From Candidatus Eiseniibacteriota bacterium (GTDB lineage Bacteria > Eisenbacteria > RBG-16-71-46): a stretch of DNA of 64,000 nt. Positions 1 through 64,000 of the stretch are shown here, in pieces. Each line of letters starts with the position of its first letter. The stretch's first letter is position 1. The position numbers and the translations under genes were made by a program. The notes beneath the pieces were generated by a model that was given only the letters and a program-made list of their open reading frames with translations, did not search any database and was not told where the DNA came from. Location: NCBI GenBank assembly GCA_963717505.1, contig OY970342.1, forward strand, positions 384,001-448,000, in the 5' to 3' direction.

Positions 1-293
1 CGCTCAAACCCTTCGACCGCGGCGCGAATGCGGCCCGCGCGATCCTGGGCCTCGGCCTGCAGTCGGCCCCAGCGCTCCCGGTGGTCGCGGTCGCGCTCGC
101 TGCGATAGACCCCAACGTTGAGCACGATCGCCGTGATTGCGACCAGGGCGATGAACGCACCCGCCACACGGCGCGAATCAGCCGCCGCCTCCGACGGATC
201 GCCGGTCAGAAGCCGGCCAAGGCCGTGGGACGTCGATGATGGCGTCAGAACCGGACGCGCGCGTCCGGAGGAAACGGGCTCGATTGGGCTCAT
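1..293 (-). CDS. Membrane-anchored sensor-like protein, N-terminal part only (runs off window start)
   Basis: Manual translation from ATG at 293: MSPIEPV...RRVAGAFIALVAITAIVLNVGVYRSERDRDHRERWGRLQAEA..., open to window edge; one hydrophobic TM segment followed by a charged helix. Confidence 0.55.
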   Translation of the reverse strand, partial: MSPIEPVSSGRARPVLTPSSTSHGLGRLLTGDPSEAAADSRRVAGAFIALVAITAIVLNVGVYRSERDRDHRERWGRLQAEAQDRAGRIRAAVEGFE

Positions 294-321
294 AGTCCGG
301 GGTCCGAGAAGTACCCCGGCG

Positions 322-348
322 TTATCGGCATGCAGCAGACCGACTTGA
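322..348 (-). promoter_or_regulatory. Putative sigma28 (FliA/SigD-type) promoter
   Basis: Minus strand TCAA-N15-GCCGATAA, ~30 nt upstream of the ATG at 293. Confidence 0.6.
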
Positions 349-354
349 GCCGGA

Positions 355-2199
<1,845 letters not shown>

Positions 2200-2263
2200 G
2201 GGTTGTTCCTGCATGAGCTCCTCGGGTGACCGGGCCCCCGTCTCGGGGTGGCACGGCAAGCGT

Positions 2264-2298
2264 GAAACGGCGCGGGCGGTGCGATTCCGCCCGCGCCG
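2264..2298 (-). terminator. Probable intrinsic terminator after rplQ
   Basis: 12-bp GC stem CGGCGCGGGCGG/CCGCCCGCGCCG with 7-nt loop followed by TTTC on minus strand. Confidence 0.5.
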
Positions 2299-2319
2299 GA
2301 AACGACGACGGGTGTTCGG

Positions 2320-2886
2320 TTAGCCGGTCTTGACGCCGGTGCGTCCACGGCGCCGCGCCGGCCCTGACGGCTCGAGGTCGGCGTCGCGGCCACCCTTGCG
2401 CGAGCGCTCGGGACGAGCCGACTCCGCGCCGGCCTCGGCCTTCGCCTTCTTGTCCTTGCGTCCGCCCTCGGCCGCGGCGCGCGTCTCTTCGGCCGCCATG
2501 CGCTCCTGGCGCTCGCGCTCCTTCTGCTCGTCCGACTTGACCAGCTCGAGGTAGACGGTTTCGCCAGCATCGCCCAGGCGATGGCCCAGCCGGAGAATAC
2601 GGGTGTAGCCGCCCTTCCGGTCCGCGTACCAAGGCGCGATGACTTCGAACAACTTCTTGGTGACCGCGGGCTTCATGACGAACCGGTTCACGTGGCGCCG
2701 CGCCGCGACGTCGCCCTGCTTGCCGAACGTGATCAGCCGCTCGGCCAGGCGCCGGGTTTCCTTGGCCTTGGCCACCGTCGTCTCGATGCGCTCGAACTGG
2801 AACAGGGCGGTGGCCAGGTTCCGGAGTACGGCGCGCCGGTGAGACGACGTCCGGCTCAGCTTGCGATGGTCTTTGCGATGTCGCAT
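2320..2886 (-). CDS. rplQ: 50S ribosomal protein L17 (with long charged C-terminal extension)
   Basis: [20 protein letters not shown] motifs; position after rpoA. Confidence 0.97.
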
Positions 2887-2931
2887 GGGTTCGAATCCTC
2901 GCTCGAGGTCGCCGCGGCGACCGGTAATGCC

Positions 2932-3927
2932 TTACTCGACGCTCGCCGGCGTCTTCGCTTCCAGGTACCTGCTGACGTCCATCCCGAACTGGAGTCCCAT
3001 CTCGCCCAGGATGTCCTGGATCTCCTTCAGGGACTTGCGCCCGAAGTTCCGGTACTTGAGCATCTCCGGCTCGGACTTCTGCACCAGGTCGATGATCGTC
3101 TTGATCTCGGCGGCACGCAGGCAGTTGCTCGAGCGCACCGACAGCTCCAGTTCGTCCACGCTCTTGTCGAGCAGCTTGCGGATGCGCGAAGCCTCGGCAT
3201 CCACCTCTTCCTCGACCTCTTCCTCGATCGGTTCCTCGAACGTGATGAACAGGCTGAAGTGGTCGCGCAGCACCTTGGCCGCGAGCGCCACCGCGTCCTG
3301 CGGCAGAATGCTGCCGTCGGTCCACACTTCGAGGGTCAGCTTGTCGTAGTCGATGCGCTGGCCGAGGCGCGTGGCCTCGACCTCGTAGTTCACGCGGGTG
3401 ACCGGGGAGAACAGCGAGTCCACCGGAATCACACCGATCGGGCGGTCAGCCTGGGCATGATTGTCGGCCGACACGTAGCCACGGCCGCCGTTGATCTCGA
3501 CCTCCATCCGCAGATCACCGTCGCGGTTCAGGGTCGCGACGTGCAGGTCCGGGTTCAGGATCTCGATCTCGGGGTCGGCGGTCATGTTGCCGGCCTTGAC
3601 CTCACCCTTGCCCTGCATCTCGAACACGCCCTTGCGCGGGCCGTCGCCATGCATCTTGAGCCGGATCTGCTTCAGGTTCAGGATGATTTCGGTCACGTCC
3701 TCGATGACGCCCGGCAGGGTCGAGAACTCGTGCAGCACGCCCTCGATACGAACCGCGGTGATCGCGGCGCCCTGCAGCGAGGCCAATAGAGTGCGTCGCA
3801 GCGCGTTGCCGAGCGTGATTCCAAACCCACGCTCGAGCGGCTCGATCACGAACCGTCCGTACGAGTCCGTGTTGTCCGCATCGGGCACGACCTGCTTTGG
3901 CATCGTCAGATTCTTCCACTTCATCAC
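2932..3927 (-). CDS. rpoA: RNA polymerase alpha subunit
   Basis: [35 protein letters not shown]. Confidence 0.98.
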
Positions 3928-3961
3928 GCAGTGCTCCCGGGATAGGGTTCGCGGACGGCCA

Positions 3962-4591
3962 TCACTTGGAGTAGAGCTCCACGATGAGCTGTTCGTTGAT
4001 CGGGACCGGAATCGAATCCCGGGTGGGGATGCTCAGCACGCGGCCCACCGGGCTGTCGCCGCTGATCTCGATCCACTCCGGTCCGGTTTGTCCCTTGCGG
4101 GCCTCGCGGGCGTGCTGAACCACCAACAGCGACCGGCTCTTTTCACGAATTCCCACCTCGTCTCCGGCACGCACCAGGAACGAGGGAATATCCACCTTGC
4201 GGCCGTTCACCTGCACGTGGCCGTGGCGCACGAGCTGGCGGGCCGCCGCACGGTTTCCGGCGAATCCCATGCGGTAGATGATGTTGTCGAGACGGCGCTC
4301 CAGCATCTGCAGCAGGACCTCGCCGGTCACGCCTTTGGCCTCGGACGCCTTGGTGAAGTAGTTGCGGAATTGCCGCTCGAGCAGGCCGTAGATGCGCCGG
4401 GCCTTCTGCTTCTCGCGCAACTGCAGCCCGTAGTTGGAATCCTTGGTCCGCCGACTCTTGCCGTGTTCGCCGGGGGCGTAGCCGCGCTTCTCGATGGCGC
4501 ACTTGTCCGAAAAGCAACGCGACGCCTTGAGAAACAGCTTCATGCCCTGGCGCCGGCACAGCCGGCACTTTGCATCGTGGTAGACCGCCAT
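3962..4591 (-). CDS. rpsD: 30S ribosomal protein S4 (Zn-binding type)
   Basis: [26 protein letters not shown]. Confidence 0.98.
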
Positions 4592-4603
4592 GCTCGTAGA
4601 CTC

Positions 4604-4990
4604 CTAGACCCGGCGCCGCTTGGGCGGGCGGCAACCGTTGTGGGGAATCGGGGTCACGTCCTTGATCGCCGAGATCTCGAGACCCGCCGCCTGCAGCGAC
4701 CGGATGGCCGCTTCGCGACCAGCCCCGGGACCCTTGACCCAGACCTCGACCCGCTTCATTCCGTAGTTGATGGCTTCCCGGGCGCTGGCTTCGGCGGCGA
4801 CCTGGGCTGCGAACGGCGTGCTCTTGCGCGAGCCCTTGAATCCGACCTTCCCGGCGCTCGCCCACGTCACCACGTTCCCGTCCATGTCCGTGATCGTGAC
4901 GATCGTGTTGTTGAAGCTCGCCTGAACGTGCACGACCCCGTTGGCCGGCACTTTCCGTTCCCGTCGCTTGACCTTCTTCGCCTCGGTCAC
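4604..4990 (-). CDS. rpsK: 30S ribosomal protein S11
   Basis: [26 protein letters not shown]; GTG start after GGAGG. Confidence 0.97.
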
Positions 4991-5039
4991 TCCTGCTCCT
5001 CCATGCACACCGCTCGAGCGGCGTGCGGCTCGTGGCCCG

Positions 5040-5447
5040 CTACTTCTTGGCCGCTGCCGGCGCCGCCTTCGGCGCCGTCGGTTTGCGCACCGCGCCCGCG
5101 GTCTTCTTGGGACCCTTGCGCGTACGTGCGTTCGTCTTGGTGCGCTGGCCGCGCACCGGCAGGCCGCGGCGATGCCGCAGTCCGCGATACGCCCCGATGT
5201 CCATGAGGCGTTTGATGTTCATCGCGATCTCGCTGCGCAGGGCGCCCTCGACCTTGTGCTCCCGCTCGATGATCCCGCGCAGTCGTCCGGTGTCCTCGTC
5301 GCTCAGATTCTTGACGCGGATCTCCGGGCGCACCCCGGCGGTATCGAGGATGCGGCGCGCCGTGGTCCGGCCGATCCCGTAGATGTAGGTCAGCGCGATC
5401 TCGATTCGCTTGTCGGACGGCAGGTCGACGCCCGCGATTCGTGCCAC
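5040..5447 (-). CDS. rpsM: 30S ribosomal protein S13
   Basis: [27 protein letters not shown]. Confidence 0.98.
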
Positions 5448-5462
5448 CAGATTCCTCCTTCG

Positions 5463-5579
5463 CTACTTCTGACGTTGCTTGTGCCGCGGATTGCGCTTGC
5501 AGATCACGCGGATCACGCCCTTGCGACGCACCAGCTTGCAGTGCTCGCAGATCTTCTTGACCGAAGTACGCACCTTCAT
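5463..5579 (-). CDS. rpmJ: 50S ribosomal protein L36 (not in ORF track)
   Basis: Manual translation [38 protein letters not shown]. Confidence 0.97.
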
Positions 5580-5625
5580 TGCCGCAACACCTCCGCCGCG
5601 CCGGCGTTCACCGCCGACCCGCGCG

Positions 5626-5844
5626 CTACTTGTATCGATAGACGATCCGTCCGCGGCTCAGGTCGTACGGCGACAACTCGACCGTGACCTTGTCCCCCGG
5701 CAGGATCTTGATGAAGTGCATCCGCATCTTGCCCGAAATGTGGGCCAGCACGACGTGTTTGTTCTCGAGTTCGACCCGGAACATCGCGTTGGGCAGAGGC
5801 TCGACCACCGTGCCTTCGACCTGGATGCCCTCTTCCTTCGCCAA
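5626..5844 (-). CDS. infA: Translation initiation factor IF-1
   Basis: TTG start; (M)[33 protein letters not shown], 72 aa. Confidence 0.97.
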
Positions 5845-5848
5845 TCGC

Positions 5849-6607
5849 TCAACCTTCCTGGCCCGGGTCCGAAAGAATCTCGGGTCCGTCGGGCCCGACT
5901 GCCACCGTGTGCTCGAAATGCGCACTCAGCGAACCGTCTTTGGTTCGTATCGTCCAGCCATCGGACTCGACCACGACTTCGTGGCCGCCCGAATTGATCA
6001 TCGGTTCGATCGCCAGCACCTGCCCCGCCATCAGGCGCGGGCCGCGCGCCGGCGGACCGTAGTTGGGAACTTGCGGCTCCTCGTGCATCTCGCGTCCGAT
6101 GCCGTGCCCGACCAGCGTGCGCACCACCGAGAACCCGCTCTGTTCGGCGTGGCTCTGCACCGCGTGCGAGATGTCGCCGATGCGATTCCCGGCGCGGGCC
6201 TGAAGCACCGCACGTCCGAGCGCCTCCTCGGTCACCTGCAGCAGCCGGCGCGCCGCCTCCGAGATCTCGCCGACCGCGAACGTCCGTGCCGCGTCGCCAT
6301 GATAACCGCCCTTCTCGACCCCGACGTCGATCCCGATGATGTCGCCCTCGCGCAGCACGTATGGCCCGGGAATCCCGTGAACCACCTCGGCATTGACCGA
6401 GGGGCAGATGGCGGCCGGGAATCCCCGATAGCCCTTGAACGCCGGACGGCCGCCGTGATCGCGGATGAACGCCTCCGCCAGACGGTCGAGGTCCGCGGTC
6501 GAGACCCCGGGACGCACGTGCCCGGCCAGCATCCGCAAGGTCCGGCCGACCAGCTGGGCCGCCTCCCGGATCGCCTGGATCTCGTTGGCGTCGCGAAGGT
6601 ACACCAT
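5849..6607 (-). CDS. map: Type I methionine aminopeptidase
   Basis: [33 protein letters not shown]. Confidence 0.97.
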
Positions 6608-7275
6608 TACTGAGTCACTCCTGCGCCCTGCAGGGCGCGCTTCATGCGGTCGTAGACGCGATCGGCAGGACCGGCGCCGTCGACCTCGATCAACCGGCCG
6701 CGATCCAGATAGTGCGCCGCCAGGGGTGCCGTCTGATCTTCATACACCGAAAGCCGCGTCCGCACCGTCCCCTCGGCGTCGTCGGTGCGCTGGACCAGCG
6801 CGGTCGCGGGATGGTCGTCGCAACGACCCTCGACCCGCGGCAGCGCCGACTCCAGATTGTAGATGCGCTTGCACACCGGACACTCGCGGCGAGCGCCCAG
6901 GCGGCGGACCAGCTCGTCGGCCGGGGCCGTCAGGTTGATCACCGCATCCAGGTTCTGCCCGCGCTCGGCGAGCATGCGGTCCAGCGACTCCGCCTGCGGC
7001 ACCGTCCGCGGGAACCCGTCGAGCACGAACCCTCCCACCGAGTCGGGCTCCTGCGTCCGCCCGCGCACCAGCGCGACCATGACATCGTCACCAACCAGGC
7101 GACCGGAGTCGATCTGGCGGCCGGCGGCGATCCCGAGCGGCGTCCGATGCGCGACTGCGTCGCGCAGGATCGCCCCGGTCGAGATCAACGCAATGCCGAA
7201 CTCACGGGCCAGACGCTGACCCTGGGTTCCCTTGCCGACTCCGGGCGGACCGAGCATCACCACGCGCACACTCAC
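6607..7275 (-). CDS. adk: Adenylate kinase
   Basis: LGPPGVGKGTQ, LDGFPRT, LID CPVC...CDDH; GTG start overlaps secY stop. Confidence 0.96.
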   Translation of the reverse strand: MSVRVVMLGPPGVGKGTQGQRLAREFGIALISTGAILRDAVAHRTPLGIAAGRQIDSGRLVGDDVMVALVRGRTQEPDSVGGFVLDGFPRTVPQAESLDRMLAERGQNLDAVINLTAPADELVRRLGARRECPVCKRIYNLESALPRVEGRCDDHPATALVQRTDDAEGTVRTRLSVYEDQTAPLAAHYLDRGRLIEVDGAGPADRVYDRMKRALQGAGVTQ

Positions 7276-8591
7276 ATCCTCTGGCGGCCGCGGATCCGGC
7301 CTCGTTTGACGAAGCCTTCGTAGTGCCGCATCACCAGGTGAGATTCGATCTGTTGCAGGGTGTCGAGAGCGACCCCGACGACGATCAGCACGCTGGTGCC
7401 GCCGAAGCCGAGGAACGGAAGACCCGAAAGGCCGATCAACATGTCGGGAACGGTGGCGACCAGCGCCAGGAAGATCGCTCCCGGCAGGGTGATCCGCGAC
7501 AGGACCCGGTCGATGTACTCCGCGGTCTTGCGCCCCGGCCGGATGCCGGGGATGAAGCCGCCGTATTTCCGCATGTTCTCCGCGAGATCGTTCGGATTCA
7601 GGATGACCGCGGTATAGAAGTAGGTGAAGAACACGATGATGATGCCGTAGAGCAGGTTGTAGACCGGTGACCGCGGGTTCATCCACTGGCCGACCGCCTG
7701 CAACGGATGATCGGGCGGCAGGAACCCGGCCACGGTCGCCGGCAGGATCATGACCGACGACGCGAAGATGATCGGGATCACCCCGGCCGTGTTGAGGCGG
7801 AGCGGAATGTGCGTGTTGGCGCCGCCATAGGTCCGTCGGCCGACGATGCGCTTGGCGTACTGAACCGGGATCTTGCGCACCGCCTGGGTCATCAGGACGA
7901 CCGCCGCGACCACCGCGACCATGAGCACCGTGACCGCGATCGCGGTCAGCGGCTGGAGCGTGCCGGCCTGCAGGCTCTGGACCAGGCCCAGGACGGCATT
8001 CGGCGCGCCACCGATGATGTTGACGAAAATGATCAGCGAGATGCCGTTGCCGATTCCGTGCTCGGTGATCTTCTCGCCCAGCCACATGACGAAGATCGTC
8101 CCGGTCGTCTGGGTCACGATCATCGAGAGCGTGAAGATCAGGCCGGGGTTGGGGACCACCGCCAGACCCTGGCTCGCCCCCATGTTGATCAGGAACACGC
8201 TGTAGGCCAGCGACTGGACGATCGAGATCATGACCGTGCCGTAGCGCGTGTACTGGGTGAGCTTCTTCTGGCCCTCTTCGCCCTCCTTGCGCAGCTTCTC
8301 GAAGTAGGGAACCACCGCCCCGAGCAACTGCAGGATGATCGAGGACGAAATGTACGGCATGATCCCGAGCGCGAAGATCGTGGCGCGCGAGAAGGCCCCG
8401 CCCACGAACAGGTCGTAGAGGCCGAACAGCGTCCCGCGCTGACTCTCGAACGCGGCCGCCAGCGCACGCGCGTTGACCCCCGGCGCCGGGATGTGTTCTC
8501 CCAGGCGATAGACGACGAACATCGCCAGCGTGAACAGCACGCGGCGACGAAGTTCCGGGACCTGGAAGATGTTACGCAGCTTCTCGAGCAT
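7272..8591 (-). CDS. secY: Preprotein translocase SecY
   Basis: LGIMPYISSSII, GIGNGISLII, GVIPIIFAS, IPGIRPG, GGTSVLIVVGV. Confidence 0.98.
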   Translation of the reverse strand: MLEKLRNIFQVPELRRRVLFTLAMFVVYRLGEHIPAPGVNARALAAAFESQRGTLFGLYDLFVGGAFSRATIFALGIMPYISSSIILQLLGAVVPYFEKLRKEGEEGQKKLTQYTRYGTVMISIVQSLAYSVFLINMGASQGLAVVPNPGLIFTLSMIVTQTTGTIFVMWLGEKITEHGIGNGISLIIFVNIIGGAPNAVLGLVQSLQAGTLQPLTAIAVTVLMVAVVAAVVLMTQAVRKIPVQYAKRIVGRRTYGGANTHIPLRLNTAGVIPIIFASSVMILPATVAGFLPPDHPLQAVGQWMNPRSPVYNLLYGIIIVFFTYFYTAVILNPNDLAENMRKYGGFIPGIRPGRKTAEYIDRVLSRITLPGAIFLALVATVPDMLIGLSGLPFLGFGGTSVLIVVGVALDTLQQIESHLVMRHYEGFVKRGRIRGRQRM

Positions 8592-8597
8592 GGATTT

Positions 8598-9059
8598 CTA
8601 GGACCTGACCTTGGGTTCGGGAAGCACGATCGAGCCTCCCGCCGTTTCGACCGCCTTGCGCGCCGTGCCGCTCGCGGCATCGACCTGGACCGTCAGCGCC
8701 ACCCTGAGTTCGCCGGTGCCGAGCAGCTTGATCGGACCCGAGCGGCGAACCAGTCGCTTGGCCTCGAGCCAGGCGCGATCGATCACGGTCTTGGCCGGAG
8801 CCGAAGCCAGCGAACCGATGTTGACCACCTGGAACGACACGCGATCCGGGTTCTTGAAGCCGCGTTTGGGCAGGCGGCGCTGGATCGGCATCTGACCGCC
8901 TTCGAACCAGGAAGGAATCTTGCCACCGGTGCGCGCCTTGTGCCCCTTGTGTCCACGGCCCGCGGTGCCGCCCAGGCCGGTGGCGGCACCCTTGCCGCGC
9001 CGCTTCGTCGGGCGCGTGGCGCCCGGCGCGGGCCGAATCGACCCGATGCTCCTGGTCAT
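8598..9059 (-). CDS. rplO: 50S ribosomal protein L15
   Basis: GRGHKG, FEGGQMP, RLPKRGF. Confidence 0.97.
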   Translation of the reverse strand: MTRSIGSIRPAPGATRPTKRRGKGAATGLGGTAGRGHKGHKARTGGKIPSWFEGGQMPIQRRLPKRGFKNPDRVSFQVVNIGSLASAPAKTVIDRAWLEAKRLVRRSGPIKLLGTGELRVALTVQVDAASGTARKAVETAGGSIVLPEPKVRS

Positions 9060-9244
9060 GACTGGCGCTCCTCCACTTGGACGAGATGACGGACCTTGAA
9101 CACCATGCCGCGGATCTGCGGCGTGTCGGCGTGTTCGATGGTGTGCTGCAGCTTGCGGAATCCGAGCGCGCGAATCGTCGCCTTCTGGTCGGCCGGGTGG
9201 CCGCTCGCGCTCTTGACGTAGCGGATCTTGAGCTTACGCGCCAT
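9056..9244 (-). CDS. rpmD: 50S ribosomal protein L30
   Basis: [21 protein letters not shown]. Confidence 0.96.
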
Positions 9245-9770
9245 CGGTCCTCCGGACGCGGCCGAACAGTTCGTCGAGCGTGAGGCCGCGGCGGGCCGCG
9301 ACGTCCGAGGGCATGCGCAGACGCCGCAGGCCGTCGACCGTCGCCTTCACCAGGTTGTGGGGATTGCGCGTGCCCAGGCACTTGGTCAGCACGTTCTGGA
9401 CGCCGGCCACCTCGAGCACGGCACGCACGCCGCCACCGGCGATGACGCCGGTTCCCGGCGACGCCGGTTTGAGCAGCACGCGTCCGGCTCCGAACCGTCC
9501 GACGATCACGTGCGGGATCGACCCGCTCTTGGTGACCGGGATGCGGGTCATGTTCTTCTTGGCCGTTTCTCCGGCCTTGCGAATGGCATCCGCCACTTCG
9601 TTGGCCTTGCCGAGTCCCACGCCGAAGCGCCCCGACTGATCCCCGATGGCGACGATCGCGTTGAACGAGAACCGCCGTCCGCCCTTGACCACCTTGGCGC
9701 AGCGGTTGACGTTGATCACGCGCTCGACGAACTCGGATTTTTGCTGCGTTGACTCCTGGCCTCGCACCAC
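9234..9770 (-). CDS. rpsE: 30S ribosomal protein S5
   Basis: [20 protein letters not shown]. Confidence 0.97.
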
Positions 9771-9801
9771 TGAAACCTCCCCGGAACTCCCTTAGGACGT
9801 C

Positions 9802-10158
9802 CTAGAACTCCAGCCCGCCGGCGCGTGCACCGTCGGCCAGCGCCTTGACCCGGCCGTGAAACCGGTACCCGCCGCGATCGAACGCGACCTGGGTGACACC
9901 CTTTTCCTTCGCGCGCTGCGCGAGCAGCTTTCCGACTTCGGCACTGACACTGATCTTGCCCGGGCCCTGCGCGCCGACTTCGCGACTCGACGCCGCGACC
10001 AGAGTCCGACCGCCGCCGTCGTCGACCACCTGGGCGTAGATGTGGCGCGCGCTGCGGAACACCGAAAGACGCGGACGCACCTCCGTGCCCTGAACTTTTT
10101 TGCGGATCCGGAAACGCCGGATGCGACGCCGCTCGTACTTGTTGCGCTGACCGCTCAT
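9802..10158 (-). CDS. rplR: 50S ribosomal protein L18
   Basis: [28 protein letters not shown]. Confidence 0.97.
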
Positions 10159-10694
10159 GACGCTGCCCCCGCCGCCTTGCCGGCCTTCCGCCGGACGTAT
10201 TCGCCTTCATAGCGGATGCCCTTGCCCTTGTAGGGCTCGGGCGGACGAAAGCCGCGGATGTTCGCCGCGACTTGACCGACCAGTTCCTTGCTGCGGCCTG
10301 AAATCGAGATGCGGGTCGGGCTCTCGACCTTGATGTCGATCCCCTCGGGCGGTATGAACACGATCGGGTGCGAGAAGCCGAGCTGAAGCACCAGCTTCTT
10401 GCCGTCCGCCTGCGCCCGGTAGCCGGTGCCCTGAATCTCGAGCACCCGGCCGAACCCCTGGGTCACACCGGTGACCATGTTCTGGATCTGCGCGCGCATC
10501 GTGCCGAACGCCGGGTTGCGGCGCTGACGCTCCGACGTGACACGCGCGAAGCCGTCGGCGACCGAAACCTCGGTGCCTTCGAGGATGTGATGGCTCAGGG
10601 CGCCCTTGGGGCCCTTCACCTGCACCGTCTTGTCGGCGACCGTCACCGAAACGCCGCTCGGAATCGTGACTGGAAGCTTGCCTACTCGCGACAT
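10155..10694 (-). CDS. rplF: 50S ribosomal protein L6
   Basis: [25 protein letters not shown]. Confidence 0.97.
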
Positions 10695-10707
10695 GGCCCC
10701 GTCCCCC

Positions 10708-11106
10708 CTACCACACCTGGCACATGAGCTCGCCGCCGAGCCCGGCTTCACGGGCTTCGCGGTCGGTCATGATGCCTTTGGAAGTGGACAGGATCGACGT
10801 ACCCAGTCCGCCGAGCACGCGGGGAATCCGGCCCTTGCCGACGTACACGCGGCGCCCGGGGGTGCTGACCCGACGAATGCCGGTGATCACGCCCCCATGC
10901 TCGCCGGTCGCCTTGAGGTAGATGCGCAGCACGCCCTGCCCCGGGCCGTCGATCATCTTGAAATTGCTGATGTAGCGCTCGCGCAGCAGCACGCTCGCCA
11001 GCTCGCCCTTGAGCCGCGACGCGGGCACGTCCACCTTGCGGTGTCGCGCGACGATCGCATTGCGAATCGCGGTCAGGAAGTCCGCGACTGGATCAGTAAC
11101 CGCCAT
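10708..11106 (-). CDS. rpsH: 30S ribosomal protein S8
   Basis: TDPVADFLTAIRN, STPGRRVY, STSKGIMT, GGE. Confidence 0.97.
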   Translation of the reverse strand: MAVTDPVADFLTAIRNAIVARHRKVDVPASRLKGELASVLLRERYISNFKMIDGPGQGVLRIYLKATGEHGGVITGIRRVSTPGRRVYVGKGRIPRVLGGLGTSILSTSKGIMTDREAREAGLGGELMCQVW

Positions 11107-11194
11107 GGTTCCCTCTTCCTCGTGTCCCAGCGTTCAGGCCACCGTGCGGGGCGCCTGCAGCCTGGTCCCTGGCGCCCCCGTCCGGGGGCGCGTG

Positions 11195-11380
11195 TCACCA
11201 GCTCGACTTGACGACGCCCGGGATCTGCCCGGACAGCGCCAGCTCACGGAAGCAGATGCGACACATGCCGAAGTCGCGCAGGAAGGCACGCGGCCTCCCG
11301 CAACGGTGGCAGCGCGTGTAGGCCCGCACCTTGAACTTCGGGGTCCGCTTCCACTTCTCGATGATCGATTTCTTGGCCAT
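11195..11380 (-). CDS. rpsN: 30S ribosomal protein S14, type Z
   Basis: 61 aa, CHRC...[13 protein letters not shown]. Confidence 0.97.
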
Positions 11381-11398
11381 TCGTTCTCCGATTGCCGA

Positions 11399-12130
11399 CT
11401 AGCGCTGACGGAACGGCATCTGCATCAACCGCAGCAGCTCCCGCCCCTCCTCATCGTTCCTCGCCGACGTCACGATCGTGACGTCCATTCCGCGCACCTT
11501 CGCCACCCGGTCGTAGTTGATCTCCGGGAAGATGATCTGTTCGGTGAGGCCGACGCTGTAGTTGCCGCGGCCGTCGAACGAGCGGGGGCTCAGCCCCCGG
11601 AAGTCACGAATACGGGGCACCGCCACGTGGACCAGGCGGTCGAAAAACTCGTACATGCGCGCGCCGCGCAGCGTGACGCTGCACCCGACGCCGAGACCCT
11701 CGCGCAGCTTGAAATTCGAGATCGCCTTGCGCGCCTTGCGAATCGCCGGCTTCTGCCCCGCGATCGTCGCCAGATCGTTGGCCGCAGCTTCGAGCAGCTT
11801 CGCGTCCGTAACCGCCTCGCCGACCCCCATGTTGATCACGATCTTCTCGAAGCGTGGCGCCTGCATCAGGCTGGTGTACCCGAACTTCTTCATGAGCTCG
11901 GGCCGCACCTTTTCGTTGTACATCGTGGCCAGTCGCGGCTTCTGGCGCGGCGCGGCCGGACGTCCCTTCGCCACGGCCGGCGCCTGGCTGGTCGCGCCTT
12001 CGCGCGGACCCCTGCCGCCCTTGGCCGCCTTTTCGGGCTTGGCCGCGGACTTGGCCGCCGACTTGGCCGCCGACTTGCCCTTTTCGGGCTTCGCGGCCTT
12101 GCTGCCCTTGGACTTCGATTCCTGCGCCAT
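11399..12130 (-). CDS. rplE: 50S ribosomal protein L5 with Lys/Ala-rich N-terminal extension
   Basis: [29 protein letters not shown]; ATG after GAGGAG. Confidence 0.96.
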
Positions 12131-12219
12131 CTGCTCCTCGTTCCAGGGGATTGCGCACGGGCCCCGCACCCCCTGGTGCCTCGCGGGAACCCGCATGCGG
12201 CCCCTCGGGGCCGCTCAAC

Positions 12220-12546
12220 TCATGACTGCTTCGAGATCGTCTCTCCGCTCGCCCGCGAGATTCGCTCGCGGGTTCCGTCCTTGAGCACCCGCACGCCGAC
12301 GCGCGCTCCGCGCTCCGACTTGGGGTCCCACAGCAGCACGTTCGAAACATGGATCGGAGCCTCGCGCTCGATGATCCCGCTCTGGGCCCCGGAACGGCGC
12401 GCCTTGGTGTGCCGCTTCACGAAGTTCACTTTCTCGACGACCACCCGCTGCTTGACCTCGTCGACCGCGAGCACCTTGCCGGTCTTGCCCTTGTCGTCGC
12501 CCGAGATCACCTGGACCAGGTCGCCTTTGCGAATCTTGATGGCCAT
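12220..12546 (-). CDS. rplX: 50S ribosomal protein L24
   Basis: IRKGDLVQVISGDDKGK, EAPIHVSNV. Confidence 0.97.
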   Translation of the reverse strand: MAIKIRKGDLVQVISGDDKGKTGKVLAVDEVKQRVVVEKVNFVKRHTKARRSGAQSGIIEREAPIHVSNVLLWDPKSERGARVGVRVLKDGTRERISRASGETISKQS

Positions 12547-12914
12547 CAAATCACCTCCGGAGCGAGCGAGATGATCTTCATGAACGCCTTCTCGCGCAGC
12601 TCGCGGGCCACCGGCCCGAAGATGCGGGTGCCGCGCGGCTCCTTGTCGTCGTTGATCAACACCACCGCGTTCTCGTCGAAGCGGATGTAGGAACCGTCCT
12701 TGCGGCGGCCCTCCTTCACGGCGCGCACGACCACCGCCTTCGCGACCTCGCCCTTCTTCACCTGGGCTCCTGGAATCGCGTCCTTCACCGAGACGACCAC
12801 GATGTCCCCGAGTCGCCCGTAGCGCTTGTGGTGGCCGCCGAGGACCTTGATGCACTGGGCGCGCTTCGCGCCCGAGTTGTCCGCCACGGTCACCATGGTT
12901 CTGAGCTGGATCAT
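12546..12914 (-). CDS. rplN: 50S ribosomal protein L14
   Basis: [22 protein letters not shown]. Confidence 0.98.
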
Positions 12915-12926
12915 TCCTGCCTCCGG

Positions 12927-13211
12927 CTACTTCGCCCGTTCGACGATCTCGACGAGGCGCCAGCGCTTGTCCTTGGACAACGGACGCGTCTCCATGAAGC
13001 GGACGACGTCGCCGATCCGGCACTCGTTGTTGGCATCGTGGATCTTGAATTTGTTCCGGCGGCGCACGTACCGGCCGTAGAACGGATGCTCGACCAGCCG
13101 CTCGATTTCAACCACCGCGGTCTTGTCCATGCGGTTGCTGACGACGCGGCCGACGCGCGACTTCCGGCGATTGCGCTCCTCGGTGGTTTCGACGGTTGCA
13201 TCAACGGTCAT
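12927..13211 (-). CDS. rpsQ: 30S ribosomal protein S17
   Basis: [22 protein letters not shown]. Confidence 0.97.
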
Positions 13212-13414
13212 TTCGACGCTCGCTCTTTCTCGCTCAGCACCGTGATCAGCCGGGACATCTCGCGCCGGCTGGTGCGGATCTTCAGCGGGTTGTCGAGCTG
13301 TTTCAGCGTGTTGCGGAATCGCAGCTGGAACAGCTCCTCGCGCAGCTCGTCGATTCGGTGGCGGATCTCGTCCACCGACATGTCGCGCATCGCGCTTGGT
13401 TTGACTTGCGGCAT
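13208..13414 (-). CDS. rpmC: 50S ribosomal protein L29
   Basis: ELFQLRF, QLDNP; position between rplP and rpsQ. Confidence 0.95.
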
Positions 13415-13418
13415 GACG

Positions 13419-13841
13419 CTACTCCCCTCCCAGCTCGTGGCGCTCGACGAAGCGCGTGCGAATCGGCAGCTTGGATGCCCCGAGCTGCATCGCCTCCTGC
13501 GCGGTCGCGCGCGGGATGCCTTCCAGCTCGAACATGACGCGGCCGGGCTTGATGACCGCGACCCAGAACTCGGGCGGGCCCTTGCCCTTGCCCATTCGGG
13601 TCTCGGCCGGCTTCTTGGTGACCGGCTTGTCCGGGAACACGCGGATCCACATCTTGCCGCCGCGCTTGATGAAGCGCGTGATCGCGACGCGTGCTGCTTC
13701 GATCTGCCGGTTGGTGACCCACGCCGGCTCGAGCGCCTGGAGTCCGAACTCGCCGAACGTCACCGACGAGCCGCGGTACGCCTTGCCGCGCATGCGACCC
13801 CGCTGCTGCTTGCGATACTTGACCCGCTTCGGCATGAGCAT
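13419..13841 (-). CDS. rplP: 50S ribosomal protein L16
   Basis: [20 protein letters not shown]. Confidence 0.98.
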
Positions 13842-13853
13842 GACGCGTTCCTC

Positions 13854-14522
13854 CTAGCGGGTGCCGGCCGCCGCCGGGGTGGTCGTGGTCTGGGGCTTGT
13901 CGAGCAGCTCGCCGTGGAAGATCCACACCTTGACGCCGCAGGTGCCGTACGCCGTATTCGCGGTCGCTTTGGCGAAATCGATGTCGGCGCGCAGCGTGTG
14001 CAGCGGCACCCGGCCATCGCGGTAGGTTTCGTAGCGGCCCATTTCCGAGCCGCCGAGCCGTCCCGAGCAGGCGACGCGGACGCCCTGGGCGCCCGCGCGC
14101 ATGGTCGAGGCGATTGCCTTCTTCATCGCGCGGCGGAACGAGACGCGCTGCTCGAGCTGCTTGGCGATGTGCTCGGAAACCAGCTGTGCGTCGAGGTCGG
14201 CGCGCTTGATCTCCTCGATGTTGAGCTGGACCGGCTTGCCGGTCAGCTGTTTCATCTCCTCGGACAGCTTGTCGACCTGCTCGCCTTTGCGCCCGATCAC
14301 CAGCCCCGGACGCGCCGTACGAATGCCGATCGTGACCTTGTCGCCCTTCCGCTCGATCGTGATCTTCGAGATCCCCGACTGGAAGAGCCGCTTCTTCAGA
14401 TAACGCTTGATCAGCAGATCTTCCTTGAGGAGTTCGGCGTAGCCGCGTTTGGCGAACCAGCGCGAATCCCAGGTCTTGACGATCCCGAGACGCAGGCCGA
14501 TCGGATTGGCTTTCTGTCCCAT
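13854..14522 (-). CDS. rpsC: 30S ribosomal protein S3
   Basis: [26 protein letters not shown]. Confidence 0.98.
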
Positions 14523-14863
14523 TAGTGCGACTCCCTGGTGGCCACGGTGACCGAGACGTGGCTCATCCGCTTGATCAGCTGCGTGGCCCGGCCCTGGGCA
14601 CGCGGCAGCCAGCGTTTGAACGACGGCCCGGCGCCGACCACCGCCTCTTGAACGACCAGTTCCTCGACGCGAACCTTGCCCTCGTGGAGCGCGTTCGCGA
14701 CCGCGGACTTGAGCACCTTCTGCACGATGCGCGCGCCCTGCTTGGGCGTGAACTGCAACCGGGTCTGCGCCTCTTCGACCGGCAGGCCGCGGATCAGCTC
14801 GAGCACCTGATTGCATTTGCGCGGTGTGATGCGCACGAACCTCTGGATCGCTTTCGCCTTCAT
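14522..14863 (-). CDS. rplV: 50S ribosomal protein L22
   Basis: VRITPRK, SAVANA, PRAQGRA. Confidence 0.97.
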
Positions 14864-14865
14864 GA

Positions 14866-15159
14866 TCACGTCTTCCCCGGCACCGGCGCCTTGGTCGCGG
14901 TGCGCTCGCCATGCCCGCGGAAGATCCGGGTCGGGACGAACTCGCCGAGCTTGTGGCCGACCATGTTCTCGGTGATGTAGATCGGGATGAACTTGTTGCC
15001 GTTGTGCACCGCCAGCGTGTGGCCGACGAACTCGGGCAGGATCGTGGACCGACGCGCCCAGGTCTTGTGCACACGCTTCTCCCCGCTGCGGTTCATCTGC
15101 TCGATCTTGCGAACGAGCGAATCGACCACGTACGGGCCCTTGCGAATGGAACGTGCCAT
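14866..15159 (-). CDS. rpsS: 30S ribosomal protein S19
   Basis: [20 protein letters not shown]. Confidence 0.98.
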
Positions 15160-15175
15160 GGACTCCCCGACTCCT

Positions 15176-16000
15176 CTACTTGGTGCGGCGGCGCACGATC
15201 AGTGCGTCGCTCAGCTTGCGCTTACGGGTCTTGAGACCCTTCGTGATCTTGCCCCACGGCGAACACGGATGGCGGCCGCCGGAACTCTTGCCTTCGCCAC
15301 CGCCCATCGGATGGTCGACCGGGTTCATCGCCACGCCACGGACGCTGCCCAGCCGACCGCGCCAGCGGTTGCGTCCCGCTTTCCCGAGCTGAATGTTTTC
15401 GTGCTCGAGGTTGCCGACCTGGCCGATGACCGCGCGGCAGCGGATGTGGAACTTGCGCACCTCGCCCGACGGCAGGCGCAGCTGCGCGTAGTCCCCCTCC
15501 TTGGCCATCAGCTGACACTGGACCCCGGCGGAGCGCGCGATGCGCGAGCGCCGTCCCGGGAACAGCTCGACGTTGTGAATGCTGGTGCCGAGCGGAATGT
15601 TGCCGAGCGGCAGGCAGTTCCCCGCGCTGATCTCGGCGTCCGGACCCGACATCACCCGCGCGCCCACCTTGAGCCCGTCGGGCGCCAGAATGTAGCGGCG
15701 CTCGCCGTCGGCGTAGTTCAAGAGCGCGATGCGCGCCGAGCGATTGGGGTCGTACTCGATGGTCGCGACCCGGGCCGGCACGCCGTCCTTGTCACGACGG
15801 AAGTCGATGATCCGGTAGCGCTGCTTGTGCCCGCCGCCAATCCAACGCATCGAGATGTGGCCGTAGTTGTTCCGCCCGCCGGTCTTGTGAAGGCGCTCGG
15901 TCAGCGACTTCACCGGCTTGGAGCGGGTCAACTCCGAGAAGTCCTCGGCCACCGTGTGGCGGAGGGTCGGCGTAGTCGGTCGGAATTTCTTGAGGCCCAT
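15176..16000 (-). CDS. rplB: 50S ribosomal protein L2
   Basis: [22 protein letters not shown]. Confidence 0.98.
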
Positions 16001-16011
16001 GGTCGTCGTCC

Positions 16012-16302
16012 CTAGATCTGCTCGAACAGCTCGATCTTCTGATCGGGCTTGAGCGTCACGATTGCCTTCTTCCAGTCGCTGCGGCGGCCTTCATACCGTC
16101 CGGTCCGCTTGAGCTTGCCCTGGAACTGCTGCGTGCGGACCTGACGCACCTTGACGGAGAAGATCTTCTCGACCGCGCGCTTGATGTCGATCTTGGTGGC
16201 GTCGCGCGCGACCTCGAAGTAGTACTGGTTGAGCAGCTCGCGCATGACCGTGCCCTTCTCGGTGATCAACGCGCGCCGAATCACACTGCGCGGATCCTTC
16301 AT
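16012..16302 (-). CDS. rplW: 50S ribosomal protein L23
   Basis: [19 protein letters not shown]. Confidence 0.97.
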
Positions 16303-16934
16303 CGGACGAAGACCTCCTTCACGCGCTCGAGGCCCGCCTGCGTGAGGACCACGTTCTCGGCCGCCAGCAGGTCATAGGGATTGAGCTGGTGGGCGAGGCG
16401 CGTGTCGAGGTAGCGGAGGTTGCGCACGGACCGCAGCACCTTCTCGTCGGCCTGATCCAGCACCAGCAGCGTCCGCTTCCGCTCGAGTCCGAGCTTGCGC
16501 AGCACCGCCGCGACTTCCCGGGTCTTGGCTTCGGCCGGCGCGAACGCCTCGAGGACCAGGACCGCATTCTCGCTCGCGCGCAGCGACAACACTGACGCCA
16601 GGGCGGCCCGGCGCTGCTTGCGCGGCATGTCGGTGCGGTAATCGCGGGGCTTGGGACCGAAGGCGCGCCCGCCGCCCGGCCACAACGGCGACGTGTTCGA
16701 GCCGGCGCGGGCGTTGCCCGAGCCCTTCTGCCGCCACGGCTTCCTTCCGCCACCCGAGACCTCGCCACGCGTCTTGACCTTGGCGGTCCCCTGGCGCTGG
16801 TTCCCGAGATGACGCTTGACCGCCAGCCACATCAGGTGCTCGTGCACCGGCTGCGCGAACAACTCGTCGGGCAGCGGGGTCGTGCCTCGCTCGCTGCCGT
16901 CGGCGGCGAATCTCTTTGCGGTCACGTTACTCAT
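16299..16934 (-). CDS. rplD: 50S ribosomal protein L4
   Basis: [27 protein letters not shown]. Confidence 0.97.
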
Positions 16935-17560
16935 CGCTGGTCATCCCGCTTCCGAACGATCACGACGCCGTTGACCGGACCGGGCACCGCGCCGCGAATC
17001 ATCACGACGTTCTGCTCCGGGTCCACGCCGACGACTTCGAGGTTCTTCTGGGTCAGGAATACGCTGCCCATGTGCCCGGGCAGCCGCTTGCCCTTGACCA
17101 CCCGCGACGGATACGCCGACGCGCCGATCGAGCCGGGCTGTTTGCCGTGCGTCGGTCCATGCGAAGCATGGCCGGCCACGAACTTGTGGCGCTTGACCAC
17201 CCCCGCGAATCCGCGGCCCTTGGTGACGCCGCGCACGTCGACGTGCTCGCCCTTGGCGAACATGGTCACGGTCAGCGTGCCGCCGACTTCGAAGCCGCTG
17301 GTGTCGCCGACCCGGAACTCCTTGATCACCCGCGACGGCGGCAGGTTGCGCTTCTTGAACTGTCCGAGCACCGGCCGGGTGAACCGCGATTCGCGGTTGG
17401 TCCCGAATCCGAGCTGGATCGCCTGATACCCGTCACGCTCGGCGGTGCGCACCTCGGTCACGGTGCACGGTCCCGCCTCGATCACGGTCACGGGGATCGA
17501 CTCGCCCTTCTCACCGAAGAGCTGCGTCATGCCCACTTTTTTCCCTATCAATCCAATCAT
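16931..17560 (-). CDS. rplC: 50S ribosomal protein L3
   Basis: [27 protein letters not shown]. Confidence 0.98.
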
Positions 17561-17574
17561 GACTTTTTACTCCA

Positions 17575-17699
17575 GAGACGAACGAGAAAGGTCCAGATGC
17601 AAGGCGCGAGGAAGCGGGACCCGCAGATGTGTCCTCATGGACACATCGAGGACGCCCGCGACCGAGCAACGCAGCAGATGGGCCTTTGTCGTTCGTCTC
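17575..17699. repeat. 125-bp palindromic MITE/REP-like element between rpsJ and rplC
   Basis: Terminal IRs GAGACGAACGAGAAAGG / CCTTTGTCGTTCGTCTC (16/17 match) plus a central perfect hairpin GATGTGTCC-tcat-GGACACATC. Confidence 0.7.
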
Positions 17700-18003
17700 A
17701 TGTCTTGATCTCGATGTCGACGCCCGCCGGAATGTCGAGCTTCTCGAGCGCTTCCATGGTCTGGGCCGTCGAACGGGTGATGTCGATCAAACGCTTGTGG
17801 ATGCGGATCTCGAACTGCTCCCGCGACTTCTTGTCCACGTGCGGGCTGCGCAGCACCGTGTACACCGTGCGACGCGTCGGCAGGGGCACCGGCCCCGACG
17901 TCAGCGCGCCCGTGCGGCGGGCGGTGCGAACGATCTCGGCCGCCGACTGGTCCAGCGTCGCGTGATCGTAGGACTTCAACTTGATTCGGATCTTCTGCAG
18001 CAT
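17698..18003 (-). CDS. rpsJ: 30S ribosomal protein S10
   Basis: [31 protein letters not shown]. Confidence 0.98.
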
Positions 18004-18014
18004 GGTCATCCGTC

Positions 18015-19214
<1,200 letters not shown>

Positions 19215-19232
19215 GAAAACGGACCCTCCGTT

Positions 19233-21314
<2,082 letters not shown>

Positions 21315-21541
21315 CGGCGTGCTCATCCCTTCGATTTCGGTTTGCTTACGACGTCTTCGACACCACCTGCCTTTCCTGATCAGAAAGTGCGGTGATGATT
21401 CGTGCAGCCATCCGCAGTGTTGAGGCCCGACCCGGACACTCGTTTCCGGGATCTCGAGCCCAGGTCGGCAGTCGCCGGCCTTCACCCGTCGATGGCACTT
21501 CTCAGTTGTTGCGCGTCCTTGCGCGGGCGGCGCTTTCGCGC

Positions 21542-22012
21542 CTACCAGCGATAATGTGCGAACGCCTTGTTCGCTTCAGCCATCTTGTGCGTGTCTTCGC
21601 GCTTCTTGACCGCGCCGCCTTCGTTCTTCGAGGCGGACAGGATCTCGGCCGCGAACTTCTCCTCGAACGAGGGGTCGCTGCGCTGCCGGGCGAAGGTGAT
21701 GATCCAGCGGGTCGCGAGCGCGTTGCGGCGATCGGGCCGCACCTCGACCGGGACTTGATAGTTGGCACCGCCGACGCGGCGGGACTTGACCTCGAGGATC
21801 GGCTTGACGTTGGTCATCGCCTGCTTGAGCACCGTCATCGGATCCTGGCCGCCCTTGTCCTGAATGATCTTCATCGCGCCGTAGAACGCGCCTTCGGCGA
21901 TCGAGCGCTTCCCCTCGCCCATCATGGCGTTGATGAACCGCGTCACCAGGACGCTGTCGTACAGGGGGTCCGCGATCGACTCGCGACGCGGAACGTGTCC
22001 TTTTCGGGGCAT
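21542..22012 (-). CDS. rpsG: 30S ribosomal protein S7
   Basis: [29 protein letters not shown]. Confidence 0.98.
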
Positions 22013-22025
22013 GGTCTCCTCGATC

Positions 22026-22394
22026 CTACTTCGACTTGGTGCCGTACTTCGACCGGCTCTTCTTGCGGCCCTGGACGCCACTCGCGTCCAGCGTGCCGCG
22101 CACGATGTGATAGCGCACGCCCGGCAGGTCCTTCACGCGCCCGCCGCGGATGAGCACGATCGAGTGCTCCTGGAGGTTGTGTCCCTCCCCGGGAATGTAG
22201 GCGGTGACTTCGATGCCGTTGGTCAACCGGACGCGGGCCACCTTGCGCAGCGCCGAGTTCGGCTTCTTCGGCGTCGTGGTGTAGACGCGCGTGCACACGC
22301 CCCGCTTCTGCGGGCACGAGCGCAGTGCCGGCGCACCGGTCTTGCTCTTTTGTGGCCGCCGTCCATGACGGACGAGCTGGCTGAGTGTCGGCAC
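22026..22394 (-). CDS. rpsL: 30S ribosomal protein S12
   Basis: GTG start [29 protein letters not shown]. Confidence 0.98.
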
Positions 22395-22587
22395 TTCAAC
22401 CTCCAGGCATACGACCGGCGTTCTCGGCGCTCGAGTGTGGGGGCGGCACAGCCCCTCCCTCGCCGCAGGACGAACCGGCGGCGGGCCGGGAAAGCGGGTC
22501 GTCAAGGTGCGTTACTGGCGTGCGCGGTCAGGCAGGCCACGGCATCCATGAAGGAACAACATGCGCCGTTGCCGCGCAGGACCGGCG

Positions 22588-22616
22588 AATCTAGGGGGGA
22601 CGCCCCCCCCTGTCAA
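22588..22616 (-). promoter_or_regulatory. sigma70 promoter of the str-S10-spc transcript
   Basis: TTGACA-N17-TAGATT. Confidence 0.8.
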
Positions 22617-22639
22617 GTCGGTCTTTTCCAAACTTTGAC

Positions 22640-26866
<4,227 letters not shown>

Positions 26867-26942
26867 GCTCAAGTCGCTCCTCCAGTCCGTGCCGGGACGT
26901 TGACGTTCTCGGAATCGCGCCGGGCGCCACCCGGCCGCGGAA

Positions 26943-30812
<3,870 letters not shown>

Positions 30813-30924
30813 GATCTTCCCGCCTTTCAGAAAGGGAAGCCGTCACGATGACGTCGCCGGGCGGGCGGGAACGCACCCTCCCGACCGGACGCACCGACAT
30901 CGCGGGCATCGGGGACACGGACGG

Positions 30925-31305
30925 TTACTTGATCTCGACCGTGGCGCCCTGCTCCTCGAGCGCAGCCTTCATCTTCGCGGCCTCTTCCTTGGTCACGCCC
31001 TGCTTGAGCGCCTTGGGAGCGCCGTCGACGACATCCTTGGCTTCCTTGAGACCCAATCCGGTCAGCTCGCGGACCACCTTGATGACCTGGATCTTCTTGT
31101 CGCCCGTCGCGGTCAACACGACGTCGAACTCGGTCTTCTCCTCGACCACCGCTGCGCCGCCACCCATTCCGCCCATCGGCATCGCCATCATCGGGGCGGC
31201 CGCCGTCACGCCGAACTTCTCTTCGTACTTGGTCTTGAGCTCGGACAGTTCGAGCACCGTCATGTTGCCGATCAGATCGAGCACCTGGTCAATCGAGGTG
31301 GCCAT
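30925..31305 (-). CDS. rplL: 50S ribosomal protein L7/L12
   Basis: [28 protein letters not shown]. Confidence 0.98.
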
Positions 31306-31322
31306 TGCGTGTTTCTCCTTCT

Positions 31323-31892
31323 CTATGGTGTGGGTGACGGAGGGTTTCCAGGGTTGGGTGCTTCGGGTCTAGGTTGAACCGCCTTTTCACGGCTGAGCAC
31401 GTCCGCCATGACCGCCGGCAGCGCGACCGTGGCTTCGATCGCCGCCAGGAACGTGGTCATGGGCGCAATGATCGTGGCCAGCAATTGCGACATCAGGACT
31501 TCGCGGCTGGGCAGCGTCGCCAGCTTCTTGATCGCTTTCTCGTCGAACAGCCGTCCGTCGACCACGGCCGCCTTGAGCCTCGGCTGCTCGTGCTCCTTGG
31601 CGAAGCTCGCCAGGATCTGCGCCGGCGCAATCTCGCTCTCGGCGCTGAACACGACGCCGGTCGGACCGACCAGGTAGGGATCGAGGGCCGTGATCCCGCG
31701 CTCGTTGAACGCGCGCTTGATCAGCGTGTTCTTGATGACGCGGAACTGGACCTTCTGCTCGCGGCACTTCTTCCGCAACAGCGAGATCTTCTCCACGCTC
31801 ATGCCGCTGAAGTCGGCGAGGTAGATCGCATTCACGTTCTGGATGCGCTCGCTCGTGTCCTTCACGATTTGTTCTTTTTCGATGGTCGGCAT
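31323..31892 (-). CDS. rplJ: 50S ribosomal protein L10
   Basis: [17 protein letters not shown]. Confidence 0.96.
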
Positions 31893-31899
31893 GGCGCCC

Positions 31900-32607
31900 T
31901 CAGTGTCCGGTCTCGGTGATGGCCGCTTGCGTGTCGATCGCGATCCCCGGGCCCATGGTCGAGCTGATGGTCAGGGTCTTCAGATAGGTGCCCTTGGCCG
32001 CCGTCGGCTTGGCGCGGACGATCTCGCGCACCAGCACCCGAGTGTTCTCGAGCAGCCGATCCTCGGTGAACGAGGCCTTGCCGACCGGAGCATGGATGTT
32101 GGCGCCCTTGTCGACGCGGAACTCGATCTTGCCGGACTTGAGCTCGCGCACCGCCTTGGCGACGTCGAACGTCACCGTGCCGCTCTTGGGATTGGGCATC
32201 AGGCCGCGCGGGCCCAGGACGCGCCCGAGCTTGCCGACCTCACCCATCATGTCGGGGGTGGCGACGATCGCGTCGATGTCCAGCCAGCCTTCCTGGATCT
32301 TCTTCACGAATTCGTCCGCTCCGGCGAAGTCGGCGCCAGCCTCGCGCGCCTCGCGTTCCTTGTCGCCTTTGCACAGGACGAGCACGCGCAGGCTCTTCCC
32401 GGTGCCGTGCGGCAGCACGACCGTCCCGCGCACCAGCTGATCCGAATGCCGAGGATCGACACCCAGGTGCGAGGAAATGACGATCGTTTCGTCGAACTTG
32501 GCCCGGGCGGTTTCCTTGACCAGCTTGACCGCCTCGGCCAGGGACCGCACCGGCCCGGCGCGCCGCGCCAGCTCCGCCGCCGCGCGATAGCGCTTACCTT
32601 GCTTCAT
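31900..32607 (-). CDS. rplA: 50S ribosomal protein L1
   Basis: [34 protein letters not shown]. Confidence 0.98.
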
Positions 32608-32617
32608 CATTCCTCCC

Positions 32618-32649
32618 GTGGTTCGAGCGTGGCGTTCCGCCACTCCCAC
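32618..32649 (-). promoter_or_regulatory. L1-binding autoregulatory mRNA site upstream of rplA
   Basis: GTGGGAG-TGGCG-GAA-CGCCA-CGCT-CGA-ACCAC matches the GUGGGAG...GCU..ACCAC rRNA-mimic L1 site, directly before the RBS. Confidence 0.75.
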
Positions 32650-32749
32650 GTCGTGGACGCGCGATCACCGCGCGCCCTGCGCTCCAGCAGTTCGCGACCC
32701 ATCGCTCCGATGCGGCGGGCCTGCAACGGCTCCCGCCGAGAACCGGACG

Positions 32750-32950
32750 TCAGGCGCCCTCGTCCTCGACCGCTTCCAACTCGGCCTCGGTGGCGTAGCC
32801 TTCGTTCACCACCCAGTCGAGCGTGTCGAAGAAGTCGTTGATGCTCGCGCCTGGCGCTTTCGCGACCCGTTCGCGGACGATCTCGTAGATCTCCCGCGGA
32901 GTCTTGCCGCGGAGCAGAACTTCAGCGTCTTCCTTGTCCAGACGAACCAT
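32750..32950 (-). CDS. Small acidic hypothetical protein (66 aa) between rplK and rplA
   Basis: ATG after GGGGGAAGGA, genome-typical codons; [66 protein letters not shown]. Confidence 0.8.
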
Positions 32951-32966
32951 CCGGTTCCTTCCCCCC

Positions 32967-33392
32967 TTAGCCCTCGACCTCGATTCCCATGCTGCGGGCC
33001 GTTCCCGCCACCATTCGCTCGGCCGCATCCAGCGTGGCCGAGTTGAGATCGGGAGCCTTGAGCTCGGCGATCTCGCGCACCTGTGCGCGAGACACCTTGC
33101 CCACCTTGTTCCGATTCGGTACGCCCGAGCCCTTGGCCAGGCCCGCCGCGCGCTTGAGCAGCACGGCGGCCGGGGGCGTCTTGGTGATGAACGTGAACGA
33201 ACGGTCGTTGTACACGGTGATGACGACCGGGATCACGAGCCCCGCCTGTTGCTGGGTTCGAGCGTTGAACTGCTTGCAGAACTCCATGATGTTGATGCCG
33301 TGCTGGCCGAGCGCCGGACCCACCGGCGGCGCCGGCGTCGCGTTGCCGGCGTTGCACTGCAGCTTGACCACCGCGGTAATCGGCTTCGCCAT
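32967..33392 (-). CDS. rplK: 50S ribosomal protein L11
   Basis: [29 protein letters not shown]. Confidence 0.98.
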
Positions 33393-33419
33393 CGGAACGC
33401 CCCTCGCCTGAGCCGGTCG

Positions 33420-33950
33420 CTAGACCGGCTGCACCTGCAGGAAGTCGAGCTCCACCGGGGTCGCGCGCCCGAAGATGCTCACCATGACCTTGACCTTGCC
33501 GCGCTCGTTGTTGACTTCGTCCACCACGCCGTTGAAGGCGCTGAACGGTCCGTCGACCACCTTGACGTGATCGCCGACGCGGAACGTGACGGTCGGAACC
33601 GGTTTCGATCGGGTCTGTTCGATCTGACCCAGGATGCGGCGAACTTCGTTTTCCTTGAGCGCGATCGCGCTCTGACCCGATCCAATGAAGCGCGTCACGC
33701 CCGGCACGTTCTGCACCAGATGGCGCGTTTCGTTGTTCAGGTCCATTTCGATCATCACGTACGAAGGAAAGGTCTTGCGCTTGGAGGTCTTGCGCTTGCC
33801 GTCCTTCATCTCGACGTAGTCCTCGGTCGCCACCAGGATCTGGCCGAACATCTCCTGAAGTCCGGCGCTGGCGATCGCCTTCTCGAGGTTGGTCTTCACT
33901 TTGTTCTCGTGCCCCGAATAGGTGTGAATCACATACCACTTCTTTTCCAT
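33420..33950 (-). CDS. nusG: Transcription termination/antitermination factor NusG
   Basis: [35 protein letters not shown]; alternative start at 33980 overlapping secE stop. Confidence 0.97.
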
Positions 33951-33976
33951 GGTCATTCCCGATGCGTCGCTCGTGC

Positions 33977-34165
33977 TCATCGGAACAACAACTCGACGCC
34001 GCGGGACAGAACCTGGTCGACGATCCCGACGAACACCGCGACGATGATCACCGTCACGATGACGACGATCGTCGAATCGCGCAGCTCGTTCCGGGTCGGC
34101 CAGCTCACTTTCGTGGCCTCGACACGGACGTCCTTGACGAACTCTCTGATTCGATCGGTCACCAT
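33977..34165 (-). CDS. secE: Preprotein translocase SecE
   Basis: E..KVSWPTR plus a single TM helix. Confidence 0.95.
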
Positions 34166-34229
34166 GCGTTTTCCTGACCCTCGACCCACCCATGGCCGGA
34201 CGCGCCACACCGGCGCTCCCGCCCGACAC

Positions 34230-34307
34230 TGGCAGGCCTGGAGGGATTTGAACCCCCGACTCCCGGTTTTGGAGACCGGTGCTCTAGCCAGACTGAGCTA
34301 CAGGCCT
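34230..34307 (-). tRNA. tRNA-Trp(CCA)
   Basis: Cloverleaf AGGCCTG...CTCCAAA...TTCAAAT...CAGGCCT-G-CCA. Confidence 0.97.
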
Positions 34308-34367
34308 GCCTCGTCATTGCAGACCGCGGCTGCCGTCCGGTCTGCCCGGGCGCCGGCCTCGGTCCGG

Positions 34368-34517
34368 TCAGCGCGTCTCCTTGTGCGCGGTGTGCTTGCG
34401 GCACGCCGAGCAATACTTCTGGCTCTCCATCCGATCCGGATGCAGGCGCTTGTTCTTCTTCGTGATGTAGTTGCGGCGCTTGCAATCGTTGCAGGCGAGC
34501 ACAATCTGGTCGCGCAT
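34368..34517 (-). CDS. rpmG: 50S ribosomal protein L33 (Zn-binding; not in ORF track)
   Basis: Manual translation [49 protein letters not shown]. Confidence 0.97.
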
Positions 34518-34529
34518 GATTCCCCCGCG

Positions 34530-35729
<1,200 letters not shown>

Positions 35730-35837
35730 TGCTCAGGTCCCCTGATCGAAGTTGCGGTTTTGGAGCTCCTACACCTTCACGCTGCTGTGGCCGGCGGCCG
35801 TCCCTCACTCCTGCCGGGAACGGCGCGCCCGTGCAGG

Positions 35838-35913
35838 TGGAGCCCACGAGCGGAATCGAACCGCTGACCTTTTGCTTACCATGCAAATGCTCTACCGACT
35901 GAGCTACGTGGGC
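35838..35913 (-). tRNA. tRNA-Thr(GGT)
   Basis: GCCCACG...ATGGTAA...TTCGATT...CGTGGGC-T-CCA, 76 nt. Confidence 0.97.
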
Positions 35914-36076
35914 TGACGACTGGCCAACCGGACGCGTCACCGTGGGATGAAACCGACGAGATGGGTGCGCCGCCCTGGAAACTCGCGACGTCGCTCAGCG
36001 TGAAGGAACAGAAGACGCACTACCCCGAGGCGACTTCCCTCGGTGGAAAGTCGTCGGGGATGCGCGTGAGCCGGGA

Positions 36077-36105
36077 AACATAGTGGCGCGAATCGCCTAT
36101 GTCAA
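36077..36105 (-). promoter_or_regulatory. sigma70 promoter for tRNA-Thr(GGT)-tuf-rpmG...
   Basis: TTGACA-N17-TATGTT. Confidence 0.75.
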
Positions 36106-36264
36106 CGCGGAATCGGCAGTTTCGGGTCATTTCAGGTCACGGGCCGAGGCCCGGCCCAAGGCCCGACCGCTCTTGGTTGGCTCCGAATCCAGCAGCCGCC
36201 GAGAAGTCAGGTTTGTGCAAAACCTGCTGCTGGCGGGGCTAGGGACCGTGCGGCTTTGAGGAAA

Positions 36265-36340
36265 TGGAGCGGGAGACGGGACTCGAACCCGCGACATCCA
36301 GCTTGGAAGGCTAGAGCTCTACCAACTGAGCTACTCCCGC
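36265..36340 (-). tRNA. tRNA-Gly(TCC)
   Basis: GCGGGAG...CTTCCAA...TTCGAGT...CTCCCGC-T-CCA. Confidence 0.97.
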
Positions 36341-36371
36341 CCGGGAACTACCGCAAAGACCCCAAACCGAA

Positions 36372-36456
36372 TGGTGGAGGGGGGAGGATTCGAACCTCCG
36401 AAGGCTACGCCGACAGATTTACAGTCTGTTCCCTTTGACCGCTCGGGAACCCCTCC
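36372..36456 (-). tRNA. tRNA-Tyr(GTA)
   Basis: GGAGGGG...CTGTAAA, long variable arm, CCCCTCC-A-CCA, 85 nt. Confidence 0.97.
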
Positions 36457-36507
36457 AGAACCAAGCGCGCAGCGCGGGCCAGCCGCCCATCACCACACGG
36501 GGCAACG

Positions 36508-36580
36508 AGCTGGCGAAGGGACTCGAACCCCCAACCACCTCATTACAAATGAGATGCTCTACCAATTGAGCTACGCCAGC
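36508..36580 (-). tRNA. tRNA-Thr(TGT), CCA not encoded
   Basis: GCTGGCG...TTTGTAA...TTCGAGT...CGCCAGC-T followed by CGT. Confidence 0.96.
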
Positions 36581-36606
36581 ACCGATCGAGCGCCGGACCG
36601 GAGCGA

Positions 36607-37083
36607 CTAGCCCGGGTACGGAGGAACCGCCAACGACCGAACGTGCTTCAACACGGCCTGGATCTCGGCCTCCGAGAGCACACTCTTCCACGCCGGCATG
36701 GCGCCCTTGCCCTCGTGAATCACCAGGAGCACCGCCTCGTCGGATAGCGCGTTCATGTAGGCGCCGTCCGTGTGATTCCGAGGCTTCGGATTGAGGCTCG
36801 CCGACGCGGGGCCATCTCCCTTGCCTTCCGGGCCATGACAAAGCGCACAGCGCTGCGAATAGATCTGGGCGCCATCGAGAACCACCGTCGTCGTACCGGT
36901 TTGGGTCGTCGTACCACCATCTGCGGGTTGGTTGGTCGCGTTGTCCGGCGCCGGCGTCGACTCGGACGAGCCACCGCCGCAACCAACCAGGACTGCGTGA
37001 CCGAGCGCCAGAGCGACGAACAACGCCGCCAGCGCGGACATCGGGCGGGCGCGAAACGCGCTTACAGCTGAAGGGGTTTTCAT
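36607..37083 (-). CDS. Lipoprotein monoheme cytochrome c
   Basis: Signal peptide with lipobox LVGC, Thr-rich linker, CALCH, GxGDG, distal Met in GKGAMPAW. Confidence 0.9.
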   Translation of the reverse strand: MKTPSAVSAFRARPMSALAALFVALALGHAVLVGCGGGSSESTPAPDNATNQPADGGTTTQTGTTTVVLDGAQIYSQRCALCHGPEGKGDGPASASLNPKPRNHTDGAYMNALSDEAVLLVIHEGKGAMPAWKSVLSEAEIQAVLKHVRSLAVPPYPG

Positions 37084-37090
37084 GGGCGGC

Positions 37091-37120
37091 AACATAGCAT
37101 CGCCGTCCGATGGGCTTCAA
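37091..37120 (-). promoter_or_regulatory. sigma70 extended -10 promoter, probably leaderless, for cytochrome c
   Basis: TTGAAG-N18-TATGTT with TGn extension, 7 nt before ATG 37083. Confidence 0.55.
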
Positions 37121-37143
37121 CAGGGCGGGGGTGCCCAAAATCG

Positions 37144-37180
37144 AAAAGGCAGCCGAGGAATCTCTTCTCGACTGCCTCTT
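37144..37180 (-). terminator. Intrinsic terminator closing the putative sigma54-dependent RNA
   Basis: AGGCAGTCGAGAA-gaga-TTCCTCGGCTGCCT followed by TTTCGATTTT. Confidence 0.75.
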
Positions 37181-37518
37181 CCCGAGAGTACAGGGAGTGA
37201 CCGGGATGAACCCCACTGTCCTCCCGGCTTCGTTGACCGGGCGTATTTAGTTTTGTGTGCAAACTACAAGCGAACGAACTGCTCCACTTCGAGAAGACTT
37301 TTCCTTGCTGCGCTCACCCCCCTTGGTTCACTTGCACCTAAGTGGGCCACGAGCCTCGGAGCTCATCGCTCCGACATCGAGCCGTCACGATCCGGGGGGG
37401 CCTGGACGATCGCTCCGCCGATGGAGGTGCCAACCTTGCGGTGCGAGGTCCAGGCTTCCGAGCCCCTCTTCCCCCTATGGGCAACCCCTGAACCGTGAAC
37501 TAAAACCCCGTATCCGGC
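37144..37518 (-). ncRNA. Putative ~375-nt sigma54-dependent structured ncRNA (unknown family)
   Basis: Bounded by sigma54 promoter and terminator; no credible ORF; multiple hairpins including a GCAA tetraloop. Confidence 0.55.
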
Positions 37519-37528
37519 GGATGACTAA

Positions 37529-37544
37529 AGCACCCGCCGTGCCG
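37529..37544 (-). promoter_or_regulatory. sigma54 -24/-12 promoter
   Basis: CGGCACG-GCGG-GTGCT: GG-N10-GC with CACG, close to TGGCACG-N4-TTGCW. Confidence 0.7.
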
Positions 37545-37583
37545 AGTCCTTCACGTCGTCCAAACAAAACTGCGTTCTCTGCA

Positions 37584-37596
37584 CAACTCGTTGATA
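37584..37596 (-). promoter_or_regulatory. IHF binding site
   Basis: TATCAA-CGAG-TTG, exact match to WATCAANNNNTTR, located between enhancer and sigma54 promoter. Confidence 0.65.
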
Positions 37597-37664
37597 AGCA
37601 ACGCTATGCGTGCCGTGGAGCCGATCACCGAATGCCGCCGATTACGAGGGGTCGAGTGTTTCGT

Positions 37665-37682
37665 TGTTACGGGGAGGTAACA
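37665..37682. promoter_or_regulatory. Putative upstream activator sequence (bEBP enhancer)
   Basis: Perfect dyad TGTTAC-N6-GTAACA ~155 bp upstream of predicted +1; extra TGTTAC half-site at 37747. Confidence 0.6.
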
Positions 37683-37851
37683 GCTTCGGGGGGCTCGTCC
37701 GAGGTGGCGGATGGCTTATCGATTGTGCGACAACGAATTGTAGGCTTGTTACCCGCGGGCAGGCGGAACCGCTCGAGGAAACGAAACCACGGAGCACCAC
37801 GAGCGTCAGGTTGTTGGCCGGAAAGAAGTCGCCGGTGGGGCCGCGAGCGCT

Positions 37852-40242
37852 CTAGTTCAGCTCGATGCCGAGCCGGCGCAGCCGCGCGTAGAGCGTCTTC
37901 CGGCTGACGCCCAGAATCTCGGCGGTGCGGCTCTTGTTGCCCGCGGCTTCGGCGAACGCGGAAAGAATGCGAGACCGCTCACTCTCGACCGGACGGCCGG
38001 TCGAATCGCCGGGCTCCAGGTATGCGAGCAAATCGAGGGCTTCGATCGCCTGATTGCCGGCGGACAGAGCCGCGACTCGCTTCATCACGTTCTCGAGTTC
38101 GCGAACGTTCCCGGGCCAGGCGTAGGACGCCAGAATGGCCTCGGCGCCCGACCCGAGGCGCGGCCCGTCGATGCCTCCGTAGAACGCGAGGAAATGCCGG
38201 GCGAGCGGGACGATATCCTCCCGCCTTTCGCGCAGTAACGGCACCTGGATTTCGATCTCGTTCAAACGGAAGAGAAGATCGCGGCGGAATGAAGCCTCGC
38301 CGCGCGAGCCACGTAGCTCGCGGTTGGTCGCCGAGATCACCCGCACGTCCGACCTGCGAACCTGCGTCTCGCCCAGCCGGATGTACTCGCCGCTCTCGAG
38401 GAAGCGGAGCAGCGTGACCTGGACGTCGTGCGGCAGCTCGCCCACTTCGTCCATGAACAGGGTGCCGCCATCGGCGGCTTCGACCAGCCCGATGCCTTCG
38501 GCGTGGGCGCCGGTGAATGCACCCTTCCGGTGTCCGAACAACTGCGAAAGGGCCAGGTCCGGTCGCAGTGCGCCGCAGTTCACCGCCAGGAACCGCCCGG
38601 TCTGCCGCGCCGAGAGCCCGTGGATCGTGCGCGCAATGAGCTCCTTCCCGGTGCCGGTTTCGCCGGTGATCAGGACGCTGAGCTCGGTGGCCGCGGCCCG
38701 CTGGGCCAAGGCTTCGACCCGGCGCATCCCCTGGGAACAGGCCACCATGCCGGGAGCACGATGGCGTCGGCCGTTGGTCGACACTGCCTCGATGGCTGGC
38801 GCTTCGCCCGCCTGAGCCTGGCGGCGCAATTCTTCTTCCGCCTGGTCCACCCAGTGGGTGGTGCCCAGGTCCGAGAACAATGCGACGGAGCGATAGAGCG
38901 CGCGCCGTCCCTCGTCGGTGTTCGGCGTGATGCGCCCCAGGTCGAGCAGGCTCCGGCCGAGTTCGAAACGCTCGTTGCACGCCGTCACCAGGTCGACGCA
39001 TCTGCGGGCGAAGTCCCGCGCCTCATCGCGACGGTCGCGGGCGCGGGCCAGCCAGGTACGCGCACGGAACGTCAGGGCATGCTCGAGCCGGTCTTCGATC
39101 CGATCCGCCAGACCCGCGGCACGCTCGCACGCGGCACCGGCCTCGTCGAGACGTCCGAGCTGAATCAGAACCTCGGCGCGCCGGCGCTCCAATTCGACGA
39201 CCAGATCACCTTCGCCGGCGATCCGCTCGGCCCGCGGCAGTGCTTCGTCGTAGCGGGCCAGTGCCGCCTCTGGCCGTCCGCGTTCGGCGTCGAGCTCGCC
39301 CAGGAACTCGAGCGCCAGGCACTCTTCCCGCTGCGCCGACTGCTCCCGTGAGCGACGCAGGGCGTCGAGCAGCCGCGTCTCGGACTCCACGAAGCGTTGG
39401 CGCAGCCGCGCGAGGTTGGCGAGTCCGATGTCGACCGCGGCCAGCCGGAGCTGGTCGCCGACCTGCTCGAACACCTGTCGCGCCTGCGAATAGCAGACTC
39501 CGGACTCGTTCCAGTCGCCGCGCTTCTGGTGAACGATTCCCAGGTGGAGCAGCGCGGTGCCGGTCTCGGCGAAACGTCCGGAGCGCCGCCGGATCTCGAG
39601 CGCACCGGTGAACTGCTGCACCGCCTGGTCCCATTCGCAGCGGTTCTTGTGGATCAGGCCGAGATTGCCGCGCACCACGGCACAGCTCAGCTCATCGCCG
39701 GCGCGCGTGTGGAATGCGAGGGCTTGCTCGTAGTTGGAACGGGCCGTGTCGAGGTCGCCTTCGCGATAGGCAACCCGACCCAGGAGGTTGAGCGCCTGCC
39801 CCATGAGCGTGAAGTCCGCTGCCTTCTGAGAACGCTCGAGGCCAGCCCGAGAAGCGTCGGCAGCCTCGGGTAGCCGGGACAGCCGGAACAGGGCCTCGGC
39901 CACCAGGAGGTGCAGGCGGCCGCGGGTTGCGAACGAGCCGATCGCCGGCTCGTCCCTCAAGGCCTCGCGACCATGCGCGAGTGCCCCTTGGGCGTTGCCC
40001 TGTGCGAGTCGGCAGGTAATCGCCTTGCAATCGAGGATCGCCCGGCGCGCAGCCGACAGCCCACGCGCCTCCGGCAACTGGAGCAGACGATCGATCGTCT
40101 CCAGGGCGGGCACGTAACTGTCCGCCTGCAGGTACAGATCGACCAGCATGCTCAAGTCCGCGACGCGCCCATCAGTGCGCGGCGCCTCGAACGCGAGCCG
40201 CTCCTCGAGCGATACAATGCGATCGTGGTCGTATCCCGGCAC
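37852..40242 (-). CDS. TPR-repeat sigma54-dependent Fis-family transcriptional activator (bEBP)
   Basis: ~480-aa N-terminal TPR array; GETGTGKE, LFGHRKGAFTGA, FMDE, WPGNVRELEN; C-terminal HTH GNKSRTAEILGVSRKTLY; GTG after GGAG. Confidence 0.93.
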   Translation of the reverse strand: MPGYDHDRIVSLEERLAFEAPRTDGRVADLSMLVDLYLQADSYVPALETIDRLLQLPEARGLSAARRAILDCKAITCRLAQGNAQGALAHGREALRDEPAIGSFATRGRLHLLVAEALFRLSRLPEAADASRAGLERSQKAADFTLMGQALNLLGRVAYREGDLDTARSNYEQALAFHTRAGDELSCAVVRGNLGLIHKNRCEWDQAVQQFTGALEIRRRSGRFAETGTALLHLGIVHQKRGDWNESGVCYSQARQVFEQVGDQLRLAAVDIGLANLARLRQRFVESETRLLDALRRSREQSAQREECLALEFLGELDAERGRPEAALARYDEALPRAERIAGEGDLVVELERRRAEVLIQLGRLDEAGAACERAAGLADRIEDRLEHALTFRARTWLARARDRRDEARDFARRCVDLVTACNERFELGRSLLDLGRITPNTDEGRRALYRSVALFSDLGTTHWVDQAEEELRRQAQAGEAPAIEAVSTNGRRHRAPGMVACSQGMRRVEALAQRAAATELSVLITGETGTGKELIARTIHGLSARQTGRFLAVNCGALRPDLALSQLFGHRKGAFTGAHAEGIGLVEAADGGTLFMDEVGELPHDVQVTLLRFLESGEYIRLGETQVRRSDVRVISATNRELRGSRGEASFRRDLLFRLNEIEIQVPLLRERREDIVPLARHFLAFYGGIDGPRLGSGAEAILASYAWPGNVRELENVMKRVAALSAGNQAIEALDLLAYLEPGDSTGRPVESERSRILSAFAEAAGNKSRTAEILGVSRKTLYARLRRLGIELN

Positions 40243-40283
40243 AACGGTCTCCGGTCAACGCTGACTACGTCGATGGATTCGGC

Positions 40284-40628
40284 TTACAGCTGGAGCCAAA
40301 GCCCTCGCTGCCACAGCCGAATCAGGTACAAACGCCACATCCCAAAGCTCTGAGCCAGCGAATCGTCACCCGCGATTCCCGAACCCAGATGCTGCGATCC
40401 GATCGCCACCCGCCCCTGGTTGACCTTGCTGGACTTGCCCGAGCCTTCGGGCTGGTCCGGATCACCCAAGCCGTTTCCGCCTCCCGCACCTGGATCGTCG
40501 TACGTGATCCCTTGGAACGGGTCGGCTGAAACGTGTGCGGGTGCCGCGGCACAGACAACCAGTGCCGCGAGCAGCGTCAGGATGATGGCTCCCCGCCTAT
40601 TCGTTTTGAACCAGGACATGAAACCCAT
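40284..40628 (-). CDS. Small secreted pre-peptide (GDPDxP motif, Trp-rich C-tail)
   Basis: Sec-type signal (KTNRR-hydrophobic-VSA|D), acidic Gly-rich GDPDQP core, tail MWRLYLIRLWQRGLWLQL; start at 40628 or 40619. Confidence 0.75.
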   Translation of the reverse strand: MGFMSWFKTNRRGAIILTLLAALVVCAAAPAHVSADPFQGITYDDPGAGGGNGLGDPDQPEGSGKSSKVNQGRVAIGSQHLGSGIAGDDSLAQSFGMWRLYLIRLWQRGLWLQL

Positions 40629-40778
40629 CCTCACTTCCCAGAACGACACCGCGGCCGACATTCAGCCGCATGGTCAAATGCGAATGCCCCTGCGACACGA
40701 CCGGCCTGCGGACGGAATACTGGATACGGGGTGACCGCAAGCCACCGGGTCTGAACAGGGGGGATCCGCTCGAAAACG

Positions 40779-40807
40779 AGGCTAGACCCGTGACTGCGGT
40801 ACGTCAA
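40779..40807 (-). promoter_or_regulatory. sigma70 promoter for peptide-bEBP operon
   Basis: TTGACG-N17-TAGCCT preceded by T-rich UP-like tract. Confidence 0.6.
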
Positions 40808-40941
40808 GAAAAAGGAAGGCCGCCCGGACTGGTTCCAGCCCAGGGACCTTGGCGCCGGCGCCGAGTGGGAATGGACCGGGCTCATCCCTGACAACTCCTT
40901 GACGAAACCGCTTGGGGGTCCTATCAGTCCGTCAGGAGCAT

Positions 40942-42333
40942 CTACTTCCGGCGGATCTTGGGACCCTGGGCGCCGTCTTCGACCACAGCCCCCAACCGCG
41001 CCAGCTCGTCGCGCAGGGCATCGGCCCGTTTCCAGTCCCGGGCCTTGCGGGCCGCCTCGCGCTGGTCCACCAGCTGGAGGATTTGGTCGTCCCAGGTATC
41101 GGCAGCCGGCCGCTTCCAAAAGAGACCCAAAATTCCACCCAGCTGGAGCAACGTCCCGGCGCCGGCACGGGCCTCGGGGTCCCGGCCCTCGTCGAAGGCG
41201 CGATTGACGTGGCGGGAGAAGTCGAACAGGGCGCCGATCGCCTTGGCGCTGTTGAAGTCGTCGTCCATGGCATCCCGGAATTCACGACCGGCCTGGGCCG
41301 CAGCGTCGGCGATCGATCCGGCGACCGGGGGCGCTTCCTTCGCATCCCAGAGATCGGCCCGCTCGAGGGGCGAGCGCAGCCTCTGGTAGGCCACTCCCGC
41401 CTCGGCCAGACGCTCCTCGTTGAAGTCGATCGGACTTCGATAGTGCGTCGAGAGCAGGTAGAAGCGGACCACCTCAGGATCGACGCGGGCGGCAATGTCC
41501 TCGGCGAAGAACAGATTCCCGGTGCTCTTCGACATCTTCTCGCCGCCCAGGTTCACCATACCGTTCTCGCACCAGAAGTGGGCAAAGGACTTACCGGTCG
41601 CCCCCTCGGACTGGGCGATCTCGTTCTCATGGTGGGGGAAGATCAGGTCCTGGCCGCCACCGTGAATGTCGAATGTCTCCCCCAGGTACTTCATCGCCAT
41701 CGCCGAGCACTCGATGTGCCAGCCGGGTCGACCCGGACCCCACGGAGAATCCCAGGCCGGCTCCCCCGGCTTGGCGCCCTTCCACAGGGCGAAATCGAGG
41801 GCGTCGCGCTTCGCCTCCCCCGGCTCGATGCGATAGCCCTCGCGCATGTCGTCGACCCGGCGTCCCGAGAGTTTGCCGTAGTCGGCTTTGCTGCGGACGT
41901 CGAAGTAGACGTCGCCGCCGGCCGCGTAAGCGTGGCCGCGCTCGATCAGCTGCCGGATCATCGCGTGCATCTCGGGAATGTGCTCCGTCGCCCGCGGATA
42001 GTGCGTGGCCGGCTTGATGTTGTGCAGGGCGGCGACCTTGAGGTAGGCGTCGATGTTGCGTTGGCTCACCGACTCGTAGCCCAGCCCCTCTTCGTTCGCG
42101 CGCGCGATGATCTTGTCGTCGACGTCGGTGAAGTTGTAGAGGTAGGTCACCTCGTATCCCAGGAACTCGAGATAGCGGCGCATGATGTCGCCCGACATCG
42201 ACGAGCGAATGTGGCCGACGTGCGGCCGATTCTGAACCGTCATGCCGCACACGTACATGCCGACCTTCCCCGGCGTGACCGGCGAGAACTCCCGCTTGTC
42301 GCGCGACAGGGTGTCGTAGATCCGCAGCGTCAT
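40942..42333 (-). CDS. cysS: Cysteine--tRNA ligase
   Basis: [25 protein letters not shown]. Confidence 0.98.
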
Positions 42334-42370
42334 CGGCCCCCCGGTGGCCGGTGCCTGGTCGACGAAACGG

Positions 42371-43429
42371 TCACGTCAGGCTTGCGACTGTCTTCTGGTC
42401 GAGACGCTTCACCAACGCGACCAGCAGTTGGACGGTCTTCTCGAAGTCGCGGTAGTCGATGATGCTGACGTGGCTGTGGATGTAGCGGGTCGCACAGCCC
42501 ATCGCGATCGACGGCACACCCTCGCCGTGCAGGTGGATGCGGCCGATGTCGGTGCCTCCCCGCTCGACGGACTCGAATTGGAGCGGAATCCGCAAGCGGC
42601 GCGCGGTATCGATCACCAGATCGAGCAGTCGGCGGTTGGGAATCGCGGTCGCGTCGTAGATCACTACCAGCGGGCCGCCGCCCAGCTTCTCGTCGCCTTC
42701 GGTGCCCGGCGTGTCGTGGGCGATCCCGGTGTCGAGTGCGATCGCCACGTCGGGTCGGGTCTTGAACGCCGCCGTCTGAGCACCCCGCAGCCCGACTTCT
42801 TCCTGGGCGGTCGCGACCGCAAGCAGCGTGTTGGGATGCTTCACGCCTTTGAGCCGGCGCGCGGTCTCGGCGGCGAGCGCGCATCCGAGGCGGTTGTCCC
42901 ACGCCTTGGCCAACAGCAGGTCGGGGTTGGCCATGACGGTGAACGACGAATCGGGAACGATCGGGTCGCCGGGGCGGATGTCGAGCTTCTTCCTCACGTC
43001 GAAGTCCGAGGTCGCACCGACGTCGAGGTAGAGCTCGCGAATCTCGAGCACCTTCTTGCGGTCCTCATCGCGCAGCTCGTGCGGCGGCTTGGACCCGGCG
43101 ACCGCCAGCACATCGCCTTTTCGCGTCTTGATGATGAAGCGCTGCGCGAGCACCACGTGTCCCCACCAGCCCCCGAGCTGGAGGAACTTGACGAAGCCGT
43201 CCTTGGTCACCGACTTCACCATGAAGCCGACTTCGTCCAGATGTCCGGCGAGCATGACCCGCGGCCCGGAACCGCCGACCTTCTCGCAGACGAAACTGCC
43301 GAGCCGGTCGCGCGTGATCGCGCCAATGCCTTTGAGGTGCCGCGCCATCACCGCGGCGACTTCGTGTTCGAATCCCGGCACGCCGTGGGCTTCGACCAGC
43401 TCCTTGAGAAACTGCGTCGTCCGATCCAT
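42371..43429 (-). CDS. M42 family metallo-aminopeptidase
   Basis: AGHLDEVG, KAWDNR, QEEVGLRGA, GGTD, RYIHS. Confidence 0.95.
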   Translation of the reverse strand: MDRTTQFLKELVEAHGVPGFEHEVAAVMARHLKGIGAITRDRLGSFVCEKVGGSGPRVMLAGHLDEVGFMVKSVTKDGFVKFLQLGGWWGHVVLAQRFIIKTRKGDVLAVAGSKPPHELRDEDRKKVLEIRELYLDVGATSDFDVRKKLDIRPGDPIVPDSSFTVMANPDLLLAKAWDNRLGCALAAETARRLKGVKHPNTLLAVATAQEEVGLRGAQTAAFKTRPDVAIALDTGIAHDTPGTEGDEKLGGGPLVVIYDATAIPNRRLLDLVIDTARRLRIPLQFESVERGGTDIGRIHLHGEGVPSIAMGCATRYIHSHVSIIDYRDFEKTVQLLVALVKRLDQKTVASLT

Positions 43430-43476
43430 GAATGCTCCTGCAGCAGGGTGGGTGCGGGACGGGGGAGCCCGCGGGG

Positions 43477-44517
43477 TCAGGTGGCGGGGTCGACCTCGTG
43501 CGTGTCCTCGCGGACGCGGCGGTGGCGGCGGCGCCAGTCTTCGATCGCCAGGTCGAGCATGCGCGCGACCAGCTGATCGTAGGACATGCCGCACGCACGC
43601 GCCGCCATCGGCACCAGACTGGTCGGGGTCATGCCGGGAACCGTATTGACTTCCAGACACCACGGGGCGCCCGCCGGATCGAGCCGGAAGTCCGTGCGCG
43701 AGACCCCGCGGCATCCGAGCACGCGCGACGCGCGCAGGCCCAGTTCGCGGACCCGCTCGGCGAGTGCCGCCGGCAGATCCGCCGGACAGAAGTACTCGCT
43801 CTTGCCCGCGGTGTACTTCGACTCGTAGTCGTAGTGGCCGCCCTGCGGCCGGATCTCGACGATCGGCAGCGCCTCGTCACCCAGAACCGCGACCGTCAGC
43901 TCGCGGCCCGGGATGTACTGCTCGATCAGGACCTCGGGGCCGTGCTCGAAAGCCAGATCCAGGGCTTCGGCCAGATCGTCGGCGCGGCTGACGATGGTCA
44001 ATCCGACGGTCGAGCCTTCGGCGTTCGGCTTGACCACGAGCGGGTAGCCCCCCAGCGCCGTGGCATCGACCAACGTGTCGCCGGCGCGCACCAGGCGCCA
44101 CCGAGGCGTCGGGACGCCCTCGCGTTCGAAGACGCGCTTGGCCATCGCTTTGTCCATGGCCAGAGCACTCGCGAGCACGCCCGAGCCGGTGTACGGACGG
44201 CCGGCGAGCTCGAGCAGGGCCTGGACGGTGCCGTCCTCCCCCGCGCCACCGTGCAACGCGACGAATACGACGTCGGCCTCGCCGAGCGCCGGCGCTTCGG
44301 CCAGCGCGGCCGCCGAGCGCTCGGGCAGGCGGCGCACGGCTTCGGCGGGCAGCGCGGCCTTGGCTTCGTCGCCCGGCGGCAGCAGGCGGCCATTCGCCGC
44401 ATCGATCGCCAGCACCTCGTGGCCGAGATGTTTGAGCGCCTGAACCACGCCCTGGCCGGTTCGGAGCGAGATCTCGCGCTCGGCCGATCGGCCACCCATG
44501 AGGACTGCGACTTTCAT
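43477..44517 (-). CDS. ddl: D-alanine--D-alanine ligase
   Basis: GGRSAEREIS, LHGGAGEDG, YDYESKY, LEVNTVPGMT. Confidence 0.96.
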   Translation of the reverse strand: MKVAVLMGGRSAEREISLRTGQGVVQALKHLGHEVLAIDAANGRLLPPGDEAKAALPAEAVRRLPERSAAALAEAPALGEADVVFVALHGGAGEDGTVQALLELAGRPYTGSGVLASALAMDKAMAKRVFEREGVPTPRWRLVRAGDTLVDATALGGYPLVVKPNAEGSTVGLTIVSRADDLAEALDLAFEHGPEVLIEQYIPGRELTVAVLGDEALPIVEIRPQGGHYDYESKYTAGKSEYFCPADLPAALAERVRELGLRASRVLGCRGVSRTDFRLDPAGAPWCLEVNTVPGMTPTSLVPMAARACGMSYDQLVARMLDLAIEDWRRRHRRVREDTHEVDPAT

Positions 44518-45968
44518 CGAGGCCTTTCGGTTGACGGCGACCGCGCGGCCGCAGCGCGCAATCGCGCGACGCAGCGGTCACGACCCAGCGCTTCGGCGAT
44601 TCGCGGCAACTCGGGTCCATGCGTGCGCCCGGTCAACGCCGCGCGCACCGGCTGGTGGAGTTCGCGGCCTTTGACGCCCAGTCGCGCGCCGGTTTCGTGA
44701 AGGGCGGATTTAATCCGCTCGGGACTCCACTCCGCAAGCGAGCCGAGGGCCTCGGCCCATGCCGCGCAGACCTCGGGCGCGCGAGCGGCCTCGAGGCTCG
44801 CGCGCGCTTCGGGCTCGAACGCGGGCGGATCGGTCATGTAGGGCTCGAGCTCGCGATCCAACTCCGCCAGGGTGGTCACGTTGCCCCGCACCAGCTCGAG
44901 CCAACGGCGCACCTCCTCGGGAGAGCGGCCCTGGAGCCCGGCCGGAAGCAGCTCGCGGCTCCAGCGTTCCAGCTCCTCGCCGCTCGCGTGATGCAGGTAG
45001 TGGGCGTTGACCCAGCGCAGCTTGTCGGGATCGAACACCGAGCCGCTGGCGCCGACACGATCGAGGGTGAACGCCTCGAGCAACTCGGTGCGCGTGAGGA
45101 TTTCGCGGTCGTCCCCCGGATGGAACCCGAGCAGGGCCAGATAACTGAGCAGCGCTTCCGGAACGAACCCATTGCGCCGGTAGTCCCCGACCGCGACCGC
45201 GGCCTCGCCCTCGCGCTTGCTCATCTTGCTGCGGTCGCGGTTGAGGATCAACGGCACGTGCGCATAGGTCGGAGGCGTTTCGCCCATGGCCTCGAGCAGC
45301 ATGAGCTGCCGTGGCGTGTTCGGGAGGTGCTCCTCGGCGCGGATCACGTGGCTGATGCGCATCGCGGCGTCGTCCACGGCGCACGCGAAGTTGTACGTCG
45401 GCAGCCCGTTCGAGCGCAGGAGGACGAAGTCCCCGACCATGCCCGCCGGGAAGCGAACTTCGCCGCGAACCCGATCCTCGAGCACCCAGTCGCGGTCGGG
45501 CACCGTGAATCGAATGCTCGCCGGGCCGCCGGCCCCGCGCGCAGCGCGCTCGGCGGCCGAAAGCGCGCGACAGCGGCCGTCGTAGTGCGGCGGCCGGCCG
45601 GCCGCGAGGGCGGCGCGCCGGCGTGCCTCGAGTTCCTCATCGGTGCAGAAGCAGGGATAGGCCCGCCCGCGGCCGACCAGATCCTCGGCGCGCGCGCGAT
45701 AGAGATCGAGTCGCTCGCTCTGCCGGTAGGGCCCATAGGGACCGCCGCGATCCGGGCCCTCGTCCCATTCGAGGCCGAGCCAGCGCAGGTCGTCGAGCAC
45801 CCCCGACTCGCTCTCGGCGCTCGAGCGAGCGAGGTCGGTGTCCTCGACCCGGATCACGAACACGCCGCCGCTCTGGCGCGCGAACAGCCAGTTGAAGTAG
45901 GCGGTGCGGGCGCCCCCCACGTGCAGCCATCCGGTCGGGCTGGGCGCGAAGCGAACACGAACGCTCAT
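44514..45968 (-). CDS. gltX: Glutamate--tRNA ligase
   Basis: RFAPSPTG, HVGG, YPCFC, KMSKR, anticodon-binding domain present. Confidence 0.97.
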   Translation of the reverse strand: MSVRVRFAPSPTGWLHVGGARTAYFNWLFARQSGGVFVIRVEDTDLARSSAESESGVLDDLRWLGLEWDEGPDRGGPYGPYRQSERLDLYRARAEDLVGRGRAYPCFCTDEELEARRRAALAAGRPPHYDGRCRALSAAERAARGAGGPASIRFTVPDRDWVLEDRVRGEVRFPAGMVGDFVLLRSNGLPTYNFACAVDDAAMRISHVIRAEEHLPNTPRQLMLLEAMGETPPTYAHVPLILNRDRSKMSKREGEAAVAVGDYRRNGFVPEALLSYLALLGFHPGDDREILTRTELLEAFTLDRVGASGSVFDPDKLRWVNAHYLHHASGEELERWSRELLPAGLQGRSPEEVRRWLELVRGNVTTLAELDRELEPYMTDPPAFEPEARASLEAARAPEVCAAWAEALGSLAEWSPERIKSALHETGARLGVKGRELHQPVRAALTGRTHGPELPRIAEALGRDRCVARLRAAAARSPSTERPR

Positions 45969-46029
45969 TGCGAGCGGGACACGACGCCCTGGGTGCGGCG
46001 CATCGTGGATCGCCGCGGCCGGAGCGGAG

Positions 46030-46509
46030 TCATGGGATCTCGATCATCGCCACCGCGGCGGCCGCGATGCCTTCGCGACGTCCGACCGAGCCGATGGTCT
46101 CGTGGGTCGTCGCCTTGACCGACACGTTCTTGTCGCCGATCCGCAGCACCCGGGCGATGTTGACCCGCATCGCGTCGCGGCTCGGCGCGATCCTCGGCTC
46201 CTCGGCGATCACGGTGGCGTCGACATTGACGATCTTTGCACCCGCGCCCTCGAGCATCGAACGTATGGTGCTCAGCAGGTCCAGACTGGAAGCGTCCTTC
46301 CAGCGCGGATCGCTCGGGGGAAAGTGCGTGCCCAGGTCGCCGAGCGCGACCGCGCCCAGCAACGCATCGCCGATCGCGTGACAGAGCACGTCGGCGTCGC
46401 TGTGGCCGACCAGGCCCCAGTCGGTCTGGAAACGCACGCCGCCCAACACCAGCAGCCGCCCCTGGGCGCGCTGGTGCACGTCGTACCCGAATCCCACGTG
46501 CAGCGGCAT
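46030..46509 (-). CDS. ispF: 2-C-methyl-D-erythritol 2,4-cyclodiphosphate synthase
   Basis: GYDVH, GHSDADV, VKATT. Confidence 0.96.
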   Translation of the reverse strand: MPLHVGFGYDVHQRAQGRLLVLGGVRFQTDWGLVGHSDADVLCHAIGDALLGAVALGDLGTHFPPSDPRWKDASSLDLLSTIRSMLEGAGAKIVNVDATVIAEEPRIAPSRDAMRVNIARVLRIGDKNVSVKATTHETIGSVGRREGIAAAAVAMIEIP

Positions 46510-47189
46510 CAGGTCCTCGATGTTCGTGACGCGAGCAAGGCGGCGGCCATCTCCAGATCGGCCGGCGTCGTGATCTTGAAGTTCAGCGGGTCCCCCGGCG
46601 TGACCCTCACCCGATGCCCCGCGGCTTCGACCAGTGCCGCGTCGTCGGTGGCATGCGCCGACGCCTGCCGGTGCGCCGCTTCGAGCCAGTCGCGACGAAA
46701 CACCTGCGGCGTCTGCGCCCGCCACAAACCGGCGCGCGGAACCGTCGACTCGACGACACCGACCGAAACCCGCTTGATCGTGTCGTCGAGCGGGATCGCG
46801 GCGAGCGCGGCCCCGCATTCCATCGCATCCGCGATACAGCGCGCAACCAGCTCGGGCGTGACCAGAGCCCGCGCGGCATCGTGGATCGCCACCAGGTCGA
46901 ATCCGGGCGGCAGGGACGCGAGCCCGCGCGCGACCGAGTCCTGGCGCTCGGGGCCGCCTTCGCACCACGCCACGACGCGATTCGGGGCGGCACCCGAGGC
47001 CGCGTGCGCCGCCCGCAGTGCGGCGACCGGACCGACCACCACGATGCCGGTGATGGCGGGGGTCCGATCGAGTGCATCAAGACTCCAAAGAAACAGCGCT
47101 CGACCGGCGAGCGGCGCCAGGGCCTTGCCGCCCGACGATCCCAGGCGCTCGCCCCGCCCGGCGCAGAGCAGAATCGCCGCGGTGGTCAC
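46509..47189 (-). CDS. ispD: 2-C-methyl-D-erythritol 4-phosphate cytidylyltransferase
   Basis: AGRGER, RQDSV, HDAAR, QTPQ, TDDA, NFKITT. Confidence 0.96.
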   Translation of the reverse strand: MTTAAILLCAGRGERLGSSGGKALAPLAGRALFLWSLDALDRTPAITGIVVVGPVAALRAAHAASGAAPNRVVAWCEGGPERQDSVARGLASLPPGFDLVAIHDAARALVTPELVARCIADAMECGAALAAIPLDDTIKRVSVGVVESTVPRAGLWRAQTPQVFRRDWLEAAHRQASAHATDDAALVEAAGHRVRVTPGDPLNFKITTPADLEMAAALLASRTSRT

Positions 47190-48619
47190 GACGTCGCGGG
47201 AGCGCGCACCGGTTCGGCCGCCGGACGCGGTCCGAGCACCAGCTCGAGCGCATCGCGCAGGTGGGCGACCGGCAGGATCTCGATCCCGCCGATCTCGGCC
47301 TCGGTCGCCTGGGAGGCCGGCACCGCCGCGCGCACGAACCCGAGTTGCCGGGCCTCGCGCACGCGCAGGTCCAGCCGCGGCACGCGCCGCAGCTCGCCGG
47401 ACAGCGAAACCTCGCCCGCCAGCAGCGTGCGCTCGAGCACCGGACGCTGCAGGAACGACGAAGCCACCGCGATCGCCACCCCGAGGTCGGTGCCCGGCTC
47501 CTCGAGCCTGAGTCCGCCGGTCACGGTCACGAACACGTCGTGACGGCCCAATCGGAGCCGGACGCGGCGCTCGAGCACCGCGAGCAGTACGGCCAGTCGC
47601 TTGGGATCGAACCCGCTCGTCACCCGCTGGGGAACGCCGTAAAAGGAGGACGAAACCAGCGCCTGGACCTCGACCAGCAGGGGTCGGGTGCCTTCGAGGC
47701 TGGCGACCACGCTGGTGCCGGGCGAGGGTGCGCGATCCTCCCCGAGGAACGCGGCACTGGGATTCGGCACGCCGGCGAGCCCCGAAGCATCCATCTCGAA
47801 GACGCCCAGCTCGTGGGTCGAGCCGAATCGGTTCTTGGCGGCGCGCAGCGTGCGGTAATGCTGATAGCGCTCACCCTCCAGGTAGAGCACGGCGTCGACC
47901 AGGTGCTCGAGTACCCGCGGCCCCGCGACCGCTCCGTCCTTGGTGACGTGCCCGACCAGGAACACCGCGGGCCCGCCCTGCTTGGCGTACTGCATCAGCG
48001 CCAGCCCGCATTCGCGCACCTGCGACACCGAGCCGGGCGCCCCGTCGACGTCGGAACGAGAAATCGTCTGGATCGAGTCGACGACCACCAATTGTGGCTG
48101 GAGTCGCGTCGCCGCCTCGAGCACGGCTTCCAGCTCGGTTTCGCACAGGATCAGCAGCCGCTCGGGAATCGCACCCAGGCGTTCGGCCCGCCCGCGCACC
48201 TGCTGCTCGCTCTCTTCGCCGGCGACGTAAAGCGCGGTCAGTCCGCGCCCGGCGACCGCGGCCGCGAGCTGGAGGAGCAGCGTGCTCTTGCCGATCCCGG
48301 GATCGCCGCCGACCAGCACCAGCGAGCCGGCCATGATGCCGCCACCGAGCACGCGATCGAGCTCGGCGATGCCGGTCACCTGGCGCTCGTCACTGCGGTT
48401 CGCGACCTCGGCGAGCGGACGCGGCGTGGCAGGAGCGGCCGCGCTCCGCCAGCCCCGTCGCGTCGCAGTACTCCGACCGCCGGTGCGCGCTCCCGATTCG
48501 GACGGCGACTCGGCCGCCGTGTTCCAGGCGGCGCACGCCTCGCAGCGCCCGAACCAACGGGGCGATTCGTGTCCGCAGGCCGTGCAGAAAAACGAGGTCT
48601 TTGCCGACTTCACTTTCAC
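47186..48619 (-). CDS. radA: DNA repair protein RadA/Sms
   Basis: Zn finger C..C..C..C, GGDPGIGKST, KNRFG. Confidence 0.97.
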   Translation of the reverse strand: MKVKSAKTSFFCTACGHESPRWFGRCEACAAWNTAAESPSESGARTGGRSTATRRGWRSAAAPATPRPLAEVANRSDERQVTGIAELDRVLGGGIMAGSLVLVGGDPGIGKSTLLLQLAAAVAGRGLTALYVAGEESEQQVRGRAERLGAIPERLLILCETELEAVLEAATRLQPQLVVVDSIQTISRSDVDGAPGSVSQVRECGLALMQYAKQGGPAVFLVGHVTKDGAVAGPRVLEHLVDAVLYLEGERYQHYRTLRAAKNRFGSTHELGVFEMDASGLAGVPNPSAAFLGEDRAPSPGTSVVASLEGTRPLLVEVQALVSSSFYGVPQRVTSGFDPKRLAVLLAVLERRVRLRLGRHDVFVTVTGGLRLEEPGTDLGVAIAVASSFLQRPVLERTLLAGEVSLSGELRRVPRLDLRVREARQLGFVRAAVPASQATEAEIGGIEILPVAHLRDALELVLGPRPAAEPVRAPATS

Positions 48620-48651
48620 GTGGGCTCACTCCGCCCGGGGACGGGACTGAC

Positions 48652-49545
48652 TCAGAACACGCTGACTTTGAAGTACTTCTTCGGGTTGGCTTTGACGTCC
48701 TCGATCAAGGCGCGCAGCGCTTGCACCGAGGCCGTGAGGTCGGTGTAGAGCTGGTCGTCCTGCACCAGTTTGCCGAGCGTGCCGTCGCCGCGGTCGATCC
48801 GAGTGGCGAGCCGCTGCACCACCATGCGCAGCGAGTCGAGGCGACCGCTCAAGTGGTCGAGCTTTTCCGCCGCGCTCGAGAAGTGTTCGAGGCTCTTGCG
48901 CAGCTCGGCCTCGCGATCCGTGGTCAGGGCCTTGGCGGTCTTCGACGCCGCCGCGAAGTTCTCGAGCGTGCTGCGTAGCAGGGCGCGGTTCTCGGACACC
49001 GCCAATCGCAACTCCTCGCTGGTGGCGCTGAAGTTGTGGATCGTGTTCTGCAGCTGCCCTTCCGCCGAAATCGAGGTCGCCAGGCGCCCGAGCTGGACCG
49101 AGAGCGTGTTCACCGCGTCCACGGTGGTCCCGAGCTGGCCCATGACCTCGCCCATTCCGGGCTCGTAGACGCCGGGGACCACTTCGTCGGCCCCGTAGCG
49201 CCGGCCGCCGGTGCGCAGGTCGACCGCAATCACGCGCTCGCCCATCAGCCCGACGTTGCGGATCGTGACCCGACTGTCGGTGGTCAGCACGACCGCACGC
49301 TCGAGCTGCAGCTCGACCTCGACGTGGTCCTCGACCAGATGCATCGACTTCACCTGCCCCTTGCGAATGCCGTTGACGTGGACTTCGTCGCTGGCTGCGA
49401 GTCCGCCGACTTCCGGGAAGCTGATCCTGTAGACGTGGGTGTCGTGCTGGAGCGTGTATTCCTTGAGCCAGCCCACTCCCGCGATCAAGACCACCACGGC
49501 CACGATCACCGTGACGCCGACCTGGATCTCGGTCCTACGACTCAA
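48652..49545 (-). CDS. mlaD: MlaD/MCE family protein
   Basis: N-terminal TM, GL...V..NGI.KGQV, GLMGER, helical region, GTLGKLV.D..LY, NPKKY. Confidence 0.9.
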   Translation of the reverse strand: MSRRTEIQVGVTVIVAVVVLIAGVGWLKEYTLQHDTHVYRISFPEVGGLAASDEVHVNGIRKGQVKSMHLVEDHVEVELQLERAVVLTTDSRVTIRNVGLMGERVIAVDLRTGGRRYGADEVVPGVYEPGMGEVMGQLGTTVDAVNTLSVQLGRLATSISAEGQLQNTIHNFSATSEELRLAVSENRALLRSTLENFAAASKTAKALTTDREAELRKSLEHFSSAAEKLDHLSGRLDSLRMVVQRLATRIDRGDGTLGKLVQDDQLYTDLTASVQALRALIEDVKANPKKYFKVSVF

Positions 49546-49596
49546 CCCAACCTCCTGAGTTTCAATGGAATGCGATGGCTTGGCACGGGCTTCGTG

Positions 49597-50343
49597 CTAG
49601 ACCGGCTGGATCGGTCCCTCGCTGGATCCATCGAGGAACTGTCGCACGTACGGATTGCGGGTCTCGCGCACTTCCTCGGCAGTCCCGGAAAATACCACCT
49701 TTCCGCCGTAGAGCATGGCGAGACGGTCGGCGACCTTGAACGTGCTCTGCAGATCGTGGGTCACGACCACCGAGGTGACGCCGAGACGTTTCTGCATGCC
49801 GCGAATCAACTGGTCGATCACGTCGGCAGTGATCGGATCGAGGCCGGTGGTCGGCTCGTCGTAGAGCACGAACTGCGGATCCATGACGATCGCGCGCGCC
49901 AGCCCGACCCGTTTGCGCATGCCGCCCGAGAGTGCTGCGGGCTTCATGTGCTCGACGCCCTTGAGTCCCACCCATTCGAGGCGTTCCCGCACGCGATTCT
50001 CGACTTCAGTGCGCGCCAGCCGTTGGTGCTCGACCAACGGCAGGCCGACGTTCTCGCCGACGGTCATCGAATCGAAGAGCGCCGAACCCTGGAACAGCAT
50101 CCCGAAGCGCCGCCGCACCCGGTTCAACTCGTGCTCCCGGCGTCCGACGACTTCCTCGCCGTCGATCTTGATCGAACCCTCGTCGGCGTCCATGAGTCCG
50201 ACGATGTGCTTGAGCAAAACGCTCTTCCCGGTGCCGCTCGGGCCCAGGACCACCACGGTCTCGCCCGAAGCGACGTCGAGGTCGACCCCGTCCAGGACCC
50301 AGCGGTCTCCAAGGCGCTTGCGCAGTCCGCGGATCTCGATCAT
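49597..50343 (-). CDS. mlaF: MlaF-type ABC transporter ATPase
   Basis: GPSGTGKS, LSGGMRKRV, YDEPTTGLDP. Confidence 0.92.
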   Translation of the reverse strand: MIEIRGLRKRLGDRWVLDGVDLDVASGETVVVLGPSGTGKSVLLKHIVGLMDADEGSIKIDGEEVVGRREHELNRVRRRFGMLFQGSALFDSMTVGENVGLPLVEHQRLARTEVENRVRERLEWVGLKGVEHMKPAALSGGMRKRVGLARAIVMDPQFVLYDEPTTGLDPITADVIDQLIRGMQKRLGVTSVVVTHDLQSTFKVADRLAMLYGGKVVFSGTAEEVRETRNPYVRQFLDGSSEGPIQPV

Positions 50344-50346
50344 GCG

Positions 50347-51156
50347 TCAGTCCGCAAAGATGATCCGGAACAGGACACTGGCCAGGAAGTAGTCGCTGAC
50401 CAGCACCAGGACGCACGACGCGACCACTGCGTGGGTCGTCGCCCGGCCGACGCCCTCGGCGCCGCCGGAGGTTGCGAATCCGAAGTAGCAACCCATGGTG
50501 CCGATGATGTTGCCGAACACCACCGCCTTGATCAGCCCCGACCACAGGTCCTTCACGTAGAAGAAGTTCTTGAGTCCATCGACGTAGGTCGCCGGGCTCA
50601 TGCCGATCGTGGTCACTGCGACCAGGAAGCCACCGAAGATCGCGATCGCGTCCGCCAGAATCGTGATCACCGGCAACATCACGGTGGCCGCGACCACCCG
50701 CGGCACGATCAGGTAACGGATCGGGTTCACGCCCATGGCGCGCATCGCATCGATCTGCTCGGTGACCTTCATGCTGCCCAGCTCGGCCGCGATCGCGGCG
50801 CCGACCCGCCCACCGACCACCAGCGCGGTGAGCACCGGCCCGAGCTCGATGATCACCGAACGCAGGATCACCGCGCCGAGGTACTTGAGCGGCACGACGC
50901 TGGAGAACTGGTAGGCGGCCTGCACCGCGGCAACCGCGCCGGTGAACAGGCTGACCACGATCACCAGGCTGAGCGATCCGACGCCGATGGTGTTCATCTG
51001 GTCGACGACCAGGCCGATGCGTGGACCACGCCGGACGGTCGAGACCAGCATGTCGCGGACCAGGAACGTCACGCGGCCGACGTGCGCCACCAGGTCGAGC
51101 AGTCGATCCACCGCCAGGCGCACGCCGGCGATGGCCACCGACGGCGGCGAGTTCAA
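50347..51156 (-). CDS. mlaE: MlaE-type ABC permease
   Basis: ELGPVLTAL, GRVGAAIAAELGSMKVTEQIDA, GVGRATT. Confidence 0.93.
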   Translation of the reverse strand: MNSPPSVAIAGVRLAVDRLLDLVAHVGRVTFLVRDMLVSTVRRGPRIGLVVDQMNTIGVGSLSLVIVVSLFTGAVAAVQAAYQFSSVVPLKYLGAVILRSVIIELGPVLTALVVGGRVGAAIAAELGSMKVTEQIDAMRAMGVNPIRYLIVPRVVAATVMLPVITILADAIAIFGGFLVAVTTIGMSPATYVDGLKNFFYVKDLWSGLIKAVVFGNIIGTMGCYFGFATSGGAEGVGRATTHAVVASCVLVLVSDYFLASVLFRIIFAD

Positions 51157-52550
51157 AACTCGGGCTCCGTCTCGCCCGGCATGATCGGGCTATAGGGAAC
51201 GAATTTGGTGCATTCGCGCAGGAACGTCAGGTCGATCTCGCCGGTCGGGCCGTTGCGCTGCTTGGAGATGATGATCTGCGCCTTGAGCGGCTCGGGCGTG
51301 TCGCGCTTGTAGACCACCTCGCGATAGACGAACAGGACAACGTCGGCATCCTGTTCGATCGATCCCGATTCACGAAGGTCGGAAAGCTGCGGGCGCCCCA
51401 TACGATCGCGGGTCTCGACCGCGCGCGACAACTGCGACAGCGCGATGATCGGCACGTTCAGTTCCTTGGACAGCCCCTTGAGCCCGCGCGTGATCTGCGA
51501 GATCTCCTGCACGCGGTTCTCCGCATTGCCGCTCGGCCGAATCAGCTGCAGGTAGTCGATCAGCACCAGCCCGAGTCGGCCCTCGGACTTGAGGCGCCGG
51601 CACTTGGCGCGGATTTCCATCACGGTGAGCATCGCCGAGTCGTCGATCATGATCGGCGCCTGCTGCAGCAGACCCGCGGCGGTGGTCAGGCGCGGCCAGT
51701 CCTCGTTCGCCAGGTAGCCGTTGCGCACCTTGTGCAGGGGCACTTCGCTTTGCGAACAGAGCAGGCGCTGGACCAGCTGCTCCTTGCTCATTTCCAACGA
51801 GAAGACCGCGACCGGCACCGGCGAGCGGTCGCGTTCGCGCGGGATCGCTGCGTTCTCGGCGATGTTGAGCGCGAAGCTGGTCTTGCCCATCGACGGGCGG
51901 CCGGCGACGATGATCAGGTCCGAGTTCTGGAAGCCCGAGGTCCGCTTGTCGAGATCGTCGTAGCCCGACGGCACCCCGGTCACGAACACCTTGCGCTCGT
52001 ACAGCGTCTGGATGTGCTCGAACGCCGGCTTGAGCAGGTCGCGCAGGGCCACGAATCCCTGGCGCACGCGCTGGTCGGTGATCTCGAAGATGCGCTGCTC
52101 GGCGCGGTCCAGGATCTCGACGGTCTCGGCCTCGCCGGCGTAGCACTCCTGCTGGATCTCGGTCGAGGCGCGAATCAGTGCGCGCAGCACGCCCTTGGCG
52201 TGCACCAGTCGCAGGTGCTGTTCGAGATTCGCCGAGGTGGTCGCATAGTCGAACAGCTGCGCGAGCGCCGTTGCGCCGCCGACCGATTCGAGATCGCCAC
52301 GCTTGCGCAGCTCCTCGACGAGCGTGACCAGATCGGCGCGCTCGTTGCGGTTGTAGAGGGCCGTGATCGCAGCAAAGATGCGCTGGTGGGCGACGCGGTA
52401 GAACAGGCCGGGCTCGATCATCTCGATCGCGCGCCCGACTGCCTCGGGATCGAGCAGCATGGCCGCCAGGGCGGCGCGCTCGGCTTCGACCGCCTGGGGC
52501 GGGATCGGGCCCTGCCCGACGTCCGCGCTGCGGGTGAGTACTTCGGTCAC
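51153..52550 (-). CDS. dnaB: Replicative DNA helicase
   Basis: PPQAVEAE, GRPSMGKT, DYLQL, LSQLSR, LRESGSIEQDAD, KQRNGP. Confidence 0.98.
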   Translation of the reverse strand: MTEVLTRSADVGQGPIPPQAVEAERAALAAMLLDPEAVGRAIEMIEPGLFYRVAHQRIFAAITALYNRNERADLVTLVEELRKRGDLESVGGATALAQLFDYATTSANLEQHLRLVHAKGVLRALIRASTEIQQECYAGEAETVEILDRAEQRIFEITDQRVRQGFVALRDLLKPAFEHIQTLYERKVFVTGVPSGYDDLDKRTSGFQNSDLIIVAGRPSMGKTSFALNIAENAAIPRERDRSPVPVAVFSLEMSKEQLVQRLLCSQSEVPLHKVRNGYLANEDWPRLTTAAGLLQQAPIMIDDSAMLTVMEIRAKCRRLKSEGRLGLVLIDYLQLIRPSGNAENRVQEISQITRGLKGLSKELNVPIIALSQLSRAVETRDRMGRPQLSDLRESGSIEQDADVVLFVYREVVYKRDTPEPLKAQIIISKQRNGPTGEIDLTFLRECTKFVPYSPIMPGETEPEF

Positions 52551-52680
52551 GAGATCATTCCTTCCGGCGGGGGCGGGTCAAGAACGACGGATCCGCGAGG
52601 TGCCCTACCTTACCCCTGGCGTCCACGCGGGCGCCAGATCCGGATGGAACGTCCGACATCGTTTTGTGGAGAAGCGGCGG

Positions 52681-53637
52681 CTAGGCCAGGTACTCGCGCG
52701 CGAGCAGCTGCATGTCTTCCCACACCGGCCGCTTGTAGCCGGGATTCCGCAGGCAGGCCGCCGGATGGTAGGTGACGATCAGCTTGGCGCCCTGATAGCG
52801 GTAGATCGTGCCGCGCATTCCGGCGATCGTGCCCTTGACGCCGACCAGCAGCTCGGCCGCGAACTTCCCGAGACAGCAGATGATCCGTGGCTGGAGCGTT
52901 TCGAGCTGGCGCTTGAGGTAGGGCGAGCACATCTCGATCTCGTGCGGCAGCGGATTCCGGTTCTCGGGCGGCCGGCACTTGAGCACGTTGCAGATGTAGA
53001 CCGTGTCGCGGTTGAGCGGGATGCCCGGGATCAGCGCCTTCTCGTCCATCGCCTTGATGATCTGGGTCAGGAGTTGCCCGGCGCGGCCGACGAAGGGCTC
53101 GCCCTGGGCGTCTTCGTCGGCGCCCGGCGCTTCGCCGACGAAGACGATGCCGGTGCGAGCCGAACCCACCCCGGGCACGGCCTGCTTGCGCGTTTCGCAC
53201 AGGCCGCACTTGCGGCAGGCGCGGACTTCGGCGGCGATCGCATCGAGCACCGGCAGCGCCACACCGTGAATCCGGGCGCGGGTTTCGGCGTCGTTGGGAT
53301 TGAGCGGCGGATGCGCGGGCGGCAGCTCGAAGTTGTAGTCGGCGAAACGATCGGCGGTCTTCGGCGCGCCCTCGAACAGCAGCAACGTGTCCGCAGCACC
53401 GGTCACCGTTGCACCCGAGGCAGCGGGGGCGGGTACAGGCGCGGTTCTCTCCGCAATGCGCGGCGCGTTCCCGGTTTCGGGCTCGACTCGAGCCACGGGC
53501 GTTTGGGCGGCGGGCTTGGTCGCCCGCGCAGTGTGTGCCACTAGGTCGCCGGCGCCCGAGGCCTCTTCGCGCTCGAGGTAGCGACGCACGCTGGCCGTGA
53601 TGTCGGCCAGTTCTTCGCGTGGATCGCGCTCGCTCAT
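52681..53637 (-). CDS. Family 4 (Fe-S) uracil-DNA glycosylase with N-terminal extension
   Basis: C..C.LC, GEAPG..ED..G.PFVG, KCRPP.NR, YHPA. Confidence 0.93.
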   Translation of the reverse strand: MSERDPREELADITASVRRYLEREEASGAGDLVAHTARATKPAAQTPVARVEPETGNAPRIAERTAPVPAPAASGATVTGAADTLLLFEGAPKTADRFADYNFELPPAHPPLNPNDAETRARIHGVALPVLDAIAAEVRACRKCGLCETRKQAVPGVGSARTGIVFVGEAPGADEDAQGEPFVGRAGQLLTQIIKAMDEKALIPGIPLNRDTVYICNVLKCRPPENRNPLPHEIEMCSPYLKRQLETLQPRIICCLGKFAAELLVGVKGTIAGMRGTIYRYQGAKLIVTYHPAACLRNPGYKRPVWEDMQLLAREYLA

Positions 53638-54917
53638 GTCGCCTTTCTCGAGCGTGATCCTGCTCGTTTGCCGGGCGTGCGGCGCGCGCCGGCGAGGCGC
53701 AGCTCCAGAGCACGCTCGAGGATCCGATCGGCCAGCTCGCGCTTGCGCATCTCGGGCAGACGGCGGGCTCGGCCCGCCTCGACCAACGTCGCGCGATTGG
53801 TTTCGCGGCCGAGCGCGTCCTCTGGCGTATTGAGCACGATCAGGTCGGCGCCCTTGGCGCGCAGCTTCTCGCGAGCGCGGGCCACGCCGCCCGACGTTTC
53901 GAGCGCGAAGCCAACGATCACCTGCCTCGGGCGAGCCTTGCCGCGCCGCTGGCGGGCTCTGCCCAGCCGTTCCAGTATGTCCGCGTTCGGCTCGAGCGCC
54001 AGCGTGCGCGGGCCACTGCCGCGCCGGATCTTCTCGGCGGCGGCGCGCGCCGGACGAAAATCCGCGACCGCCGCGGCCATCAGAATCGTGTCGGCGACGG
54101 GCGCTTCGGCCTCGAGCGCCCGCGCCATTTCGGCTGCGGTCCCGACCTGGACCACGCGAATCCCGCCCGGGGGCTCGACGTCCATCGGCCCCGCGACCAG
54201 AACCACCTCGGCGCCGCGATCGCGCGCCGCTTCCGCCAGCGCGGCTCCCATCCGCCCGCTCGAGCGGTTGGTCAGCACGCGCACCGGATCGATCGGCTCT
54301 TCCGTGCGGCCGGCGCTGACCAGAACGCGCATGCCGGTCATGGTTCCGCGATGCGCGAGCACGCCTTCGAGGGCGGCGCCGATGGTCTCGGGCTCGGACA
54401 TGCGGCCCGGGCCGGCGAGTCCGGAAGCCAGCGATCCGCGCTCGGGCCCGACGATGGTCGCCCCGCGACTCCGGAGCGTCGCCAGACTCTCCTGCGTCGC
54501 CTTCTTGCGCCACATCTCGAGGTCCATGGCCGGGCACACGACCAAAGGTGCGCGGCTCGCGAGCAACACCGAGGTCAAAGCGTCCGGGGACTCCCCGTGG
54601 GCCATGCGCGCCATCAGATCGGCAGTCGCCGGCGCCAGCACGATGAGATCCGCCGATTCGGCCAGGTCCACGTGCGCGACGCGTCCTTTCACTCGGCGAT
54701 TCCCCTCCTGCCCCAGCGCCAGGTGCGGCGCCTGATCGCCCCACAGATTTGTGATCACCGGATTCCCGGACAGCGTCTGGAACGTGAGCGGGGTGACGAA
54801 CTCACACGCCGCCGGGGTCATCACCACCACCACGTGCGCACCGCGCGTGGTGAGCCAGCGTACCAGCTCGCAGGTCTTGTACGCGGCGATTCCGCCCGAC
54901 ACGCCGACCAGGATCAC
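53634..54917 (-). CDS. coaBC: Bifunctional phosphopantothenoylcysteine decarboxylase/synthase
   Basis: GVSGGIAAYK, APATA, PAMD, T.EPIDPVR..TNRSSG.MG, AAAVADF, GFALET. Confidence 0.96.
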   Translation of the reverse strand: MILVGVSGGIAAYKTCELVRWLTTRGAHVVVVMTPAACEFVTPLTFQTLSGNPVITNLWGDQAPHLALGQEGNRRVKGRVAHVDLAESADLIVLAPATADLMARMAHGESPDALTSVLLASRAPLVVCPAMDLEMWRKKATQESLATLRSRGATIVGPERGSLASGLAGPGRMSEPETIGAALEGVLAHRGTMTGMRVLVSAGRTEEPIDPVRVLTNRSSGRMGAALAEAARDRGAEVVLVAGPMDVEPPGGIRVVQVGTAAEMARALEAEAPVADTILMAAAVADFRPARAAAEKIRRGSGPRTLALEPNADILERLGRARQRRGKARPRQVIVGFALETSGGVARAREKLRAKGADLIVLNTPEDALGRETNRATLVEAGRARRLPEMRKRELADRILERALELRLAGARRTPGKRAGSRSRKAT

Positions 54918-54960
54918 GCGGCCATGGACCGGTGACCCCGGAGCCGGGGCGCGGCGGGAG

Positions 54961-55161
54961 CTACTCGACCGTTTCGTCGAAATAGAACGGCACCTCGGCG
55001 CGGATCACGCGCTCGAGCGCGGTCGCCGTCACCTTGCCCTTGACGATTTCGGCGCCGCGACGCGACCAGTCGTTGAGTCGGCGCGCTTCGCGCGACGCAA
55101 TGATCGCGAGCTCGTACTTGTTGGTGCCCGGAGGCGGGATCAACGATGCCAGCTTGGTCAT
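54961..55161 (-). CDS. rpoZ: RNA polymerase omega subunit
   Basis: NKYELAIIASREARRL; gmk-rpoZ-coaBC synteny. Confidence 0.88.
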   Translation of the reverse strand: MTKLASLIPPPGTNKYELAIIASREARRLNDWSRRGAEIVKGKVTATALERVIRAEVPFYFDETVE

Positions 55162-55181
55162 GCTTGGACTCCTCTTTCGGA

Positions 55182-55820
55182 TCAGGTTCTCGGCAGGTCG
55201 GGACCCGCGCGCAGCCGACGCACGCGCGCGCGTTCCGCGTCGACGATCGCCACCAACCGCTCGATGGCCCGGTCACGATCGTCATTCATCACGACATAGT
55301 CATAGTCTTCATATTGCTTCAGCTCGGCGGGTGCGGCGGACAGACGCCGCTCGATCGAGGCCTGGCTCTCGGTGTTGCGCGCGGCCAGTCGCTCGCGCAG
55401 TGCGCCGATCGACGGCGGCAGAATGAATACCGACACCGAGTCGGGACGCGCCCGCCGCACGCTGGCTCCGCCCTGGACGTCGACGTCGAGCACGACCACG
55501 CGGCCGGCGCGCACGTTCTCATCGACGAATCGGGCCGGGGTGCCGTAGCGCTCGCCGTGGACTTCGGCCCACTCGAGAAACCACTGCGCCGCGATCCGGC
55601 GGTCGAATTCTTCACGCGAGACGAACTCGTAGTCGACGCCTTCGCCCTCGACGGGACGCCGCATTCGGGTGGTGGCCGACACGGCGAACATGCACGCGGG
55701 CCGGGCGCTGGTCAGGCCGCGCACCAGGGTGCCCTTGCCGACCCCGGAGGGCCCGGACACCACGAGCAGGAACCCGCCCGGTTCGAACTGGAACGCGCTA
55801 CCCGCCGTCGTCGTGGTCAT
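55182..55820 (-). CDS. gmk: Guanylate kinase
   Basis: SGPSGVGKGT, SATTR, YGT, DVDVQG; alternative start at 55844. Confidence 0.96.
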   Translation of the reverse strand: MTTTTAGSAFQFEPGGFLLVVSGPSGVGKGTLVRGLTSARPACMFAVSATTRMRRPVEGEGVDYEFVSREEFDRRIAAQWFLEWAEVHGERYGTPARFVDENVRAGRVVVLDVDVQGGASVRRARPDSVSVFILPPSIGALRERLAARNTESQASIERRLSAAPAELKQYEDYDYVVMNDDRDRAIERLVAIVDAERARVRRLRAGPDLPRT

Positions 55821-55840
55821 GCCCTCGCTCGCCTCGCGCA

Positions 55841-56719
55841 TCATTCCACGTTCTGCACCTGCTCGCGCAGGCGCTCGATTTCCTCCTTGATCACGATCAC
55901 GGCCCGGGTGATCTCGACGTCGTTCGACTTGGAGCCGATGGTGTTCGCCTCGCGGTTCATCTCCTGGAGCAGGAAGTTGAGCTTGCGCCCGGCCAGCTCG
56001 GGGCCGTCGATCAGGCTCTGGAACTGGTCGAGGTGGGCGGCGAGGCGCACGCACTCTTCGGTGCAGTCCAGCCGGTCGACCATCAGCGCGACTTCCTGGG
56101 CCAGGCGGTTGGGATCCAACTCGACGTCGGCCAACAACGCGTTCAGCCGATTCATCAGCCGATCCTTGGCCTCCGCCGGCCGAGAGGGCGCGCGCGTGCT
56201 GACGCAGCGCAGCTGCTCGCCGACGATGCCGAGCCGATGCTGGAGGTCGCGGCCCAGCGCCAGCCCCTCGCGCTCCTTCATCGCCGCCATGTTGTCGCAC
56301 GCGTCGCCGACCACGTGTTTGACCATGTCCCAGGTCTGCTCGTCCGACAGCTCGGTGTGCTCCCACGAGAACACGTCGGGAAGCTGGGCGAGGGTCCGCA
56401 GGTCGAGGCCCGACTCGAGGTTGTAGCGGGAGCGAAGCTGGTCGAGCAGCGAGACGTAACGATCGACGACCGATTCGTTGACCCTAAGGACCTCGCCCTC
56501 GTCGCCGGCGCCGGCCCAGGTGATGGTCAGGTTGAGCTTGCCGCGCGAAAAGCGGTCCTGGATCAACATGCGGATCTTTTCTTCGAACAGGCTGACCAGC
56601 TTGGGGGCGCGAATCGAGATGTCGGCGAAACGATGATTGACTGACCGGATTTCGGCGGAAAGACGCTGGCCGTCGCGCTCGAGCTCGGCGTGCCCGTAGC
56701 CGGTCATCGAGCGGATCAT
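55841..56719 (-). CDS. yicC: YicC/YloC family endoribonuclease
   Basis: MIRSMTGYG, SVNHR, GRKLNFLLQEMNREANTIGSK, REQVQNVE. Confidence 0.96.
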   Translation of the reverse strand: MIRSMTGYGHAELERDGQRLSAEIRSVNHRFADISIRAPKLVSLFEEKIRMLIQDRFSRGKLNLTITWAGAGDEGEVLRVNESVVDRYVSLLDQLRSRYNLESGLDLRTLAQLPDVFSWEHTELSDEQTWDMVKHVVGDACDNMAAMKEREGLALGRDLQHRLGIVGEQLRCVSTRAPSRPAEAKDRLMNRLNALLADVELDPNRLAQEVALMVDRLDCTEECVRLAAHLDQFQSLIDGPELAGRKLNFLLQEMNREANTIGSKSNDVEITRAVIVIKEEIERLREQVQNVE

Positions 56720-56840
56720 CGTTGCCACCCGTGGCGAACGGTCATGAAAAGGTCTCGGGCCTGCAAAGGTCGGAGGTCTGCGAGGGTGCGCCCCCCCGCC
56801 CGGACGCGGATGAGCCGGCAACGGCGTCCCGGAACCAGCC

Positions 56841-56869
56841 AAGGTAGCCACGGCCGGCGGGCAAGTCAA
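56841..56869 (-). promoter_or_regulatory. sigma70 promoter for the yicC-gmk-rpoZ-coaBC... operon
   Basis: TTGACT-N17-TACCTT. Confidence 0.6.
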
Positions 56870-56889
56870 AGTGCGACCGTGCTGGAACT

Positions 56890-57270
56890 TCAGTCGTCGC
56901 CGGTTGCCTCGGGTTTGCGAAACAGATCGTCGAGCTTCTTGCGCGCATCCCCCGCCCGATCGGCGGCGGGTTTCCCACCGAACAGTCCCTCGAGCTTGGC
57001 GCGGGCGTCGGCGGCGCGCGGGTCGGTGGGCGCCCCACGCCGGACCTTCGCGCGCGTGAACGAGAAGAACTCGCAGAAATTGCGGCGTTCCTTCTCGGGC
57101 ACCGGATCGGCTTCGGTTTCACGGCAGGCGTTGTTGTACGACGGATCGTAGTGGCGGCAGTTGCGGCAACAGCGCAGGTCGCGGCCGCACTCGGAGCACT
57201 CGGCGTCGCGAGGGATCGGCTCGTCGAACGGAGACGCCGTGCCGCACTTCTGACATTCCAACGCCGGCAT
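56890..57270 (-). CDS. Cys-rich (zinc-ribbon-like) hypothetical protein
   Basis: CQKC..CSEC..CCRNC..C..CEFF and a duplicated AR.KL..LF C-terminal helix. Confidence 0.75.
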   Translation of the reverse strand: MPALECQKCGTASPFDEPIPRDAECSECGRDLRCCRNCRHYDPSYNNACRETEADPVPEKERRNFCEFFSFTRAKVRRGAPTDPRAADARAKLEGLFGGKPAADRAGDARKKLDDLFRKPEATGDD

Positions 57271-57355
57271 GAGTAGAGCCTGCGCGGAGCCTCGGACCCT
57301 AGTCAAGAAGAAACCGGGTTTGCTGGACTCTTCGGGTTTGCCTACGGTGACGCGC

Positions 57356-58402
57356 ATGATCCCGGAAACGCAGGCCAGCCCCGAAGTCGTCCGTGCGTCG
57401 GCGATCCTGCGTGCGCTCAAGCAGCATCGGAAACGGCACGCGCGCAAGCTCGAGGCGATGCGCGGCGACCTCGCCGAGGCGGAGCGCGCTCCGGAATTCC
57501 GGCGTTACGGCGAGGCGCTGCTCGCCTACCTCGGCCAGGTGCCGGCGCGCGCCGCGAACGTCACGCTCCCCGATCCGGCGGATCCGCATGGCGCGCTCGA
57601 GATCGCCCTCGACCCGCAGGTCAAGCCGCAGGTCAACGCCGCGCGTTACTTCAAGCGCGCCGCCAAGGCCGAGCGCGCGTTGGCCGAGATTCCGCCGCGG
57701 ATCGCGGCCGCCGAGGCCGAGCTGCATGCGCTGGCGAACCTGGTCGAGCGTGCCACCGCCGCACTCGAGCTGCCTTCGCCGCGCGAGCCGCGTCACCCGA
57801 GACGGCGCGGCCCGCGTGGGGAGTCGGATGAGCCCGGTGAGGCCGTCACGCCGATCATCCCCGAGGCTGAGCCGGCGGTCGCACTCGACACCGCGATTCT
57901 GGATGAGCTGGAACGGGCCTTCGCAGCGCTGCCCCCGGTGCTGAGACGCGAGGCCGGGGTTGCGCCCAAGCGAGTGTCGACTGGAAAGCGCGAGCCCGAG
58001 ATCCCTGCCCGGCTTCAACCCCGCCGGTTGCGCACGCGCGAAGGCTGGGACGTGCTGATCGGCCGCTCCAACGAGGGCAACGATCATCTGACGCTACATT
58101 TGGCTAGGCCTGAAGACTACTGGTTTCACGTCCATGGCGCGGCCGGCTCGCACGTGGTCCTGCGCCGCGGCAAGGGCAAGAATGAGCCGTCCAAGCAGAC
58201 GCTGCTCGAAGTCGCGTCGTGGGCGGCGTTCTACTCGCAGGCGCGCACGGCCGGCACCGTGCCGGTGATCGTCACGCGCAAGAAGTACGTGCGCAAACCG
58301 CGCAAGGCGCCGGCCGGGACGGTGACCTGCGAGCGCGAGAAGACGCTGATGGTGCGTCCGAAGGAGCCCGGACGCGAGTCGCTGGCGGACAGCGGGTCCT
58401 AG
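57356..58402 (+). CDS. RqcH/FbpA-like protein (coiled coil + NFACT-R), lacking NFACT-N
   Basis: GEALLA, IALDP..NAARYFK, IGRSNEGND.LT, WFHV..AGSHVV, AAFYS, KYVRKP..PAG.V. Confidence 0.85.
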   Translation: MIPETQASPEVVRASAILRALKQHRKRHARKLEAMRGDLAEAERAPEFRRYGEALLAYLGQVPARAANVTLPDPADPHGALEIALDPQVKPQVNAARYFKRAAKAERALAEIPPRIAAAEAELHALANLVERATAALELPSPREPRHPRRRGPRGESDEPGEAVTPIIPEAEPAVALDTAILDELERAFAALPPVLRREAGVAPKRVSTGKREPEIPARLQPRRLRTREGWDVLIGRSNEGNDHLTLHLARPEDYWFHVHGAAGSHVVLRRGKGKNEPSKQTLLEVASWAAFYSQARTAGTVPVIVTRKKYVRKPRKAPAGTVTCEREKTLMVRPKEPGRESLADSGS

Positions 58403-58414
58403 GGAACCATCGCC

Positions 58415-60418
58415 CTACAGCCGCCCGCGTTTCCTCTCGTCACCCGCCCTAACGGTCCAGCCGACGCGGTCGCTGTGTTCCAGCAACGGCACCGCCCACT
58501 TGCGGCTCACGCCCGCGAGATCCTTGAATCCGGAAACATCGATGGTCGGTGACTTCACGAAGTGCGCGGCCAGACGCGCCCGCAAGTCCTCCATCTGGCG
58601 CGCGGTGTAGCAGTACTCCTGGCTTACGCGCACCAGCCGTCCGAGGAACTGACCGAGACCGCCGACCTCGGCGGCGAACGCCGCACCGGCCGGACCGCCG
58701 CCTCGTGCGTGCGACACCGCGGCCAGCCAAGTGGCGGCTTCCGGAACGGCGAAGCCGGCAGCCTCGAGATCGGTCTCGACCTTGGACAGCGCCTGAGCCA
58801 CTTCGGCCGGAGGCTCCCACGGCGAACCCGCCGGGCGGACGCGATCGGCACGCATCTCCAGCGCGCCGCCGCCGAGCAACGCGTCGAACGCGGCGTCGAA
58901 CAACGCCGAATCGATGGCACTCTTGAGGCCGCTCTTGAGTTCGCCCTTGGCGATGCCGTAGCGCGCCGGATGGCGGGTCGCGTATTCCGAGATCACGTGC
59001 GCGATGGCGGCGCGCACTGAATTCCAGCGCTCCGCGGTCACCCAGCGGCCGGGCACCGGCTGCGCGACTTCCCCGCTCGCACTCATCCCCTCGAGCGCCC
59101 GAGCCGCCGAGGCCTCGGGCTCGGAAACCAACTGGGCCAGATGCGCGGTCGCGAGCATGCGCGGATTGGCCCCGAGCGTTTGCAGCAATCGGGCCTCGAT
59201 CGAGCCCGACTCGTGCACCACGAGCTGGGCGACGCTTTCGCCACGCCGGCGACGCTTTCCGGCCATCGGGTCGATCACCACGCCGCCACCGATCGTTCGC
59301 TGCGGCGAGTACGAGCGAATCACGAAGCGATCGCCGCGCGCGGCGACCACCGGACGTTCGAGCCGGAGCTGCGCCAACGCGCTGGTCCCGGGCCGAACGT
59401 GCAGGCGAGACGGAGCGTCCTTCCCCCCGGCTGGCTCCGGATCGCGCGCGGCCGGCGTCTCGCCTTCCAGCAGGACCAGGCGACCGAGAATCTCGCTCGC
59501 GCCCAGGTGCATGCGGACGCGCCGATTCGACGGCCACGCCTTGGGCACGTCATCCAGGAGCTCGAAGCGCACGTCCACCGCTTGCGACGGTTTGAGCGAG
59601 TCGGGCGCCACCAGCCAGTCGCCACGCTCGACCCGGTCGCGCTCGACGCCGTGGATGGCGAGCGCGGTACGCTGCCCGGCGCGAGCCTCCTCGACCGTCT
59701 TGCCGTGAACTTGAACGCGCCGTACGCGAACCTCGACGCCGCGCGGCAGCAATTCCAGAGTGTCGCCGGTGCGCACGCGCCCGCGCCACAGCGTGCCGGT
59801 GACCACGGTGCCGAAACCCTCGACGCTGAACACGCGATCCACCGGCAGGCGCGCGGGCTCGTCACCGGCTCGGCCCGGCAGATCCGCGAGCTGTCGATCC
59901 AGCTCGGCGAGCAAGAGGTCGACCCCGGCTCCGGTGACCGCCGAGCACGGCACGATCGGCGATTCGGCGAGCGGTGTGTCCGCCAGCAGCGCGCGCACGT
60001 CGCGGGTCACCATCGCGATCCACTCGGGCTCGACCAGGTCACTCTTGGTGAGCGCCACGATCCCGCGGCCAACGCCGAGCATCTTGACGATCGACAGATG
60101 CTCTCGGGTCTGCGGCATCACGCCTTCGTCGGCGGCGACCACCAGCAGCACCAGGTCGATCCCACCGACGCCGGCCAGCATGTTCTTGACGAAACGCTCG
60201 TGGCCGGGAACGTCGACGATGCCGACCTGGACGCCACCCGGAGTCACCAGCGGGGCGAAGCCCAGGTCGATCGAGATCCCGCGCCGCTTCTCTTCGGGGA
60301 GCCGATCGGTGTCGACGCCGGTCAGGCGCCGGACCAGGGCGGTCTTGCCATGGTCGATGTGGCCGGCGGTGCCGACGATCGCGAGTCGGGTCGCGTGGGG
60401 TTCCGTGCTTGGGGTCAT
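58415..60418 (-). CDS. selB: Selenocysteine-specific elongation factor
   Basis: [37 protein letters not shown]-terminal winged helix [10 protein letters not shown]. Confidence 0.96.
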
Positions 60419-60426
60419 CGGCGCGG

Positions 60427-60455
60427 ATTCTAGCGCCAGAGAACGGAAGTGTTCA
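60427..60455 (-). promoter_or_regulatory. sigma70 promoter, probably leaderless selB
   Basis: TGAACA-N17-TAGAAT, 8 nt before ATG, no SD. Confidence 0.55.
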
Positions 60456-61061
60456 GAGCCGGCCGCGCTCGAACTCCATCAGATCCGCGGCGCGCTCGGC
60501 GCCCACCCAAAAGTGCAGCCCGGCATAGTGCAGCCCGACCTCGTGGAGACATCGCATCCACCAGGTGAGCGAACGGGGGAACATCGACACCGTGTCGCCG
60601 ACCAGGTCGTCGCGATCGGTGAAGATCTCGAGGAAGGCGGCGCCGCCCAGCAGGCCGGCGATCGTCCGAAGCCCCGGGCCAAGCTCGGCGCCGTCGATAT
60701 AGTAGAGGGCGCCGGAGCAGACGATCAGGTCGAACGGGCCGTTCAGGCCGACGCGGTCCAGTTCACCGAATCGGCCGAGACGCAGGTTGCGACGGGCGCC
60801 GAATCGCCCGACCGCGTACGCGCTCGCGTCGACCCCGACATAACGGGCCCGCGGCCGGATGCGCGCGACCAGCGGCTGCCAATCGCCTTCGCCGCAACAC
60901 AGGTCGAGCACGCTGCGCACCGGGCGCTCGATCAGGAACTCGGCCCCGGCGATCACGAACGCCACCCGGCGTTCGACCTCGGCCGGCGCGTAGACGCGCG
61001 ACTTCGGTGAACGATACCAGCGATCGAAGTAGCTACGGTCGTAGAGGGGATCGCGCGCCAC
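60453..61061 (-). CDS. Class I SAM-dependent methyltransferase
   Basis: [22 protein letters not shown] motifs. Confidence 0.85.
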
Positions 61062-61065
61062 CGGG

Positions 61066-62319
61066 CTACTCGCGCACGCGCTCGATCCGGGCACCCAGCT
61101 TCGCGAGCTTGCGATCGAGTGCCTCGTAGCCGCGATCGAGATGGTAGATGCGCGAAATCCGGGTCTCGCCCTCGGCGGCGAGCGCCGCGATCACCAACGC
61201 CGCGCTCGCGCGGATGTCGGTCGCCATCACCGGCGCCCCCGAGAGCTTGGGCACGCCGCGGATGGTGGCGACGTTGCCGTCGAGCCGAATGTCGGCGCCC
61301 AGGCGCCCCAGTTCGGGCACGTGGGTGAATCGGTCGAGGTAGACGGTGTCGGTGATCGTGCTGGTCCCGTCGGCGATCGAGCACAACGCCATCATCTGCG
61401 CCTGCATGTCGGTCGGGAATCCCGGGAAGGGATCGGTCTCGAGCTGGATGGCCGCCGGGCGCCGCGGCCCGCGCAACGTGACCTCGCGCGGGCCCTCGTG
61501 AATCTCGCAGCCGGTCTCCTCGAGCGTGCGCAGAGCGGCGCGCATGTGGTCGGGCTCGCAGCGCCCGAGCGTCAGGCTGCCGCCGGTGATCGCCCCGGCC
61601 GCCAGATAGGTGGCGGCTTCGATCCGGTCCGGGATGATCTCGGTGTCGATCGGGCGCAGCGCGGTCACACCGTGAATCGTGAGCGTGCGCGTGCCCAGGC
61701 CGTCGATGCGTGCGCCGCAGGCATTCAGGACCTCGCCGAGCACCGTGATGTCCGGTTCGAGTGCGACGTTGCCGAGCGTGGTCGTGCCCGAAGCCAGCGA
61801 CGCCGCCATCATGAGCTGGGCGGTCGCGCCGACCGAGACGATCGGGAACGTGTAGTTCGCGCCGCGCAGTTTCACGCCCTTGCCGACGATGTAGCCGTGG
61901 TCGATGTCGAGCGTGGCATTCAGCGCCTCGAGCCCTTCGAGGTGCAGGTTCACCGGGCGGGGTCCCCAGGCGCAGCCCCCGGGCAGCGACACCCGGGCCG
62001 CACCATGACGCGCGAGCAGGGGCCCGAGCACGTAGATGCTGGCGCGCATGGTGCGCACCAGATCATAAGGGGCTTCGATCGCCGAAGCCTTCGTGGTGTC
62101 GACGATGCAGGTGCCGTCGCGGAACTCGACGACGGCGCCCAGGACCTCGAGGACGCGCGCCATGGTCCTGGTGTCGAGCAGCTGCGGAACATTGCGCAGC
62201 GTGTGTACCCCGGGCGCCAGCAGCGTCGCCGCCATCACCGGCAGCGCCGCGTTCTTGCTGCCGCTGACTTCGATCCGTCCGGCCAGTGGCTGGCCGCCGC
62301 GGATCACGAGCGCGTCCAT
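61066..62319 (-). CDS. murA: UDP-N-acetylglucosamine 1-carboxyvinyltransferase
   Basis: GSKNAALP, MRAS, LPGGC (catalytic Cys), PDRIEA, PGFPTDMQ, HLDRGY. Confidence 0.97.
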   Translation of the reverse strand: MDALVIRGGQPLAGRIEVSGSKNAALPVMAATLLAPGVHTLRNVPQLLDTRTMARVLEVLGAVVEFRDGTCIVDTTKASAIEAPYDLVRTMRASIYVLGPLLARHGAARVSLPGGCAWGPRPVNLHLEGLEALNATLDIDHGYIVGKGVKLRGANYTFPIVSVGATAQLMMAASLASGTTTLGNVALEPDITVLGEVLNACGARIDGLGTRTLTIHGVTALRPIDTEIIPDRIEAATYLAAGAITGGSLTLGRCEPDHMRAALRTLEETGCEIHEGPREVTLRGPRRPAAIQLETDPFPGFPTDMQAQMMALCSIADGTSTITDTVYLDRFTHVPELGRLGADIRLDGNVATIRGVPKLSGAPVMATDIRASAALVIAALAAEGETRISRIYHLDRGYEALDRKLAKLGARIERVRE

Positions 62320-62475
62320 GTGGGGTCCCTGAGCGTCGGTATCGGTGAGTGCGGATTGGTCCCTGGCGTCTTCCCTGAGCTTCTTCACGCGGATCCTTCC
62401 GGGCGAGATGTCGGATGGGGCTGCGCGCCTGGCGCACAGCGGATCGCGGCCCGCGGGGCCGGCATCAATGTTCGG

Positions 62476-62504
62476 ATTATCGGCGGGCCCTCGGCCCGAA
62501 TCAA
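62476..62504 (-). promoter_or_regulatory. sigma70 promoter for murA
   Basis: TTGATT-N17-GATAAT. Confidence 0.55.
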
Positions 62505-62639
62505 CCGTTCGACCGGTTTTTTTGCGATCCGGGCGAACCGCGAGTTCCGCGGATTTGGCATCGTCCTGAAGTTCAGTACTCTGCCTCGGCGTAAGATCAT
62601 TGACCCGCTGCCACTCGAGACCATCCGGAGAGTCGTTCC

Positions 62640-63632
62640 GTGCGGAGACTGCTGCACCTCATCGTTGCCCTGTGGGCACTACTCTCGTCGGCGGCCACCG
62701 CCGCGGCGGCCGCCCCCGACACCACCGCCCCCAAGACTCCAACGCCTTCCCAGCCCTCCGAAGCCGTGAAGGAGCGGACCATACAGACGATCCTTCGCGA
62801 GCGGGGACGCACCGAGGAGTTCATCCGGTACAACTCCATGTCGCACCTGGCGGCGGTCCAGCGCGTGGAGTTCGGCGACAAGAAGAGCCTGCTGATCGGA
62901 CGCAATCCCGAGTGCGACCTGCGCATCGACGACCCCATGATCCTGCCCAAGCACCTACGGATCACCCTGCTCGGTGATTCCTTCCACGTTCAGACCCTGA
63001 ACGACAGCGCGACCTTTCGCGTCGACCTGCGCGAACCCCGCGACACGACACTGGCGCCGTCGAGCCTGAGCCCCGGCCGGGTCGGCGAGCTGATCGGGCG
63101 CTACAACATCCGCCTCTCGCATCAGAACGCGCCCGCGCTGATCCTGTTCGACGCGCGTAGTCCCCGTTTCGGCACGTTCCGCGGGCTCAAGTACTACACG
63201 GTCAATCTCGCCTACCGTTACACGATTCCCCTGACCGAGGATGCCGACCCCGACACGGTGCAAATCGCCTCGACTCGCAGCCGTTCGCGGCGGGCGCTGC
63301 GCGTCGGATGGTTCGATTTCAAGGTCGAGGGCAAGCCGTGCCGGCTCGAAGCGCTGCGCATGCTCGAGCCGGGTGCGCCCACCGATGTCCTCGCCGTGTT
63401 CTTCAAGGACGCAACGAACGGCGGCGAAACCTACGCGCAGGGCCGCTACGTGGATGCCCGGCCCCTCGGACGGAGCGGCAACTGGCTGCTCGACTTCAAC
63501 GCCGCGTACAACCCGGCGTGCGCGTTCACCGAGTACTACAACTGCCCCCTGCCACCGGCCGCAAACACGCTCAAGGTGGCGATCCCCGCAGGCGAGAAGG
63601 ACTCCAAGTACCTGAGCGCCGAAGGCAAGTAA
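62640..63632 (+). CDS. Secreted DUF1684 domain protein with FHA-like N-terminal region
   Basis: Signal peptide; IGRNPECDLRIDD; F.D.T.G.ETY..GRY, LDFN.AYNP.CAF....NCP.PP..N, AGEK. Confidence 0.88.
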   Translation: MRRLLHLIVALWALLSSAATAAAAAPDTTAPKTPTPSQPSEAVKERTIQTILRERGRTEEFIRYNSMSHLAAVQRVEFGDKKSLLIGRNPECDLRIDDPMILPKHLRITLLGDSFHVQTLNDSATFRVDLREPRDTTLAPSSLSPGRVGELIGRYNIRLSHQNAPALILFDARSPRFGTFRGLKYYTVNLAYRYTIPLTEDADPDTVQIASTRSRSRRALRVGWFDFKVEGKPCRLEALRMLEPGAPTDVLAVFFKDATNGGETYAQGRYVDARPLGRSGNWLLDFNAAYNPACAFTEYYNCPLPPAANTLKVAIPAGEKDSKYLSAEGK

Positions 63633-63688
63633 TCGCCGGGGTCGTGCCGCGCTTTGCTCCTTGGGAGCGTCGTTCCCGGCAAACATCG

Positions 63689-64000
63689 TGTTGAGAGCAA
63701 GCCATCTGACCGTTTTTGAGCAGCGATCTGACCGCTGGTCCTAAGCAACGGCGGCCTGAACTGCAGCCGCCGGGTGAACGATGGGTTCAACGCTGAGGGC
63801 ACGTCCCTGGGCCGAGTAGCGACCGAAGAGCTTGGTGCCACAGGTGATGGTGTGGGTTCCGTCGAGATGACGTCGCAGCTCGACGGTGAGGCCCGCACAG
63901 GTCCTGTGGAGCGTGAGGCCATCCAGGGTGACCGTGTTGTCGCGCTGCACGGTCCTGGACTCGAGGTGACAGAAGATCGCATCGAGGTCCGCCCCGCCGA
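63689..64000 (-). mobile_element. ISNCY/IS1202-like insertion sequence, right end (partial)
   Basis: Terminus TGT at 63689 with tandem transposase-binding repeats GAGCAAGCCATCTGACCG and GAGCAGCGATCTGACCG. Confidence 0.75.
63741..64000 (-). CDS. Transposase C-terminus (ISNCY/IS1202-like), runs off window end
   Basis: ..DLDAIFCHLESRTVQRDNTVTLDG..RRHLDGT....G.K.FGRY, the typical C-terminal motif. Confidence 0.75.
   Translation of the reverse strand, partial: GGADLDAIFCHLESRTVQRDNTVTLDGLTLHRTCAGLTVELRRHLDGTHTITCGTKLFGRYSAQGRALSVEPIVHPAAAVQAAVA

Follow-up and report, generated by a model that had tools for sequence, protein, structure and literature searches.

A predicted sigma-54-dependent structured RNA encoded next to its putative activator in Candidatus Eisenbacteria

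The locus described here lies in a 64,000-nucleotide stretch of contig OY970342.1 (hereafter the window), where a sigma-54 activator (bEBP) gene, a predicted non-coding RNA gene and a cytochrome c gene follow one another on the minus strand. The activator gene (40242-37852, minus strand) encodes a protein of 796 aa with N-terminal TPR repeats, a sigma-54 AAA+ domain and a Fis-type HTH, as recognized by Pfam and from the translation. It contains the Walker A motif GETGTGKE and the motif GAFTGA, and matched no NCBIfam equivalog above cut-off. The RNA gene lies directly downstream (37518-37137, minus strand); its predicted +1 is at about 37518 and its 3' end falls in the U tract at 37147-37137, which gives a length of about 380 nt. 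Outside the RNA, Pfam and NCBIfam identify a lipoprotein-type cytochrome c gene (37095-36607, minus strand). A first-pass annotation made from the letters of the window had proposed a structured non-coding RNA between a predicted +1 and a terminator, and its coordinates, strand and predicted start near 37518 were all borne out.

The predicted start is consistent with a GG-N10-GC sigma-54 promoter, cGGCACGgcggGTGCT, at 37544-37529 on the minus strand (-24 GG at 37543-37542, -12 GC at 37531-37530). The pattern TGG[CT]A[CT]-N5-NTGC occurs 180-454 nt upstream of a conserved 19-mer of the RNA in 91/91 homologous loci besides the window, whose variant of the motif starts with C. The promoter motif was found in 92/92 homologous loci. 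Further upstream on the minus strand are an enhancer-like dyad, TGTTACC-N5-GTAACAACG (37682-37662), and another enhancer half-site, GGGTAACAAG (37754-37745). Relative to the promoter, GTTAC/GTAAC pentamers are concentrated around -137/-125 and -210/-198, and at least two of them are present within 260 nt upstream in 57 of the 75 unique loci. The 4.16-Mb genome holds two such dyads, of which only this one has a sigma-54-like promoter within 300 nt; on this evidence the bEBP appears dedicated to the RNA gene. The genome also contains rpoN, which is interrupted by at least three frameshifts in the assembly, a point against the module proposed below. We read these as long-read indel errors (the assembly is one contig with 86.7% marker completeness), a dead rpoN being possible. 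A GG-N10-GC promoter, upstream enhancer sites, an adjoining bEBP with GAFTGA and an rpoN gene are jointly present, and the RNA gene is apparently switched on by the neighbouring bEBP.

At its other end, the gene is bounded by an intrinsic terminator (37181-37137, minus strand), a 15-bp hairpin GAAGAGGCAGUCGAG...CUCGGCUGCCUUUUC followed by the U tract UUUUCGAUUUU. A consensus terminator scan overlooked it, in our reading because the hairpin loop is 9 nt. The terminator pattern was matched in 69 of 75 unique homologues; inspection by eye shows a hairpin with a U-rich tract in five of the six non-matchers, and the locus of the sixth (L080) stops too early to judge. The RNA of 379 nt has a predicted fold energy of -169.4 kcal/mol, compared with -146.0 +/- 5.8 for 100 dinucleotide shuffles, none of which folds as low (z = -4.06). 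No Rfam bacterial RNA family matched positions 37000-37900 at E<=10 or at the gathering threshold, nor did any match the RNA region of eight homologous loci at E<=1. The possibility that the locus is the genome's tmRNA, RNase P RNA or 6S RNA was rejected, as all three were located elsewhere (at 1691166 with 178.8 bits, 3038418 with 275.1 bits and 3533382 with 66.9 bits, respectively). Together with the conservation and covariation described below, these features make it very probable that this is a real, previously uncatalogued RNA gene driven by sigma-54 and the bEBP, its transcription and its two ends being predicted from the DNA.

The gene is restricted to one lineage. Candidatus Eisenbacteria is a common, uncultured phylum, and our literature searches found no paper on a non-coding RNA in it. 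BLAST detected homologues in 30 of 41 relatives, and a covariance model matched 58 of the 151 genomes of the phylum, in two families only. The RNA is single copy, except for two copies in genome G012. A bEBP homologue lies upstream of it in 92 of 93 fetched loci, and the layout of bEBP, TGGCAYG-N4-NTGC promoter, RNA and terminator is kept in the same proportion (92/93), nearly all of these loci being titled Candidatus Eisenbacteria. The RNA ranges from 300 to 520 nt among relatives. A short form (nine unique loci) lacks the domain formed by helix H3, which is also absent in L008, L018 and L068.

Comparison of the homologues divides the RNA into a 5' body that varies and a 3' module that is nearly invariant. 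The body opens with block B1, CCGGAUACGGGG (37517-37506, minus strand), which forms the 5' end and is kept in both size classes. Within the body, an accessory domain is built on helix H3 (37455-37400, minus strand), with outer strands GCCUGGAC/GUCCAGGC and inner strands CGCACCGC/GCGGAGCG. In a 60-sequence alignment its paired fraction is 75.4% for the outer and 81.8% for the inner part, and double changes occur in 17 of 18 pairs. The apical loop of this covarying helix presents block B3, GGCACCUCCAUCGG (37431-37418, minus strand), which resembles an anti-Shine-Dalgarno sequence; its core, GCACCUCC, is invariant in 50 aligned sequences and was found by eye in 8 of 13 further long-form sequences that the first pattern missed. 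Block B4, GGCUCGUGGCC (consensus GGGCUCGUACCC; 37355-37345, minus strand), forms a small hairpin with the loop CUCGUA, the stem of which shows by eye changes that keep complementarity in L082, L069 and L012. It is followed on the same strand by the Shine-Dalgarno-like block B5, AAGGGGGGUGAGCGC (37324-37310; consensus GAAAGGGGUGAGAG, AAGGAGGUGA in some relatives), and by the conserved block B6 (consensus GGUGAGUAGUGGUUCGCAG; 37290-37267). Pairing across the 5' domain reaches 65.2% in a plain MAFFT alignment and 68.6% in a model-fitted one, compared with 38-46% and 39-47%, respectively, when partners are slid. The P2 helix that closes the domain is only 48-51% paired in the register taken from L006.

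The 3' module comprises an A-rich linker (37259-37248, minus strand), the 20-nt stretch AAUACGCCCGGUCAACGAAG (37247-37228, minus strand), a covarying hairpin and the terminator. All 20 columns of the stretch, which we propose as a seed, are invariant across 73 sequences, and the 19-mer is exact in 20/20 BLAST-derived loci and 20/20 model-derived regions. The 3' hairpin (37227-37182, minus strand) pairs CCGGGAG-GACAGUGGGG with CUCCCUGUAC-UCUCGG and carries in its 13-nt loop, UUCAUCCCGGUCA (37210-37198, minus strand), a second CCCGGUC. Its strands are paired in 88.9% of alignment cells, compared with 43-62% with partners slid, and double changes affect 13 of 16 pairs; compensatory cells number 107, against 17.3 in shuffles, with none of 500 shuffles as high. 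As for intramolecular pairing of B3 with B5, or of B5 with a strand of the 3' hairpin, sequence variants give no support for or against it.

These comparisons also bear on the fold that the first-pass annotation had drawn. All six of its pairings are present in the minus-strand sequence: GCCTGGAC (37455-37448) with GTCCAGGC (37407-37400), TCGGAGC (37374-37368) with GCTCCGA (37362-37356), CACTT (37344-37340) with AAGTG (37333-37329), and CCCGG/CCGGG, GGTTCA/TGAACC and TTTAGTT/AACTAAA. By homology, some of them are not the conserved ones. The conserved partner of CCGGGAG is CUCUCGG, not the upstream CCCGG; in place of the ACC-GCAA-GGT hairpin, relatives have a longer stem, whose apical loop holds GCACCUCC; and the TTTAGTT/AACTAAA closure recurred in only one (L007) of ten other homologues folded. 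The annotation's proposal of a genuine structured RNA gene is supported: helices covary (the 3' hairpin, H3 and the 5' domain), and no Rfam family matches the element or the eight relatives searched.

In our preferred reading, the RNA is a lineage-specific regulator, probably base-pairing, produced by a dedicated signalling module; as a whole, base-pairing included, we hold this statement at even odds. The TPR-domain bEBP encoded upstream would bind the TGTTAC...GTAACA dyads and activate sigma-54 RNA polymerase at the GG-N10-GC promoter, and transcription would yield an RNA of about 380 nt ending at the intrinsic terminator. The 3' module may then serve as the effector by pairing with mRNAs. 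In the larger family it would pair with the Shine-Dalgarno and start region of the activator's own mRNA and repress its translation, creating a negative feedback like that of Qrr on luxO. That the RNA acts mainly through base-pairing in trans is, in our estimate, an evenly balanced proposition, while feedback on the bEBP mRNA is a tentative one, to which we give slightly less than an even chance.

The case for pairing begins with the 19 loci of family f1, where AAUACGCCCGGUCAACGAAG is complementary to the ribosome-binding region of the bEBP mRNA. The mean duplex energy in these loci is -18.29 kcal/mol, compared with -12.52 +/- 1.59 for 500 shuffled seeds; four of the 500 reach the observed value, a fraction that is not a true probability because the 19 leaders are related by descent. 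For 152 windows placed inside bEBP genes the energy is -14.91 +/- 2.17, and in 11 of the 19 loci no more than 2% of the leader shuffles are as good. The candidate target site of the window itself, GCGUUGACCGGAG (40261-40249, minus strand), lies in the bEBP leader at -19 to -8 from the GUG at 40242. It provides a 10-bp pairing, CGUUGACCGG/CCGGUCAACG, between leader and RNA with an energy of -19.9 kcal/mol, which 1% of shuffled leaders equal. In relatives the site is conserved as (U)GACCGGAG-N7-GGC-GUG. That the RNA pairs with the bEBP mRNA and represses its translation is an inference, as are all further targets. The first-pass annotation's suggestion of a regulatory small RNA is accordingly retained in part: a base-pairing role is the best supported through the complementarity of seed and leader, and its sponge and dual-function versions are not sustained.

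Against the base-pairing reading, the RNA is much bigger and more structured than a simple base-pairing small RNA requires, and no Hfq was found in the genome. Feedback cannot account for the invariance of the 20-mer, since two family f3 loci show no complementarity (z of about 0) despite carrying an identical one. Other candidate partners of the stretch were also considered. A scan of the genome for seed-complementary sites gave counts within or near the shuffled-seed range and no convincing further target; 13-mer sites number five, one of them the gene's own antisense (shuffle mean 1.0, maximum 4), and lie inside ORFs. When start regions across the organism's own genome were ranked by seed duplex energy, using rough gene calls (a GC3 filter and at most eight starts per ORF), that of the bEBP came 705th of 6264, so this ranking does not single it out. 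Cytochrome c start regions were rejected as targets (-13.91 vs -13.16 +/- 1.26, with 81/300 as good). Pairing of the conserved blocks with 16S and 23S rRNA was likewise set aside, as 15 of 16 block/rRNA pairs fell within the shuffle range. The exception is the consensus of B6, which reaches -27.3 against 23S (shuffle minimum -26.7) in a predicted duplex that requires an internal loop of 14 nt. The 20-mer matches 23S over 13 bp at -23.3, compared with -19.8 +/- 2.0 and a minimum of -24.6 in shuffles.

The RNA might instead be a decoy or sponge that titrates 30S subunits, CsrA or another RNA-binding protein and does not address specific mRNAs, a reading we regard as unlikely. In it, B5 would mimic a Shine-Dalgarno sequence, the H3 loop GCACCUCC would mimic the anti-Shine-Dalgarno end of 16S rRNA, and the two CCCGGUC copies would form a possible paired protein site. 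Several features agree with this: B5, which no conserved start codon follows, is kept in both size classes; within 16S its consensus pairs best with the 3' end, ...GGAUCACCUCCUUUC (-19.4 kcal/mol); the GCACCUCC core is invariant and displayed in the loop of a covarying helix; the genome encodes CsrA; and the size and multi-helix build are like those of protein-binding RNAs. Against it, the B5-16S energy is attainable by shuffles (-16.5 +/- 1.8, minimum -21.5), no candidate protein partner was identified, and H3 is not essential, as its domain is absent in part of the homologues. The many GGA triplets that had been remarked on are also no more than expected, with 12 in the window RNA vs 10.7 +/- 2.0 and a mean of 10.2 over 69 homologues vs 10.7 by dinucleotide shuffle (mean z -0.23). 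A sponge in the style of CsrB or CrcZ, as first suggested, is further opposed by the single A-rich stretch seen by eye and by the lack of any Hfq domain when the genome (one contig, 86.7% marker completeness) was searched in six frames. A broader scheme, which we consider improbable, would make the RNA the sole output of the TPR-bEBP/sigma-54 module and a multi-domain riboregulator; its Shine-Dalgarno and anti-Shine-Dalgarno mimics would act on ribosomes or global translation initiation, and the 3' module would additionally close the activator feedback.

A little less probable again is a structured RNA of another kind, such as a ribozyme, scaffold or ligand sensor, in which the invariant nucleotides would form a tertiary core and not a seed. 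Its eight conserved blocks separated by variable, covarying hairpins would suit such an RNA, and 20 invariant nucleotides are unusual for a small regulatory RNA. Possible long-range contacts can be drawn by eye between B1 UACGGG and the B4 loop CUCGUA, between B1 GAU-A-CGGG and CCCGGUC, and between B2 GGGGG and B3 CCUCC; both sides of these pairs are invariant and give no covariation signal. Other observations weigh against this reading: some homologues dispense with the 5' domain, a sigma-54/bEBP switch suits a regulator better than a housekeeping catalyst, and the tmRNA, RNase P RNA and 6S RNA of the genome are all accounted for elsewhere.

It is very unlikely that the RNA acts in cis on the cytochrome c gene, as a long leader or attenuator whose terminator would be a regulated stop. 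A same-strand cytochrome c gene does follow in 47 of 93 loci, and in the window about 45 nt separate its start from the U tract. However, the RNA is retained where this gene is lacking (L002, L010, L026, L036, L082 and L092); in these loci tuf is the first gene-like ORF (at least 70 aa), at about +1.0 to +1.5 kb, and in L010 tRNA genes come after the RNA. The terminator is also strong, with a full U tract. In addition, most of the 12 start regions examined have a TGCTA-type motif ahead of the cytochrome c start, which we read as an extended -10 box and hence as the mark of a probable separate promoter for this gene.

A dual-function RNA or small-protein gene, for example one encoding MSAARKSLLEVEQFVRL as the first-pass annotation had envisaged, can be given almost no credence, as neither the frame nor the start is conserved among 69 homologues. 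The proposal drew on a GUG within the Shine-Dalgarno-like block, and the RNA strand also has two TTG-started ORFs, one of 48 aa (37338-37484) and one of 60 aa (37080-37262), which the earlier description of only tiny ORFs had missed; neither is conserved. In 54 homologues the frame giving MSAARKSLLEVEQFVRL runs for anywhere from 4 to more than 60 codons before it closes; 15 of 69 lack the motif pattern that defines its start, and in some of these, e.g. L029 and L042, a start codon is missing at that place. No conserved ORF was found across homologues in the region of about 380 nt. The longest sense ORF can be as short as 21 or as long as 127 codons, and shared peptides derive only from the invariant 20-mer read in two frames, in no more than 15 of the 69 RNAs. 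With small ORFs not conserved and GGA not enriched, both the dual-function and the CsrB-like sponge readings fail.

The regulatory reading, that of a base-pairing RNA controlled by a dedicated activator, has counterparts in other bacteria. CrcZ of Pseudomonas, at roughly 400 nt, is similar in length to the RNA described here; it carries several AAnAAnAA A-rich motifs that bind Hfq/Crc, and Hfq is present. In contrast, the RNA here has one A-rich run, its genome yielded no Hfq and it matched no Rfam family, that of CrcZ included, and its activator has TPR repeats and not a receiver domain. The comparison with CrcZ, already made in the first-pass annotation, does fit the gene layout: the RNA gene adjoins, and lies downstream of, the gene for its sigma-54 activator, it has a GG-N10-GC promoter, and its enhancer half-sites equal the hexamers TGTTAC and GTAACA reported as CbrB subsites (PMC6296734).

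In Vibrio, LuxO is reported as a sigma-54 bEBP whose chief output is small RNA (PMC4878744), and Qrr small RNAs as repressors of luxO in a negative feedback loop (PMC3262071). The locus here is alike in a bEBP that appears dedicated to RNA output and in the same proposed repression of the activator mRNA. Qrr RNAs are about 100 nt long and Hfq-dependent, whereas this RNA is about 380 nt, has an extra structured domain, comes from a genome in which no Hfq was found and is single copy except in G012; there is no homology in sequence or structure, as judged by the absence of an Rfam match. The pxr gene of Myxococcus, according to its published description, is likewise downstream of a sigma-54 regulator gene (nla19) with its own sigma-54 promoter, and its RNA has several stem-loops and is confined to one lineage (PMC5568312). 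Pxr differs in its reported length of 108 nt (PMC5568312), its lack of homology and its phylum, and also in its regulator, since Nla19 belongs to the response regulators and is no TPR protein. Finally, the CsrB/RsmZ RNAs are also multi-hairpin RNAs of several hundred nt, and CsrA is encoded in this genome, but the GGA excess that defines them is absent here.

The locus would add an independent case from a distant phylum to a recurring design, seen in CbrB/CrcZ, LuxO/Qrr and Nla19/Pxr, whereby a sigma-54 activator works mainly via an adjacent RNA gene. It constitutes a complete regulatory module recognizable from sequence, with a sensor/activator, enhancer, sigma-54 promoter, structured RNA and possible feedback site, and it lends itself to reconstruction and testing in a laboratory host. 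The covariance models from this analysis could seed a new RNA family entry.

The locus in the window is a real, conserved and structured RNA gene. On the minus strand, a sigma-54 promoter of the GG-N10-GC form (cGGCACGgcggGTGCT, 37544-37529) precedes an RNA body of about 380 nt and a terminator, in which a 15-bp hairpin is followed by the U tract UUUUCGAUUUU that ends at 37137. The hairpin was not picked up by a consensus terminator scan, in our reading because its 9-nt loop exceeds the limit of 8 set by the tool. The RNA (37518-37140) folds at -169.4 kcal/mol, compared to -146.0 +/- 5.8 for 100 dinucleotide shuffles, none of which was as low (z -4.06).

Homologous loci were collected by two routes. 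BLAST with 37620-37100 gave matches in 30 of 41 related genomes, a tally that counts the unpublished genome G026; outside the genome holding the window, good matches were confined to query positions 367-449 (37254-37172), with identities of 78-94% between genera. When one genome of each prokaryote species was scanned for a 19-mer from this core, 73 loci were retrieved, whose titles name Candidatus Eisenbacteria (49), only "bacterium" or "uncultured bacterium" (19) or other taxa (five); one of the last, L053, was rejected as a chance match within a coding region. The assembled 93 loci represent 75 unique sequences. In all of them except L053, the gene of a sigma-54 activator (bEBP) lies upstream of the RNA and a hairpin with a U-rich tract marks its 3' end. 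The promoter motif TGG[CT]A[CT]-N5-NTGC occurs 180-454 nt upstream of the 19-mer in 92 of 93 loci, the copy in the window starting with C.

R1, a covariance model built on the 3' core, matched 58 of 151 sampled genomes of the phylum, G026 again included. Matches were found in 51 of 59 genomes of family f1, plus the window's own genome, and in all six of family f3; none were found in f2, a family of the same order (0/3), or in the other 14 families (0/82), counts that speak only for the searched genomes and do not establish absence. Each genome carries one copy, except for two in G012, where the whole module of bEBP gene and RNA is duplicated on two contigs (L120 on C3, L121 on C6). The bEBP frame of L121 is open for just 469 aa from its first start, and this copy may be frameshifted or decaying.

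The RNA represents a new family in an uncultured lineage, with a regulatory design of a known kind. tmRNA, RNase P RNA and 6S RNA were rejected as identities, as all three are located elsewhere in the genome. The novelty proposed in the first-pass annotation held up against Rfam: no family attained its gathering score in the region, and the only families to appear at E<=10 were two eukaryotic ones (E 1.9 and 7.8). Across eight homologous loci, Rfam returned tRNAs, four sub-threshold tRNA-antisense matches and two other stray matches, namely a sub-threshold sRNA family over the downstream tRNA genes and a chance miRNA. No paper on an ncRNA of the phylum was found in the portion of the literature retrieved by searching Eisenbacteria with RNA and sigma-54 topics.

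It was also considered whether the RNA is a coding gene, given the GUG within the Shine-Dalgarno-like block B5 and the suggestion of a dual-function RNA in the first-pass annotation. The frame from this GUG closes after 4 to >60 codons in 54 homologues; in 15 of 69 the pattern defining the start is unmatched, some having no start codon there (e.g. L029, L042). Among homologues, the longest closed ORF in the sense direction can be as short as 21 codons or as long as 127, and peptides are shared only where the invariant 20-mer is read, in either of two frames, which is the case in no more than 15 of 69 RNAs. On the basis of this erratic frame length and the lack of a shared peptide outside the 20-mer, a coding role was rejected. 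The same annotation had seen only tiny ORFs, overlooking TTG-started ORFs of 48 and 60 aa on the minus strand, and the many GGA triplets it remarked upon are at chance level (12 observed, 10.7 +/- 2.0 expected).

In the full-length alignment, conserved blocks are separated by variable hairpins. Block B1 (CGGAUACGGG) lies at the 5' end and is followed by B2 (GGGGA, in a hairpin loop), B3 (GCACCUCCAUC, in the apical loop of the long helix H3), B4 (GGGCUCGUACCC, a small hairpin), B5 (GAAAGGGGUGAGAG) and B6 (GGUGAGUAGUGGUUCGC). An A-rich linker leads from B6 to the 20-mer (AAUACGCCCGGUCAACGAAG, 37247-37228), the proposed base-pairing seed; a 3' hairpin, with a second CCCGGUC in its loop (UUCAUCCCGGUCA), and the terminator complete the RNA. 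A model of the B2/B3 domain (R2) matched 60 of the 75 unique loci at E<=0.001. A short form, found in nine unique loci with bEBPs that share about 50% identity with that of the window, keeps B1, B5, B6 and the 3' module and is missing the B2-B4 domain; L008, L018 and L068 likewise have no H3.

Covariation in relatives, by which the first-pass annotation had proposed to judge the structure, is evident in both domains. For the 3' hairpin (73 sequences), 88.9% of alignment cells are paired versus 43-62% with partners slid, and 107 cells are compensatory versus 17.3 in shuffles (0/500 as high); changes occur on both sides in 13 of 16 pairs, and RNAalifold independently returns the identical helix. 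The 5' domain, its structure derived from the single member L006, is 65.2% paired in a plain MAFFT alignment of 50 sequences (38-46% slid; 217 compensatory cells versus 132, 0/500). A model-fitted alignment of 60 sequences, biased toward its own structure, gives 68.6% (39-47% slid; 266 versus 154, 0/500), with pairing of 81.8% in inner H3, 75.4% in outer H3, 65.6% in H2 and only 51.1% in the closing helix P2. All of the pairings first listed are present in the minus-strand sequence; three of them are not those kept by homology. CCGGGAG is partnered by CUCUCGG instead of the upstream CCCGG, the ACC-GCAA-GGT hairpin is replaced in relatives by the inner stem of H3, and the TTTAGTT/AACTAAA closure recurs in one of ten other homologues folded (L007). 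The 19-mer contained in the 20-mer is invariant by selection, and thus circularly, in the 73 scan loci; it is also exact in two non-circular sets, the 20 BLAST-derived loci and 20 regions from covariance-model matches, two of them from f3.

The sigma-54/bEBP switch of this gene is apparently dedicated. The product of the bEBP gene (37852-40242, minus) is 796 aa long and combines TPR repeats with a sigma-54 interaction AAA+ domain, which carries the Walker A motif GETGTGKE and GAFTGA, as well as a lid domain and an HTH of the Fis type; no NCBIfam equivalog attains its cut-off. GTTAC/GTAAC pentamers are concentrated some 137/125 and 210/198 nt ahead of the promoter, and at least two are present upstream in 57 of 75 loci. 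The window's pair, TGTTACC-N5-GTAACAACG (37682-37662), is one of two GTTAC-N5-9-GTAAC dyads in the genome and the only one with a sigma-54-like promoter within 300 nt. According to PMC6296734, the CbrB subsites of Pseudomonas putida are TGTTAC and GTAACA, identical to the hexamers upstream of the RNA promoter.

The downstream action of the RNA can tentatively be explained in part. The bEBP leader contains GCGUUGACCGGAG (40261-40249; positions -19 to -8 relative to the GUG start), which overlaps GGAG and has ten bases complementary to CCGGUCAACG within the 20-mer. bEBP start regions were taken from 20 further places, selected solely for long enough contigs. Leaders in f1 follow the pattern (U)GACCGGAG-N7-GGC-GUG, with variable UUCGUUGA-like stretches farther upstream, and their start-codon GGCGUG is often complementary to UACGCC of the 20-mer. 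The predicted duplex energy of 19 f1 leaders with the seed averages -18.29 kcal/mol, a statistic weakened by their common descent, compared to -12.52 +/- 1.59 for 500 shuffled seeds (4/500 attain the observed mean) and -14.91 +/- 2.17 for 152 windows within the f1 bEBP genes. Shuffled leaders equal the real one in <=2% of cases for 11 of the 19, and 38 cytochrome c start regions used as a control gave no signal (-13.91 versus -13.16 +/- 1.26; 81/300 as good). By pairing with the ribosome-binding and start region of the bEBP mRNA, the 20-mer would provide feedback on the activator. The same design is proposed by analogy with Vibrio, where Qrr sRNAs, whose production depends on LuxO and sigma-54, repress luxO, the mRNA of their own activator (PMC3262071, PMC4878744).

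Such feedback, if real, would be only part of the RNA's function and leaves the invariance of the 20-mer unexplained, since two f3 leaders have no complementarity to the seed, that of the window's bEBP comes only 705th for seed pairing among 6264 roughly called start regions in the genome, no further target stood out among genomic sites complementary to the seed, and the f1 leaders are kin. A second GACCGG, at bEBP codons 4-7 (Asp-Arg; 40200-40230 and L118-L133), occurs in about half of f1 loci; it could be a site for the second CCCGGUC of the RNA or could just reflect conserved Asp-Arg codons. A 13-nt match to the seed complement (GCGUUGACCGGGC, 44643, minus) toward the 3' end of gltX (44514-45968; Glu-tRNA synthetase), 7 kb from the RNA gene, is probably due to chance.

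B5 is a near-perfect Shine-Dalgarno sequence (AAGGAGGUGA in some members; 16S 3' end GGAUCACCUCCUUUCU), with no start codon conserved after it among homologues, and the H3 loop displays the anti-Shine-Dalgarno-like GCACCUCC. These elements could pair with each other, B2, ribosomes or G-rich ribosome-binding sites, which the genome seems to use. The genome encodes RpoN and CsrA; no Hfq domain was found in its one contig (86.7% marker completeness). Reading rpoN (C1:3872700-3874400, outside the window) requires at least three frame switches within about 600 nt, which, together with the marker completeness of this one-contig genome, suggests assembly indel errors; conceivably, the gene is truly broken. 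The search that identified RpoN likewise found it split. The 23S rRNA match (C1:4155724-4159701, also outside) spans 3978 nt against a 2925-position model and thus probably includes about 1 kb of inserted or intervening sequence.

The flanking genes are housekeeping and provide no clue to RNA function. A lipoprotein-like cytochrome c gene lies 3' of the RNA, followed by tRNA-Thr, -Tyr, -Gly and -Thr, tuf, tRNA-Trp, nusG, rplK, rplA and rplJ; beyond the bEBP gene on the upstream side come cysS, an M42 peptidase gene, ddl, gltX, ispD and radA. A TGCTATGTT motif (37083-37105, minus) resembling an extended -10 box stops 7-8 nt short of the cytochrome c ATG at 37083, and TGCTA-type motifs also precede this start in most of 12 relatives inspected. 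The cytochrome c gene may have its own transcript, with no leader or almost none, starting at 37083 instead of 37095. Directly upstream of the bEBP gene lies a 125-aa ORF (40284-40661, minus) with no match in Pfam or NCBIfam. Its N terminus resembles a signal peptide, its middle is rich in Gly, Asp and Pro, and its C terminus is hydrophobic and rich in Trp and Leu. Six of 20 other loci show weak conservation of the ORF at this position, and its product may partner the TPR sensor.
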